Origin: Spirochaetia bacterium
Lineage (GTDB): Bacteria; Spirochaetota; Spirochaetia; CAKZLE01
DNA length: 64,000 bases
Assembly (NCBI GenBank): GCA_963677595.1
Contig: OY782041.1
Coordinates: forward strand, 3,200,001-3,264,000
Direction: 5' to 3'
Part shown: positions 1 to 64,000 of the stretch, in pieces
Position numbering within the stretch: the first letter of the stretch is position 1
How the letters are laid out: every line of letters begins with the position of its first letter
Notes under the pieces: model-generated
What the model was told of the DNA's origin: nothing
The model's input: only the letters and a program-made list of their open reading frames with translations
The model's database searches: none
Translations under genes and position numbers: made by a program

Positions 1-3000
1 TATATATCGATCGACCTGCAGGACCGCACCAGCAATCTTGCTGCCATAGAGATCGAGGGGAAGAAGGGGAGCAGTAGCTTCACGGAGACGATCGAGCTCG
101 ATCGTGCAGCTTCCCGTGCCTCCGCTTATAATACCAGGGTACAGGATCTTGCGATCGGCCTCTGGACCCTGACAGCTTCAGGACTGGATGCCGACGGCCA
201 TGAATTCATGGCAGAGCAGTCCCCAGTCCAGGTAGAGGTCATCGGCGGTGAGCAAACCGACGGACGGCTCTCGCTTGCGCTCCTGAAAGCACCCGTCTCG
301 ATAGATGCTGATACTTCCACACTCTCGGGGATCGGCCGCCTCGAGATCAGGGGCTATGCTGATAACGGTTCATTCTATGAGCCGAATATCAATCCCTCCG
401 CCTTACCTGTCACAGAGGATCTCGTCTACGGAACCTGGACGATCAGCGTCGAAGCCTATGACGCCGATAGTGACTTGATCGCCTCGGGTTCGACGACTGC
501 GGAGATCGCGGACAGTACACCGCAGGATATAGATATCACCCTGATAGCTGAGAACGCCCCGACCGGTACGGCGATCTTCACGATAACCCCGCACCGATCG
601 ATCGTCTCACGAGTCGACTACTATGTCCTGGCTGGGACCAGTTCCAGCTACCCAGCCTTCTCTGAGGAGATCGCCCCTTCCGGGACCTACCAGAAGGAGC
701 TCTTGGAGGGAGGCTGGAGTTTCACGATCAAGGCCTATGACGAAGATGACAATCTCCTGGGGGAGAGTGCAGCGAAGAGTGCTGCCATCTCCGAAGATAC
801 CCCGACATCCATCGCCCTGACGGTATCGGTCCCGACTTCGACGGTGACCTTGGATATCACGACTGACGAGACTATCCCGGCAGACCATACCTTCTCGCTC
901 TACGGAACCTCGGAATATGATTCTATCAATGAAGATGATATCGGCGAGTCCATCGAACTCACCTATGGGAACTGGGACCTGGTGCTCAACACGAACGACA
1001 GCACCGGTGCAGCCATCAAGAGTGACGAGATATCCTGCCTGGTCGACGGCGATGAGGAGACCATAGAGCTCACCGTCACCAAGACCGGGACGCTTGTCAT
1101 GAACATCACGGCAGATCCGCTGATCAAGGCGCAGAATCCTGTATACAAGGTAGCAGGCACCCGTGAAGGTGGATCCCTCACCCTGTCGAAGACCCTGCAG
1201 GGCAGTGCCGTCGTCAACGAGGAGATCGGTACCGGAACCTGGGACCTGACAGTCTATGCAGAAAGTAGTGAGGGGACAAGGATCTCGGAGACCACCCCCA
1301 TCAACGATGTGGTGATCACCCTCGATGAGGAGACAGGGGTTGACTGCCTCCTTGAGGAACTGCGGTTCACCCTCACGATCGATGCTTCAGTTGAGTCCAC
1401 TGCTGTCGAGGCCCTGATCACCAACTACCTGGTGACGGGATCCAATGGGATCGAGGCATTCAGCCTCGAGAGTGCAACCCTCCCGATCGACCGGGACCTC
1501 ACGGGAGGTGACTGGGAGATCTCGTGTATCGGGGAAGATGACAGCCAGGAGACGATAGCCTCCGGTTTCGATGAGTCCGTGACCCTTGGGGCTGATGCCT
1601 CAGTCGAGATCGCCCTGCAGACGGTGGTGGACAAGGGTACGCTGATGCTCCAGCTGCAGCCTGACCAGATCGTCACTTCACGGGCTGACCACTATGACAT
1701 CACCTATACAGACAGCACGGATCCTTCCAATGTACTGAACCAGCAGACCTCGTCCCTGATCATCTCGAGGGACCTTACCTATGGTGACTGGGATATAACC
1801 GTCGAGGCGGTCGACGGCGATGGCCATGTCATCTCCGAGACCGAGGAAGCTTCCGTCACCGTCGAGCTCAAGAAGACCGTACTGCAGCTCATCCCGGTCG
1901 ATATCATCCGGTATGACCTCGCCCTTATCATAGATGCCTCAGACGTCACTTCGGCAGTCGACCACTACACTGTAGATGCATCCTCTCCCTATGAGATCTT
2001 CTCCATCGACCCGGCATCCTCGCCGGTAGAACGGACAGTATCGGCAGGGCAGTGGGATGTTTCAGTCCAGGCATGGGACGCAGCTGGCCTGCTGATCGGG
2101 GACGCCTCCGACAGCTACGATGTGAACGGGAATATGAGCCCGACGATCACGCTGACGAACGTAGCCCATACCGGCTCGCTGTTCATCTCCTTCGATACCG
2201 ACGACTATCTTGCGTCCCAGAGCAAGTCCTATGCGGTCGAGTTGACTGACGGCGTAGACACCGTCAACAGGACGACCACCTACACCAGCATCAAGGTCAA
2301 CGACCTTGCCATCGGGGACTGGGACCTCACCGTCACAGCCAAGGATGCAACCTCTGCTGTACTGGCCACTGACACGATCAGTGACATCACCATCCTCGAG
2401 GACCAGACGGTAACGGAGACGGCCGAGCTCGTGACGAACCGTGCCGACCTGGCCCTTACCGTGGTGGACCCGGGTACGGTCACGGGTATCTCGACTTATA
2501 CCTATGTCGGCTATTCCGATTCCGATGCCTTCGTCTATGAGGACGAGACCGTATCGACCCTGACCCAGACTTCCATCCTCAGCCCCGGTGACTGGAACTT
2601 CATCGTCATCGCCTATGACAATTACGGCGTGCCGATCGGTGTCTACCAGGATGAGGCGACCACCTATGCTTGTGACGGCATCTCGGCCGTGACTGAGAGC
2701 GTAACGCTGGAAGCGAAAGAGAGATCACGTACAGCAGGTGCCCGTGCGATCCCGGAGACGGAAGGGACGGGTATCATGGTCATCAAGACCAGTGTCTGGG
2801 AGGAGATAGCCGCAGATGCTGATCTGTGGAGTCTCTCCGTCTATGACGAGACGGGCACGACGCTCTATGAGACCTTCACAAGCCTCACGGAGTCGACTTT
2901 CGTGAAGACCGACATGCCTGCAGGTACCTACGACCTGGTGATTACCACCTATGACGACAGCCCAGTCGAGATTGCCTCGGCCGGGATCGATGACCTGCTG

Positions 3001-5778
3001 ATCATCGCTGATGATGTCACCTATGCGGAAGTCACGACCTACCCGCCGGTCAGTTCCCTGACCGTCAGCCCCGTCATCGATACGGAGATCTCGAGTATCG
3101 TCGACAGCTGTCTCTACATCCTCACGCAGGATGACCGAGAGCAGCTCTATATCAGGGGCTCCGAGTCACTCGACCTGACGGTGGATACGATCCTTACCGG
3201 GCTTTGGGACCTTGAGGTCACCGCCTACGATGCAGCTGGGAACAGCATCGCAGGAGCGAGCGGCGTCGAGCTCCTGATCGCGAACGGGGTCCCTGAGACC
3301 TCAGAACCTGTACTCGATACCGTCGAGGCATCACTCCTCGTGCAGATAAACCTCGATGAGAGTTTCACCACCACCGTTGCATCCTATGATGTCACGGCTA
3401 CCTGCAGCGACCTGGCTTGGACGGAACGTCATTATACCACGGGCAGCTCGCTCTTCAGACTCACTGACCCCCTGCCAGTCGGGAACTGGGATATATCAGT
3501 CTATGCGATCAATGCTGACGGTGTGACCGTATCTGACACTGCTGAAGCAAGCGTGACGGTCATCGGCAGCGGCCAGAAGATGCGTACCGTGACGCTCCAG
3601 CCGTTGAGCAGCCAGTTCACGGCAAACCTAGCTGGTACAGAACTCGGGGAAGCTTCGTACACCATCATGGGAAGTTCGGCTGATGACAGTTTCGTCGTGA
3701 ACTCGTTCACAGGGACTACCTGGCAGAGATCCCTCTCCCCAGGGGTCTGGACCCTGAGATTCCTTGGATATGACAGTACCGGAACACAGGTCTCCTCCGC
3801 CCAGTGGAGTGGGGAGGTCTACAGTGCCGTGGAGACTGATGTGACGATGCTGCCTCTTACAGGAGTAGTCTATATCTCCGTATCACCGGCCGCAGGTTTC
3901 TCCAACACGATCGACTCATGGGTGGTCACCGGCGATGCCGCCTCGACCGATGCCTATGATTTCCTCGAGAACATGACGCAAAGCGGCATCCTGGTCAAGG
4001 AACTGCCGGGCGGCGACTGGGAATTCACTGCCCAGGCCTTCGCCTCCGGTCTCCCCGTCTCCCTTGACGCCTCCAGCGGGACGGTCTCGGTCCTCAATAA
4101 CAGGAACTCCGTGGTGGAGCTCGTCGCACAACCGATCGAGAGCTCACTCTCGCTGGGAAGCATCACCGATGCTGCCCAGACGACCCCAGCTTCCTATACG
4201 ATCATCGGGCAGTCTGATTCCTCCGTATTCAACTGGACCGGTAGTTCGCTGGATGCCTTCAGCGAGAGCCTGCCGCTCGGTGACTGGTCGATAAGCATAG
4301 CAGGCTACGATGCAGCAGGCCTGAAGATCTCCACGGTCGTGGTGACGGTCACGTCTGACGGGGCTGCCCTGGAACCTGCTGCAGACATGGAGAGGATCGT
4401 CTATGAGGGGACCCTCTGTGTGGAGATCACCCCAACGGAATACATCCAGTCGGTCGTCGACCATTACCGGATTACCCTCGACGGGACTGACTCCTATGAT
4501 ATAACAGGTACCTTCTGGAGCAGGAAGGTCGAGATCGGCACCTACGGTGTCGAAGTATCGGCGATCAGCGGGATCGGCGAGGTGCTCTCGACTGCCGCTG
4601 CCAGCCCTGACCCTGAAGTGACCACCAACCGGACGACCCTCTGCGAGGTTGCCCTCGAGGAGGAATCCTCGGAGTTGACGGTAAGCCTCGTGACAGAGGC
4701 CCAGATCGCATCCCAGATCGACCATTACCATGTGACGGTCCTCGGGCCTGACCAGGTGGTGAATGAGGACATCACGCTTGATGCCTATACCCTGGAAGAT
4801 ATCACGCCGGGAACCTGGGTCGTGAAAGCCCAGGCTTATAACAGTGCCGGGAAGGTCATCGCCTCCGGGGAGGACCAGGTGGAGATCGGGATAGGCGAGA
4901 TCGCCCTCTGCACGGTCGACCTCATCACCGCAACCGGGGACATCTATGTCAGCATCCTTGCTGACGATGTGGTCACCCAGCAGGTTGACCACTACACCCT
5001 CGAACTGTCCAATGGGTCAGACCTCATCACGGAATCCTCGATAACGACCTCGAACTGGTCAAAGAGTGATATAGATGTGGGTCTTTGGGACCTCTCGGTA
5101 TCAGCATATTCTGAAAGCGGGACCCTGATCGGGATAGGGACCAAAGATTCCATACCCATCGACCCGAACAAGATGAACATTGTGGAGATCACGGTCAGCC
5201 AGACAGACGATGCAGTCGGGGACTTTATCCTGAACGTCACCTATCCGACTGATGTCGATATCACGGCTACTCTCGTAGGGAGCGATGCCATACAGCATGA
5301 GCTGACGATCACCGGGAACCCGGGATCAGCCACACTCACGGACCTGCTGCCCGGCTACTACGTGCTCACCATCAGGATCTCTGAGGATGGAATCGTAAGC
5401 GGGACTGAGACCCAGACAGTCCAGATCCTTGGCGGGCAGACGACCACGGTCGATGCGACCATCGAGAAGGAAGAGGGAGCCATAACCGTCTTCATCACCA
5501 ACCCGCTGGATGAGGAGATCACCGTGATCATCTCAGGCCTCGATGACGGGGAGGAAGTGTCCTATGCAGATGCCGCGACTATCGAGCTGTACGCAGCGAT
5601 GAGCGTCACGCCTGATGCTGTGGACTGGTACCTGAACGGGCAGATGCTCAGTGACCATGACAATGACCATGAGCTCACACTCACTGGTCTAACGTACGGA
5701 AACTATCAGATAAGCTGTATAGTCACCGATGATGGAGCGATCGGCAGTGATGCCGTCGACTTCAGTATCGTAGAATAA
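1..5778 (+). CDS. Giant acidic surface protein with about 19 tandem Ig-like beta-sandwich repeats; 5'-truncated by window edge
   Basis: Frame 1 is open from base 1 (YISIDLQDRTSN...DLAIGLWTLTASG) into the 208..5778 ORF, so the real start lies upstream. The motif G-x-W/Y-x-(I/L)-x-V-x-A-x-D-x-x-G recurs about every 85-95 aa. The last two domains resemble domains 2 and 3 of the downstream lipoproteins (GYYVLT..., DWYLNG...ISC). Confidence 0.85.
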   Translation, partial: YISIDLQDRTSNLAAIEIEGKKGSSSFTETIELDRAASRASAYNTRVQDLAIGLWTLTASGLDADGHEFMAEQSPVQVEVIGGEQTDGRLSLALLKAPVSIDADTSTLSGIGRLEIRGYADNGSFYEPNINPSALPVTEDLVYGTWTISVEAYDADSDLIASGSTTAEIADSTPQDIDITLIAENAPTGTAIFTITPHRSIVSRVDYYVLAGTSSSYPAFSEEIAPSGTYQKELLEGGWSFTIKAYDEDDNLLGESAAKSAAISEDTPTSIALTVSVPTSTVTLDITTDETIPADHTFSLYGTSEYDSINEDDIGESIELTYGNWDLVLNTNDSTGAAIKSDEISCLVDGDEETIELTVTKTGTLVMNITADPLIKAQNPVYKVAGTREGGSLTLSKTLQGSAVVNEEIGTGTWDLTVYAESSEGTRISETTPINDVVITLDEETGVDCLLEELRFTLTIDASVESTAVEALITNYLVTGSNGIEAFSLESATLPIDRDLTGGDWEISCIGEDDSQETIASGFDESVTLGADASVEIALQTVVDKGTLMLQLQPDQIVTSRADHYDITYTDSTDPSNVLNQQTSSLIISRDLTYGDWDITVEAVDGDGHVISETEEASVTVELKKTVLQLIPVDIIRYDLALIIDASDVTSAVDHYTVDASSPYEIFSIDPASSPVERTVSAGQWDVSVQAWDAAGLLIGDASDSYDVNGNMSPTITLTNVAHTGSLFISFDTDDYLASQSKSYAVELTDGVDTVNRTTTYTSIKVNDLAIGDWDLTVTAKDATSAVLATDTISDITILEDQTVTETAELVTNRADLALTVVDPGTVTGISTYTYVGYSDSDAFVYEDETVSTLTQTSILSPGDWNFIVIAYDNYGVPIGVYQDEATTYACDGISAVTESVTLEAKERSRTAGARAIPETEGTGIMVIKTSVWEEIAADADLWSLSVYDETGTTLYETFTSLTESTFVKTDMPAGTYDLVITTYDDSPVEIASAGIDDLLIIADDVTYAEVTTYPPVSSLTVSPVIDTEISSIVDSCLYILTQDDREQLYIRGSESLDLTVDTILTGLWDLEVTAYDAAGNSIAGASGVELLIANGVPETSEPVLDTVEASLLVQINLDESFTTTVASYDVTATCSDLAWTERHYTTGSSLFRLTDPLPVGNWDISVYAINADGVTVSDTAEASVTVIGSGQKMRTVTLQPLSSQFTANLAGTELGEASYTIMGSSADDSFVVNSFTGTTWQRSLSPGVWTLRFLGYDSTGTQVSSAQWSGEVYSAVETDVTMLPLTGVVYISVSPAAGFSNTIDSWVVTGDAASTDAYDFLENMTQSGILVKELPGGDWEFTAQAFASGLPVSLDASSGTVSVLNNRNSVVELVAQPIESSLSLGSITDAAQTTPASYTIIGQSDSSVFNWTGSSLDAFSESLPLGDWSISIAGYDAAGLKISTVVVTVTSDGAALEPAADMERIVYEGTLCVEITPTEYIQSVVDHYRITLDGTDSYDITGTFWSRKVEIGTYGVEVSAISGIGEVLSTAAASPDPEVTTNRTTLCEVALEEESSELTVSLVTEAQIASQIDHYHVTVLGPDQVVNEDITLDAYTLEDITPGTWVVKAQAYNSAGKVIASGEDQVEIGIGEIALCTVDLITATGDIYVSILADDVVTQQVDHYTLELSNGSDLITESSITTSNWSKSDIDVGLWDLSVSAYSESGTLIGIGTKDSIPIDPNKMNIVEITVSQTDDAVGDFILNVTYPTDVDITATLVGSDAIQHELTITGNPGSATLTDLLPGYYVLTIRISEDGIVSGTETQTVQILGGQTTTVDATIEKEEGAITVFITNPLDEEITVIISGLDDGEEVSYADAATIELYAAMSVTPDAVDWYLNGQMLSDHDNDHELTLTGLTYGNYQISCIVTDDGAIGSDAVDFSIVE

Positions 5779-5789
5779 GGGAGGATAAC

Positions 5790-6809
5790 GTGAAAAGATT
5801 ACTGCTTCTGGCAATTACGGGCCTGGTGCTGGTATTGGGTATCGGCTGTGATGCCCCACCAACCATGCAGACCGGTTCTGTAGAGATCATGCTTCAGCAG
5901 GCACGATTCGTCCAGAGTGATCTCGACAAGGAGATCTACTCCTATGAAGTCTCCATGACACACGACCTCTCTGGTGAGACACTAGGGCCTGAGACAGTCT
6001 ATGCCGCCTCCTATGCGCCGGTGAAGTTCGAGGGGATAGAGACCGGGGAATGGACTGTCTCAGTCGATGCGAAGAATGAAGCGGGGATCTTGGTCGCTTC
6101 AGGATCAAGCCCTGCAGTCGTGAACACCAACAGGACGACCAACGTCAATATTCAGCTTGCATACCTCGAAGGGAATGGGACCCTTGCGTTCAGCATGGCG
6201 TGGGATCGGGAACTCGCTTCCCCGACCGCCGATATTCAGATCGTGAAGCTCGTAAGTACCGATACTCCTGAGAGTATCCCCCTTACCATCTCAGAAGATA
6301 ATACTGCGTCCCTCCCAGGCAAAGTGCTGGCAAACGGGCAGTATATGATCACCGCGACTCTGAGTGAGCCTGATGTCTTCACCACCGCGAAGGTCGAGGC
6401 TTTTGAGATCATGAAGGATGCCACAACTGCGGTCCATTTCGATTTCACCGTCCCGTCCGGCGGCTCCGGCATCACCATCACCGACCCGGAAGACCAGGTC
6501 ATCACGCTGACCCTCTCAGGGTACATATACAAAGGCGACGATGTTCTAGAAATTACAGATGACCTGATCATGGAAGACCTTCCGGTCACCATAACAGCCG
6601 ACAGTGATGAGAGTATCACGACCTATTTGTGGTACTTGAACGGGGTACTCCTCGAAGCGGAGACCGCAAATTCTCTATTACTCGGTGAATTTGTCCTTGC
6701 CCCCGGCGACTGGTCAGTGACCTGTATCGGGATCTCAGAAGCAGGGATCGGGTCTGATACTATCGAATTCTCTTTATCAGAAAGTGATTATATTGGAGGA
6801 AGTCTATGA
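5790..6809 (+). CDS. Lipoprotein made of only the conserved three-domain Ig-like module
   Basis: GGGAGG RBS before GTG; lipobox LGIG-C; QQAR-F after first strand; GEWTVSVDAKN, EGNGTLAFSMAW and YLWYLNG motifs shared with neighbours. Confidence 0.8.
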   Translation: MKRLLLLAITGLVLVLGIGCDAPPTMQTGSVEIMLQQARFVQSDLDKEIYSYEVSMTHDLSGETLGPETVYAASYAPVKFEGIETGEWTVSVDAKNEAGILVASGSSPAVVNTNRTTNVNIQLAYLEGNGTLAFSMAWDRELASPTADIQIVKLVSTDTPESIPLTISEDNTASLPGKVLANGQYMITATLSEPDVFTTAKVEAFEIMKDATTAVHFDFTVPSGGSGITITDPEDQVITLTLSGYIYKGDDVLEITDDLIMEDLPVTITADSDESITTYLWYLNGVLLEAETANSLLLGEFVLAPGDWSVTCIGISEAGIGSDTIEFSLSESDYIGGSL

Positions 6810-9800
6810 GTAGGAAGTCTGTACGAACGAAGAAGATAGCCTTGGTTCTCACCCTCATCGTGTTCACCCTGTTCACATTCCTGGCCGGCTGCGACCTGGG
6901 TCTTGGCAATGACCAGGAGACCGGGGCCTTAAGTATCGGGCTTGCCAGCCCGAGGTCGTTCGATTCCGGCCTGGATACCGAGATAACCCATTATGCTATC
7001 ACCCTGACCCATACGGCTTCAGGGACAGTGATAGCTCCTGACCCATTCCAGAAAGGGGATCCCATCTACTTCCCTGACCTGATCATCGGGGAGTGGACCA
7101 TTGCTGTGGATGCCCTCAATGCAGCCGGGACGATCGTGGCGAACGGCAGTGCCGTGACGACAGTGGCACCGAAGAGCGTGAGCAATGTGGATATCTACCT
7201 ATCCTGGCTCGATGGTTCAGGTACCCTTGACCTTACGATGAGCTGGACAGAAGGTGCCTTCGTCGGTGATATGTTCCCAACAGCCTACCTGGTACCGCTG
7301 GATGGCAGCCCGCAGTTCGATCTGACATTGACTCCAGGTGCCTCCAGTGCTACCTGGAACCAGACTCTCGATGTCGGCCTGTACAAGCTCTTCGTAAACC
7401 TGCAGGACTCCGGGGAATACTCCAATGGACGGGTCACGATCATTAACATCATGAGCGGGGCAACAACCACGGCAGCCTTCGAGTTCGTTGGGTACAGCGG
7501 TGATTCGGGTGTGACGATCATAGACCCGGAAGATCCGCTCTTCGATATGGAATTAACGGCCACCAACACCATGGTACCGATCAACCAGGAGGTCACCATC
7601 ACCGCAAGTGTGGAAGATGCTGATTACTACGAATGGTACAATGGAACGACACAGCTCGAGGACTCATCTTCATACAGTGTCGTGCTGACTACACAAACTC
7701 CTCAGGTTGTGAATATATCGTGTATAGCCTACAAGGATTCATCCGTGGGACAGGCTGAGATTGAGATCACCTTCGGGGAATACGACCCTGAGACCTCGAT
7801 GGACAAGTACCTCTCTGCAAAGGCTATCCTTGACCAGGCGATGATGAATCCACAGGAGACACTGATCCTCGACCAGGTCTACAGCCTGCTCAACAGTGCG
7901 GTAGCCCTGAACCCGGATAACTCAGATGCCGTACTGGCACTGTCGATCCTCGACCTCTGCGGCTTCCTCATTGATGATGACATCGAGGTCGTGATGCAGG
8001 ATATGCTGGGTCTCGAACAATATCCTGAGACCTATGCTGACCTGTATGCGAATTTAGCCCAGTTTGGCTTGGGCATGGTCCCATACAATGTGAACACAAC
8101 AGGATTCAATAATATCCTGTATGATTACAGTTCGGAGGATAGATTTTATGTTATTCTGCCGTATCTGGCAGGCTGGAATCCCTCTACTGATGGATACAGT
8201 CCAGAGAGTTACCTGCTGCAGATGCTGGCCAACCTGACGGCTAGCGGCTATGACGCCGATGATGTGGTTGACGGCATTCTGGATGCCCTGGGCGACTCCC
8301 TAGACAGCGTGACTGGGAACCTTGCAGGGTTAAGTGATGGGACACGATTCGCGATCTCGCAGAATACAGTCCTTGGTGATATGCTGCCAGGCACAGCATA
8401 CTATACCAGCGCTGAGACCAAGGCTATAGCGGCAATTCTCTACCAGCTGCAGAGCTACGCATACTTGGCAAAGGCTGTTGATATGGGATTTGACTTCAAC
8501 AACCTGCTTGATTCCATGACCTATGATGTCTCCACCGGAGAGTACGGATTGACTGATGATTTCTCGCCGTTCGCTAACGGGTTCCTGGGGATCGACAATG
8601 AGGATGCAGCTGAGGCAGTGGCAGATGCGAAAGCCTCGTTCCTGAAATCACTCAGCTTGATGCATGAATCAATGACAGCGATCGCTGCCCGGGAAGCAGA
8701 GGGGACTGAAGATGCCCTGTTTATTTCTCCGGATAATCCATGGTACACAAACTCATGGGCTGATATCTCGGATTACCTGCTCTTTGCGGACCATATCGTA
8801 GGAGAGATCGAGAATTCAGTAATCAATGATGTACAGGCGATCATACCGTTGGATTGGATCGAGGATTGTACAGTGATCAATGACTATGTCGCTGCCGAGT
8901 TTGCCAATTGGCCGACCGAGGTCTCAATGATTCTGGAGGACTATGATGACTACTGGCATACATTGCCGGATGGCTGTGCATCATTAGGTCTTAACTTCAG
9001 CAGGCTCTTCGACCCAACCACGTCACTGCTCAGTATCCTGCTTGAACTCGATACCTCTGGTGATATCCAGCTCTATACCTTCGATGAGAGCGGCTACCCG
9101 GAAGCAGCAATTCCGGGTGTGGATGCATTCGACCCCTATGAATTCTATTACATGAGGATACCAGACGTCACGCTCAATGGTTTCCTGTCGCTTGAAGATC
9201 TCCCCATGTCCATAGAGGAGCTGAACCTGGTGATGGAGTATAATTCTCTGGATACCGAGGAGACTCCTGCGATCATGTTTGATAATGGAGATGGGACCAT
9301 CTCCTGGTATTGGTCGATGAATGCGGTGAGTAATGGCTTGGCTGCAAGTTACAGTATGTATGGCCCATACCAGTACCCATTTGCCTATCATATCCTGACT
9401 GATGCAGGTGTTTATACTGCAGATGTCCCGGTAAGGATGTCCTATGGACTTGTTGAGGATCTTGAGTCTTTCAACTACAAGGATGTCTACTTTGACAATA
9501 CGATGGACCTCACAAGTACCGGTTCCTTCTGGAGTACATTACCGGAGTTCGCACACTGGATAAATTATGCTCCAGCGGACCAGTACAATGATATGGCTAT
9601 GTATGAGATGACAGCTGAGAACCCGTTCCAGCTCCCAATGGACTCTGCATTCAGTATTGATCAATGGGATACTGTGTATCCGATGAGTAGTGCTATCTAC
9701 TTCGAGTATACTGCTGACAGGGATGGTGTAGTATCTGTCCGGTTTGATTCATCTAGTCCCCTTCAATTGTGGCTGAATGATGTAACAGTAACTGACCTTA

Positions 9801-10246
9801 CGAATATCAGCGTCAGCGCTGGCGAAACAATATTGGGTTGTTTCACATCAGCCGGCGACTATAATTGGGTAACTTGCATCTATGATGATAGTCTCGGTGA
9901 TATCAGCAGCATGGGAAGCGCCTATCCGCTGGCTGAGAATACGACAGTACAGGGGCGTATATATTATCAATTGCCAGATGACTTCTTCGAGATCGATCCT
10001 GCAACTGATAGAGTACGAATCCAACTGGATTCCCCTGATGTCCCTTCATCGATACAGATTCCTGGCTTGTATAGCCTGTATCACAATTTCTATGCATTGG
10101 ATCAGATTGGGAGTCAGTTGTATTACTCATCTCATGGTGATGCTATCGAGTTTGGTGTTACCGGTATAACCTATCTGGTTCTTGGAAGTTTTACAGGTCT
10201 TGACTATACCATCAGCTGGGAGGATATCGGGAGTCCTCTCCTCTAG
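6806..10246 (+). CDS. Large surface lipoprotein, paralog A (three-domain module plus helical/unknown passenger)
   Basis: GGAGGA RBS; 4-bp overlap with upstream stop; lipobox LAG-C; clear homology to 10332 and 13926/17121 genes. Confidence 0.85.
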   Translation: MSRKSVRTKKIALVLTLIVFTLFTFLAGCDLGLGNDQETGALSIGLASPRSFDSGLDTEITHYAITLTHTASGTVIAPDPFQKGDPIYFPDLIIGEWTIAVDALNAAGTIVANGSAVTTVAPKSVSNVDIYLSWLDGSGTLDLTMSWTEGAFVGDMFPTAYLVPLDGSPQFDLTLTPGASSATWNQTLDVGLYKLFVNLQDSGEYSNGRVTIINIMSGATTTAAFEFVGYSGDSGVTIIDPEDPLFDMELTATNTMVPINQEVTITASVEDADYYEWYNGTTQLEDSSSYSVVLTTQTPQVVNISCIAYKDSSVGQAEIEITFGEYDPETSMDKYLSAKAILDQAMMNPQETLILDQVYSLLNSAVALNPDNSDAVLALSILDLCGFLIDDDIEVVMQDMLGLEQYPETYADLYANLAQFGLGMVPYNVNTTGFNNILYDYSSEDRFYVILPYLAGWNPSTDGYSPESYLLQMLANLTASGYDADDVVDGILDALGDSLDSVTGNLAGLSDGTRFAISQNTVLGDMLPGTAYYTSAETKAIAAILYQLQSYAYLAKAVDMGFDFNNLLDSMTYDVSTGEYGLTDDFSPFANGFLGIDNEDAAEAVADAKASFLKSLSLMHESMTAIAAREAEGTEDALFISPDNPWYTNSWADISDYLLFADHIVGEIENSVINDVQAIIPLDWIEDCTVINDYVAAEFANWPTEVSMILEDYDDYWHTLPDGCASLGLNFSRLFDPTTSLLSILLELDTSGDIQLYTFDESGYPEAAIPGVDAFDPYEFYYMRIPDVTLNGFLSLEDLPMSIEELNLVMEYNSLDTEETPAIMFDNGDGTISWYWSMNAVSNGLAASYSMYGPYQYPFAYHILTDAGVYTADVPVRMSYGLVEDLESFNYKDVYFDNTMDLTSTGSFWSTLPEFAHWINYAPADQYNDMAMYEMTAENPFQLPMDSAFSIDQWDTVYPMSSAIYFEYTADRDGVVSVRFDSSSPLQLWLNDVTVTDLTNISVSAGETILGCFTSAGDYNWVTCIYDDSLGDISSMGSAYPLAENTTVQGRIYYQLPDDFFEIDPATDRVRIQLDSPDVPSSIQIPGLYSLYHNFYALDQIGSQLYYSSHGDAIEFGVTGITYLVLGSFTGLDYTISWEDIGSPLL

Positions 10247-10266
10247 TTAGTCTCGTTATCTCGATT

Positions 10267-10292
10267 AAGCCGGGTACTCATGTACCCGGCTT
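10267..10292 (+). terminator. Stem-loop between paralogs A and B (terminator or mRNA-stabilising hairpin)
   Basis: AAGCCGGGTAC-tcat-GTACCCGGCTT perfect 11-bp stem; near-identical copy at 20279-20304. Confidence 0.65.
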
Positions 10293-10685
10293 TACCCGTT
10301 CAATATGTAAAAGAAAGTAAGGAAGTGAAGTATGAAGCGGTCAGTACTCATCGTTGTAAGTATCCTGGTATTGGTCCTAAGCATCGGTTGTGACCTTGGT
10401 CTTAACAACAACCAGGAGGAGACCGGGGCTTTGAGCATCGGGCTTGCAAGCCCGAGATCGGTCGATTCCGACCTGGATCGGGAGATCGCTTCATATGACA
10501 TCACCCTGACCCATACAGTGTCAGGTACAGTGGTAGCCCCTGACCCATTCCAGAAAGGGGATCCGATCTACTTCCCTGACTTGATTATCGGTGAGTGGTC
10601 TATTGATGTGAATGCCCTCAATGCTTCTGGGACGATCGTGGCGGATGGCAGTGCCAAGACGAACATCGTACCGAAGAGTGAGAGC
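10267..10685 (+). repeat. About 420-bp direct repeat, copy 1 (hairpin, leader and 5' end of paralog B)
   Basis: Near-identical by eye to 20279-20697, including the non-coding leader TTTACCCGTTCAATATG...GTAAGGAAGTGAAGTATG. Confidence 0.85.
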
Positions 10686-13600
10686 TCTGTTGATATCTAC
10701 CTCTCCTGGTTGGACGGTTCAGGTACCCTGGACCTGACGATGAGCTGGACCGAGGGAGCTTTCGTAGGTGCTATGACCGCGACAGCCTATGTGGTGCCGC
10801 TCGGCACTACAGAAGAGCAGCCGTTGGCTCTTAATGTTGGGGAAGGGAGTGCAGCCTGCAACCAGAGCCTGCCAACGGGACTGTACAAGCTGTTCGTGAC
10901 CCTTCAGGACTCTGGTGAATATTACAGCGGCCGGGTCGATGTCATAAACATCATGAAGGATGCGACGACCACGGCAGTCTATGAGTTCGAAGGGTTTACT
11001 GGTGAGGTAGGAGTCACGATCATCGACCCGGCTGATATGATCTTCCCGATGAGCTTATCAGCAGAGAGTACCAATATTCTGATAGGTCAGCCGGTCACCA
11101 TCACCGCTAGTATGGAGGATGCTGATTCCTATGAGTGGTATAACGGTGATGTACTGCTCACTGATTCAAGCGACTGCTGGATCACCTTGACCTCAGATAC
11201 TCCTAAAGTTGTCACGATATCCTGTATAGCAGTGAAGGGGGAGAGGGCCGCTTCTGCAGATGTCGAGATCACCTTCGGGCAGTTCGACCCTGCAGTCTCG
11301 ATGGAGAAGTACCTGGCAGCGAAGGCTATCCTGGACCAGGCGATGACGAATCCCCAGGAGACGCTGATCCTCGATGAAGTCTACAGCCTGCTCAACAGTG
11401 CTGTGGCACTTGACCCGGACAACTCAGATGCGGTACTTGCCCTGTCGATCCTGGACCTCTGCGGATTCCTCATCGATGATGACATCGAGGCTGTTATGCA
11501 GGATATGCTGGGGCTGGAGACTTATCCGGATACCTATGCTGACCTGTATGCGAACATTTTCCAGTTTGCGATGGATATATTGTTCCCTTCTGATGCACCT
11601 GTGAATATGACAGGGTTTGAAAATATCCTGTATGACTACAGTACGGAGGATAGATTTAATGCCTATCTGCCATATTTGGCTGGTTGGGATCCTGTAACAG
11701 ATGGATTCGGTCCAGATAGTTACTTTCTGCAGATGCTCGACAATCTGACAACCAGGGGCTACGATGCGGATGACGTGGTAGACGGCATCCTGGATGCCCT
11801 GGGAGACTCCCTGGACAAGGTGACTGGGAACCTTACAGGCTTGAGTGAGGGGACTCGGTTCGAGATCTCACAGGATACAGTTTTTGTATTATCTGTTTCA
11901 GTGCCTATTTATTACACCAGCGCAGAGACGAAAGCCATAGCGGCATTGCTCTACCAGCTGCAGAGCTACGCATACCTGGCTAAGGCCGTAGAGCTGGGAT
12001 TCGACTTCAACAGCCTGCTTGATTCACTTACCTTCGATATGTATGGGAACCCGATACTACCGAAAGATTATTCCCCGTTCGCTAACGGCTTCCTTGGTAT
12101 CGACAACGAAAATGCAGCTGAGGCAGTGGCAGATGCGAAAGCTTCGTTCCTGAAATCACTCAGCTTGATGCATGAATCAATGACAGCGATTGCTGCCCGG
12201 GAAGCAGAGGGGACTGAAGATGCCCTGTTTATTTCTCCGGATAATCCATGGTACACAAACTCATGGGCTGATATCTCGGATTACCTGCTCTTTGCGGACC
12301 ATATCGTAGGAGAGATCGAGAATTCAGTAATCAATGATGTACAGGCGATCATACCGTTGGATTGGATCGAGGATTGCACAGTGATCAATGACTATGTCGC
12401 TGCCGATTTTGCCAATTGGCCTACTGAAAGTACAGTCAGTAGTGATTTCTATGATCCGTACCGATTGGACATGAATGGTAATTTTGATGCTGATATAGCC
12501 TTGAACTTCAACAGGCTCTTCGATCCTGCGACTGCATTGTTCGACCTGCTGCTGGAGCTTGATGCTACCGGCGATGTGAGGCTTTACCACCTTGACAGTA
12601 TCGGGTACCCGATCCCGGAGGATGGCGGTTATGATGGGAGCAGGGCATACTACTGCCGTGTCCCGGATATCACGTTCAACGGCCTGATCCCCATCGAGAA
12701 CCTGCCGGCCACAGTCGAACAGTACAATGTGGGGATGGCTATGACCGTGGGTACCTTTGAAGAGAGTATGTTCACATTGCATGAATGGGGCGATGGTACC
12801 GTATCTCTCTATGTATCGATGAACTATCTTAGTTTCGCCATGATGAAGCAAAACTTCTACTATAACTACCAATACGGTAATGACAATGTACCTGTGCAGT
12901 ATCCCCTGGCGTATCATATCCTCACACCCGCAGGGGAGACGCATACGATCGATGTCTGGATGTCCTATGGGTTAGCCAGGGACCTTTCCAAGACTGAGTT
13001 CCAATACCTTTTCCGGGACAACACGATGACATTAGAAAGTGCCGGCACTTTCTGGTCCAGCATCCCTGAACTGTATGAATGGATGTCCCTAGATGCAGGG
13101 TCACAGTATGATGACATGAGCATGTATAAGATGTCGGCAGTGAACCCATTCGTACTGCCGCTCGACACCACATTCAGCATTCCATCTGATCACCAGCTGT
13201 ATCCAACCAGTGGGATGCTGTATCTTAGCTATCCCATTGAGGAGGCCGGTTATATCTCAATAGAAGCTGGTAGTGCAACTGCTACAACCATCTTTTTGAA
13301 TGGGTCCGAGATCGGGAATGGATCTGCCTATACCCAAGTCGTTGTCGGTGATGAGCTGGTCGTAGCTCACGATACATCGTATAGTAATTACTGCTACATA
13401 ACCTGCTGTAAGGATGACGCCCAAGGTTTGATCGATACATTTGAGACGGCACCGACACTTCAGGCTCCACCAGCTGGATCGTCTCCTGTCGCCCATGGAA
13501 GAACCGGCTGGGCCCTTCCCCCTGATCTGTACAAGCTGACAGCATATGGGAGTGCTCTTTCAATAACCATGGATCTGCCAAGTGATCCTGATCCCTCGAT

Positions 13601-13805
13601 TAACTTCCAGGAATATCTTCTACCAAACCGCTCATATCGTTTGCTGGACAGCAGCGGTAACAATCTAGGTTGGGATCTTGAGAATTACGAGGTTGTTCCT
13701 GATGCAACCTACTATATCGAAGTAGTGTCGGCAGATGGATTGGATTATGAGATATCCTGGCTTGATGCCGGGTTCGGGGGGTATCCTCCAGGCTACGAAT
13801 TCTGA
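10332..13805 (+). CDS. Large surface lipoprotein, paralog B
   Basis: Lipobox SIG-C; ASPR-S after first strand; colinear with paralog A but with a divergent C-terminal part. Confidence 0.85.
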   Translation: MKRSVLIVVSILVLVLSIGCDLGLNNNQEETGALSIGLASPRSVDSDLDREIASYDITLTHTVSGTVVAPDPFQKGDPIYFPDLIIGEWSIDVNALNASGTIVADGSAKTNIVPKSESSVDIYLSWLDGSGTLDLTMSWTEGAFVGAMTATAYVVPLGTTEEQPLALNVGEGSAACNQSLPTGLYKLFVTLQDSGEYYSGRVDVINIMKDATTTAVYEFEGFTGEVGVTIIDPADMIFPMSLSAESTNILIGQPVTITASMEDADSYEWYNGDVLLTDSSDCWITLTSDTPKVVTISCIAVKGERAASADVEITFGQFDPAVSMEKYLAAKAILDQAMTNPQETLILDEVYSLLNSAVALDPDNSDAVLALSILDLCGFLIDDDIEAVMQDMLGLETYPDTYADLYANIFQFAMDILFPSDAPVNMTGFENILYDYSTEDRFNAYLPYLAGWDPVTDGFGPDSYFLQMLDNLTTRGYDADDVVDGILDALGDSLDKVTGNLTGLSEGTRFEISQDTVFVLSVSVPIYYTSAETKAIAALLYQLQSYAYLAKAVELGFDFNSLLDSLTFDMYGNPILPKDYSPFANGFLGIDNENAAEAVADAKASFLKSLSLMHESMTAIAAREAEGTEDALFISPDNPWYTNSWADISDYLLFADHIVGEIENSVINDVQAIIPLDWIEDCTVINDYVAADFANWPTESTVSSDFYDPYRLDMNGNFDADIALNFNRLFDPATALFDLLLELDATGDVRLYHLDSIGYPIPEDGGYDGSRAYYCRVPDITFNGLIPIENLPATVEQYNVGMAMTVGTFEESMFTLHEWGDGTVSLYVSMNYLSFAMMKQNFYYNYQYGNDNVPVQYPLAYHILTPAGETHTIDVWMSYGLARDLSKTEFQYLFRDNTMTLESAGTFWSSIPELYEWMSLDAGSQYDDMSMYKMSAVNPFVLPLDTTFSIPSDHQLYPTSGMLYLSYPIEEAGYISIEAGSATATTIFLNGSEIGNGSAYTQVVVGDELVVAHDTSYSNYCYITCCKDDAQGLIDTFETAPTLQAPPAGSSPVAHGRTGWALPPDLYKLTAYGSALSITMDLPSDPDPSINFQEYLLPNRSYRLLDSSGNNLGWDLENYEVVPDATYYIEVVSADGLDYEISWLDAGFGGYPPGYEF

Positions 13806-15323
13806 GGCAGTACTCATAGATATGTATGGGGGTGATGTTATAGTGCGTTACCCGCGGTTGGGATCCTGGATACACACGTGCCCGGCTTCACGACCTGATT
13901 TCACATAAAGTAAAGGGGAAGAAGTATGAAGCGGTCAGCAATGATCGTTGTAAGTATCCTGGTATTGGTCCTCAGCCTGGGCTGTGACCTTGGCCTGAAT
14001 AACAACCAGGAGGAGACCGGGGCCTTGAGCATCGGGCTTGCCAGCCCGAGGTCGGTCGATTCCGACCTTGACCGGGAGATCGCTTCCTATGAGGTTAGCC
14101 TGAAACATACGATATCAGGAACGATTATAACCCCTGAGCCGTTCCTGAAAGGGGATCCCATCTATTTCCCTGACCTGATCATCGGGGAGTGGACCATCGA
14201 TGTGAATGCCCTCAACGCTTCCGGGACGATCGTGGCGGACGGCAGTGCCAAGACGAACATCGCACCGAAGAGTGAGAGCTCTGTTGATATCTACCTATCC
14301 TGGCTTGATGGGTCAGGTACCCTGGACCTGACGATGAGCTGGACCGAGGGAGCCTTCGTAGGTGCTATGACCACGACAGCCTATGTCGTGCCGCTCGGCA
14401 CTACGGACCAGCTGTCATTGGCCCTAAATGCAGGGGAAGGGAGTGCAACCTGCAACCAGAGCCTGCCAACGGGACTGTACAAGCTGTTCGTCAGTCTGGA
14501 GGACTCCGGAGAATACTCTAATGGCCATGTGGCTATCATAAACATCATGAAGGATGCGGCGACCACGGTGGCCTATGAGTTCGTGGGATACACCGGGGAC
14601 ATGGGAATCACGATCATAGACCCGGAAGACCCGGTGTTTGAGCTGAGTCTCTCAGCAGACAGCTCTGTGGTAGCATTAGGCGGGTCAGCATACCTTCAAG
14701 CAAGCGTAACGGATGCTGACCGGTATGAATGGTATGTCGAGAACCAGTTACTGGACGAAGCTTCTGAGAACTGGCTGTCCGTTTCGACCGATACTCCCTG
14801 GGTGATGACTGTTACCTGTATTGCCTATAAAGGAGATTCAGCAGCAGCAGCGAGCATGGAGATTGTCTTCGGGGAGTTTGACCCTGCAGTCTCGATGGAC
14901 AAGTACCTTGCCGCAAAAGCTATCCTGGACCAGGCGATCATGAACCCTCCGGAGACCCTGGACCTTGATGCAGTCTACAGCTTGCTCAACAGTGCGGTAG
15001 CCCTGGACCCGAACAACTCTGATGCGGTACTTGCACTCTCGGTCCTCGATCTCTGCGGCTTTCTCATCGATGATGATATCGCTGCCGTGATGCAGGATAT
15101 GATTGGATGGGAAAGATACCCTGAGACCTTTGCAGACCTGTATGCGAACATCTTCCAGATAGCGATGAGAGGGATGCTGCCCTATTACTCGCCGGTGAAT
15201 ACGACTGATTTCTCGAATATCCTGTATGACTATGATTCAGATGAAGACCAGTATGAGTATATACCATTTCTTGCTGGCTTGAGCTCATCCATATACGGTG
15301 TTAGTCAAGAAACATACATTAAC

Positions 15324-17115
15324 CTATAGTTCCCACTCCATTTTCGTACCACACAAGATGGAGGCCCCCGATATGTGATGCTGGAACCCAATTTCGGTTC
15401 AGTATCCCTTATCTCCTTTTAAATGGCTTGTTCTCACTGAAATACCCACTATAAATCTGATAAATCAGACACAATGCTGACCATCTTCTTGTCACAGGAG
15501 GAGGAATGTGGTACTATTGTGGTACGAATACAGAAGTACCACAAGGAGTATGCAGTGGCACACTACATCAGATACCAGAACAAGGCAGATAAGACCTATG
15601 CGCAGATTATTGATGCGGTCAGGGTGGACGGCAAGAAGGAAAACCACTATATCGCCAGCCTCGGTACGGTAATCGATAAAGAGCAAGGGGTCTTCAGATC
15701 AAAAGAGCGAGGGATCTACACCTATACCCTGGAGGACGGATACGGTGAAGCTCCTCGAGAGATTGAGATGCTCCATGAAGGCATGAAGCGGGAGCGGCTT
15801 ATCCTTGATTTCGGTGACAGTTATATGCTGGATCACTATCTGAGGAATTCCAGTCCGTTCTTTGATCTGTTCTCTGCTATCCTGCCACAACAGCGTGACA
15901 GTCTGTTTGCGCTTCTGTTCTTCAGGCTCCTCACTGATAAAAAGGCCTATATGTATGCACAGTCCTGGCATGAAGGGAATTATGCAAGCATTCTCTATCC
16001 AAACGCACGACTCCAGAGTCAGCGGATCAGTGATTTCCTCACCGCACTTGGTGATGAAGAGGTGGGCCGGGGCTTTTTCTCTTCCTATCTGAACCAGCTG
16101 TATCCGGATCATACCGGCACGGGGATTCTCATTGACAGTACCGGGCTGCATAATGCGGTGGATATGCCGTTGACCGCACTGAGCAACCATAATGGAGACA
16201 TCAACTTTGAGACACGGTTGATCTATGTGATTGACCGGTTCAACGGCATGCCGCTGTACCTGCGCTATTGCCCCGGGAATGTAGTCGATGTAACCACATT
16301 GTGCACCACGGTAGAGGAGTTACGGCAGTTAGGAGTACGGACAGACTTTGCGATCGTAGATGCCGGATACTATAGTGAAGATAACGTTGATGCGCTTTAT
16401 GCAGCTGATATAGCTTTTGTCTCCCGAGTGGGCCCCAACAGGAAGCTGTGCAAGACGCTTATCGAAACGCATGCCCCAAGTATCCGACAGGCACAGTATA
16501 TGGTGCCGTTTGGTAATCGAATCGTGTATATGAGGCGATTCTCCGTTGATTTGCATGGACATCCCGGCTATGCCTATTTGGGCGTTGACATGGACAGTCG
16601 CAATTTGCAGGAGAAGAAGGTGTCCCTGCAGGCGCTCAATGACAGGCTCCCATTTGATGAGATAGACAAGAAGATGGGGAAGTTAGGCTCCTTTGTCCTC
16701 GTATCCTCTCAGAAGATGGAGTGCCAGGATATGCTGCCCCTGTATTATACGAGAACACAGGTGGAGCAGGTATTTGATATCGCCAAGAATAATGCTGATG
16801 TGGTTCCGCTCAGGATTCATGGAGAACAGACCCTTCGAGGTCATCTGCTGCTCACATTTCTCGCAACGGTACTGTTTCAGCAACTTCAGAAAGACCTGGT
16901 ACTGCATACGCAGAAAAAGGACAAACTGAACCCTGAAGGCAGTTTCTTCGTACTGAGAAACCAGAAGTGTAAAGTATATGATCGACTGGTGATTCCACAA
17001 GAACCGACAAAGAAGATGAATGACATCTATAGACTTCTAAAGGTTCCTACCCCAACTTCCATCCCCTATACGCGGTTGTAAGTCCTGTGGTACGAAAAGG
17101 GGGTGGGAACTATAG
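15324..17115 (+). mobile_element. Insertion sequence, 1792 bp, IS1634-like (IS4 superfamily DDE)
   Basis: 30-bp terminal inverted repeats (CTATAGTTCCCACTCCATTTTCGTACCACA at 15324-15353; reverse complement at 17086-17115, 2 mismatches); 5-bp target duplication TTAAC at 15319-15323 and 17116-17120; single transposase ORF. Confidence 0.93.
15555..17081 (+). CDS. DDE transposase, IS1634-like
   Basis: Catalytic motifs ILIDST, IVDAGYYS and Y-x2-R-x2-VE-x2-F-x3-K. Likely GTG start at 15555 after AAGGAG (ORF track starts at 15474). Confidence 0.88.
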   Translation: MAHYIRYQNKADKTYAQIIDAVRVDGKKENHYIASLGTVIDKEQGVFRSKERGIYTYTLEDGYGEAPREIEMLHEGMKRERLILDFGDSYMLDHYLRNSSPFFDLFSAILPQQRDSLFALLFFRLLTDKKAYMYAQSWHEGNYASILYPNARLQSQRISDFLTALGDEEVGRGFFSSYLNQLYPDHTGTGILIDSTGLHNAVDMPLTALSNHNGDINFETRLIYVIDRFNGMPLYLRYCPGNVVDVTTLCTTVEELRQLGVRTDFAIVDAGYYSEDNVDALYAADIAFVSRVGPNRKLCKTLIETHAPSIRQAQYMVPFGNRIVYMRRFSVDLHGHPGYAYLGVDMDSRNLQEKKVSLQALNDRLPFDEIDKKMGKLGSFVLVSSQKMECQDMLPLYYTRTQVEQVFDIAKNNADVVPLRIHGEQTLRGHLLLTFLATVLFQQLQKDLVLHTQKKDKLNPEGSFFVLRNQKCKVYDRLVIPQEPTKKMNDIYRLLKVPTPTSIPYTRL

Positions 17116-19179
17116 TTAACCAGATGCTCGCGAACCTGACGGCAAGCGGGTATGATGTGGATGATGTCATTGACGGTATCCTGGATGCCTTGGGAGACTC
17201 CCTTGATAACGTGACGGGTAACCTAGCTGGGTTGAGTGATGAGACACGGTTCGTTATCTCTGAGAACACACTCGTTCACTCAACGATCTATTCAATTGAT
17301 GGACCGCCAGTAGTCCCCCTCGAATACTTCACCAGTGCTGAAACCAAAGCGATAGCAGCGATGCTGTATCAGCTTCAGAGTTATGCCTACCTTGTTAAGG
17401 CCGTGGATATGGGGTTCGATTACAATGAGATCCTCTGGGCGATTGACTATTATATCTCGACCGGTGAGGTTGATATCCCTGATGATTACTCCCCTTTTGC
17501 CAACGGTTTCCTGGGTATAGACAATGAGGATGTGGCAGAAGCCGTGGCAGATGCGGAAGCATCATTCCTGAAATCACTCAGCTTGATGCACGAGGCGATG
17601 ACCACGATTGCGGCTCGTGAAGCGGAAGGGACGGAAGATGCCCTGCTAATTTCTCCGGATAATTTTGACCCCTATACTTGGGGGGAAATCTCGGATTACC
17701 TGCTGTTTGCCGACCATGTTGTTGGTGAGATCGAGAACTCAGTCCTCAATGATGTACAGGCGATCATACCATTGGATTGGATCGAGAATCCATCAGCAAT
17801 CTCTGGTTATGTAGCAGCAGACTTTGCGAACTGGCCGACTGAGGTCTCCATGATTCTCGAGGATTATGATGACTACTGGTATGCATTGCCCGATGGCTGT
17901 GCATCATTCGGCATTAACTTCAGCAGAATCTTCGACCCGACCACATCACTGCTCAGTATCCTGCTTGAGCTTGATGCATCAGGTGATATCCAGCTCTATA
18001 CCTTCGATGAGAGCGGGAACCCCGTAGCAGCAGTGAAAGGTGTGGATGCGTTCGATCCTTCAGCTTACTATTATTTCCGGATCCCTGATGTGACCCTGAA
18101 TGGGCTGCTCTCACTGGATGATCTACCGATGACACTGGAACAGCTGAATACCCTCGTTGAATATGATGGACCCGGAGTTGAAGAACCCGTATTCTTCATG
18201 GTAGAGAATGCAGACGGAACAGTCTCATGGTACTGGTCCATGAATTACCTCTGTGCCGGATTGGCTGCAGGTTACAGTTCCTATGGTGTATATCAGTACC
18301 CGCTTGCCTATCACATCCTGACTGATGCAGAAACCTATACTGCAGATATCCCAGTCCGGATGTCATATGGACTGGTTTCAGACAAAGACTTCCCAGGATA
18401 TAAAAATGTCTACTTTGACAATACGATGGACCTGACAAGTACCGGTTCCTTCTGGAGCACATTACCTGAGTTTGGCCGCTGGGTCAACAAAGACCCATCA
18501 GAGCAGTACAACGATATGAGCATGTATAAGATGACAGCTGAGAACCCGTTTCAGCTTCCCATGGACTCTTATTTCGATCTCGGAGCTTGGGACTCTGTAT
18601 ACCCGGATAGTGGTGATATTTACTTTGAATATACTGCTGATAAGGATGGAGTAGTGACTCTATATAATCAATCGTATTATAGCGTTGAGTTTTGGAAGGA
18701 TGGTGAAGCTCTTACTGATCTGACAAGCATCAGTGTAATGACAGGGGATGTAATAACGGGGTACAGTAATGCTTATAATATGAATTTGTCTTGTATCTAT
18801 GATGATGGTCTCGGTGATATCAGCAGCATGGGAAGCGCCTATGCACTTGCTGAGAATACGACAGTACAAGGGCGAATTCATTATGGTCTGCCAGCTGATT
18901 ATTTCGTGATCAATCCTACGACTGATAGAGTACGAATCCAACTGGATTCACCCGATGTACCTTCATCGATACAGATACCTGGCATATATACCCTGTATCA
19001 TAATTTTAATGCTTATAATCAGTATGGGAACCAGATCTACTACACATACCGTGAGAATGATTTCGAGATTGATGTTAGTGGTTTGACCTATCTTGTTCTT
19101 GGAAGTTTTAAAGGTCTTGACTACATCATCAGCTGGGAGGATGTTGGGGATCCTCTGCCTATAGGAGGAGTTGGGACAT

Positions 19180-20225
19180 TTTTGAAACGAACAATTGCGG
19201 ATGATCTAGCTTTTGCTAGTTCAGCATATCCTGCAGATATGGATGGAGATGGAGATATGGATGTTTTTGGGTCAACTGACGCATATAATATCCTTAATTG
19301 GTGGGAGAATGATGGGAATGGATATTTCTCCGAGAATCCGGTAGAAAGTGAGTCCTATGGTGCTTTTGTTACGATTGCTATAGATATGGATGATGATGGA
19401 GATTTGGATATTCTTGGAGCTTCGGCTCAAAATGGTGCTATCCTCTGGTGGGAGAATGATGGTAGTGAAAATTTCACCAGGCATATCATAGATAGTACAT
19501 TCTCTGGTGGTTTCTCAGTCTATGCCACTGATATGGATAAAGACGGGGATGTAGATGTCCTTGGTACATCTGTATTGGATGGGGTAATAGCCTGGTGGGA
19601 GAATGATGGATATGAGAATTTCACTACTAAACATACAATCGATAGCACGTTAGCCGGTGCTTGCTCGGTCTATACCGCAGATATGGATGGTGACGGGGAC
19701 GTCGATGTTCTTGGTGCAGGTATTGATAGTGACACTGTAGCCTGGTGGGAGAATGATGGATATGAGAATTTCATCGTGCATATCCTGAATGATGAGTTCA
19801 ATGGCGCTTGTTCAGTCTTTGCTGAAGATCTGGATAGGGATGGTGACATTGACATTATTGGAGCAGGGTATGCGAGTGATACAGTAGCATGGTGGGAGAA
19901 TAACGGTAGTGGGTACTTCAACATGCATATCATAGACAATGTATTCGATTGTGTTTTCTCAGTCATCGCTACGGATATGGATGGGGACGGTGACATTGAT
20001 CTCCTTGGTTCTGCAATCGATCCCTATGGAGAGACAATCGTAACCGATACCATAGTCTGGTGGGAGAATGACGGGTCTGAAAACTTCTCAAAACATGTGA
20101 TTGACAGTACGTTGGATGGAGTTCTATTCGTTCATGCTGCTGACATGGATGGCGACGGTGATAACGATGTTATAGGATCGGCTGTGTATAATGATGCAAT
20201 CGTCTGGTGGGAAAATGACTATATC
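19180..20225 (+). repeat. Seven intragenic FG-GAP/VCBS-like repeats of about 49 aa
   Basis: Recurring A-x-DMDGDGD-x-DVLG...WWENDG-x-E-N-F unit, seven WWEN copies. Confidence 0.85.
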
Positions 20226-20278
20226 AGTTACTAATCGAGTCAGTGAGAAGGTTGGTTGATGATCACACTATGATCAAT

Positions 20279-20697
20279 AAGCCGGGTACTCCAGTACCCG
20301 GCTTTACCCGTTCAATATGCAAAAGTACGTAAGGAAGTGAAGTATGAAGCGATCAGCACTCATCGTTGTAAGTATCCTGGTATTGGTTCTCAGCCTTGGC
20401 TGTGACCTTGGTCTTAACAACAACCAGGAGGAGACCGGGACCTTAAGTATCGGGCTTGCAAGCCCGAGATCGGTCGATTCCGACTTGGACCGGGAGATCG
20501 CTTCATATGACATCACCCTGACCCATACAGTGTCAGGTACAGTGGTAGCCCCTGACCCCTTCCTGAAAGGGGATCCCATCTACTTCCCAGACCTGATCAT
20601 CGGGGAGTGGACTGTATCTGTGGATGCCCTCAATGCAGACGGGACGATCGTGGCGGACGGCAGTGCCAAGACGAACATCGTACCGAAGAGCGAGAGC
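20279..20697 (+). repeat. About 420-bp direct repeat, copy 2 (hairpin, leader and 5' end of paralog D)
   Basis: Near-identical to 10267-10685; hairpin AAGCCGGGTAC-tcca-GTACCCGGCTT at 20279-20304. Confidence 0.85.
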
Positions 20698-20709
20698 ACT
20701 TCCGTCTAA
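20344..20709 (+). pseudogene. Truncated paralog D (signal peptide and most of domain 1 only)
   Basis: Almost identical to the N-terminus of B/C up to PKSES; homology then ends abruptly at about 20697 and a stop follows. Confidence 0.8.
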
Positions 20710-20905
20710 AGATGAGATGGCTCTCTTATGGGAAAAGTCAGGAGGTTTAGATGCTATTCCAATAGCTTTAACACCAGGATCATATTGGACTTCATCAGAA
20801 TCAGATTTGAATAATGCCTGGATGGTGAATACCTATTCGGGAATGCAAGTACAAATTGGAAAGTATAACTGCTATTCCAATATTCGTCCAATAAGGATGT
20901 TCTGA
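20699..20905 (+). pseudogene. Orphan C-terminal fragment of a DUF1566/Lcl-C (C-type-lectin-like) domain
   Basis: LPSKDEM...YWTSSE...NAWMV...GK...IRPIRMF matches the tails of the 26777 and 43203 genes; no own start, and out of frame with paralog D. Confidence 0.75.
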
Positions 20906-20981
20906 TTTATAATAAGCAACAAGGCTTATTTCCATGAAAGACTGAATGGTGATGAGATATTGAAATAACTGGATTGTATAT

Positions 20982-21010
20982 TTGATTACACAGCATCTAA
21001 CAGGTATAAT
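20982..21010 (+). promoter_or_regulatory. Sigma70-type promoter for the LolA-like/MMPL/barrel operon
   Basis: TTGATT (20982-20987), 17-nt spacer, TATAAT (21005-21010), about 50 nt upstream of ATG 21059. Confidence 0.6.
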
Positions 21011-21058
21011 GACTAGTATGCTAAGTAATGTATCAAGTGAACTCAGGAAACATACTAT

Positions 21059-21781
21059 ATGAATATAAGAAAGACAGTCCTGATCTGCATCTCCCTCTTC
21101 CTCCCATTGATACCTGTATTCAGTATAGATGCCAGGGCCATCCTCGAGGAGGCTTCCCTCCTCGGGAATGTTCCCTGTGCCGAGTACTCGGTCGGCATGG
21201 AGATCGAGCAGGAGAAGGGGAGCAAGACCCGACAGCTTGAGATCTACCGGGATGAGAGCGGTGGCGCAGAGAAATTCCTTGTCCAGATCGTACAGCCGGC
21301 ATTCCTGAAGAACATGAAGCTGTTATCGATCACTCAGGCTGGTGACCAGATGCGGTGGCTGAAGACCTCGAGGGGAGTGAAGCGGCTGTCTGCCTCATCA
21401 CGTGATGACCAGCCGCTCTTCGACTCCGATTTCTCTACCTCAGACCTCCTGATGATAGATCTTGATGCATATGATCTGGAGATCACCCATGAGGCAGGAT
21501 CTGCAGTAATGATCAGGGTATCTGCCAAGACCGGTCAGGATGACCGCACCATCACCGTCGATACAGCTAAGGGCCTGGTCATACAGGTCGATTACCTCGA
21601 TGCAGGGAAGGTGTACAAGCAGTATACCGTGCTAGAGACCCAGGAAGTCGACAATGCAGTCCTGCCTTCAGTCTGCAGCATGGTTCAACTGGAGGAGGGG
21701 ACACAGACAGTACTGACGTTCGATTCAGTCGAGCTGAAAGACTCGATCCCGTCCCGCTACTTCAACAGCAGCCAGCTGTGA
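21059..21781 (+). CDS. LolA-like outer-membrane lipoprotein-sorting family protein
   Basis: Sec signal peptide; family-like motifs FLVQIVQPAFLKNMKLL, RWL...VKRLS and LFDSDFSTSDL; ends SRYFNSSQL. Confidence 0.75.
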   Translation: MNIRKTVLICISLFLPLIPVFSIDARAILEEASLLGNVPCAEYSVGMEIEQEKGSKTRQLEIYRDESGGAEKFLVQIVQPAFLKNMKLLSITQAGDQMRWLKTSRGVKRLSASSRDDQPLFDSDFSTSDLLMIDLDAYDLEITHEAGSAVMIRVSAKTGQDDRTITVDTAKGLVIQVDYLDAGKVYKQYTVLETQEVDNAVLPSVCSMVQLEEGTQTVLTFDSVELKDSIPSRYFNSSQL

Positions 21782-21788
21782 GCTGTGT

Positions 21789-24020
21789 ATGAAGAGCCGT
21801 ACTATCTTAAGTGCAGTATATTACCTCATCCTGATCCTTGCTGTCCTCTGGTCCCTGGCATCCCTTGATGAGATCACGATAGAGGGGAACATCCTCAGCT
21901 CACTGCTGCCGGCAGACAACTCCTATCAACAGATGGAACTTGAGCATGAGGATCTTTTCACAACCACGAATGCAGTAATCCTGTTCGTATCACCGATAGA
22001 CGGAAATGAATTGGTTTGGGATGATGCCTTCCTGAGAGAGCTCGAGTCGGTGAGGCAGGAGCTGCTGGATTCAGAATTCTTCAGGCAGGCAGTCACCGTG
22101 ACGAACCTGACCACGCTTCCCGAAGGTGATACGATTGAGGCCGTCCCCCTGGTGGACCTTACTGACCAGAAGAGTATAGAACAGGCAGGGAACATCTGCC
22201 AGGATGTGGACATCCTGCGGCAGATGTTCCTCTCCTATGACACACAGGCACTCATGATCTATGCCGTCCCGGCAGACGATGCTGATCGGCAGCAGCTGGG
22301 GCTCTTCCTTGATGGGATGAAGAGAGATAGAGAACGTGAGGGCACCTTCATCGCCCTGATGGGCGGACCGTACCAGAAGCATATGGTGCAGGAGATGATC
22401 ATCAGCCAGCTGAAGGTCATATCCCCTATCTCCATGCTGCTTATCATGCTCTTCTTCCTCGGGATCAGCCATGATTTCAGGACGACCGTGCTGCTCACGT
22501 TCTTCAGCGGGATACCGACACTCCTGATCTTCGGATTCTATGCCTTGATGGGGTACACCATGGACACGCTTGGAATCCTGCTCCCGGTCGTGCTCTTCTC
22601 CCTGACTACGGCCTATAGCATCCACCTCTACAAAGGCTACTCCTCGCATCCTGAGTCCGTGCATGCGGTGGTCCAGGATCTGCGACTCATCATCATCTTC
22701 GCCGCGTCGACCACCATGCTCGGCTATGTGAACCTGGTATTCCTACCGAACGAGTCCTACCGCCATCTGGGAACAGGCCTGGTGATTGGTATCATACTCT
22801 CCGTCCTTCTGGTCTTTACCGTGATGCCGCAGCTCTTCAGGTTCATTCCCCTGCCGAAGCGTGTCGGCTGGGAAGTCCGGCTGCGGACCATGGGATTCTC
22901 GGGCAGCCGGAAGCCGGTGATGCTCCTTTCGGGCTTGTTCCTCCTTATACTCATCGGGCTGGTCTGGCTTATCGGACCATTCAACTATGCCCAGGCATAC
23001 AATGGGGAGTTCAAGAGCTACAGCCGGGTAGAGCAGATGTTGCAGGATATCGAACTCCACTCGAGGAGGCCGATCACCTTGAACGTCTACATCGATGCCG
23101 AAGATGAATACGGCCTGATAGACCCAGAGGTGTTCTTCGGTATCGACAGCCTGGCAGAGAAGCTGAAAGCCCATGATGCGGTCATCTCGCTCATCTCCTA
23201 TACCGATCTCACTGAGTATGGGAACGGCTTGCTCTACGGGGTGCAGGAGGATGTACCCCCTGGGAGCATCGAGGAGATAGGGGAGACCCTGGAACTCCTG
23301 GCTTCCCAGGAGGTTGCGGTCCCGTTGTCGATGCTGATCACCCCAGACTACCGGCAGACCGTCCTGCAGCTGACCTTCTCGGTGGATGGGGTGGACCGAA
23401 ACGATGAGGTCCCCCTCTACCGGGAGCTCGAGGGGATGGTAGAGTCTGCCCTCGCTCCCTTTGATTCTGTTACCAGCTTCATCGCGGGAGACCCGGTCCG
23501 AAACCATGAGATCGTGAAGGAGATCACTCATATCCTCCTGCGGTCAGTGGCCCTGTTCATCATCATCGTCCTCGCCTTCGGGAGCCTCTCGTTCAGGTCG
23601 TTCAGGAAAGGGCTGCTGCTCCTCTTCCCGACCTTTGTGGGTATGGCAGTCTTCGCGGGGATGACCGGCTGGCTGCATAAGAACGTGGATATCAACCTGC
23701 TGTTCTCTTTCTATACGTTCCTCGGGATCAGTATCGATGACACCTCGTATCTCCTATTCTCCAGCAGCAGCCCGGAATACACCGGGAAGGGCTTGAATAC
23801 GCTCGTGAAGCGCCAGGACAGGCTCTTCCAGAGTACGGGGGTGAGCATCATGGAGACGACCTCCATGCTGGTCCTGGGGCTCTCCCCGCTCCTGTTCGTC
23901 TGCCTCGATGATATCTCAAGGGCTATAGCCATCGCCATCATAAGCTACGGGTTCTCCACGATCACGACGCTCTTCATCGTGCCGCGATTTCCCGTGATCT
24001 TTGGGAGGAATACCCTATGA
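21789..24020 (+). CDS. MMPL/RND-family exporter
   Basis: Duplicated topology (TM, large loop, 5 TM) x2; GISIDDT motif in second half and AYSIHL in first half. Confidence 0.8.
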   Translation: MKSRTILSAVYYLILILAVLWSLASLDEITIEGNILSSLLPADNSYQQMELEHEDLFTTTNAVILFVSPIDGNELVWDDAFLRELESVRQELLDSEFFRQAVTVTNLTTLPEGDTIEAVPLVDLTDQKSIEQAGNICQDVDILRQMFLSYDTQALMIYAVPADDADRQQLGLFLDGMKRDREREGTFIALMGGPYQKHMVQEMIISQLKVISPISMLLIMLFFLGISHDFRTTVLLTFFSGIPTLLIFGFYALMGYTMDTLGILLPVVLFSLTTAYSIHLYKGYSSHPESVHAVVQDLRLIIIFAASTTMLGYVNLVFLPNESYRHLGTGLVIGIILSVLLVFTVMPQLFRFIPLPKRVGWEVRLRTMGFSGSRKPVMLLSGLFLLILIGLVWLIGPFNYAQAYNGEFKSYSRVEQMLQDIELHSRRPITLNVYIDAEDEYGLIDPEVFFGIDSLAEKLKAHDAVISLISYTDLTEYGNGLLYGVQEDVPPGSIEEIGETLELLASQEVAVPLSMLITPDYRQTVLQLTFSVDGVDRNDEVPLYRELEGMVESALAPFDSVTSFIAGDPVRNHEIVKEITHILLRSVALFIIIVLAFGSLSFRSFRKGLLLLFPTFVGMAVFAGMTGWLHKNVDINLLFSFYTFLGISIDDTSYLLFSSSSPEYTGKGLNTLVKRQDRLFQSTGVSIMETTSMLVLGLSPLLFVCLDDISRAIAIAIISYGFSTITTLFIVPRFPVIFGRNTL

Positions 24021-25339
24021 CACTGAAACGATCCCTCATCATCCTGCTATTCAGCTCGTTAGTACTCTCTCCCGTTTTCGCGGAGACCTATTTCGGCGGG
24101 GAGGAGGGTGCATCCCTGCAGTTCAGGACCGACTCTGAAACAGGACTGCATACCGATCTCAGGGATGACCTCCATCTCTACGTGAGCTCGTACCAGGATG
24201 CGTTCTCCCTCTACGGGGATCTTTCTCTCTCCTCTACACTTGGAAGTGACACGGCACCGGAGGTATCATTCGGGATTGTTGAGCTGTACGGGGAGTTCTA
24301 TCTCTCGGATGACCTCATCCTCAAAGTCGGTTCGTTCATCGATAGAGCAGGCCATGCGAACCTGCTCTCCCCGCTGAACCTGTTCCATGCGACCGATTAC
24401 GAGCGTCTCTTCATGGGAGATCTCGAGCACCTGCTGAGGCCTGACCACCTGGTCAAGCTCTCCTGGTTCTCCGATTACCTGAGTATAGACTGCATCGTTG
24501 CCCCGCTCATCACCCCGCCGGTCCAGCTCTCCGCAGACTCCAGCTGGTTCCCGGTCAGCCAGTTCCCACTTTCGATAGAGAAAGCCAACGGCGATATCAA
24601 GGTCTTGGGGGACATAACCTATAATGAACCTGAGTTCATACAGGATTCATTGGATGATATGTCCTTCCAGCTGCGGATTTCGGGCAGCACGATGGCCCTC
24701 GACTGGTCAGTACTTGGCTTCTACGGCTATGACCGTGATATGACACATCAGGTCGTGATCACGAACTTCGCCGATTCCACTGATGTTTATAATATCACAT
24801 TGGAACCGGTAGAGAGCAAGAAGGCAGTGATCGGGACGACTTTCTCCACCTCCCTTGGGGAGATGGTCCTGCACGGGGACGCCTCCTATACGTTCGGGAA
24901 GGTCTTCGGTACTGAATGGCTCCACCTCTCAGGGTCCATCTTCACCCCTGATGCACAGCAGGTCATGGAAGAGGCACAGGCTTTGAACTACTCGGTCGGG
25001 GCAGACCTGGACTTCGGAGGGCTGAATACCTTAGTCTCCTTTGAGGTGATTGGGATGTCTGCCTTCAGCGAGGAAGAGGTGACCCTACCGCTTTTCTCCC
25101 GGTTGTTCAGTGTTGTGACCAACACCGTGAATAGCGATTATACCCTTTCCCTGAACACCGTGACTCTCTTCTCGATGGAGGATGAGAGCGGGGTGTTCTA
25201 TCCTTCCCTGATGTGGGACCCGACAGCTGAAGTATCCCTGACGTTGAGCCTCCCGCTCTTCTTCGGGGATCTCAGGTCAGAGTTCGGGCAGTACAGTGAG
25301 GGGTATCACACGATGGTCAAGGGATTGGTGCGATTCTAG
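24017..25339 (+). CDS. Putative outer-membrane beta-barrel protein
   Basis: Signal peptide (PVFA-E); amphipathic strands; SPLNLF and SEFGQY motifs; C-terminal Phe (GLVRF); overlaps MMPL stop. Confidence 0.6.
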   Translation: MTLKRSLIILLFSSLVLSPVFAETYFGGEEGASLQFRTDSETGLHTDLRDDLHLYVSSYQDAFSLYGDLSLSSTLGSDTAPEVSFGIVELYGEFYLSDDLILKVGSFIDRAGHANLLSPLNLFHATDYERLFMGDLEHLLRPDHLVKLSWFSDYLSIDCIVAPLITPPVQLSADSSWFPVSQFPLSIEKANGDIKVLGDITYNEPEFIQDSLDDMSFQLRISGSTMALDWSVLGFYGYDRDMTHQVVITNFADSTDVYNITLEPVESKKAVIGTTFSTSLGEMVLHGDASYTFGKVFGTEWLHLSGSIFTPDAQQVMEEAQALNYSVGADLDFGGLNTLVSFEVIGMSAFSEEEVTLPLFSRLFSVVTNTVNSDYTLSLNTVTLFSMEDESGVFYPSLMWDPTAEVSLTLSLPLFFGDLRSEFGQYSEGYHTMVKGLVRF

Positions 25340-25673
25340 GGGGCTGACTGGCAACCTGGAAATGCACAGCCTGAAGACCAGCTGACTTGGTTCCCCTATG
25401 ATTGTGTACGTTCTCTACTTGCAGGAATATGCTTAGTAGCCTGTAAGATATATAGTAATCACTAAATATACGTTTAATAACATATAAATAAAATAGTATA
25501 CACTCAATAAAATACATGAATCCACTGAGAAAAAACTGGAAAATATGTAGCATAGCATATAAAATGAGAGTAGATGATTGTGATGCTATCTAAATTGAGT
25601 TGACACACGACTACAATCTGATAATCACAACATAACAATGAACACATTAAAACAAAGTCGAGGAGAGAAAGTC

Positions 25674-26726
25674 ATGAAACGAGTCGTACTGTTAGTCAGT
25701 CTATTGTTGTCGATGCTCATCATCCTGTCCGGATGTAACACCCTGTTCGGTACCGAGGAGATCCAGCAGCTGAAAGCCGATATAGAAGCACAGAATGTAG
25801 CTTCTGAGGAACTTCTGCAGCAGATCGAGACACAGAATCTGACATCCCAGGATCTTCTCCAGGAAATAGAGGCTAAGAAGGCAGAACTCTCAGAGAAGGT
25901 AGTTGAGCTGGAGTCTACGAAGAAGACCGTCTCCGACCTACTGCAGGATATCATAGATGCACAGGGAGCGGCAGAGAAGGAGATGGCAGATACCACCTCA
26001 CTGTTCACTTCAAAGGTTATGGAGCGTATAGCTGCTCTCAAAGGCGAGTATGATGTGTTCATTACCTCCGCCGATGCCAAACTGATGGCTATGGAAGGCA
26101 TCCAGGATGAGGTTCAGCAGCAGGAAGCCCTGGCGATCAGCACCATCGTTGCAACTGCGGAAGAGAGTGAGAACCGGGTCATAGACCAGACAGAGATCGC
26201 TGTCTCAACTATCTATGCCCTGAACGAAGAAGTAGAGCAGCGGATCAGTGACCAGGCATCCCTTTCGGCAACAGCCATGAGGGGGATCGAGAATGAGTGT
26301 GTTACGGAGGTGACCAACACTTCAGATATAGCTACACAGACACTGCTTGCAGTTGCAAAGAGCTATAATGAAGACGCCACGAAGATGTACGATGAGCTAA
26401 CTGCAGATGCGAATGAGATGTACAAAGACTTCGTCGATCGTAAGGAGTTAGCCCTCATCGCGATGAACAATGAATACGAGACGCTACTCGAAGAACTTGA
26501 CACGGTTAAGGATGAACTTATGTCATTCGTAGCAAATAGGAAGGATATCGTGGATACCACCATCCTTGGGGCGACCGAATCCCTTGAGGACCAGCTCCTG
26601 TCAGCTACCAGGTCACTGGAGCAGCAGATGTCAATGTTGAACTCACGGGTCGAGAGTGTCAATGAAGAATATCAGCAGCTTAAGTCGGCTATGCATGTGT
26701 TCGTAGCGAATGACTCCTCGTTCTAG
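25674..26726 (+). CDS. All-helical coiled-coil lipoprotein
   Basis: GAGGAG RBS before ATG 25674; lipobox LSG-C; E/Q/L/A-rich heptad-like sequence without Pro. Confidence 0.75.
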   Translation: MKRVVLLVSLLLSMLIILSGCNTLFGTEEIQQLKADIEAQNVASEELLQQIETQNLTSQDLLQEIEAKKAELSEKVVELESTKKTVSDLLQDIIDAQGAAEKEMADTTSLFTSKVMERIAALKGEYDVFITSADAKLMAMEGIQDEVQQQEALAISTIVATAEESENRVIDQTEIAVSTIYALNEEVEQRISDQASLSATAMRGIENECVTEVTNTSDIATQTLLAVAKSYNEDATKMYDELTADANEMYKDFVDRKELALIAMNNEYETLLEELDTVKDELMSFVANRKDIVDTTILGATESLEDQLLSATRSLEQQMSMLNSRVESVNEEYQQLKSAMHVFVANDSSF

Positions 26727-26735
26727 ATACAATTT

Positions 26736-26763
26736 GGATCGGGAGGGGTGACCCTCCCGATCC
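26736..26763 (+). terminator. GC-rich stem-loop after coiled-coil gene
   Basis: GGATCGGGAGGG-gtga-CCCTCCCGATCC, 12-bp perfect stem with GNRA-type loop; weak U tail. Confidence 0.65.
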
Positions 26764-26776
26764 CTTGTAACCCTAT

Positions 26777-28888
26777 ATGAAACCGAACTGGTTCATCCGT
26801 CTCTCCCGGATCATCATCTCTTTGATCCTGGGTCTTGTCTGTATCAGCTGTAGACCGGAGGTGTATGAAGGACTGCAGAGGCTCCAGGCCATGGAGTCTG
26901 CCCTTGGAAACCATGATCTGGGTACTTTCCTCGATAACGCCGTGCTGGTCAGGATGGAGGAGGTCATCTCGGAGGAAGGGGTAACCTACATCATGGATTA
27001 TCCGGTGATCCCGACCGGGGCAACGGCACTGGACCAGGAACTCTGCGAACAGTTCTTCTACTACCCGGAACATCATGCTGCATTCTCAGGCTTCGAGAAG
27101 GCTGCTGTTACAGACAGAGTCTCCGGTCCACTCTATTCACGCTTCACGCTCCAGAGACGTGATACCCAGGCTGCCGACCATCTCCTGGTCTACCATCAGG
27201 AAGATGCCCAGAAGCCTGTGCTCTTTGCCCTCTATACCAGGTACGGTGAAGAAGAGGTGTTCACGGATGCAGCCTTCTCATTCGAGGGGATCGAACCACT
27301 CCTCAGCCGGGACCGGCAGACACCTGAAGTTCAGATGCGGCTGCATCGGTCGGCGACCGATGCTGAGATGATCGAGATCCCCTTTACCTCCTTTCGCAGC
27401 GAGATATCGCATCTCTCCTTTGCCTTCGGCAGTCATGATGACCAGGGGGAACTGTTCAAGTCCTCCCTGCCGGTGTTGGTCACCGGTATCGAGGCTCATG
27501 AGCATGATGTCTTCATGACTATCGGTGACAGTACGCAGATAGCGTATACCCTGCAGCCTGCTGAAGCCACGAACAAGCAGGTGCAGATCTCCGTAGACAA
27601 GCCCGGGATCATCTCGGTAGATGACACCACCTTAAAGGCAGTCGGAACTGGTAAGACCCGACTGGAGATTAGGACAGAGGATGGCGGGCTTACCGACACG
27701 ATAGATATTTATGTCGATCTGCCCCCTGTCGGTGAAGCTGTATTTATCTCCGATGCAGCCAAACTCGTTGGGAATACAGAAGTGAACCTCCTCTCAAAGG
27801 TATACCCGGCCAATGCGGATCTCTCGACGATAACCTGGAGGATAACCCACCCGGAGGTCGCGTCCGTCAATACGGACGGGACGATCGTGCCGCTGCTCCC
27901 GGGAACGACGGAGATCACCGCAGAGAGCTATGACGGGCGGCTTCTGGCTGCATGTGAGGTAACGATCGTTGCGGAAGTCATCTTATCTGATTCCTTCAAC
28001 TCAGCCGGGGCACAGCGATGGACGTTTCATCCTGCCGCTCCGGAGTTCACGCTGCCTGAGACCGTCGACCGGACAGTCCCCGGGTACCGTACAGTCGGGT
28101 GGACCGAAGGAGCCTCCGGCAGCATGTACCAGCAGGATGAGACCTATGTGTTCCCGGCAGGGGAGCTCGAAGTGCTGTTCGAGCCGGTATGGACTGCAAA
28201 GGAATACACGATATCGCTCTGCCGGGACTCTGAAGTGGAGACTAAGGTCCAGGAATTCGGGGATAGTATCATACTTCCTGACTGCTATTCAAAGAATGAG
28301 ACCTCCCTCAGGTTCCTCGGCTGGAATACGCAGGAAGACGGCACAGGGCACCTCTACCGTGCAGGGGAGAGCTTTGCGATAGATGTGCCTGATGACAGGG
28401 CTCTCTTTGCCCGATGGGGTTATGAGATCGGGTCTGCAGGACCCGGCATGGGGATCGTCTACTATGATAAAGGCTATTACTCCGATGGGTGGCGTTATAA
28501 AGAGGTAGCGATCCCTGAATGGGTCGGCAACAGGAAGCGATTGCCGATCATCGAAGCTGAAGGGTCCGAACCCAGGAAGGCCCTGTTCCAGATCGATGAG
28601 GACACAAAGACCATCTCGAAGCAGCCGAAGACGGCAGCTGAACTGTGTGAGGCCTTCAGGACTGAAACAGCGAATGATTGGTACCTGCCGGAACGAGAGG
28701 ATCTGGAACAGATCCGGGGTGCAGTCTATAAAGAGAATTCAGAGAAGATCCCCTCCGGGATGTATTGGACCGCTACCAGCTTTGATGAGAAGTATAACTA
28801 CAATGAAGGCCTGTTCCAATCAGGCGGGATCGAAGGCCTGGCAGAGAAGACAGAGTCCTATTTCATACTTCCAGTGAGGAGATTCTAG
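26777..28888 (+). CDS. Lipoprotein with two Big_2 Ig domains, InlB B-repeat-like domains and C-terminal DUF1566-like domain
   Basis: Lipobox CIS-C; P-x-x-ATNK...TEDGG (Big_2); FLGWNTQEDGTG...LFARW (B-repeat); IG-x-x-GPG-x-GIVYYDKG, DWYLP, YWT, PVRRF. Confidence 0.75.
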   Translation: MKPNWFIRLSRIIISLILGLVCISCRPEVYEGLQRLQAMESALGNHDLGTFLDNAVLVRMEEVISEEGVTYIMDYPVIPTGATALDQELCEQFFYYPEHHAAFSGFEKAAVTDRVSGPLYSRFTLQRRDTQAADHLLVYHQEDAQKPVLFALYTRYGEEEVFTDAAFSFEGIEPLLSRDRQTPEVQMRLHRSATDAEMIEIPFTSFRSEISHLSFAFGSHDDQGELFKSSLPVLVTGIEAHEHDVFMTIGDSTQIAYTLQPAEATNKQVQISVDKPGIISVDDTTLKAVGTGKTRLEIRTEDGGLTDTIDIYVDLPPVGEAVFISDAAKLVGNTEVNLLSKVYPANADLSTITWRITHPEVASVNTDGTIVPLLPGTTEITAESYDGRLLAACEVTIVAEVILSDSFNSAGAQRWTFHPAAPEFTLPETVDRTVPGYRTVGWTEGASGSMYQQDETYVFPAGELEVLFEPVWTAKEYTISLCRDSEVETKVQEFGDSIILPDCYSKNETSLRFLGWNTQEDGTGHLYRAGESFAIDVPDDRALFARWGYEIGSAGPGMGIVYYDKGYYSDGWRYKEVAIPEWVGNRKRLPIIEAEGSEPRKALFQIDEDTKTISKQPKTAAELCEAFRTETANDWYLPEREDLEQIRGAVYKENSEKIPSGMYWTATSFDEKYNYNEGLFQSGGIEGLAEKTESYFILPVRRF

Positions 28889-28906
28889 GGAAATGCCTAT
28901 ACATCT

Positions 28907-30016
28907 TCAAAGGTAAGATAACCCAAAGCCATTATTGTATAAATCAGTTACCTCTGATGCATCAAGAGGCCTATCCCAAATACCAATTTCATCTATGCTT
29001 CCACTAGTAAACCAATCATTAAAATTATCCCACATGATGTATATGGTATGATCAAGCATAGTGAGTTCTGAAGTTAAAATAATATCATCTTCTATCAATC
29101 CATCAATATATATTTGTGCTGAATTATTCGTAGAACTCAAAGTGGCGGCTACATGATGCCAGTGACCATCAGCAACTACAGTTTGTGAAGTCAATGAAAA
29201 ACTATCACCAGATTCAATTTCTCTCCCAGCAAGTCCCAGTTCTCCATCTTCACAGATATAGAAGCTCCACGTATCTAAATAATACCCTTCATCAGTACCA
29301 AAGAGTCTTGTATTATCCTGTGCATTAGTTTTTAACCAAAAAGAGAAAGATTTATCTCCATTTGATATTGCAGGTAGAGCGACGTATTCGTCTATCCCAT
29401 TGAATGTGTATGCTGTTTCTACTATTCCTGATTCATTAATGGTTGCTCCATGATTTTCCCCATCAGAATCGTCAAATTGATCAATTACAGTCGGTCCAGA
29501 AGTCTCATCTAAATTGTAATAACACACCAATCCTTCAGAAGGAAATTCTGTAATGGTGCCACAAATTGCCAGATCCCCAAGTCCTACAACGATATGCATT
29601 GATATATTCGCGTTTGTAGTTTCTCCATCAGAAATAACAATTCCTTTTACTGATCCCTCAGCTACCATTACGGGATCATTAGTCTCATCTACCATATAGG
29701 CCTGCAATGTGACGGTATAAGTTCCCTCTACGATATTCTCTATTGTACCAGAGGCAATATCTGTAGTGGAATCAAAAGATAATGAGACCGGCCCATATGA
29801 AAAGAAATCATTCTCAACTGTTGCGGTGACTGTTGATACAGTTATACCATAATCTGTTTCTAAAGTTCTTGATATTGTTGACAGATCATAAGAGATTGGG
29901 AGATCAAAAGTAGCATCCCCAAATAAACCGGTAATATTACTAACCATACTACAAGAAGTCAAAGCAAATATGGCCAGAATAATAACGATGCTTCTTATCA
30001 TTCTATAACTTTTCAT
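28907..30016 (-). CDS. Lipoprotein: shared Ig-like domain 1 plus LamG/concanavalin-like domain
   Basis: Lipobox LTS-C; ISR-T; GTYTVTLQA; LamG motifs GLVCYYNLDE, SFSFWLK, DGHWHHVAAT, GSIDEIGIWDRPL. Confidence 0.8.
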   Translation of the reverse strand: MKSYRMIRSIVIILAIFALTSCSMVSNITGLFGDATFDLPISYDLSTISRTLETDYGITVSTVTATVENDFFSYGPVSLSFDSTTDIASGTIENIVEGTYTVTLQAYMVDETNDPVMVAEGSVKGIVISDGETTNANISMHIVVGLGDLAICGTITEFPSEGLVCYYNLDETSGPTVIDQFDDSDGENHGATINESGIVETAYTFNGIDEYVALPAISNGDKSFSFWLKTNAQDNTRLFGTDEGYYLDTWSFYICEDGELGLAGREIESGDSFSLTSQTVVADGHWHHVAATLSSTNNSAQIYIDGLIEDDIILTSELTMLDHTIYIMWDNFNDWFTSGSIDEIGIWDRPLDASEVTDLYNNGFGLSYL

Positions 30017-30191
30017 AACGCCCCCATGATTGAACTTTCTGCATGTTGTTTTTATTGGTCTCCAAATAGTGTTTTACTAAACTGATATAATGCATCCAAG
30101 ATAAGTATGAAAAGGAAATGGGATGGTGATAGATATGCTATGATATAAATCACCAATCCCAAATTATACTTAACCCAACTATAGTATTTTC

Positions 30192-32978
30192 TTAATACCA
30201 TTCCTCTAATGCTCTATAAACGAGTTCAGAGATTAGATTTTTCCCTTGATCAGTCACGGTATTCTCAAGCTCTAACGCTTGTCCTGCATGCCATACTCCT
30301 TCTTCTGAAGCAAAAGAGTAGTCAAAGAAAGAGTCACTGCCAAGATAATAGAATTTACGATCATCAACCAGGGTATATCCGGCAACACCTTCAACTGTTT
30401 CATTTACAGATACAAAATAGACTGGAGGAGAGCAGATAGCCCCAGACATTACATATTCACCCGTACCTTGTATTGAAATATCGATCAAGGATACAGCATC
30501 TGATGGTTTATAGAAAGTATCACACCAAATAACACTTTTAGGGATGTCATTCCCATTGAACAATCGTTGAGTGCTTATGACAGCATTCGTTTCAAGAATA
30601 GTACTTGCAGATACTGTGTATGTTTCTGAACCGGTTCTATCTACTCCACAGAATGGATTTCCTCGTATAAATAACCATTTTGCAGGGAGGGCTTCATGGT
30701 AGTTAGATTGTGAATTTTCCACAGAGTAATCAATGATAGTTTTATCCCTGTTAAGTCGCAACTCCCCACCATTTTCTAGCAGGTCTACCGCATCTCCAAC
30801 GAAAAACACCTTGCCATCCTGGTCAATATATTCATTCAGTTTATTTATCAGGACTGGACATACATTCTCAATTAAATCTGGCAAAGGGTTTCTATAATAG
30901 ATATCAGGATTCAAAGAAGTGAAATGATTCTGTATTGGGTCCTGCATAATGATCAGGTCATATTGAGAGGCATCAATATCTAAAAAATCACAGGAAGTAT
31001 ACGTATCAATTTGATATCCTGAATCAGTGAGGATACTTTCGATAAAATCCTCCTGAGTGCCAAACCCAGATAGATTCTCATACTCAATATGGTGATCAGT
31101 ATCTTGAATAGCCCGGCCGTAACCGATTGAATACAGTTCTTTAGGTACCGATGATGCATTGTAAGCTTCTAGTTCAATTAGACCTGTCTTATATATATGT
31201 GATGCAGCGGCATCAGAACCAGTGAAATTTATCTTTATATACCTTGCGAGAACTGGATCGAATGTAAATTCTTTAATATATGTATCATCTTCCCCGCTGG
31301 GAACTGTATCCGGGGTCGTATAATCCAATACGATGGTCTCCCAGTCTTCTCCATCCACCGATAGAAGTACAGAATATGTCTGGGTCTGATAATATGTGTT
31401 AACAACAACCCTATCAATCCTATATAAGTCATTGAATTCAACTTGGAACCAGTCAGGTACTCTTGTGCCAGCCCAGAAAGTTGAATCTTCCCCGTCTATT
31501 GCAGCTTCAGGAATTGCTACATAATCCATATAAGAACCATAACTACCAGCAGTTGCACTTCCTCCATTTGGTTGAAGTGCCACATTTAATCCTGCAACTT
31601 CGTCTACCTCAACACCAGAATAATACAATCCCGCTTTAACGATTCTTTTGTAGTCTGGATTGAGTAATGCTATTTTAAGATTTGATTTTACCTTGGTAGA
31701 TGCAGAAATAACATCAGAATTAGCTTTTATCCCAAGAGAATCAACAGCCTCAACTTTATAGTAGTAGGTACTTCCCATGTCTAGTCCAGAATTAATATAG
31801 TTTGAACTTGATCCAGAATAGAGGAGATTGTCAAAGGTCCCGCCAGCTGTTACGTCTTGGTATACATTATAGGTCTCCGCTTTTTCCACAGTATCCCAAG
31901 AAATTTCCTGAGTCGTCATGGTGGATGTAATGGTGATGTTCTCTGGTGGATTAATCGACAGTGCTTTTTTGATGATAATTGATTCAGATACATAAATTGA
32001 ATCACTATGTGCAAGCACAGCCACATTGTTCTTGCCTAATGCCAGTTCAACACTGAATGTCTCATTGCTTGAATCAGCATCAGAAACTTTATTTCCGTTT
32101 ATATACCATTTGTATATATAGGGGGAACTGTCTGTACCGACGACTTCAGCATTCAGGGTAACTGTCTCATCTTCTATTATTTCCAGTTTATCGGCTGTTA
32201 GAGTAACCTCAAAAGGACGATTCTGGTCTCCAGAGATTGATACGACAAGATCTCCTTCAAGATAGTTAAGGAAGTCATCATCATCTAGCGTAACAACTCC
32301 TGTAGTCTGCTGCTCTGCTACAATGTAAACTGACTCCATTGTCCCCCAGATCTGATCAGTACCATCATACATCTTTGCAATCAATGTATAATATCCCTGT
32401 TCTAAAAGCAGGCTGGAAGTTGCTGTACCATTTACTTCATCGATCACTCCTTCGAATGATACTGAGTTCCCGGCACTATCTGTCAAAGTAGCAGTGAAAT
32501 GTGGTTCTGTTACAAATTCAACAGGCCAGCTAAGTGAAAGATTTAATTCTCCTTGTCCTGATAGGGGAGCCATGGAGATAGATGTCTCAGTAGTTTGACC
32601 CCCTGTTATCATAACCGTATCTGTTCCGGTAGTTAACACTTCACCTATATCATTAAGTCCATTGACCTTTAACAGCCAATAACCTTGTGGGATGCCCGGG
32701 ATGGAAACAATTTCACCCGGTTCTCCTGTATACGGCCCCAATGCTCCATAGTCATTTGAAGATAATGAAATTTCATAACGATCAATGATTAGAGAGATAT
32801 CAGGTTTAAGCAGTTTTTCAGTATATTTTCCTGTAGGGAGTGTGATTTCTAGTTTTCCAGAATCTTGACTTAATAGGGTTTGTACCAAGTCACAACCTGA
32901 AAGAAAAACAATTGTGCATACTAGAAGAAAAAAGACTTTGAATACGTCATGAGGAGAAGAATTGGTTTTTTTTAACAT
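30192..32978 (-). CDS. Lipoprotein: three-domain module, fn3, and unknown C-terminal domain with inserted F5/8-type-C (discoidin) domain
   Basis: Start 32978 has GGAG RBS; lipobox LSG-C; GYWLLKVNGLN, GQGELNLSLSW, YKWYING; fn3 TYYYKVEA; discoidin AIDG...TFW...WFQVEF...S-x-DG-x-DW...ARYIKI. Confidence 0.8.
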   Translation of the reverse strand: MLKKTNSSPHDVFKVFFLLVCTIVFLSGCDLVQTLLSQDSGKLEITLPTGKYTEKLLKPDISLIIDRYEISLSSNDYGALGPYTGEPGEIVSIPGIPQGYWLLKVNGLNDIGEVLTTGTDTVMITGGQTTETSISMAPLSGQGELNLSLSWPVEFVTEPHFTATLTDSAGNSVSFEGVIDEVNGTATSSLLLEQGYYTLIAKMYDGTDQIWGTMESVYIVAEQQTTGVVTLDDDDFLNYLEGDLVVSISGDQNRPFEVTLTADKLEIIEDETVTLNAEVVGTDSSPYIYKWYINGNKVSDADSSNETFSVELALGKNNVAVLAHSDSIYVSESIIIKKALSINPPENITITSTMTTQEISWDTVEKAETYNVYQDVTAGGTFDNLLYSGSSSNYINSGLDMGSTYYYKVEAVDSLGIKANSDVISASTKVKSNLKIALLNPDYKRIVKAGLYYSGVEVDEVAGLNVALQPNGGSATAGSYGSYMDYVAIPEAAIDGEDSTFWAGTRVPDWFQVEFNDLYRIDRVVVNTYYQTQTYSVLLSVDGEDWETIVLDYTTPDTVPSGEDDTYIKEFTFDPVLARYIKINFTGSDAAASHIYKTGLIELEAYNASSVPKELYSIGYGRAIQDTDHHIEYENLSGFGTQEDFIESILTDSGYQIDTYTSCDFLDIDASQYDLIIMQDPIQNHFTSLNPDIYYRNPLPDLIENVCPVLINKLNEYIDQDGKVFFVGDAVDLLENGGELRLNRDKTIIDYSVENSQSNYHEALPAKWLFIRGNPFCGVDRTGSETYTVSASTILETNAVISTQRLFNGNDIPKSVIWCDTFYKPSDAVSLIDISIQGTGEYVMSGAICSPPVYFVSVNETVEGVAGYTLVDDRKFYYLGSDSFFDYSFASEEGVWHAGQALELENTVTDQGKNLISELVYRALEEWY

Positions 32979-33176
32979 TACTGAACACACTCCAACTTTT
33001 TTATAATAATCAGAGAAACTCTCCAATATATAGTATTTTAATTGATTTTGCTGAATGTGATTATTAGGGTATGTTTTTTATTTACTAGTAATAGGATTAG
33101 TTCTGGGTAGTCCTTGACTTATTGTTATTCTGCTCATGGTGATGGTTTTGATGATTAGTAGAGCCAGAGGGATTTA

Positions 33177-33842
33177 TTAATACTCAAGCTCCAATTCTTT
33201 TCCTAACTCGAACAGATTTATCATTGATTTTATTTCTAGTTTTGCAAAAAGATTGGACTTATGAGCAGATACTGTTTTTGGACTGATACCTAGCAAATCA
33301 CTAATTTCATGAATACAAAGACCTCGCAGCATAGCAATCATTACCTGTTTTTCCCTTGATGATAATCTATTGTACTTTTCAAAACTTGGTGAAGAGGCTG
33401 ATTCCTTCGATTGAATTGAGTCAATGATCAGCGGGGAAAAGACTTCACAATAGTACTTCTTTCCTTTAGAGACTTTTTGAATTGCTTTTCTCAGGATTTC
33501 AACAGAGTTCTGCATTGATACAATACCCAAGACCCCAAAATCAAGAGAAGCCCGGATGAAATGATCTGATAAACTCTCTGAAAGAATTATGATCTTTGTT
33601 TTCTTGTTTTGAATAGATAATTCTTCAAAAAAAGTAATCACATCTATATCGACAAATTTCCCACTGATAATAATAATATCTGGGTTCAATGAGATGTTAT
33701 ATTTCAGACCGTCAAATCCGCTTTGTGTTGATTTAATGACATTAAACTCTTCATAGCTGTTTACCAGTAAGGTAAAAGCATCAAGGAACATATTGTTTTG
33801 ATCAATGAGTAAAATACTAGTGATCTGAATATGCTTAGGCAT
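33177..33842 (-). CDS. NarL/LuxR-family response regulator with atypical receiver domain
   Basis: C-terminal LSSREKQV...EISDLLGISPKTVSAHKSNLFAKL HTH; receiver fold recognisable but acceptor Asp and conserved Lys appear replaced. Confidence 0.85.
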   Translation of the reverse strand: MPKHIQITSILLIDQNNMFLDAFTLLVNSYEEFNVIKSTQSGFDGLKYNISLNPDIIIISGKFVDIDVITFFEELSIQNKKTKIIILSESLSDHFIRASLDFGVLGIVSMQNSVEILRKAIQKVSKGKKYYCEVFSPLIIDSIQSKESASSPSFEKYNRLSSREKQVMIAMLRGLCIHEISDLLGISPKTVSAHKSNLFAKLEIKSMINLFELGKELELEY

Positions 33843-34163
33843 ACATTCCCTCCCGATTGTATACCCATTACTCACCAATTAGTATAATACTTATCTTTTG
33901 CTCAGGATTTAGGATTAGGTTTAACTGTAGATAGGGAAATGTTTAAATACATGTAAGTTAGGTTGGATTCATGAGTCCTGCCTCAAATAACAAACGTGAT
34001 AACTTATCAGATTATACAATCAACCTATAAGACAATTCTATAAGTGCTTAAAACGGTCTCTTCAGAGGTTAGGGTTCCCCTAAGTAATATTAAGTGAATC
34101 CTGAGAAATATCAGGTCAACCCTTAACTATAATGGAACAATATATAAAAGTGGGGGGGGGAAT

Positions 34164-34847
34164 ATGAAAAAGTATACTCTAGTTGTTCTATGTTTGTTTG
34201 CGCTTCTTGGCGTTCTTATCTCTTGTGCGACTACTGATGACCTTGGTATCGTAGGTAAGCTTCCGAGAAAATGGTGGGAAAAGTCGAGAGGAGAATTGCA
34301 GAATTATTTTCGGGCTGAGAGTGAAGGAGCTGTGAGTGAAGCTGTCATATTTATTGGGAAAAGTGCTTCTCCATTAAATATCACGGAAACAATAGCATTG
34401 GATCAAGCTCGGCTTGATGCCCAGATACAATTATCTAGATATCTGTCACAGAAAGTAACTGGGGTGATGCAGGCAGAAACATATATCGACCAGATAGAGT
34501 CCTATTATTCCGCTGGGGATCTAACTGATGCTGAGCGAGAAGAATTGATAAAAAGAGTGAAGTATGCTTTCAGTAATTTTGCATCGAGTGTCACAGCGAC
34601 ACAATTCTCATCATTCATACAAGAGGATTCTTATACTGAGGAAGATAAGAACGGAACCTATATAGGATATACGTGTTATTCGATGTCAGATCAGGTTCTC
34701 GAAGAGACAAGGAAACTGCAGGAAAAAGCATTCCAGACGTTAATGGGGGAGACTGAAGAATATCAGGAGATCATGTCCAGGATCCAGGAGATCATTGCCA
34801 AGGAACTGGAAGAATCAATCATGTCAGGTATTCAGGAAAACCTATAA
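34164..34847 (+). CDS. Lipoprotein, LPP20-like
   Basis: Lipobox LIS-C; P-x-x-WW; FIG-x-S; A-x-x-QARLDA-x-x-QLSRYL-x-x-KV pattern typical of LPP20-type lipoproteins. Confidence 0.6.
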   Translation: MKKYTLVVLCLFALLGVLISCATTDDLGIVGKLPRKWWEKSRGELQNYFRAESEGAVSEAVIFIGKSASPLNITETIALDQARLDAQIQLSRYLSQKVTGVMQAETYIDQIESYYSAGDLTDAEREELIKRVKYAFSNFASSVTATQFSSFIQEDSYTEEDKNGTYIGYTCYSMSDQVLEETRKLQEKAFQTLMGETEEYQEIMSRIQEIIAKELEESIMSGIQENL

Positions 34848-34861
34848 GAAAGAGTTCAACG

Positions 34862-36220
34862 ATGCGAAAAACCCTGTTTGTTCTCATAATTCTTGTACAG
34901 ATTTTGCTGTATGGATGTAATACATCACAGCTTATGAGTCCTGACCCTCCAATTTGGGTCAGGACAAATACATCAGATACTATTGTTGGAGGACCGGCAG
35001 AAACACTTGAAGGAGCTAAAGAACTGGTGCTCAAGGAAGTTGCTGCATTGGTGGATACCAGAATTCAGAGTGTGAGTTCATCCTATTATGCAATAACGCA
35101 AGAGCAAATGAAACAGGCGTTCTATGAGGAGTTCCAGTCCTCTATTGCAAATCAGAATACCGCTGTAGTTTCAGGTATCCATTTTACTGATCGGTGGTTA
35201 GACGCTGAGACCCAGAAGTGGTGGGTCAGGGCTTCGATCAGTGAGATAGATCTGGATAAAGCAATAAATGATACTGCAAAATACTTGATTGAACAAAAAC
35301 AGAAGACTAAAGAAATTGCTAATCAACTAGTAAATATTCTCCACCCCTTCATCTTCGATGATGTAAGGACAGTCAAAGAGGGCTTGAGCATTCTTTCGCA
35401 GGCATTCCGGTTTTTCGAATCTTCAGGAGTCTGGTCTATGATCGGGTATGTCGATAACAATGCGATTGACCTTCGCGAATATCTTATTAATGAAACAAAC
35501 TCTCTGCTTATGGAAATTCATGGTGTACTTCAAGACCCATATGTTTATGATCTGGATGGACGTCCATTTGAGCCAAAGATCGTCATTGAAACCATATCTG
35601 ATAGGATTCGCCCGGGGATCCTCCCGTGGGTATTCTCAGTAGATGATCAGACGGTAGCAGTTGAGAATGATATTGACGGTGATTGTATTTTCTCAAATCC
35701 TCTTACTGGATTATCAACTGGGCATAAAGAGGGCAAGCTACTCCTAGATATAGATAGATTGGGATTATCAAGATATTTCGAAAAATACCAAATACAAACT
35801 CCATATTTCATCACGCCATTCGAGGTGAGAGAGCAGACTATTCAAATCGAGATTCTTACAAATGATGATTTCGAAACAATAATAACAGATGAAGTGTTCA
35901 ATATTTGCCAAGATAATATTCAATACCCGATCTCTTCTCATGGTTCACGTGACCTTCCCAAGGTCGTTTTTGAACTCAGATTCGAAGATGGTCTGCCAAA
36001 TGAGTTCAATTTGTACTTTACATACGTAACCCCATATATATCAATGGTATATCCTGATGGAACCCAAGCATTCATGAAGAAGATGAGCACATCAGAAGGG
36101 GCAGGGTTGACCCTGGAATCATCACATAAGCAAGCCTTTCACAATGCGATCATAGCTATGAATAACAACTCGGGTATCTTCAGAGATATAAATAAGAACA
36201 TAAAAAGTTATGGATTATAG
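34862..36220 (+). CDS. Lipoprotein with N-terminal LPP20-like domain
   Basis: Lipobox LYG-C; PPIWV; AK...LKEVA...TRIQS; GI...DRW...WWVRASIS. Confidence 0.6.
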   Translation: MRKTLFVLIILVQILLYGCNTSQLMSPDPPIWVRTNTSDTIVGGPAETLEGAKELVLKEVAALVDTRIQSVSSSYYAITQEQMKQAFYEEFQSSIANQNTAVVSGIHFTDRWLDAETQKWWVRASISEIDLDKAINDTAKYLIEQKQKTKEIANQLVNILHPFIFDDVRTVKEGLSILSQAFRFFESSGVWSMIGYVDNNAIDLREYLINETNSLLMEIHGVLQDPYVYDLDGRPFEPKIVIETISDRIRPGILPWVFSVDDQTVAVENDIDGDCIFSNPLTGLSTGHKEGKLLLDIDRLGLSRYFEKYQIQTPYFITPFEVREQTIQIEILTNDDFETIITDEVFNICQDNIQYPISSHGSRDLPKVVFELRFEDGLPNEFNLYFTYVTPYISMVYPDGTQAFMKKMSTSEGAGLTLESSHKQAFHNAIIAMNNNSGIFRDINKNIKSYGL

Positions 36221-36226
36221 GTTGAG

Positions 36227-37099
36227 GTGAATATGGGATTCAGATCAGGATGCAAGAAGTATATAGTTACTATTCTAACTATCATCATTTGTTCAACTTT
36301 ACTCTTTGCTGAAGAAAACTCTATTTCGATTCTTCCTTTCGTAGCTGAGGATGGTGTCAGTGAGTCTGATGCAGAAGTTTTTTATAATGTTTTTATCTCC
36401 AATCTGAATCTTGAGAATTTCAATGTGCTCGAGAAAACGATGCTTGAAAAAGTCATGGGGGAAAAAGCGTTCTCCCTGAATGACTTTGTGGAAGGAGGCC
36501 AATATAAGGATTTGGATAAGATCATATCAACGGAGAAACTTGTCTTTGGTGTCATAACGAGATTTGATAATGAGTTTATAGCAGTCGTGAAATTGATCAA
36601 TGTTTCATCTGGTACAACAGAAAAATCTTTATATGCTGAGGGAAAAAGTAAATCCGAACTGAAAACCAAGATGCCGGCTCTAGCTACTCAGATATTCTCA
36701 ACAGGATTTAATTCTTCTGAGAATCAAATGAAAGATTCTATTGATTTGAAGAAGAGTATCAGCCCGAAGAATATGGTTGATATCTCAGTCTTGGGCCTTC
36801 TGGCAGATAATGATATATATGCAGCAGGATTATCAATAGGCTACATACCCCTTAGATGGTCTGTCTTGAATTTTGGATTGTGGGGTGGGGCAATGATCAA
36901 AAGGGATGCATCAGTTTATCCACAAGGAGGGGTACGAGTCTTACTAGGCAAGCCTGATTCAATCACACTCACCGTAGATTTAGGCTATTTCCCATCTGTG
37001 GGTTTAAATTTCAAGCATCTCCATGTATCAGTAATGCCAATGAGCTATATCGGGTATGATTGTCTGGGTGTCACGTTTGGATACTATCTTACATTTTAG
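36227..37099 (+). CDS. Exported protein with CsgG/FlgO/TolB-N-like domain and beta-rich C-terminus
   Basis: Signal peptide (LFA-E); SISILPF...FNVLEK...EKVMGE...LVFG-x-I...VKLINVSSG; ends GYYLTF. Confidence 0.6.
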   Translation: MNMGFRSGCKKYIVTILTIIICSTLLFAEENSISILPFVAEDGVSESDAEVFYNVFISNLNLENFNVLEKTMLEKVMGEKAFSLNDFVEGGQYKDLDKIISTEKLVFGVITRFDNEFIAVVKLINVSSGTTEKSLYAEGKSKSELKTKMPALATQIFSTGFNSSENQMKDSIDLKKSISPKNMVDISVLGLLADNDIYAAGLSIGYIPLRWSVLNFGLWGGAMIKRDASVYPQGGVRVLLGKPDSITLTVDLGYFPSVGLNFKHLHVSVMPMSYIGYDCLGVTFGYYLTF

Positions 37100-37299
37100 G
37101 AGCGTCTTATGAAAGAGGAAAAACAATTCTTTCTCTACATCTTCATAGTGAAGGTTTATCATAATATGCCCTTCTCAGAAACTCTCTATAAATGAAGCTA
37201 TAAAACTATATTTTGGGGTGAATTTGATTAGCGGATGTAGTTCACAGATTGTGTATCTGGAATTTGGGATTATTGACAAAATCAAAGTTAAGGACTTGT

Positions 37300-40200
37300 A
37301 TGAAAAAAAAACAATACATATTTACTATTCTTTTTTTACTGTCGATTCTAGTAGGATGTACCTGGTTTTTCAATGAACTGCCTGTCGCAGATGCTGGTGA
37401 GTTTCAAATAGTTACTGTTGGCGATGTTGTCCTCCTGAACGGAAGCGGATCAAGTTCTTATTGGGACAAGAGTGTGGATTATTCATGGGATATACTCTAT
37501 GGACCAATTGGGTATGATCTAGAAGAGCTAGTTATTTCTAATAGTACATCGCCCTCTGCCTCTTTTATTGTACCGGAAGCTGGTGATTATTATATACAGC
37601 TTACGGTTGAAGATAGTCGGGGAGTGTCATCTGATGAAGTGATTATTAGAGCGTACGATACCCCTGTATTACCTGAATCAATTAACTTTTATGATATCAC
37701 AGAATCTACAATATCTGTTAGCTGGTCAGAAGTCAAAGGGGCTTCTGAATACAGTCTATACCGAGCGGATTCTGATCTGACTCAATTTTCCGATGATGAT
37801 CTGATTTATCGGGGAAAAGGTCTTTCCTATACTGATTGTGGTTTGCAACAGGATCAAACCTATTATTATAAAATGCAGCTCCAGAATCCTATTGGGATAA
37901 CAAGTTTGGCAGACTGTCAAGTTATGCCAGCGGCAACTCTTTTACTGCCACCTGATAAGCCTGAGAATGTACTCATTCAAGGTGATTCATCTACTAGCTT
38001 ACGCATCAGTTGGGATACCGTTGAGTATGCAACGTCATATAAAGTGTATAGGGATACCGATGTTGCTGGACTCTTTACTGATCTTATATTTGATGATTCA
38101 GAAACAAGTTGTGTGGATACAGGTCTTCAGGAACAGACCACCTACTATTATAAAATCAAAGCTTTGAACAGGGTCGGTGAGAGCCCCTTCAGCAGCATGG
38201 TTTCGGGTACCCCGTTTTTTCAGTTAACTACCCCTCCTTCGAACTTCCGGATAATTGATATCGGTTTCAGTTCTATAGATTTATCTTGGGATGCTGTTGC
38301 TAATGCCAATGAATATAAATTGATGCGATCGGAGAACGGTATTACCTTCTCAATCTGCTATTCTGGTTCTGGAACCACATTCAAGGATACTGGGTTAGAA
38401 TCGGGGACAACATATTATTATAAAGTTTATGCGCAGAACAATTATTCAACTAGTGAAACCTCCTCTGAGATTTCTACATCAACAAAAATCATGCCTGAAA
38501 GTACTGGGGATGCGTGGATTAGGGGAGGACAGGATTATCTTTGCACATTCCATTTAGAAGAGGGCAGTAAAGTTCAGACTTCCTCATCATTAATAACTTC
38601 TGAGCTTATGACAATAGCCAATACCAACATTCTTGCTGGAGATATTGATGGAGATGATGATCAGGAAATCGTGTATGCTGCTGATGGGAAAGTATATATC
38701 TATGACCCCTCAGGCGTCTTGGAGAGATTATTCTCCATCCCGGTTTCAGAGCCTTTTATTTCACTATTAGCTGATATCGATGATGATGGAGTACTTGATA
38801 TCGGGATTGGGTCAAGTAATGCAGATCCTATGAAGGCTTATTTCTACTCTGGATCTGGAATACAGATGAAAGAGTTCACGAATACTCACAGGGGAACTGG
38901 TGATGGAGTATTGATATTTCCCACCGCTGTCTACAATGGATCAGTATTAATGGGATTAGCCGCTGGTTCTCCCCGTATTCCTAGAGGGCTATCAAGTTTT
39001 GATCTGATTTCGGAAGTGGAGAACTGGTACTATCAGGTGGGGCCGGCAACCTGGACTGAGATATCTATCGCTGATTTTGATGCGGATGAGAATCTGGAGT
39101 TTATACTCGGTTCGATAACAACTCACAATGGGGCTTCTGGGAATGGGACTACTGATGATGATAATTACATCATGATCGTTGATGAAGATGGGAATAATGA
39201 TCTTACACAGATGCATGATGCAAATTCAAATGGCTTTGTAAAACAAGTCTTTACTGACTTGGATCATGATCAACAATATGAAATACTCGCATTCAGGAAT
39301 TATGATTCATCCAGCTATTTTGGGGATACAAGGATCCAAAAATTCAATACTTCCGGGACTCTTATTGATGAGTTTGATAGTGGCCTTGACAATAAAGAAT
39401 GGACATTCTCGATTGTAAATATAGTTGGTGACAATGATGATGAGATTGTTGGTATGTGTGAAACTGCAATCTTCATACTGGATAGTAATCTGAATCTATT
39501 ACTTCAGAAGAGTTTCTATGGCCTTCTACAGTGTACTGCTGACTTGAACGGAGATGGGAATATTGAAGTCGTTATCTATAACGATTCAACTGGTATTTTG
39601 TCTGTACTCAATGACGAGTTAATTCTAATCGACAGTCTTGATATTGGCCGTAAGAGTAACGGAAAAGTGATAGCAGCCGATATTGATAATGATGCTGTTG
39701 TGGAATTAATATCCAGCACTGATAAATTACGTATAGTAGAATTCAATAGAATCCCGGATACTCCAGAGGGTGTGAGAATTGTTTTTCAAAATGAAGGTTC
39801 AGTGACCATCGCTTGTGATGAACAAGATATTGCTGACACATATAGTTTCTATAAAAGTGTTTCTGTATCAGGTCCATTCTCTACACTTGTTTATTCAGGA
39901 GACCAATGGCAGTGCTCAGAAACAAACTTAGACCCGGGAACAGTGATTTATTATGCAGCCCAGGCCTCAAACAGCTATGGATCCAGTGATTTGTCAAGTC
40001 CCATTCAGGTTTTAATAGACTTGCTAGCTCCTAGTAACTTACAGATAATAGAGATTGATTCTGAATCAGTTTCCCTTGAATGGGATACAAGTATAAATGC
40101 TACTGGTTATAGATTATATCGTTCGCAAGATGGCGGCGACTTTGCGGTATGTTATGATGGTGGGCAATCGTGGTATGTAGACAATGCTGTATCAGCCGGA

Positions 40201-42876
40201 AGTAATTATACTTATAAAGTACTTGCATATAATTCTTATGTAACAAGTGCAGAATCTTCTTCTGTCAATGCTTCTCCAGAAATCGTCCTCATTGATGATC
40301 CTGGTTGGGTACGGGTTGGACAGGATTATTTGACAACATTCTATCAAGAAGCTGGTAGTAAGATTCTAACATCCGATGTATTGAATGAGAGTATCTTAAA
40401 AACTGATACAACAGCTTTGGATATACTTGCTGGTGATGTCGATGGTGATGGATTTGATGAGATTATCTATACACAAGATGGTGATGTGTATATATTCTCG
40501 GCATCAGGAGTTTTGAAGAGAACGATCCATACCCCCTACGAATGTGTAATCATAAAACTGCTTGCGGATATTGATGGAGATTCAACTCTTGATATTGGTT
40601 TAGGAACACGGGATGCAGAACCAATGACAGTGGTATTTTATGATGGGAACGGGAATCTACTGAATTCTTTTGTAAATACCCATAGAGGGGCAGGTGCTAG
40701 CGTGTATATCTGGCCGGAAGCTGTAATTGGTACTAATATTCTGATGAGCCTTGATTCAGGTTTTCCTAAAATACCAAGAGGATTCAGTAGTTTTGCTATT
40801 GGTACCCAGCAGGAGAATTGGTATTACCAGGTTGGCCCAATACAAGGGACCCCTGGTGTTTCTATAGCTGATATAGACGCCGATGGGGATTACGACTTCA
40901 CAAGGCATTCAGGGACGGTCCATAATGGAGCGACAGGGAATGATACGACCGATGGTGATAGCTATCTGGTCATTGTCGATGAATCCGGTAATAATGTGCT
41001 AACGCAGATGCATGATTGGAACTCAAATGGTCAGGTTAGGCATACATTCAGTGATCTAGACCATGATGGTGCTTATGAGGTCTTGGCATTTAGGGGGTAT
41101 GACCCACAGTATTATCAAGGAGATAGCAGGATCCAAAAATTCAATGCAGCGGGTACTCTGATTGATGAATATGATAGTGGAATTGATAATCGGAAGTGGG
41201 CTTTCTCTATTGTGGATTTAGATGATAATGGTACTGATGAAATCATTGCTTCCTGTGAATTGAAGACTATTATCTTAGATAGTGAATTAAATCAGATAGA
41301 TGAAGTATTAATATCAGGTATGGTCCAATGCACATCAGACCTGAATGGAGATGGACATATAGAGATTGTGCTTTTAGACGATAATACAGGGTTGTTATCG
41401 ATCTTAGATGATACGTTAAATACTATAACTTCAAAAAACATAGGGCAGAAATCTAGTGGGCATGGGTATACCCAAGTCATTGCTTCAGATATCGATAACG
41501 ATGATGTTGTAGAATTGATTTCTATCACTGATTCACTTAGAGTCCTTGAATTCAAGATAGGTCCGGATGCTCCTGCAAATGTGGATATCAGATCAACAAT
41601 GACGACTGTTGCTTTAGTATGGGAAGGTTCGCAAGAGGGTGTTGATTATAAAATCTATAGGGATAGTCAAGAAAATGGGGACTATGAAACCCAGGTATAC
41701 AGCGGTCAGGAAAGCTTCTACATTGATGAAACCCTTGTTGCAGGTTCTTCTTACTACTATAAAATCGAAGTGATTGATGGAAGTGGGAATAGTGCTATAA
41801 CAGATGCTTTTAGGATCAGTACAAAAACGAAATCACAGGTGAAGATTGCATTAATTAACCCTGATTACAAACGAATTCTGAAAGCCGGGGTTTTCTTAAG
41901 TGAGCCAAGTTATTCAGATCGAGAATATTGGATTAAAACCGCTGGTATGATCGAGCTTGCTGATTCTTGCGACAAGAGCGATCCATCGAATTGGACTGGA
42001 TATGGAGAGCAGTCGGATTTTGTTTCAGATCAACTAATTCAGGAAGGATATACTGTGGATTTGTATACTGCCGATGAGTTCATCAGTATTGATGAAGGAT
42101 TGTATGATCTTATAATCATTCAGGATCCGTTGAATGAAAACTTCTCAGTAGGTTCTTGGGAACATTATATGGTCAATCCTCTTCCAGACCTCATTGAGAA
42201 TGTTAGTACAGGGTTCATCAATCAAATCAATGATTTCATTGATGAAGATGGTCGGGTCATGTTTGTCGGGGATGCGTTGAAGCTATTGGAAGATGGAGAT
42301 TCCTTAAGGTTGAATCGGGGTAAGAGTATTAGTGACTATTCTCCAAGTAATGTGCAATCAAATCCTAATGATCAATTACCAGGGAAATGGTTGTTTATTC
42401 GGGGTAATCCTTTCTGTGGGTATAACAGAAACGGTAGTAGTACCTATACCATAAGAACCAGTTCGCTATTGCCATCGAGTACTCCGCTAAGCTCACAACG
42501 ACTGTTCAATGGTAATGACTTACCTGAAAGTGTGATATGGAGTGATACATTCTATCGGCCATCCGATGCGATATCACTTGCTGATATTAATATTTCAGGT
42601 TCTGGTGATTATGTCCTGACAGGTTCAACTTGTAATCCTCCTGTTTATCACGTTACAGTTAATGATAATATTTCTAAGTTTGCTGGGTACACAACAATAT
42701 CAAATCGAAAGTATTATTATCTGAGTAGTGATAGTTTTTTCGACTTTCTGTATATAGATCGAAATGGAGCTTGGCATTCTGGTGAAGCGCTAGAGATGCA
42801 GAACACCATTCTTGATGGAGGTAAGTTATTGCTTTCCCGTTTGGTCTATTCAGCTATTGAAGAATATTATGAGTAA
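37300..42876 (+). CDS. Very large lipoprotein: PKD, fn3, 2x(fn3-fn3-FG-GAP propeller), fn3, unknown C-terminal domain
   Basis: Likely start MKKKQ at 37300; lipobox LVG-C; PVADAG...LNGSGS...YSW (PKD); repeated TYYYK fn3; D-x-DGD-x-x-x-EI repeats; C-terminus homologous to that of the 30192 gene. Confidence 0.85.
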   Translation: MKKKQYIFTILFLLSILVGCTWFFNELPVADAGEFQIVTVGDVVLLNGSGSSSYWDKSVDYSWDILYGPIGYDLEELVISNSTSPSASFIVPEAGDYYIQLTVEDSRGVSSDEVIIRAYDTPVLPESINFYDITESTISVSWSEVKGASEYSLYRADSDLTQFSDDDLIYRGKGLSYTDCGLQQDQTYYYKMQLQNPIGITSLADCQVMPAATLLLPPDKPENVLIQGDSSTSLRISWDTVEYATSYKVYRDTDVAGLFTDLIFDDSETSCVDTGLQEQTTYYYKIKALNRVGESPFSSMVSGTPFFQLTTPPSNFRIIDIGFSSIDLSWDAVANANEYKLMRSENGITFSICYSGSGTTFKDTGLESGTTYYYKVYAQNNYSTSETSSEISTSTKIMPESTGDAWIRGGQDYLCTFHLEEGSKVQTSSSLITSELMTIANTNILAGDIDGDDDQEIVYAADGKVYIYDPSGVLERLFSIPVSEPFISLLADIDDDGVLDIGIGSSNADPMKAYFYSGSGIQMKEFTNTHRGTGDGVLIFPTAVYNGSVLMGLAAGSPRIPRGLSSFDLISEVENWYYQVGPATWTEISIADFDADENLEFILGSITTHNGASGNGTTDDDNYIMIVDEDGNNDLTQMHDANSNGFVKQVFTDLDHDQQYEILAFRNYDSSSYFGDTRIQKFNTSGTLIDEFDSGLDNKEWTFSIVNIVGDNDDEIVGMCETAIFILDSNLNLLLQKSFYGLLQCTADLNGDGNIEVVIYNDSTGILSVLNDELILIDSLDIGRKSNGKVIAADIDNDAVVELISSTDKLRIVEFNRIPDTPEGVRIVFQNEGSVTIACDEQDIADTYSFYKSVSVSGPFSTLVYSGDQWQCSETNLDPGTVIYYAAQASNSYGSSDLSSPIQVLIDLLAPSNLQIIEIDSESVSLEWDTSINATGYRLYRSQDGGDFAVCYDGGQSWYVDNAVSAGSNYTYKVLAYNSYVTSAESSSVNASPEIVLIDDPGWVRVGQDYLTTFYQEAGSKILTSDVLNESILKTDTTALDILAGDVDGDGFDEIIYTQDGDVYIFSASGVLKRTIHTPYECVIIKLLADIDGDSTLDIGLGTRDAEPMTVVFYDGNGNLLNSFVNTHRGAGASVYIWPEAVIGTNILMSLDSGFPKIPRGFSSFAIGTQQENWYYQVGPIQGTPGVSIADIDADGDYDFTRHSGTVHNGATGNDTTDGDSYLVIVDESGNNVLTQMHDWNSNGQVRHTFSDLDHDGAYEVLAFRGYDPQYYQGDSRIQKFNAAGTLIDEYDSGIDNRKWAFSIVDLDDNGTDEIIASCELKTIILDSELNQIDEVLISGMVQCTSDLNGDGHIEIVLLDDNTGLLSILDDTLNTITSKNIGQKSSGHGYTQVIASDIDNDDVVELISITDSLRVLEFKIGPDAPANVDIRSTMTTVALVWEGSQEGVDYKIYRDSQENGDYETQVYSGQESFYIDETLVAGSSYYYKIEVIDGSGNSAITDAFRISTKTKSQVKIALINPDYKRILKAGVFLSEPSYSDREYWIKTAGMIELADSCDKSDPSNWTGYGEQSDFVSDQLIQEGYTVDLYTADEFISIDEGLYDLIIIQDPLNENFSVGSWEHYMVNPLPDLIENVSTGFINQINDFIDEDGRVMFVGDALKLLEDGDSLRLNRGKSISDYSPSNVQSNPNDQLPGKWLFIRGNPFCGYNRNGSSTYTIRTSSLLPSSTPLSSQRLFNGNDLPESVIWSDTFYRPSDAISLADINISGSGDYVLTGSTCNPPVYHVTVNDNISKFAGYTTISNRKYYYLSSDSFFDFLYIDRNGAWHSGEALEMQNTILDGGKLLLSRLVYSAIEEYYE

Positions 42877-42877
42877 A

Positions 42878-42908
42878 GCATCAATCTATTCCATAAATAG
42901 ATTGATGC
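42878..42908 (+). terminator. Stem-loop directly after stop codon
   Basis: GCATCAATCTATT-ccata-AATAGATTGATGC, 13-bp perfect stem. Confidence 0.65.
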
Positions 42909-43202
42909 CTCTCATGCGAGGTTTTGTTTCGTAACAGGTAGAAGAATATACGGATATACCCATCTAAGTAAAACCATAGATGACAGCTTGCACAAGTAGA
43001 GCGTAAATCGGGAGGACAAGCAGTCTTGTTCTCTCCAATATAACTGGGTAGGGGCTCTCCTCTAGCTCTCGATCCCGACCATGAATCCCCTCATTCCTTT
43101 CACTTTCCTCACTGGGTAAGATAAAGAATTTCACAGCTGTATTGGAGGGCAGTAAAACGATACCATGAGTAGTTGAATTACTTCACATGGAGGTTTTTAC
43201 TG

Positions 43203-45008
43203 ATGAATAAGACGCAACGTTTGCGGCATCTGGCACCACTCGTTTCTCTGCTGGTACTCCTGCTGCTCTGCCTGACAGGCTGTGACCTGATCTCGGGCAT
43301 GCTCGAGGAGAAGCGGGGTTCCCTGCTCCTCGAGTTCACTGATGAAGAAGCAAGGGGAATACCGGTATTCACCCCCGATATCTCGATGGAGATAGACAGC
43401 TATGAGATCTCCGGTACAGGACCGGATGCTGGCGTCATACATGCAGCCGGCATTACTGGTGAGTACCATGTCGTGCAGGAGCTTGCCGTGGGGCTCTGGC
43501 AGTTCACGATCTCAGGACACAATGCTGAAGGACAGAAGGTAGCTGAAGCTACGCTCCCGGTCACGATCAGGAGGAACCAGACGACTGAGGAGGAGGTGAC
43601 CCTCAAACCGCTCGAGGGGCAGGGTAAGATCCTGCTTGATCTGTCATGGATAGACGACCATGACCTGATCACAAATCCCCAGGTCGCGGTTTCAATCCAG
43701 CCATCAGACCTGCAGGTATCACCGGAAGGTCTGGTGATTACCGGAAGCCAGGATGACCGGATACAGCAGCAGATCGAGGTTGATGCCGGTTGGTATCTGC
43801 TCACTGCAGCCATCTTTGACGGGGATCCGGCAGAGTCAGGTAACACAGCGCTCTGGCAGGGCATCTGCTCCGTCAGGATCGTGAAGGACCACGAGACAGA
43901 ACTCTCCCACCAGGTCAGTGAGGACGAGATCAGGATGCAGGGAACCGGGACTGCCTCGGTGCTCATCTCAGAAGATATGCAGAACCAGTTCGAAGTCACC
44001 TATTCCGGTGATGCTGAAGACCTCTACCCTGATGAGAGCGCGACCTTCAGGGTCTCCTCTTCCCACTGTGCCCAAGCCGAGTACCGATGGTACGTGAACG
44101 GCAGATACCAGCCTGATGAACATGGTACAGAGCTTTGCTACCAGTTCCTGACCCCCGGCCACTACCGTATATCGCTTTTTGTCATCGAGAATGGGGCGAT
44201 CTGCGGCTACGACACCTCAGTCGAGGTCCTGACCCCGATACCGGTCACAGGGATCGTGATCGAGGAGGGAAGTACCCTGAGCATGACTGCCGGTATCAGG
44301 GAAGAGCTCCATGCCGTACTCACCCCGTCAGATGCGACAAACAGGGGTATCACGTGGAGCAGCAGCGCCCCCGAGATCATCGCCGTATCAGATGCAGGTG
44401 CCCTTACTTCGATGAGGGCGGGAACAGCGGTCATCACTGCAGCATCAGCAGGTGATCCCGGCATTTCTGCTTCCTGTACCGTGACCTCCGCTTTCTCGGC
44501 TATTGGGGACTATGGACCGGCCGGCGGCAGGGTCTTCTATGTCGATACCGAGGATGCATATCCTGGATGGACCTATATGACAGTCGCTCCCATGACAGAA
44601 GCGAAGGAACTGCCCTGGGGTGCTGACGACCTCGATATGACGGAGACGTATACTGCTATCGGGGCCGGGAAGGGCAATACTGATCGTATCCTCCTCTATC
44701 TAGGCAATAGCACCTACATGAACTCTGCTATCTCTTCATATTCTACGTATGCAGCGAAATACTGTGCAGCCTTCAGTATGAACGGTTATGATGACTGGTT
44801 CCTTCCGTCCCAGGATGAGCTTGGGCTGCTATCACTGCAGTGGTATCCTCTTCAACTTGGAGGGTATGGGAATGGTGGAGGATCACCTGCGTGGTCTTCC
44901 AGTTCCTATGATGGTGACAACGCCCATATGACATACATCATGGGTGGGAGCCAGAGTACTTGGGGAAAATGGGGTACAGCCTTGGCCGTACCGGTAAGAA
45001 GATATTAA
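43203..45008 (+). CDS. Lipoprotein: three-domain module, Big_2 and DUF1566-like domain
   Basis: GGAGGT RBS; lipobox LTG-C; EEAR-G; GLWQFTISGHN, EGQGKILLDLSW, YRWYVNG; PSDATNRGITWSSS; IGDYGPAGGRVFY, DDWFLPSQDEL, WSSS, PVRRY. Confidence 0.8.
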   Translation: MNKTQRLRHLAPLVSLLVLLLLCLTGCDLISGMLEEKRGSLLLEFTDEEARGIPVFTPDISMEIDSYEISGTGPDAGVIHAAGITGEYHVVQELAVGLWQFTISGHNAEGQKVAEATLPVTIRRNQTTEEEVTLKPLEGQGKILLDLSWIDDHDLITNPQVAVSIQPSDLQVSPEGLVITGSQDDRIQQQIEVDAGWYLLTAAIFDGDPAESGNTALWQGICSVRIVKDHETELSHQVSEDEIRMQGTGTASVLISEDMQNQFEVTYSGDAEDLYPDESATFRVSSSHCAQAEYRWYVNGRYQPDEHGTELCYQFLTPGHYRISLFVIENGAICGYDTSVEVLTPIPVTGIVIEEGSTLSMTAGIREELHAVLTPSDATNRGITWSSSAPEIIAVSDAGALTSMRAGTAVITAASAGDPGISASCTVTSAFSAIGDYGPAGGRVFYVDTEDAYPGWTYMTVAPMTEAKELPWGADDLDMTETYTAIGAGKGNTDRILLYLGNSTYMNSAISSYSTYAAKYCAAFSMNGYDDWFLPSQDELGLLSLQWYPLQLGGYGNGGGSPAWSSSSYDGDNAHMTYIMGGSQSTWGKWGTALAVPVRRY

Positions 45009-45016
45009 CTCCTATC

Positions 45017-45055
45017 ACCCATCCGGCAGTTGGGTTGTCCCTCTGCCGGATGGGT
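45017..45055 (+). terminator. Stem-loop after DUF1566 gene
   Basis: ACCCATCCGGCAG-13nt-CTGCCGGATGGGT, 13-bp perfect stem. Confidence 0.65.
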
Positions 45056-45156
45056 TCTGATTAATGTATAGAATAAGTACTGCCTAAGTATGTACATTGT
45101 ATGTAATATGTACTATTATATACATATATTCCGGATGGTAAGGAGCGCGATACCAT

Positions 45157-45435
45157 ATGGCAGTAAAAGCAGATACCAGCATGACGATTCGCATGAATCG
45201 GGAGGTGAAGGAGATGGCTCAAAAGATATTCTCAGAGCTTGGCATCGATATGTCCACTGCAGTGAATGTTTTCCTCAGGCAGGTTATCTTCCATAACGGG
45301 TTCCCGTTTGAGGTGAGGCTGAAGACCCCGAACCCCGTGACACGGGCTGCGATGGAATCCGCTGAGAACGATGAGGATATATACGGTCCCTATGATCGTG
45401 TCTCGAGCTTGATGGATGAGCTGAACCAGAAATAG
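45157..45435 (+). CDS. RelB/DinJ-family antitoxin (no adjacent toxin)
   Basis: AAGGAG RBS; MTIRMN-x-EVKE-x-A...LGIDMSTAVNVFLRQ...GFPFEV...PN-x-x-T-x-x-AM. Confidence 0.85.
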   Translation: MAVKADTSMTIRMNREVKEMAQKIFSELGIDMSTAVNVFLRQVIFHNGFPFEVRLKTPNPVTRAAMESAENDEDIYGPYDRVSSLMDELNQK

Positions 45436-45534
45436 CGATCTATTCTAATCCCCCTGATACGATACCTCTGCCCCATGAACAAAATCCCTGAACATGCTAC
45501 ACTGCGGTCATACACGTAGGATACATCAGGAGCC

Positions 45535-46833
45535 ATGCACATGAAACAGGTATTCAAGGGCGATATCGCCTATAGTAAAAATAAAGAAGAATTATCGGTC
45601 CATCCGGACAGCTTTATCATCGTCTCAGACGGTATCGTCGAGGGGATCTATCCGGTTGTGCCCGAGGAGTACAAGAACCTCCCATTGGTTGATTATACCG
45701 GGAAGCTGATCATCCCGGCCTTCTCCGACCTGCACCTCCATGCCTCCCAGTACTACCAGCGGGGAGTGGGGATGGACAAGCTGCTCCTCGACTGGCTCGA
45801 TACCTACACCTTCCCGCAGGAGAGCGGCTTCGCTGACATGGAGTATGCGAAGGGAGCATATGACCGCTTCACACGGGATCTGATACGCCATGGGACGCTC
45901 CATGCGGCTATCTATACCACCATCCATTATGATGCCTCTGACTACCTCTTCAGGTTATGGGACTCCTTAGGCCTCTACGGGTATATCGGAAAGCTCAACA
46001 TGGACCAGAACTGTCCCGACAGCCTGAAAGAAGATAAGAGCACCTCCATACAGGAGACCGAACGGTTCATCCTCGAACATGGCGGCAGCCCGACGGTGAA
46101 ACCCATCGTCACCCCGCGATTCGCCATCTCCTGCACCGAGGAACTCATTGCCGGGCTAGGTAAGCTGGTGAGGAAGTACCAGGTGCCGGTCCAGACCCAT
46201 CTGTGCGAATCGCGGGAGGAGATAGCTGCAGTCAAGGAGCTCTTCCCTGCCTATTCCTATGATGCGGAGATCTATGAGAAGTACGGGCTCATCGGGAACA
46301 GCCTTGCGATCATGGCTCACTGCATCTACCTGCAGGATGATGATATCAGGGCTATGCACAGCAATGGGTGTGTCGCGGTTCACTGCCCGGACTCCAACAT
46401 CAATGTGACCGCCGGTTTGATGCCGGCAAGGGAACTGTCAGACGGGGGGATGCGGATAGCACTCGGCAGCGACATCGGCGGGGGACACGACATCCCCATC
46501 TACCGGGCAGCCGCACGGGCGATCCAGGTGTCGAAGCTGAGGAGCCTGCTCAACGCAGGTGAGGAGAAGATCGGGCTCCCTGAAGCCTTCCATTTTGCCA
46601 CACGGGCAGGAGGGGAGTGCTTTGGGAAGATGGGAGCCTTCGAGCCCGGGTACCATTTCAACGCCCTGGTGATCGATGACGATGACCTCCAGGGACTTGA
46701 TGTGGGGATACCGGAGCGGATAGAACGGTTCTGCTACATAGGGGATGACCGCAACATAGCTTCCCGCTATGTTAACGGCCGTCTCCTGGAGATCCCTGAA
46801 GTCCCTATCGCGCCTCGGAGAAGCTTGCAGTAA
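45535..46833 (+). CDS. guaD: Guanine deaminase (amidohydrolase)
   Basis: PAFSDLHLHASQY, LLDWL-x-x-YTFP-x-E, TPRFA-x-SCT, QTHL-x-E, AHCI, HCP-x-SN, GSDIGGG. Confidence 0.85.
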   Translation: MHMKQVFKGDIAYSKNKEELSVHPDSFIIVSDGIVEGIYPVVPEEYKNLPLVDYTGKLIIPAFSDLHLHASQYYQRGVGMDKLLLDWLDTYTFPQESGFADMEYAKGAYDRFTRDLIRHGTLHAAIYTTIHYDASDYLFRLWDSLGLYGYIGKLNMDQNCPDSLKEDKSTSIQETERFILEHGGSPTVKPIVTPRFAISCTEELIAGLGKLVRKYQVPVQTHLCESREEIAAVKELFPAYSYDAEIYEKYGLIGNSLAIMAHCIYLQDDDIRAMHSNGCVAVHCPDSNINVTAGLMPARELSDGGMRIALGSDIGGGHDIPIYRAAARAIQVSKLRSLLNAGEEKIGLPEAFHFATRAGGECFGKMGAFEPGYHFNALVIDDDDLQGLDVGIPERIERFCYIGDDRNIASRYVNGRLLEIPEVPIAPRRSLQ

Positions 46834-47659
46834 CAGCATTGGCAGCTGCAGGCCTCAGGTAGTTATAGAACTGCTGGGAGAACTTGACGAGCATGTTCAT
46901 CCCCTGGATCGGGCGGCCGTAGGTATGCAGGACCTCTACCACCGCCTCCTCGAAGATGTCGGCGACCTTGTCTACGCTCGCATCGTCGGGGGTACTCCTG
47001 TTGATGAAGACCCTGCTCACCTGGAACCCTGACCGTGCAAGACTGTTCCTGACGAAGAGTGAGTTCTCGAGGTCGTTCAGGTCAGGATTGACCACCATGG
47101 TGATCTCGGTGAGGGCTGGGTTGATCAGGATGTCGAAGAGCTCCTCGAACCTGCACAGCATAGCCTCTACCTTCTTGATCTTCCCCGTCTTCCCTGCGCT
47201 GACATCAGCCTGCAGGAGCCTGTTGAGGTTCCTGATGCTGTTCAGCGGCAGCGTGATCGTCTGGATGAAGTCGAAGAAGGCCGGGCCGTCGAAGTAGATC
47301 TCATCGTAGGAACTTGAGCTCACAGCCTCCTGGATGATCGAGAGGATCTTCATCGACCGCTCATCCGGTGTCTCATCGAGGTATTCGGAGACAGCCATCA
47401 GGTCATGCTTCTTCGAGATTCGCGAACCGATCCCCGGCCTCTTCTGATCGAGGTCGATACCGGTGACGGTGAGCTCCTTCGAGATGCGTTTGAGCTTCCT
47501 GCCGATGTTCATCTGGAAGATGTAGTCCATGCTCTTTACGGGATCGAGGGAGATCAGAAGAGTCCTCTTCCCATGCATAGCTGCCCGTACTGCTGCCATC
47601 GAAGCGCAAGTCGATTTTCCACATCCGTCCTTCCCTGTTACTAAGTGCAATACTGCCAT
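46805..47659 (-). CDS. ArsA/Get3-like P-loop ATPase, degenerate
   Basis: AAGGAG RBS before ATG 47659; GKDGCGKST Walker A; KRTLLISLDP; YDEIYFDGP; VVNPD; FINR. Confidence 0.7.
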   Translation of the reverse strand: MAVLHLVTGKDGCGKSTCASMAAVRAAMHGKRTLLISLDPVKSMDYIFQMNIGRKLKRISKELTVTGIDLDQKRPGIGSRISKKHDLMAVSEYLDETPDERSMKILSIIQEAVSSSSYDEIYFDGPAFFDFIQTITLPLNSIRNLNRLLQADVSAGKTGKIKKVEAMLCRFEELFDILINPALTEITMVVNPDLNDLENSLFVRNSLARSGFQVSRVFINRSTPDDASVDKVADIFEEAVVEVLHTYGRPIQGMNMLVKFSQQFYNYLRPAAANAVTASFSEAR

Positions 47660-48105
47660 ACTGTTACTCCTTACATATGGTATGTTCGTGATAGGGGGCG
47701 AATCATAAAGAGACAGAAGTGGCATGAGAAGGATCTCAATAGGGTTGGGCAGTAAAACGGTCAGCAGCAGATCCTGAATACCAGTCGTATCCAAGCAGAA
47801 CAAGTTGTGTCCTGAGCCATCCAGGAAGCTTCGCTGGGTGTAGGAAAACCCTTAGAAATACTTGTCAAGCTACTTACTCTCTATAATTTACTGTTTACTG
47901 CTAATTTAACTATATCATAGATAGCATCAATACGATAACTCTTGTCGGTAAATTATGTCATTTTAACAAAAAAGCTTATCGTACCCGATTTCTACCCACT
48001 GATACAGCAATGTTCTACCTGAATGTAACAGCATCTTCAACCATAGCAGGTGAAGATGGTAACATCACAGGCTGTATGCTATCCCTTAAGGCATGCCTTA
48101 TACTG

Positions 48106-49071
48106 CTAGGGATTTATAAAGTAGAGTGGAATGGTGCACATCCTGTTGTTCAAGTAGCTCGCTATCGTCTCAAGGCTGTCCGTATGGGCAGCAAGGTCAT
48201 CATCTTCCAGGGCAGCTTCGGCATCATCGAAGTAGCCTTCGAGCGTCTCATCGGTGAATCCCGATACCCACGCAACCTTCTTCAGGTAGCCGAAGAGGTT
48301 GTTGGAGTCCAGTGCCCAGCCCCACCTCGCGATATCGAACTGCTTCGCCTCGAACTCCGTCTTGAAGGTCTCCCAGTCCCGGGTGGTGACAGTCACATCC
48401 GTGACCTTCTCGACGAGTTCCCACTGGCTCTCCATCTCCGCCCCCATCGGGGTGGTGGTATCAGTGCAGAGGAAGTCGAAGCTGAAATAATCATCGTTCT
48501 GGAGTATGGCATCCACCGGATTCCCTTCATAGATACCTTCCTGGTGATCAAGGCCGTCGCGCCCGTAGTAGGTCGGGGGGATGAGGACGATTGCGGAGGT
48601 CCCGTCAGTCGAGGTGTTTGAGATGAGGTTGCCTCGATTGATCGCGCTGGCGAGGGCGCTCCGCACGTTGGCATCCTGCAGTTCAGCCACATCGGAGTTT
48701 ACGTTGACCGCCGCACAGACGATACCCGCCGAGGGGTAGGCGATCTGGATGTCACTGTCTTCAGGAACGAAGAAATGCCTGTCATAGATGGTATCGACAA
48801 ACACGACATGGACGGTGTATTCCCCCTCGGGGATATCCTTGAACTTGATCTTACCGTTCGGTTCGGTGATGAAGAGGTTCCTGCCGTTGATGGCAGGAGT
48901 GATCTTCAGCAAAGTGCGAACCTCGCTCTCGAGGGTCAGCTCCTCAGGGTCAAGGAAGTCCGGGTAGGCTAGTATCGTGACTTCTTTGACAGTCCCGAAG
49001 AGGAAGCATGATGTGACGAGTATGGTCAGCAGTAATGGAATGATGAGGAAGAAGGTGATGCGTTTCCCCAT
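48106..49071 (-). CDS. Lipoprotein: prealbumin/carboxypeptidase-regulatory-like domain fused to partial family-5 solute-binding domain
   Basis: AAGGAGG RBS; lipobox VTS-C; T-x-x-NG-x-I-x-F-x-DIPEG-x-YTV; D-x-NVRSAL-x-x-AINR, FDIARWGW, IPLYF. Confidence 0.65.
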   Translation of the reverse strand: MGKRITFFLIIPLLLTILVTSCFLFGTVKEVTILAYPDFLDPEELTLESEVRTLLKITPAINGRNLFITEPNGKIKFKDIPEGEYTVHVVFVDTIYDRHFFVPEDSDIQIAYPSAGIVCAAVNVNSDVAELQDANVRSALASAINRGNLISNTSTDGTSAIVLIPPTYYGRDGLDHQEGIYEGNPVDAILQNDDYFSFDFLCTDTTTPMGAEMESQWELVEKVTDVTVTTRDWETFKTEFEAKQFDIARWGWALDSNNLFGYLKKVAWVSGFTDETLEGYFDDAEAALEDDDLAAHTDSLETIASYLNNRMCTIPLYFINP

Positions 49072-49341
49072 GGTCATCCTCCTTGTTTATAACGTGTCAG
49101 ATGACCGGGGCGGTGTAAGAGCAGGATTCACTGATGCACAGGTACCATCTGTTCATCCGGCTCTTCATAGTATAACTGACCTGGGGACTGCAGTACATGG
49201 AAGGGCCGGCAGATAAGGAAAATATCTAAGGAGGTGCTTATAAGAGGAGGTAAATACTCTGACACTGCTGGCAATCATGGGCGGGATTATCGCTATTGCT
49301 GCAGCAGCGGTTAAATAAGAAGGTCTGACTTATTCTTGAAC

Positions 49342-49401
49342 CTGGAAAAACGTGGGATAATCACGGAATACTCTAGAAAAACGTGATATCTCCACGTTTT
49401 T
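49342..49401 (+). promoter_or_regulatory. Repeat set upstream of AAA/DUF4143 gene 1
   Basis: CTGGAAAAACGTG (49342-49354) and CTAGAAAAACGTG (49373-49385), period 31; second copy forms palindrome AAAAACGTG-N7-CACGTTTTT. Confidence 0.7.
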
Positions 49402-49427
49402 ATGATACACTGTTCCCAGGAGATCCT

Positions 49428-50732
49428 ATGGAACGGTTGATAGAACGGCAGTTATCTGCCTGGAAGGAGCGTCCGGGGCGCAAGCCCCTGCTGGTAAGCG
49501 GTGTGCGTCAGGTCGGGAAGACCTGGAGCATCACGGACTTCGGGAAGAGGCACTTTGCAGATCTTCTCTATGTCAATCTCGATACGGAACCCGGTCTCTG
49601 TGATATTTTCAGGCGATCCAAAGACCCTGAGAAGATACTCTTTCATCTCTCAGCCCTGAAGGGCAGGTCCTATGATCCGAAGAGGACCCTCATCTTCTTC
49701 GATGAGATCCAGGAATGTAATGAGGCACTGAATTCCCTGAAGTACTTCTGTGAGGCTGATGAAGAGTATTACATCATAGGAGCAGGGTCGTATCTCGGGA
49801 TCACTCTCCCGAAGGGGTCCTCCTTCCCCGTAGGTACAGTCGAGATGCTCGAGATGAAGCCGATGACCTACAAGGAGTTCCTCCTTGCTGCAGGCCAGGG
49901 GATGCTGGTCGATTACATGGAATCCATCGAGACAGTCAGTCCCCTAGCGGAACCCCTGGCTGATACCTTGAGACGGTACCTGCAGGAGTACTACCTCGTC
50001 GGCGGGATGCCTGAGGCGGTCAAGGCCTGGATGGGTAGGAGGGACCTTACCCTGCTCGATTCCGTACAGGTCAATATCATAAACTCCTATTACCGGGATT
50101 TCTCGAAATACCCGCCGAATGACCAGATTCCCAGGATCTTACAGGTCTGGGACTCGATCGTAGCCCAGCTCTCCCGGGAGAACCGGAAGTTCAAGTACAG
50201 CGAGATACGGAAATCGGCTCGGGCCCGTGAGTACGAACAGGCGGTGAACTGGCTGACCGCCGGCCATTACCTGAGCAGGGTGAACCGTGTCTCCTCATGC
50301 CGGATACCACTCAAGGGGTACGAGGACCCGACCCATTTCAAGACCTATATGCCGGATACCGGGTTGTTGAGGAACAGGGCAGACTTCCCGGTCTCCTCGT
50401 TCCTGGAGATGAAAGAGCATGAGAGCATCCCGTTCAAGGGTGCCCTTGCAGAGAACTATGTACTGCAGGAGCTCAAAGCTGTCTATGGGAAGGAGATCTT
50501 CTACTGGACCGGTAAGAACCAGGAGATAGACTTCGTGCTTCAGGCCGGGGATGCACCCATCCCGATCGAAGTGAAAGCCGGGATGAACGTCTCATCCCGA
50601 AGCCTGACAAGAGTCCTGGAACCTATGGATCTCGGTATCAGGTTCTCGATGAGGAACCTGTCCAGGGAGGGAAAGATCCTGAACATACCCCTGCCGCTCG
50701 TCAGTGAGTTCCAGCGGCTGCTGAACTCTTAG
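49428..50732 (+). CDS. AAA_14 ATPase plus DUF4143 with C-terminal PD-(D/E)xK-like motif, copy 1
   Basis: GVRQVGKT, FFDEIQ, AGS-x-LG, SFPVG, VGGMPE, DTGLL, GALAENYV, EIDF...PIEVK. Confidence 0.88.
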   Translation: MERLIERQLSAWKERPGRKPLLVSGVRQVGKTWSITDFGKRHFADLLYVNLDTEPGLCDIFRRSKDPEKILFHLSALKGRSYDPKRTLIFFDEIQECNEALNSLKYFCEADEEYYIIGAGSYLGITLPKGSSFPVGTVEMLEMKPMTYKEFLLAAGQGMLVDYMESIETVSPLAEPLADTLRRYLQEYYLVGGMPEAVKAWMGRRDLTLLDSVQVNIINSYYRDFSKYPPNDQIPRILQVWDSIVAQLSRENRKFKYSEIRKSARAREYEQAVNWLTAGHYLSRVNRVSSCRIPLKGYEDPTHFKTYMPDTGLLRNRADFPVSSFLEMKEHESIPFKGALAENYVLQELKAVYGKEIFYWTGKNQEIDFVLQAGDAPIPIEVKAGMNVSSRSLTRVLEPMDLGIRFSMRNLSREGKILNIPLPLVSEFQRLLNS

Positions 50733-50738
50733 AACAAC

Positions 50739-50816
50739 TGTAAAAAGGTGCTGATATTGGTCTGAACATGGTGTAAAAAGGTGTTAATCTTCACTAAAAA
50801 ACATAGGAAAAAGGTG
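50739..50816 (+). promoter_or_regulatory. Repeat set upstream of AAA/DUF4143 gene 2
   Basis: AAAAAGGTG at 50742, 50775 and 50808, exact period 33; first two are TGTAAAAAGGTG. Confidence 0.75.
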
Positions 50817-50866
50817 CTATATAGTATATAATTCTTTTTGAAAGAACTATATAGAAGGTGTCGCGA

Positions 50867-52165
50867 ATGCTGAGAAGGAAGATAGAAAGAAGATTCGAGG
50901 AATGGAGCCGGGATCCAGACAAGAGGGCTCTCCTTGTCTGGGGAGCAAGACAGGTTGGGAAGACCACCTCGGTGAGGACCTTTGCTTCTCAAGCGTATGA
51001 GTGCTTCATCGAGATAAACTTCGAGGAGAAGCCAAGCCTGAAGGCTGTCTTCTCAGGGGATCTGGATGCAGACACCCTGTATGAGAAACTGAGTGCCGCA
51101 GGGCTCGGGGAGCTGAGACCCCACCATACCCTGCTGTTCCTTGATGAGATCCAGTCATGTCCTGAAGCGCGGACAGCATTGAAATTCCTCGTTGAAGATG
51201 GGCGCCTTGATGTTATCGCTTCAGGTTCATTGCTGGGACTCAATTACCGTGATGTCTCCTCCTATCCTGCGGGTTATGAGCAGAAAGTAGAGATGCATTC
51301 CCTCGACTTCGAGGAGTTCCTCTGGGCAAATGATATACCGGTTGAGACCATAACTGCCCTGTACGGGCACTTCCAGGCGGGGACAGCGGTTGACCCCTTC
51401 ATACATGAACGGATGATGGAACTCTTCAAACGGTACATGATAGTCGGAGGAATGCCAGCAGTGGTGGTTGAGTACCTGAAGATGAAGGATATCCAGAGAG
51501 TGATAGAGGTGCAGCAGATGATCCTCTCAAGCTACCGGGATGATATCTCAAAATATGCCGGCAGGGACAAAAATCGTGCAAAGGCAGTCTTTGACTCGAT
51601 CCCCATGCAGCTGATGGAGAAGAACAAGAAATTCAAGCTTGCAGCTGTCCAGCATGGTGCAAAGAACCGGACCTATGAGGATGCGGTCTTATGGCTATCT
51701 GACGCAGGTATAGCAGCATTCTGCTTCAATGTCTCAGAACTCAGGCTCCCCTTCGAGTTGAGTGAGAAACGGAATGCATATAAGTTCTTCCTCTGTGATA
51801 CAGGACTGCTGAGTGCCATGTCCCTGGGGAATGTCCAGGCTGCTATCCTTGCAGGGGAGCTTTCGATAAACGAAGGGGCAGTTACCGAGAATGCCGTTGC
51901 CGACCTCTTGAGAAAAAGAGGGAGATCACTCCATTATTATGACCGGAAAGGGAGACTTGAGATCGATTTCCTCATAGCTGCCAAGGACGGTCCTGTCCTG
52001 GTAGAGGTGAAGTCAGGGAAGGACTACAGGCGGCATGCATCTCTTTCCAATATCCTGAAGGATAGTGATCATGTCATCAGCCGTGCAGTCGTGCTCTGCA
52101 CCGGCAACATGGAATCAGTTGGGAAGGTAACCTACATGCCGCTGTACATGGTCATGTTCCTGTAG
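50867..52165 (+). CDS. AAA_14 ATPase plus DUF4143, copy 2
   Basis: GARQVGKT, FLDEIQ, SGSLLG, VGGMPA, DTGLL, ENAV, EIDF...VEVKSG. Confidence 0.88.
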   Translation: MLRRKIERRFEEWSRDPDKRALLVWGARQVGKTTSVRTFASQAYECFIEINFEEKPSLKAVFSGDLDADTLYEKLSAAGLGELRPHHTLLFLDEIQSCPEARTALKFLVEDGRLDVIASGSLLGLNYRDVSSYPAGYEQKVEMHSLDFEEFLWANDIPVETITALYGHFQAGTAVDPFIHERMMELFKRYMIVGGMPAVVVEYLKMKDIQRVIEVQQMILSSYRDDISKYAGRDKNRAKAVFDSIPMQLMEKNKKFKLAAVQHGAKNRTYEDAVLWLSDAGIAAFCFNVSELRLPFELSEKRNAYKFFLCDTGLLSAMSLGNVQAAILAGELSINEGAVTENAVADLLRKRGRSLHYYDRKGRLEIDFLIAAKDGPVLVEVKSGKDYRRHASLSNILKDSDHVISRAVVLCTGNMESVGKVTYMPLYMVMFL

Positions 52166-52187
52166 GTCCTTCAGTATTGAAGATCCC

Positions 52188-52264
52188 TTGTAAAAATGTG
52201 AATTATAACAAAAGTACAATGGTAAAAATGTAATTTCTTTCATTAATACGATTGTACTTATGTA
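52188..52264 (+). promoter_or_regulatory. Repeat set upstream of AAA/DUF4143 gene 3
   Basis: TTGTAAAAATGTG (52188), TGGTAAAAATGTA (52220) and degenerate TTGTACTTATGTA (52252), period 32. Confidence 0.65.
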
Positions 52265-52301
52265 TGCCCCGTGATACGCTACTAACAGGGAGGGGTATCA
52301 T

Positions 52302-53642
52302 ATGCGACGATTCAGGATGGATGACCTGTATGCATGGAAGCAGAAACACGATAAGCTGCCGCTCATTCTTCAGGGTGCAAGACAGGTCGGTAAGACCTGG
52401 CTTATGCAGGAGTTCGGGAGGCAGGCTTATGACCAGGTGGTCTATGTCAACTTCGAGAACAATGAGCGGATGCAGGCACTGTTCTCCAGGACCCTCGATA
52501 TCCCGACACTCATCATGGGAATTGAGGCGGAGTTCTCAGTCAGCCTGCAGCCTGAGACCGTCCTGATCATCTTCGATGAGATCCAGGAGGTCCCGAAAGC
52601 CATTACCTCGCTGAAGTATTTCAGTGAGTACCCCATCGCGTATGATATCATCTGTGCCGGCTCTCTTCTGGGGATCGGGATGGAAGAACGGATCTCGTTC
52701 CCTGTTGGCAAGGTCTCGTTCCTGCAGGTCGCTCCCATGAACTTCGAGGAGTTCCTCGAAGGGATCGGTGAGCAGAAGATGGTTGGAGTCCTTAGAGGCG
52801 ATAACCCGGTATTGCTCGAGACGTTCAGGGAGAAACTCATCCAACTGCTCAAGGTGTATCTCATCGTAGGGGGTATGCCCCGGGTCGTCTCCGAATACGC
52901 CGATTCCGGCTCCCTGGTCCAGGTCAGGGAACTGCAAGCGGACCTGCTGCGGAGTTTCGAACTCGACTTCTCGAAGCATGCCCCGAACGGGGAGATCCCG
53001 AGGATCTTCCAGATATGGAGGAGCATACCTGCCCAGTTGGCCAGGGAACAGAGAAAATTCCTCTATAGACTCATACAGGAGGGGGCACGGGCGAAAGCAT
53101 ACGAGAAGGGCTTAGTATGGCTGCAGCAGGCAGGGATCATCCGGAAGATCTCGAGGATAACAAAACCAGCGCTGCCGCTCTCAGCCTATGAGGACCCCAA
53201 AGCGTTCAAGCTCTTCTTCCTCGATGTAGGCTTGCTCGGTGCCATGAGCGGTCTGCCTGGGAAGGTCATCCTGGACTGGGATGCACTGTTCCAGGAGTTC
53301 AAGGGGGCCCTGACAGAACAGTATGTCATACAGGAACTGGGATCTACTGAGTTCCCGGCTCTCTGGTATTGGAGTGCCCAACGGGCTCCCGCGGAGGTTG
53401 ATGCACTCCTCGAGTATGAGGGCAGCATCATCCCCCTGGAGATCAAGGCAGGGGAGAACCTGAGATCGAAGAGCCTGAAGTCCTATTATGACCGCTATAC
53501 CCCGGCAGTCGCTGTACGAGCCTCCCTCTCTGATCTCCGCGATGAGGGGTGGATGTTCAATATACCCTTGTTTGCGGTCTCCCAGCTCGGGAGGCGCCTC
53601 GAGAAGTATATCCACCATCAGGAAAGATACGTCACTCCTTAG
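52302..53642 (+). CDS. AAA_14 ATPase plus DUF4143, copy 3
   Basis: GARQVGKT, IFDEIQ, AGSLLG, SFPVGKV, VGGMP, DVGLL, GALTEQYV, EVD...PLEIKAG. Confidence 0.88.
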   Translation: MRRFRMDDLYAWKQKHDKLPLILQGARQVGKTWLMQEFGRQAYDQVVYVNFENNERMQALFSRTLDIPTLIMGIEAEFSVSLQPETVLIIFDEIQEVPKAITSLKYFSEYPIAYDIICAGSLLGIGMEERISFPVGKVSFLQVAPMNFEEFLEGIGEQKMVGVLRGDNPVLLETFREKLIQLLKVYLIVGGMPRVVSEYADSGSLVQVRELQADLLRSFELDFSKHAPNGEIPRIFQIWRSIPAQLAREQRKFLYRLIQEGARAKAYEKGLVWLQQAGIIRKISRITKPALPLSAYEDPKAFKLFFLDVGLLGAMSGLPGKVILDWDALFQEFKGALTEQYVIQELGSTEFPALWYWSAQRAPAEVDALLEYEGSIIPLEIKAGENLRSKSLKSYYDRYTPAVAVRASLSDLRDEGWMFNIPLFAVSQLGRRLEKYIHHQERYVTP

Positions 53643-55147
53643 AGCGACTGCAGTTCAGCGAATAGCTCCCGGTTCTGCAGATAGGCCCGCTCGAAGATCC
53701 GCTGCAGCTTCCGGTATGCCTGGTGCTGGTCCATGACAGGGTGGATCACGGACGCCGTCGGGTTCATCCGCTCGATGATGCTGAAGTCGGGATAGAGCCC
53801 GCATCCCACGCCGCCGATGACGGCAGCCCCCATACTGGTGGACTCCTCGAGGTATCTCGGGACCTCAAGGGGAAGTCCCGTGACCGTCGACAGCAGTGTG
53901 ACGAGATTCCCCATCCTCGCCCCGCCTCCGGTGACCCTGCAGCGTTCGGTCTCCTGGTGATGTGAGAATATCTCGTAGGAGTAGTTGAGATTCATGGCGA
54001 TCCCCTCATGGATCGCATGGGCGATCTCATCGGCCGTGGTGTTCAGTCCCAGGCCTAAGAGGACTCCCTTCGCCTCGGTGTCCCACCAGGGGGTACGTTC
54101 CCCCATGAGGTAGGGGAGGAAGAGCAGCCCGCCGCTCCCCGGCGGGATATCCTCCGTCTTCTCCTCTAGCTCTGAGTAGATCGTGTCGTTCCCGGCTGGG
54201 GCGAACCGCTTCAGCAGGGAATCAACGTACCACTTGAAGCTGCTCCCTGCCGTCTGCATGGTCCCGCAGGGGTGGTAGAGCCCCGGTACCGGGTGGGCGA
54301 AGGTGAAGACCTTCATGGAAGGATCTTGCAGCGGTTCGGTGGTGGTCATCGAGGTCCAGGCTGAGGACCCGATATTGGTGTAGGTGATCCCCGGGGCGAT
54401 CGAGCCTGCCCCGATGGTGGCACAGCCGCCGTCCCCGGCACCGGCAACGACCGGGGTGCCCTCGAGCAGTCCGGTGAGCTTCGCAGCCTCTCCCGTCACA
54501 TACCCCACGATGTCAGTCGACTGGTGGATATCGGGCATCAGGGATGCATCGATGCCGGCAGCTGCCAAGATTTCCTCTGACCACCGGTCATGCAGCAGGT
54601 CCATGGCATTGGTCCCCGAGGCATCATTGCGCTCGGTGATGAAGGCACCGGTAAGCTTGCAGATCATGTAGTCCTTGGCGTTAAGCATCTTATGGGTCCT
54701 GGAGAAGATCTCCGGCTCATGGTCCCTGATCCACATTAGCTTCTCGATGGAGTAGGCGGAACTCGGACGGTGACCGGTGAGCCGGTAGATATGCTCGAAC
54801 CCCAATACATCGATGAGCTGGTTGGTCTCCTCTTCTGCACGCTGGTCGCAGTAGAGGAGGTGGGGACGAAGATGGTTCCCCTCCCGGTCGACGCAGAGAC
54901 AGCCCTGCATCTGGCCGCTGAAGGAGACCGCCGCGATATCGCGGGGGTCGATCTGGGTGCATATCTCACGCGTACAGGAGCAGACTGCCTCCCCCCAGGC
55001 ATCAGGGTCCTGTTCAGCCCAGTTGGAGTTGAAGAAGTGTGTATCGTAGGCATGCGTGAAAGAGCAGACGAGTTCCCCGGACTCATTGAAGGCGGTGACC
55101 TTGTTCCCCGAGGTGCCGAGGTCATGGGCGATGATATATGAAGGCAT
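53639..55147 (-). CDS. FGGY-family carbohydrate kinase (xylulokinase-like)
   Basis: HDLGTSGNK, WAEQDP, SGQMQG, DQRA, DASGT, GAGDG, LFLPYLMGER-x-P-x-W, TGGGA. Confidence 0.88.
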   Translation of the reverse strand: MPSYIIAHDLGTSGNKVTAFNESGELVCSFTHAYDTHFFNSNWAEQDPDAWGEAVCSCTREICTQIDPRDIAAVSFSGQMQGCLCVDREGNHLRPHLLYCDQRAEEETNQLIDVLGFEHIYRLTGHRPSSAYSIEKLMWIRDHEPEIFSRTHKMLNAKDYMICKLTGAFITERNDASGTNAMDLLHDRWSEEILAAAGIDASLMPDIHQSTDIVGYVTGEAAKLTGLLEGTPVVAGAGDGGCATIGAGSIAPGITYTNIGSSAWTSMTTTEPLQDPSMKVFTFAHPVPGLYHPCGTMQTAGSSFKWYVDSLLKRFAPAGNDTIYSELEEKTEDIPPGSGGLLFLPYLMGERTPWWDTEAKGVLLGLGLNTTADEIAHAIHEGIAMNLNYSYEIFSHHQETERCRVTGGGARMGNLVTLLSTVTGLPLEVPRYLEESTSMGAAVIGGVGCGLYPDFSIIERMNPTASVIHPVMDQHQAYRKLQRIFERAYLQNRELFAELQSL

Positions 55148-55459
55148 ACTGTTCTCCTGTCGGTTCTGGTACTTCTACTATAGCAGATAACAGGGGAAAA
55201 GGGAGTAGAAACGCTTGCATCGACCGGATTCCCGAGACACCTGTTGATTTCGTTTGTATACATCATCTTTCGGGTGTGGGCACTTCCTTATATCGCTGCC
55301 ATAGAGCTCTTCGGGTCAACTCAGTCCTCACAGGTCTATCAGAGAATTGTATAGAACAATAAGAAAATATTACAGAGACATCTCAGGTGCTGCAATCTAA
55401 AATACCACTATCAAAATTGAACGGCTTTAGGATCGACAGTAGATAACAAGGAGTTTTAG

Positions 55460-56767
55460 ATGGAAAAATCTCAGTCAGATTTCAGATATAATACTGGTGA
55501 AGCGAAAGTGCCGTGGGCTGCCGTCGGAGAGTCCTACAATGCAGATGATATTCTTCATATCGTTAAGTTCCTTCTCCAGGGAGAAGGATCAGAGTATCAG
55601 CAGAATCTTGATAACGTGGAACAAGCTCTGAAAGGATTGGCTGCATATGGAAGTTCGCCTGGAAAGTTGTCACTTGGTGAACATGTGCAGCAGCTTGAGA
55701 GAGCAGTTGACGCCTATCTGGGAGTAGAAGAGAGTGCCTTTGTTACCAATGCGACAGCTGGATTTGAGATTGCGTTCAAATATGCGAATCTTCAGGCAGG
55801 AGATGAAGTCCTCATTCCTGCTATAACCTTTATCGCTACCATGGCGTACCCCCTGTCTGTCGGTGCGAAGGTCGTATTCGTCGATGTTGATCCAGTTACG
55901 TTGAATATGGATCCAGTCGATATGGCTAGGAAGATCACGGAAAAGACTAAGATGGTCGTTCCTGTCCATATCGGGGGATATCCTGTTGATATGGATCCCG
56001 TCATGGAATTGGCTGAGAAGCATGATCTAATCGTGCTCGAAGATGCCGCACATGCTTTCGGGGGCACGTACAAAGGCAGACCGTTAGGTACGATAGGCCA
56101 CTTCGGTGCATTCAGTTTTCACGAGGTAAAGAATATAACCTCTTTTGGCGAGGGAGGCATCCTAGTCTCATCCCTGCCCTTCAAGAGCGAGCTTAAGAAA
56201 GCACGGTTCCTCGGCCTTGATATCTCAACGGCTATTCCTGACTGGCTGTATGATGTCACGGCATTAGAGGGAAAAGAGGGGTACTTTGTAGGCCACAACT
56301 CTTCTAGCACTGAAATCCAGGCAATCGGGCTGGAACGGCAGCTGGAAAGGAATGATGATATCCTGAAGTCGAGAAAAGATAATGTCCTGTATCTTAATGA
56401 AAAATTGTCAGGGTGCGATGCTGTCAGAGTGCAGCCGGTCGGGACAGATGGCAGTGAGCCGACCTTTCATCTGTACCAGCTGCAGATAGACCCGGAAAAA
56501 GCAGGTGGGGATATCCGGGAGCTCAGAAAGAAACTGGAAGAACGAAGTGTCACTACTATCCCACACTTTGCTCCCTTGTACCATTTTTCCATCATCGAGC
56601 AACTTGGGTATGACCGGGAAGAGATCGCTGCAGGTTGCCCCGTGGCCGAGGATGTGTTCCGTCATAGATTCACACACCTGCCAATCTATGGCTTGAGCCG
56701 GGGGCAGCTTGATTACATGGCTGAGGCGATCCTGAGTTCAATCGAAGAGATGCAGCATGCAAAATGA
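55460..56767 (+). CDS. DegT/DnrJ/EryC1/StrS PLP-dependent aminotransferase
   Basis: AAGGAG RBS; NATAG, GDEV, VHIGG, EDAAHA-x-G, FSFHEVKNIT-x-x-GEGG with PLP Lys. Confidence 0.88.
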   Translation: MEKSQSDFRYNTGEAKVPWAAVGESYNADDILHIVKFLLQGEGSEYQQNLDNVEQALKGLAAYGSSPGKLSLGEHVQQLERAVDAYLGVEESAFVTNATAGFEIAFKYANLQAGDEVLIPAITFIATMAYPLSVGAKVVFVDVDPVTLNMDPVDMARKITEKTKMVVPVHIGGYPVDMDPVMELAEKHDLIVLEDAAHAFGGTYKGRPLGTIGHFGAFSFHEVKNITSFGEGGILVSSLPFKSELKKARFLGLDISTAIPDWLYDVTALEGKEGYFVGHNSSSTEIQAIGLERQLERNDDILKSRKDNVLYLNEKLSGCDAVRVQPVGTDGSEPTFHLYQLQIDPEKAGGDIRELRKKLEERSVTTIPHFAPLYHFSIIEQLGYDREEIAAGCPVAEDVFRHRFTHLPIYGLSRGQLDYMAEAILSSIEEMQHAK

Positions 56768-57884
56768 GGGAAGCATCATGACAGGGAGAGAGCGGGTGAT
56801 GAATACATTCGCCCGCCAGGACTGCGACAGGATCCCTCTATTTGATGTAGTGAACAGCCCTGATCTCTACTCTTCTGTTCTCGGGGTCGAGAACACCTGG
56901 TCGGACGGTGACCGAGCTGCAGAACTTGCAAAAACGCTTGGACTCGATGCAGTTATGGTCCCGGTCAGCTCCTACACGGGGCTTATGAAGCAGGAAAATG
57001 AATGGATAGATCCACATAACTTCACTGACAGGTTCGGGGTCGGGTTCACCATCACAGACACCTCCTGGCCCTTGGGATTTGCAGTAGGTGAGGTGAAGCT
57101 CGACCGGGATTTCCTTGAACATATCAGGAAGACCGTGACAATCCTGGAAACGGACATGAAGCCAATTGAGGATGCCCTGGCTGTTGCCCATAGTGGTGAT
57201 GCTGAAGAAATAGCCGTGTTTGGTGGTATCAGGAGTGCCTTCAGCTTCTTGTCTATCTCCGGGGGGCTTGTTGCCTTATCCATGCTGATCTACGAGGATC
57301 CGGAACTGCTTCACGACCTGGTGGATGCTGCGACGGAATATTGGACTGAAGTCGGGTTGAAGATGATAGCCAAAGGGGTTGATGCCCTGTATGTCGCTAA
57401 TGATATGGGGATGAACGGCTCTACTATCATTTCACCAGATCATCTCCGTGAGTTCTTTCTACCGGCATTCTTCCGGCAGTGCCGTGCCTGGAAGTCAGCC
57501 GGGGTACGAGTTATTCTTCATTCCTGCGGGAATATTGAATCAATCCTCCCAGACCTGGCGGAATCAGGAGTCATTGACGGGTTGAACAACCTGCAGAGTC
57601 AGGCTGGAATGGATATCACATCGGTGAAAGAGCGGTATGGTCGTGAGTGGACCCTGATTGGGAATGTCGACGCCACAAACGTGATGACAAGCAGTGATAC
57701 AACGGTAATCGATCATGCCGTATCCGAGGTGATCGCCGCAGCTGCCGATGGTGGCGGCCTGATCCTTGCAACCGACCACTCCTTTCATCAGGGGATCCCA
57801 GAGAAGAATATCCTGCATTTCATCGAGCAGGCCAAGCTGCAGGGAGCTGAGTACTGCGAAACATCAAGAGGTTTCTCAATATGA
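56757..57884 (+). CDS. Uroporphyrinogen decarboxylase/MtaA-CmuA family protein 1
   Basis: MTGRERV...DRIP, DD-like NDMG, ILHSCGN, GNVD, GGGLILATDH...IP-x-x-N. Confidence 0.8.
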   Translation: MQNEGSIMTGRERVMNTFARQDCDRIPLFDVVNSPDLYSSVLGVENTWSDGDRAAELAKTLGLDAVMVPVSSYTGLMKQENEWIDPHNFTDRFGVGFTITDTSWPLGFAVGEVKLDRDFLEHIRKTVTILETDMKPIEDALAVAHSGDAEEIAVFGGIRSAFSFLSISGGLVALSMLIYEDPELLHDLVDAATEYWTEVGLKMIAKGVDALYVANDMGMNGSTIISPDHLREFFLPAFFRQCRAWKSAGVRVILHSCGNIESILPDLAESGVIDGLNNLQSQAGMDITSVKERYGREWTLIGNVDATNVMTSSDTTVIDHAVSEVIAAAADGGGLILATDHSFHQGIPEKNILHFIEQAKLQGAEYCETSRGFSI

Positions 57885-58945
57885 ATGGGAGAGAACGAGT
57901 ATTCAATGCAGTACATGGATATCCTGTGGACCACCCCGTTGCTGCGCCGTATATGGGGAATTTCTCAATCACTGCAGCACGAAAGAACCTCTCTTCCTGT
58001 TATGTGGACTCATCCAGCATGGCGGAGGCTCAACTGGCTGCATGGAACTTGTTCAGGCAGGATGTGATTGTGGTACAGTCAGACAACTACTACATGGCAG
58101 AGGCGTTTGGTGCCCCTGTCACATATGAAGAGGACGATCTGCCTTCCCTGATGGGACATGTCTGTACGACCACAGATGATGTCCTCGAACTCAAACCGAT
58201 AGAAAACGGCAACGGTGGCCGTATGCCGGTATATATAGAAGCCATAGCAAACATCCGAAAAGAGGTTGGGGATGCCGCAGCCATTCGAGGCTGCGGCACC
58301 GGCCCCTTTGTACTGGCAGGTCACCTGCTTGGGATTGAACGGCTCCTGCTCTGGATTGCAGAAACGGAAGCTGAGATCGTTGATCACTCGAAGGAGCTTG
58401 ACCACCTATTCCATGTCGGAGTTGAGACCCTCGTAGGATATGCTGCAGAACAATTGAAAGCTGGTGCGGATATCATCCAGCTCGCGGATTCATTAGCTTC
58501 ACTCAATGTGATCTCTCCAAAAGTCTACAGGAAATATGTATTTCCGTATGAGAAGGAGTTCTTTCGACAGATGAAGCCGTTATGTGCAACCTATGGGGCT
58601 ATGTCGCTGCTCCATATCTGCGGCGACAATACAAGCGTATTCGAAGACTATGCAACGGTTGGTGCGGATATCGTCGCTATCGACCATGCTGCTGACCTCT
58701 CTGAGGCTGTCAGGGTAATAAACGACCGGGCCGCGATAATTGGGAATATTGATCCTGCAGGGATCCTGCTCAACGGGACCCCGTCTGATACCTGCAAATT
58801 GGCATGTGCCTGTCTTGATGCTGTACTTCCCCATAGGTACCTGCTCGGGTCAGGTTGTGAATTGTCAGTCAGGACGCCGATAGAAAACGTAAAGGCGATG
58901 TTGGAGGCAGCGAGGATGTACACACCATGTGAGGCATTGAAATGA
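57881..58945 (+). CDS. Uroporphyrinogen decarboxylase/MtaA-CmuA family protein 2
   Basis: ERV...AEAFGA, GPF-x-LA, AGAD, ISP-x-x-Y, LHICG, GNIDP, LGSGCE...TP-x-EN. Confidence 0.82.
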   Translation: MNGRERVFNAVHGYPVDHPVAAPYMGNFSITAARKNLSSCYVDSSSMAEAQLAAWNLFRQDVIVVQSDNYYMAEAFGAPVTYEEDDLPSLMGHVCTTTDDVLELKPIENGNGGRMPVYIEAIANIRKEVGDAAAIRGCGTGPFVLAGHLLGIERLLLWIAETEAEIVDHSKELDHLFHVGVETLVGYAAEQLKAGADIIQLADSLASLNVISPKVYRKYVFPYEKEFFRQMKPLCATYGAMSLLHICGDNTSVFEDYATVGADIVAIDHAADLSEAVRVINDRAAIIGNIDPAGILLNGTPSDTCKLACACLDAVLPHRYLLGSGCELSVRTPIENVKAMLEAARMYTPCEALK

Positions 58946-60123
58946 GTAAGGAAACAAGCAGGGAGCTGCTCGAACGCGCTTTGGCTCATCAGGAATGCAG
59001 TCGAGTGCCGTATGATCAATCCAGCAGGTCTTCCGCAATTGAGGAAGAACCGTATATACGATTGAAACAGGCTTTGGGCTTGGAGACCGAAACCACCTGT
59101 TATCTTCGTTCGCATGCCGACATCGAGGAGCCGGTGAGAAACCTCCTTGGGATCGATACGGAATTTGTCCGTTGTTTTCCTGAACATCACTGGGTCAGAT
59201 CAGGGAAGCAGGGGAACTGTTTTACCGATGCCTGGGGTGTCCCATGGCTCCAGAGGGAAGACAGCTACTATTATGAGATAGATAGTTATCCCCTGAAGGA
59301 CACAGAATATACTGACATCCTATCACAGAAGTGGACTCCCCTCATATCGAAAGAGACTGCCGTGCAGTTGCGATGTAATGCAGAATTCCTGTATGAAGCC
59401 CATGACAGTGCCCTATTCTCCGATCAGATAGGGGCAGGGATCTTTGAACGGGCTTGGTACCTGCGGGGCCTCGAGCAGTTCCTCATGGATATGATGCTTG
59501 AGAAGAACCAGGTCCATAGATATCTGGAAAAGATACTGCAGCATCAAATGGAAGGGTATGCCACGCTCTTTGAAGCGGTCGGACCATACATAACAGGTAT
59601 CCTCCTTACCGATGATCTTGCCACGCAGGAGAGCCTCCTATTCTCTCGGGAACTGTATCGGGAAATGATATTTCCCTACCAGAAACGACTTCTTGAGTTC
59701 ATCAACGCATTCGGGAAGAAAGTCATCTTTCACAGTTGTGGTGCGGTTTCACCGCTTATCCCTGACCTGCTTGAGGCTGGGGTAGAGATCCTTCATCCAA
59801 TACAGCATTCAGCCAGGGGTATGAACCCGGTCCAGATAAAACATGAATACGGCAGGGACCTGACGCTCTGGGGGGCAGGGATGGATACCTCTGTACTCCA
59901 GACGGCTAGCCCTGAAGAGATTGAGTCCTCTGTTACGAGGGACCTGTACGAACTACAAAAAGATGGTGGGTTCGTCTATACCACGACCCATTGTATCCAG
60001 CCGGGAACACCTCCTGAGAACATCCTCGCGATGACAGCAGCATTACGGGGCAGTTCCCTCTCGGAGATGCTTGCCGAAGCTCCATTATGCGAACTGCTGG
60101 AAGGGGTGTCCCATGGCGAATAA
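58942..60123 (+). CDS. Uroporphyrinogen decarboxylase family protein 3
   Basis: RVP, D-x-WGV-x-W, FERAWYLRGLE-x-FLMD, DDLATQ, FHSCG, HCIQ-x-x-TPPENI. Confidence 0.82.
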   Translation: MSKETSRELLERALAHQECSRVPYDQSSRSSAIEEEPYIRLKQALGLETETTCYLRSHADIEEPVRNLLGIDTEFVRCFPEHHWVRSGKQGNCFTDAWGVPWLQREDSYYYEIDSYPLKDTEYTDILSQKWTPLISKETAVQLRCNAEFLYEAHDSALFSDQIGAGIFERAWYLRGLEQFLMDMMLEKNQVHRYLEKILQHQMEGYATLFEAVGPYITGILLTDDLATQESLLFSRELYREMIFPYQKRLLEFINAFGKKVIFHSCGAVSPLIPDLLEAGVEILHPIQHSARGMNPVQIKHEYGRDLTLWGAGMDTSVLQTASPEEIESSVTRDLYELQKDGGFVYTTTHCIQPGTPPENILAMTAALRGSSLSEMLAEAPLCELLEGVSHGE

Positions 60124-61213
60124 TCATATGGTTAGGGTGGACTGCATTGGCCTGAAGCATTTCTGTTGTGAGGTGTTCAAGAAGCTTGGTATGTCTGAAG
60201 GCCAGGCCGAGGACAGTGCAGATATCCTGGTATCTGCTGATATGCGGGGAATATCAAGTCATGGGGTTGCCCGCCTGTGGAGGTATGTGAATGGGGTCAG
60301 GAACGGCGTGATGGATCCCCATACAGAGAGTCGGGTCGTTCATGAGACTTCGATCTCCAAGGTCATTGATGCCCAAGGATCGATCGGTTTGAGCCTCAGT
60401 CGTAACGTCATGAAAGATGTCATACAGATGGCGAAAGGTTCAGGGTTCGCCGCGGCATCCGTACGGGATTCGAATCATTTCGGGATAGCGGGGTATTACG
60501 CCATGATGGGATTACCAGAGGATATGATCGGCATCGCAATGACCAATACTGCCGCTCTTGGTGTACCCACATTCGGGCGGGATGCCCAGTTCGGGACGAA
60601 CCCCTTGGCAATAGCGATACCTGCAGGGACGATGCCTCCCTTCGTCCTTGATATGGCTACCACCGTGGTCACGCGCGGCAAGGTTGAAAACTACAATCGG
60701 GAAGACACACCCCTGCCGCCAGGATGGGCAGTCAATACCCAAGGGGAATGTACCTCGGATGCGAGGGCTCTCCTGGAGGACATGTTGTATCAGAGAGGAG
60801 GGGGGATCCTCCCCCTTGGGGGGCTCGGGGAAGCGCTTGGCGGCCATAAAGGCTTCGGGCTGGGTGTCCTCGTTGATATTCTGAGTGCGGTCAGTTCCGG
60901 TGGAGTCTTCGGCAAGTCGGTCATGGACAGCAAGGAGACATCTGCCCGTGTCTGCCATTTCTTCGCTGCAATCAGGATCGATCTGTTCCGTGATCCTGAA
61001 GCCTTCAAATCGGATATGGACAGTCTACTGCGGGAGATCACAGAGGCGAGACCCGCAAAGGGCAGGGAACGAGTCTACTATGCAGGCCTCAAAGAGCATG
61101 AACATACCCTAAACAGTAGTAAGGACGGGATCCCGGTATCGGAGATTGTCTGGAATAATCTCGTGGAGATCGGGAGGGATTTACATATAAGCCTGCCTGT
61201 GCTGAAGAGTTGA
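60113..61213 (+). CDS. Ldh_2 family (malate/L-lactate/ureidoglycolate-type) oxidoreductase
   Basis: AD-x-RG-x-x-SHG, SNHFG-x-AGYY, GTNP-x-A, LDMATT, P-x-GG...GHKG-x-GL; likely start ATG 60113. Confidence 0.88.
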   Translation: MANNHMVRVDCIGLKHFCCEVFKKLGMSEGQAEDSADILVSADMRGISSHGVARLWRYVNGVRNGVMDPHTESRVVHETSISKVIDAQGSIGLSLSRNVMKDVIQMAKGSGFAAASVRDSNHFGIAGYYAMMGLPEDMIGIAMTNTAALGVPTFGRDAQFGTNPLAIAIPAGTMPPFVLDMATTVVTRGKVENYNREDTPLPPGWAVNTQGECTSDARALLEDMLYQRGGGILPLGGLGEALGGHKGFGLGVLVDILSAVSSGGVFGKSVMDSKETSARVCHFFAAIRIDLFRDPEAFKSDMDSLLREITEARPAKGRERVYYAGLKEHEHTLNSSKDGIPVSEIVWNNLVEIGRDLHISLPVLKS

Positions 61214-61284
61214 TATGGAAGCAAGGTCATCCCGGGTGCAGAACTATGTCCGGAATGACTTGAACATAATACATGGAGGATTTT

Positions 61285-62616
61285 ATGAAACGTTTTACAG
61301 GATTGCTTTGCATCCTCATGCTGGTTACCAGCTTGACTGCATTGTCTGCCGGGGGAGTGCAGGAGACAGCTTCTTCAAAGGTTGACCTGACGGTATGGTC
61401 TTACCCCAGATTCATTGAGACTGGGACAGATGGTGAAGCCCTTGAGTCAGGTAGTTTTGAGAAGAGGATCATCGCGGAATTCATGGAAGAGCACCCAGAT
61501 GTGACTGTTACCCTCGAGATGATCCCATACAGTGGTGGGCCTGAGAAAGTCAAGACTGCCATTGCCGGGAAGAACCCGCCGGATGTCTTGGTTGATTATA
61601 TTGGGAGAATTGCAGAGTACTCATTCATGGATGTGCTTGTACCCCTTGATGATATGCTCTCAGCAGAAGACCGTAGGGATATCCCGGAAAGCATTATCTC
61701 CCTGTGCTCGGTAGACGGCAGTCTGGTGATGTACCCATGGGGGTCCATGCCTATAGGGTGGATAGCAAATAAAGCACTCTTCGATAAGGCAGAGTCTGCT
61801 AGTCTGCTTCCCCTTGACCGGGAAAGCCGGGACTGGAGTATCGAAGAGGCTGAAGCGGCCATGACAGCTGTCGCCTCACTCGAAGACACCTATGCAATGG
61901 CTCTCTGGGCCAAGGATGAGCAGGCTGACTCTACGATGCGGCTGCTCCTTCAGAACTTTGGGGCGGATATCTACAATGCCGATTATTCCGGGATTGTCCT
62001 TGATTCCCCAGCTGGTGTAGAGGGACTGGAATGGATACTCGAGATGACTGATGCAGGGGTATTTGCACCGGGAGCTGAGAGCGCCTCATTCATGGACACC
62101 TTCAGCTTGTTCACTTCCGGGAAGACTGCTATCATGCCTCTTGGGACAGCGGCGATATTTGCCTATCTGGAGAACATGGTTGAGAACGGGGAGGTTTCCC
62201 GGGAAGATATGGATCCAGTCGTGATCGCTCCCCCTGTAAAGGCCGGGGTTGACTTGCGGACGGACGTTCAGGCTCATGGTATCTGTATCTTCGATAATGG
62301 TGACAAACAAGTCATCGAGATGGGGAAGCTGCTGACTGAGAAGATGGCTAAGGAGTATCAGCGGGAAGGGAACCTGTATGCAGGGACTTTTCCTGTGCGG
62401 AAATCTGAGAGTTCCCTTTATGAGAACCCAGAGGTTGCCATCCTCAAGTATATGATCCCAAGTGCATCAGAGACAGGGTTGAAAGCCCCCTACTATGCTG
62501 AGATGCGTGCATTCTTCTACCCGCAGTTCCAGGCTGCGCTTACCGGGCAGAAGAGTGCAGCTCAGGCTCTGCAGGATTTTGCGCAGAAAACAAACGAGAT
62601 GCTTGCTGAGAATTGA
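61285..62616 (+). CDS. Sugar ABC transporter substrate-binding protein
   Basis: GGAGGA RBS; signal peptide then AGGVQE; F-x-x-x-HP-x-V-x-V, A-x-x-x-PPDV, F-x-x-GK-x-A. Confidence 0.85.
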   Translation: MKRFTGLLCILMLVTSLTALSAGGVQETASSKVDLTVWSYPRFIETGTDGEALESGSFEKRIIAEFMEEHPDVTVTLEMIPYSGGPEKVKTAIAGKNPPDVLVDYIGRIAEYSFMDVLVPLDDMLSAEDRRDIPESIISLCSVDGSLVMYPWGSMPIGWIANKALFDKAESASLLPLDRESRDWSIEEAEAAMTAVASLEDTYAMALWAKDEQADSTMRLLLQNFGADIYNADYSGIVLDSPAGVEGLEWILEMTDAGVFAPGAESASFMDTFSLFTSGKTAIMPLGTAAIFAYLENMVENGEVSREDMDPVVIAPPVKAGVDLRTDVQAHGICIFDNGDKQVIEMGKLLTEKMAKEYQREGNLYAGTFPVRKSESSLYENPEVAILKYMIPSASETGLKAPYYAEMRAFFYPQFQAALTGQKSAAQALQDFAQKTNEMLAEN

Positions 62617-62687
62617 CAACTGAAGACGATGAGATCCTGAATGTCCATTGGACCATCTAGAGCGTGAGAAGAAGGAATGAACCAACT

Positions 62688-63608
62688 ATGTCGCTGATGA
62701 GACCGATTACGAATAGACAGTTACACAAAAACAGCTTGGCCCTGAGAATGAAAGGGGGACTGGCAGGGTACCTGTTTGTGCTTCCGGTCTTCCTCTTCTT
62801 CGCGCTCTTTGTCCTCTATCCCCTTGTTGGGGCTTGCAGGATGAGTTTGTTCAAAGAGACCTTCAGGACCTCGGAATTCATTGGATTACGGAATTACCTC
62901 AGGCTTTTTGGTGATGAAGTCTTCTGGTACTCCTTGAGGAATACCTTGTTCTTCGCTGCAGTGGTTGTCCCTGCTGCTGCGTGTTTTGGGCTTGTTACCA
63001 GTGCGGTGATCGTCCATATGAAAGAACGGCAGCAATCATTCTACCGAGGTGTCTTTTACCTTCCGGCAGTCTCATCAGTAGTTACGATCGCGATCATCTG
63101 GAAATGGATGTATCACCCTATTTATGGGATGATCAACGCCCTGATCGGCATCTTCGGTGCAGAATCAGTCAACTGGCTTGGTTCGCCGACCTATGCGCTC
63201 CCTGCATTGATGTTGGTCGTGTTCCTGTTCAATGTAGGACAGCCGGTTATCCTCTATACGGCTGCTATGGGAGGGATTCCTCCCGTCTACTATGAGGTCG
63301 CGACCTTGGAGGGTGCTTCCCCATGGCAGAAGTTCCTTTATGTGACACTGCAGTTCGTCAAGCCGACGACGCTGTATATCATTGTGATCTTGACGATAGC
63401 ATCGTTCCAGACGTTTGCAGTTGTCCAGCTGATGACTGGGGGAGGGCCGGCCTACTCCACTACGACTATCGTCTATCAGCTGTATAAAGCTGCTTTCACG
63501 TTCGGTGATTTTGGGAAGGCTTCGGCTTATGGAGTTATCCTGGCTTTGATCGTTGCCGGTATTTCCGTCATCCAATATCGATGGATGACCTCAGATATTG
63601 AATTCTAG
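62688..63608 (+). CDS. Sugar ABC transporter permease 1
   Basis: YLFVLP, FIGL-x-NY, R-x-x-FYLP, EAA-like YEVATLEGA, F-x-x-V-x-x-MTGGGP; start uncertain. Confidence 0.88.
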   Translation: MSLMRPITNRQLHKNSLALRMKGGLAGYLFVLPVFLFFALFVLYPLVGACRMSLFKETFRTSEFIGLRNYLRLFGDEVFWYSLRNTLFFAAVVVPAAACFGLVTSAVIVHMKERQQSFYRGVFYLPAVSSVVTIAIIWKWMYHPIYGMINALIGIFGAESVNWLGSPTYALPALMLVVFLFNVGQPVILYTAAMGGIPPVYYEVATLEGASPWQKFLYVTLQFVKPTTLYIIVILTIASFQTFAVVQLMTGGGPAYSTTTIVYQLYKAAFTFGDFGKASAYGVILALIVAGISVIQYRWMTSDIEF

Positions 63609-63615
63609 GAGAAGG

Positions 63616-64000
63616 ATGTTGAACACAGATACCAGATACAGCATACGATTCTTCAGCACGCGATTCCTGATGTTGGTTCTTGCTATACTCTTCCTATTCC
63701 CCTTCTATTGGATGGTAGCAATATCATTCAGATCCCAGCAATCGATCCTGCAGGTCCCGCCACAACTGATTGACACCGTATTGACCTTAGATAACTATCA
63801 AAGGCTCCTGAGAGCCCCCCATGTGCTGGTCTGGGTGTTCAACAGTTTCTTTGTCTCTATCGCTACCGTGCTGCTGGTCTGCATTACCTCAGCCCTTGCT
63901 GGTTATGGGTTTGCAAAAAAACAGTTTCCCGGTAAGCAGGTCATCTTCTGGACCATGATCGGGGCTATGGCACTGCCGAAACAGGTCCTGCTGGTTCCCC
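63616..64000 (+). CDS. Sugar ABC transporter permease 2 (3'-truncated by window)
   Basis: Own translation: MLNTDTR...LFPFYWMV...TLDNY...NSFFVS...AGYGFAK-x-x-FPGK...P; open to window end. Confidence 0.85.
   Translation, partial: MLNTDTRYSIRFFSTRFLMLVLAILFLFPFYWMVAISFRSQQSILQVPPQLIDTVLTLDNYQRLLRAPHVLVWVFNSFFVSIATVLLVCITSALAGYGFAKKQFPGKQVIFWTMIGAMALPKQVLLVP

Follow-up and report, generated by a model that had tools for sequence, protein, structure and literature searches.

Phased upstream repeats as probable cognate operators of three tandem PDC-S01 ATPase-nuclease genes in a Spirochaetia genome

Introduction

Three genes for AAA_14/DUF4143 proteins lie in tandem, head to tail, within a 64,000-nucleotide stretch of a Spirochaetia bacterium genome (hereafter the window), each with its own phased repeat array on its 5' side, which raises the question of what these arrays do for the genes behind them. 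An earlier note on this DNA had proposed cognate binding sites that diverge together with the proteins, the ends of a mobile cassette, or a minimal repeat-spacer RNA of a defence system. Two points absent from that note are that the family is PDC-S01 of PADLOC and that the arrays are family-wide. According to the accessible part of the source, PDC-S01 ranks fourth in frequency among defence systems and candidates across prokaryotes, and most PDCs await validation (PMC12988326); the accessible portions of the PDC-S01 accounts (Payne et al. bioRxiv 10.1101/2024.01.29.577857; PMC12988326) describe neither an operator nor a DNA target nor any activity put to the test. A literature search returned no published description of these arrays; supplements lay outside its scope, and that of the PADLOC preprint may detail PDC-S01. 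Our contribution is a test across 53 paralogues inside a single genome.

Results

Three divergent PDC-S01 genes in tandem

The genes and their neighbours are arranged as follows (positions in the window).

48106..49077, minus strand: left neighbour, solute-binding-like lipoprotein, outside the array and gene unit
49428..50732, plus strand: gene 1, PDC-S01, 434 aa; AAA+ at residues 18-152, predicted winged helix at about 231-307, PD-(D/E)xK nuclease; catalytic motifs intact
50867..52165, plus strand: gene 2, PDC-S01, 432 aa; other sub-branch, helix HGAKNRTYED; motifs intact
52302..53642, plus strand: gene 3, PDC-S01, 446 aa; helix EGARAKAYEK; motifs intact
53639..55147, minus strand: right neighbour, FGGY sugar kinase, outside the array and gene unit

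Each gene is a stand-alone ORF whose product matches AAA_14 and then DUF4143 over the cut-off (Pfam profiles), and the PADLOC PDC-S01 profiles match all three proteins with E values of 1e-153 to 1e-163. Walker A, Walker B and E...D...ExK are kept throughout, which confirms the earlier reading of three divergent ATPase-nuclease paralogues. Since the three are mutually 32-38% identical and sit on different branches of the tree rather than as sisters, a recent tandem duplication is rejected. Between the stop of gene 3 and the convergent kinase gene there is an overlap of 4 bp. At the thresholds used, gene 3 found matches in 9 of 50,697 phage records and 31 of 72,556 plasmid records. An NCBIfam search gave nothing over the cut-off, a sequence search against solved structures gave no match, and no HTH Pfam match was found in the three PDC-S01 proteins of the window; a Thermus member of the family matches HTH_IclR and HTH_5 over the cut-off.

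The structural model of gene 1 (pLDDT 91) has a predicted winged-helix topology, and the folds closest to it are archaeal ATPases and Orc1 bound to DNA. The best structural matches are PAB2304 (2qen; Z 16.2, rmsd 4.6, 267 aligned) and SSO1545 (2fna; Z 14.0, rmsd 4.3, 264 aligned), both over residues 1-319, at 15-17% identity and with the nuclease domain outside the matched region. The encoded protein is thereby predicted to carry a DNA-binding winged helix. A homodimer prediction for gene 1 scored 0.00 and is uninformative either way.

Each gene is preceded by a phased array that adjoins a putative promoter

49346..49401, plus strand: array 1, two AAAAACGTG boxes starting at 49346 and 49377, period 31; likely operator of gene 1
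49403..49411, plus strand: extended -10-like TGATACACT, right behind the last array 1 dyad, read by eye
50742..50816, plus strand: array 2, three AAAAAGGTG boxes at 50742, 50775 and 50808, period 33
50817..50832, plus strand: -10-like TATAGT/TATAAT, adjoining the third array 2 box, read by eye
52192..52264, plus strand: array 3, AAAAATGTG at 52192, AAAAATGTA at 52224 and a decayed ACTTATGTA at 52256, period 32
52252..52280, plus strand: promoter-like element, TTGTAC-N17-TACGCT, its -10 preceded by TG, read by eye

The boxes lie where the earlier note had placed them, with its periods of 31, 33 and 32 bp, and a genome-wide pair count and shuffles set them apart from chance. In the 4,325,376-bp genome, counting both strands, there are four pairs of AAAAA.GT[GA] spaced 28-37 bp apart, all in these spacers, from which the pattern had itself been defined. 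The longest exact matches at 30-35 bp spacing measure 10, 12 and 10 nt, lengths that none of 2000 dinucleotide shuffles per spacer attained. As had been remarked, arrays 2 and 3 begin close behind the previous stop, the first boxes lying 9 bp past gene 1 and 26 bp past gene 2, respectively. In array 1 both boxes supply the left arm of a GTG-N7-CAC dyad, which is perfect for the second box, AAAAACGTG-N7-CACGTTTTT (49377-49401); the first box, too, is followed by CACG 7 nt on. The middle box of array 2 carries GTG-N8-CAC. Because the last dyad of array 1 stands directly before the -10-like TGATACACT, it would cover the -35 region, and the third box of array 3 overlaps the -35 of TTGTAC-N17-TACGCT as read by eye. 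Read by eye, the putative promoters would overlap array sites; a sigma-70 consensus scan recovered none of the three.

These features bear on the proposal that the spacers give rise to a small repeat-spacer RNA, CRISPR-like or resembling a type III antitoxin, that guides or inhibits the nuclease. Spacers 1 and 3 do form more stable folds than their shuffles (z -3.7 and -2.1), and read-through from the upstream gene could cover arrays 2 and 3. However, the folding is explained by the dyads, spacer 2 folds no better than its shuffles (z +0.5), and there is no Rfam match to E 1. The repeats are 9-12 bp long and helically phased, and they cover the likely -10 or lie upstream of it. Moreover, TANNNT lies 11-13 nt before the ATG in 26 of the 53 paralogues (a count that has no control set), a position that would leave the array untranscribed. 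We therefore give the RNA proposal very little credence.

Repeat spacing follows the protein clade

The genome encodes 53 PDC-S01 paralogues, whose highest pairwise identity is 64%. A direct or inverted upstream repeat is present in 44 of them at shuffle p<0.05 (60 shuffles, two tests per gene), and the remaining 9 of 53 have no significant repeat by these tests. A direct-repeat score of at least 13 was obtained for 25 of the 53 upstream regions, compared with 26 of 644 AT-matched control promoters. Repeat spacing goes with the protein clade (31-34, 23 or about 40 bp), and box sequence differs gene by gene. With clades A-D taken from a quick tree of the paralogues, the best period is 31-34 in 13/13 clade A members, 23 in 7/7 of clade B and 39-41 in 10/12 of clade C, three of those 10 scoring below 11; in clade D the period is inconsistent and most members have single palindromes. 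Clade C retains its arrays even though Q-x-[AS] mostly replaces ExK. An exact phased 9-mer was found for 21 genes, and in all 21 the pair is absent from the rest of the genome. In the Thermus member, palindromes run across the gene start.

The periodicity expected upstream of homologues extends beyond this genome. Clade A loci were chosen by protein alone, leaving out 15 (no usable ORF or a short upstream region), 6 outside clade A and 51 at >=90% identity; among the 114 non-redundant loci, 74 score at least 11, with a period of 31-34 in 67 of the 74, and 40 have no significant repeat. The nuclease motif is intact in 108 of the 114 proteins, and together with the gene-by-gene diversification of sequence, which fits an arms race, this could favour a methylase-free, ATP-dependent restriction-like nuclease that recognises the boxes in foreign DNA, the promoter copies merely titrating it. 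Yet the host genome shows no depletion of half-sites (for example, AAAACGTG is observed 36 times against 29.5 expected and AAAAGGTG 44 times against 56.8), a methylase is absent beside the genes, and phage DNA would very seldom contain a triple phased site, all of which makes this reading improbable.

Box sequence covaries with the predicted recognition helix

50211..50261, plus strand: residues 262-278 of gene 1, predicted recognition helix, KSARAREYEQAVNWLTA; across the clade, helix type and box sequence vary together

The earlier note had asked whether motif and helix-turn-helix vary together. They do, in that phased YGTGA occurs in 24 of 34 clade A loci with helix AREYE versus 1 of 80 others, a link confounded by kinship because the AREYE proteins are mostly one clade. 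In a window scan of the protein, residues 261-272 gave one of the two top peaks for the box link, and residues 409-420 scored equal to the recognition helix. The distant ARAREY pair L092 and L094 carries the box, and L123, which lies in the clade with a changed helix, is without it; L146, L078 and L067 are exceptions to the rule, and gene 1 is an ARAREY protein yet has CGTGG/CGTGA instead of a phased YGTGA pair. Of the 43 dyads in the ARAREY group, 28 have a GTG-N-CAC spacing of 7-8. The sites are confined to their own upstream region and covary with the protein, which suggests that box sequence tracks the predicted recognition helix, with kinship not separated from the effect. A one-letter code in the central base, noted earlier as C, G or T according to the gene, is ruled out, since A, C or T occupies this position in relatives 62-63% identical to gene 1.

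The same comparisons speak to the idea that the boxes are read by a regulator of the host, for instance one of the CRP/FNR family. The CRP consensus is TGTGA-N6-TCACA, and it is present exactly in 7 of 35 ARAREY loci. But paralogues in one genome differ in their boxes, each pair being unique to its own promoter, and across phyla box type goes with the PDC-S01 protein and not with the host; this is the least credible of the readings weighed here.

The array and its gene behave as one unit

Near-identical genes in dissimilar flanks have array plus gene as their sole common stretch, in agreement with the earlier view that repeat set and gene make up one unit. A one-gene selfish element might then have the array as its end or loading site; the element's protein would assemble there and cut nearby, so that the unit moves or the locus captures cassettes, with repression secondary. 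The array recurs 1-6 bp past the stop in 2 of the 53 paralogues, whereas none of 250 control ORFs has a flanking repeat, and duplications of 44-127 bp flank the cassettes L013, L072, L105, L116, L132 and L194. A 62% relative of gene 1 lies within another PDC-S01 gene, in three groups unrelated inserts of ~1 kb lie directly at the stop codons of PDC-S01 genes, and there are 6 head-to-tail junctions among the 53 genes. Phased AAAA.GT[GA] is limited to the three tandem genes among the 13 clade A paralogues; however, this shared core was derived from these very genes, and each box is typical of its own branch.

Further observations weigh against the selfish element. The window holds no long duplication, such as those seen around relatives, and no terminal repeat, and with paralogue identity topping out at 64% there are no near-identical dispersed copies of the kind expected of an active transposon or insertion sequence. 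Array copies at the far end are rare, clear in L038 only and weak in L088 among 96 loci. As far as the accessible text goes, passively moved RM genes are also known with long target duplications (PMC2853133). No empty site was found in the comparisons made: four contig-only sequencing runs set against the window and the g1754627m locus gave no joint that removes a cassette; in 31 relatives the matches were to single genes, and none was close enough for synteny; a viral scan for the L116 empty site returned just the two filled contigs; and none was found for L013 in 61 genomes. Genome G005 has no PDC-S01 gene within 1.4 kb after the kinase, and its other flank is not in common. Of the earlier proposal of mobile cassette ends, the end arrays and the duplications around some relatives stand, and corresponding signs in the window do not; we regard the selfish element as unlikely.

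Discussion

Judged from sequence, each array is probably an operator at which the protein of the gene behind it binds and represses its own promoter. Cognate, co-diverging sites are the best supported of the options first proposed, on the strength of clade-specific spacing, the helix-box link and the private pairs. A pair of winged helices would read one dyad of the GTG-N7/8-CAC type, the right half of which is often degenerate, and ATPase-driven contacts would bridge two to three sites on the same DNA face at intervals of three helical turns, giving cooperative binding. The last site would overlap the promoter, so that the nuclease is kept scarce and tethered. Spacing would be set by oligomer geometry and hence go by clade, and box sequence would drift with the recognition helix, so that dozens of self-regulating paralogues could coexist. 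Each array with its gene would be self-contained and acquired as a separate unit, and the three described here would have accumulated at a single hotspot. The likely purpose, and the least supported step, is defence, in which invasion would release or activate the nuclease.

A bolder and unlikely version makes the array both antitoxin and loading platform of a one-gene, methylase-free PDC-S01 system: an Orc1-like ATPase-nuclease would dock through a rewritable helix-to-box code, be freed or activated by foreign DNA and, by cutting in cis, trap further cassettes, preferably those with related boxes. If true, such cutting would account for the triplet.

Autorepression by cognate binding, the reading we prefer, has practical consequences. 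In the literature covered, no substrate, partner or regulation is reported for PDC-S01, and a cognate site for each paralogue would supply ligand, footprint and oligomer spacing, which makes binding, structure and activation directly testable. A repressed gene could read as inactive, so cloning for phage assays must take the array into account. With 53 paralogues in four spacing classes, one genome offers a ready orthogonal panel for reading a protein-DNA code.

Comparison with known systems

RM genes can be recombinase-free units flanked by long, variable direct repeats after insertion, according to the accessible text of the source (PMC2853133). Several PDC-S01 relatives are flanked similarly, whereas the locus described here has neither duplication nor methylase, and no empty site was found in the genomes compared. 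Archaeal Orc1/Cdc6 with ORB repeats and plasmid Rep proteins with iterons have phased cognate repeats beside the gene, and their paralogues have their own sites. The likeness extends to the AAA+ and winged-helix fold (the gene 1 model matches the Orc1/Cdc6 structures 2v1u and 2qby) and to the phased repeats beside each gene; unlike these proteins, PDC-S01 has a C-terminal nuclease and is scattered over a bacterial chromosome in dozens of copies, and the fusion and the 53 copies would argue against a role as replication initiator. AbiEi is, in the accessible account, a defence-linked protein with a DNA-binding domain that cooperatively represses its own promoter at repeated inverted sites (PMC7319586), much as we propose for PDC-S01 at its repeated upstream sites. 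In contrast to what is described for AbiEi, PDC-S01 would combine regulator and predicted toxin in one polypeptide with no second gene, and its sites would be phased by an AAA+ oligomer. Membership of the AbiE type IV toxin-antitoxin systems was rejected, as separate AbiEi antitoxin and AbiEii toxin genes are absent at the locus. The closest counterpart is PDC-S01 itself (AAA_14 PF13173 with DUF4143 PF13635; COG1373), a candidate anti-phage gene: all three proteins are alike in being single-gene fusions of an ATPase and a PD-(D/E)xK domain, and to the system as described in the accessible accounts, clade-spaced, gene-specific arrays are the addition made here.

The tandem locus and its arrays

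The three genes of the locus lie head to tail, with a solute-binding-like gene to their left and a sugar kinase gene to their right:

49428-50732, + strand, gene 1, ORF with AAA_14 and DUF4143
50867-52165, + strand, gene 2, ORF with AAA_14 and DUF4143
52302-53642, + strand, gene 3, ORF with AAA_14 and DUF4143

All three proteins match Pfam AAA_14 and DUF4143 and PADLOC PDC-S01, supporting the ATPase-nuclease identity proposed in the earlier note, and their catalytic motifs are complete. The structure model of gene 1 (pLDDT 91) comprises an AAA+ core, a helix-helix-helix-hairpin (residues ~231-307) and a PD-(D/E)xK domain; in fold it comes closest to two archaeal ATPases, 2qen and 2fna, and next to Orc1/Cdc6 and STAND proteins. 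We read residues ~231-307 as a predicted winged helix, in agreement with the HTH-like region claimed for the family. The proteins are 32-38% identical pairwise and occupy separate branches of a single clade, as expected of divergent paralogues; recent duplication as the source of the triplet is thereby ruled out, and it represents an accumulation.

The arrays at the window are real. The positions of the boxes (the short repeated motifs of the arrays), their periods of 31, 33 and 32 in the three spacers and the perfect dyad in array 1 (49377-49401) were verified on the sequence, and in each spacer the observed phased repeat outscores 2000/2000 shuffles. Phased pairs of the shared box pattern occur four times in the whole genome, all within these spacers. 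In all three, the last box adjoins or overlaps promoter-like elements identified by eye, which a consensus promoter scan of the spacers did not recover. That the spacers encode an RNA array, as had also been proposed, is highly improbable, since they lack an Rfam match and fold inconsistently.

A RelB/DinJ-type antitoxin gene lies at window 45157-45435, with no adjoining toxin among the listed ORFs of at least 80 aa. In sequencing run X3, one contig has dissimilar sequence upstream of array 3 and the last part of gene 2 (joint at window 52141), perhaps from a strain with a different gene ahead of cassette 3; its loose end is absent from the window's own genome (G000). The names of homologues indicate that the host is a spirochaete.

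Upstream arrays across the family

Upstream arrays are a family-wide feature. G000 contains 53 DUF4143 genes, and a significant direct or inverted repeat is present within 150 bp upstream of 44 of them. The enrichment foreseen upstream of homologues was observed, with direct-repeat scores of at least 13 in 25/53 paralogues versus 26/644 AT-matched control regions, several of the latter being the same arrays viewed from a divergent neighbour gene. Spacing tracks the protein tree: 31-34 bp in clade A, which includes the window genes (13/13), 23 bp in clade B (7/7) and 39-41 bp in clade C (10/12, three weak), with a single palindrome in most clade D genes. Clade C has mostly lost ExK and retains its arrays. 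Box sequence varies gene by gene among paralogues, and an exact phased 9-mer is present at 21 genes, for every one of which the pair is unique to that site genome-wide. It is very unlikely that the boxes are the target of a restriction-like nuclease, as half-sites are not depleted in the host. TANNNT stands 11-13 nt ahead of the ATG in 26/53 paralogues (a count made without a control set), suggesting that the transcripts may be leaderless, with the array lying upstream of them.

Two other genes carry upstream arrays, and private operators may be general among one-gene toxin-regulator fusions:

G000:C1:1068675-1069745, solo Fic-like gene, 40-bp-period array
G000:C1:1658468-1659892, a gene that we take to be AlbA/HATPase-like, 20-bp-period array

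The contig ends (G000:C1 ~7970-11808 and 4321466-4325303) share the same genes, an assembly overlap, and this region has a 13-bp-unit tandem repeat upstream of a rarA-like gene.

Box sequence and predicted recognition helix

Outside loci were gathered by protein similarity alone. Together with the 13 genes of G000 they make up a non-redundant clade A set of 114, in which 74 loci reach a repeat score of at least 11, 67 of these at 31-34 bp, and 40 do not. Phased YGTGA occurs in 24/34 loci with AREYE at 266-270 versus 1/80 with other residues, the KRSAEL helix pairs with an ATGAC/GGAC box in 4/6, and the GKTF helix group pairs with a TTGAAAAGTC box. GTG-N-CAC dyads of the ARAREY group have a spacer peak at 7-8 bp (28/43), which matches the geometry of winged-helix dimers like CRP. 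An exact CRP-like site is present in 7/35 ARAREY loci, but boxes differ between paralogues of one host, and it is extremely improbable that they are sites for host CRP.

An 8-residue window scan (93 loci, corrected for overall identity) gives its highest value (0.19) at 263-270 and an equal one at 411-420, so kinship may account for the helix-box covariation. Sequence comparisons favouring a real link come from a separate ARAREY pair that carries the YGTGA box (L092, L094) and from L123, in which the helix is altered within its clade and the box is absent. The anticipated covariation of motif and HTH is thus evident for AREYE and YGTGA, tempered by the second peak and by exceptions at L146, L078, L067 and gene 1 (CGTGG/CGTGA). 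Relatives of gene 1 at 62-63% identity keep the dyad and the 31-32 spacing and vary at the central base, which is therefore not a code.

A putative autoregulatory role

The arrays, with their clade-linked spacing and gene-specific sequence, are restricted to the upstream regions of their own genes, array and gene travel together, and the enzymes of the three window genes are complete. We propose that the winged helix of the encoded protein would bind the array, that the ATPase would bridge bound sites cooperatively and that binding would repress the gene, which may be inducible and may act in defence. Other papers on DUF4143 give it passing mention, and the literature searched contained no description of PDC-S01 upstream arrays. 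In the accessible sections of the sources, PDC-S01 is a common candidate system (PMC12988326, PMC13356809; Payne et al. preprint) and DUF4143 is entered as unknown (PMC3424549). Thermus thermophilus TT_P0211 (AAA_14, DUF4143, HTH) is upregulated 6.6-fold with plasmid plus Argonaute, a rise compatible with an inducible gene; the sections seen draw no link to autoregulation (PMC4406477). Two palindromes (L206:26075-26135, - strand) directly precede the start of an AAA_14-DUF4143 gene on that Thermus plasmid, which is probably TT_P0211, judging from its position and domains.

Mobility of the array and gene

Near-identical genes in dissimilar flanks (L012/L013/L014, L020/L021, L073 versus L086/L091, L163 versus L160-166) share just a segment that starts near the first box and ends near the stop codon, bearing out the view of repeat set plus gene as one unit; many other near-identical pairs have long flanks in common. 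A gene's own array is repeated past its stop in g1099941m and g1754627m (2/53 paralogues versus 0/250 control ORFs) and in L038 and L053.

Head-to-tail junctions number six among the 53 genes, against about one expected from gene density by our estimate, and the four outside the window pair mostly different clades. Phased AAAA.GT[GA] is confined to the window's three genes (3/13 clade A paralogues); because this pattern was derived from those genes and each of them has the box usual in its branch, targeted stacking of cassettes with related boxes is suggestive only.

Several further arrangements were observed. Around the PDC-S01 gene at G000:C1:1753248-1754780 (L186:5248-6780), the gene's two-box array is repeated over 52 bp with 1 mismatch, and a 26-bp direct repeat lies outside it; in run X1 the contig carrying this gene reaches depth 88 where its neighbours have ~50, which hints weakly at tandem amplification. 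In the L187 cluster (G000:C1:1098177-1107332), two PDC-S01 genes, one bearing a 23-bp repeat in seven copies and the other an array that recurs past the stop, are grouped with Fic, AbiEi-AbiEii and a toxin-antitoxin pair of Phd/YefM type. At L188:4400-7870 (genome G033), a PDC-S01 gene is interrupted by a segment holding gene 1's 62% relative and a Fic gene, and a duplication of 127 bp is present. In a prophage (L116 / L196:2501-4103), the terminase and portal-like genes are separated by two PDC-S01 cassettes, which belong to different clades; a copy of the terminase 3' end lies on either side of the first cassette. Differing ~1-kb inserts, missing from near-identical loci, lie at or beside the PDC-S01 stop codon in L119-L122, L034/L080 and L141/L143/L149; they include what we take to be a chloramphenicol acetyltransferase-like gene, a ToxN-like gene and others.

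Host-sequence duplications of 44-127 bp flank cassettes in L013, L072, L105, L116, L132 and L194 (three are clear cases from a non-redundant set of 100; the others come from loci that were redundant or selected). The window has no long flanking duplication, no pair among the 53 paralogues exceeds 64% identity, and no empty site was found for the window, g1754627m, L116 or L013. The suggestion that the arrays mark the ends of a mobile unit is thus partly supported, by long flanking repeats in some relatives and not by the window itself. Given these results and the sharing of the unit between dissimilar flanks, array and gene are mobile as cargo and self-mobilisation is unproven. For RM genes, such a flanking pattern is termed insertion with long target duplication in the part of the source consulted (PMC2853133), and the PDC-S01 relatives with long flanking repeats have the same pattern.
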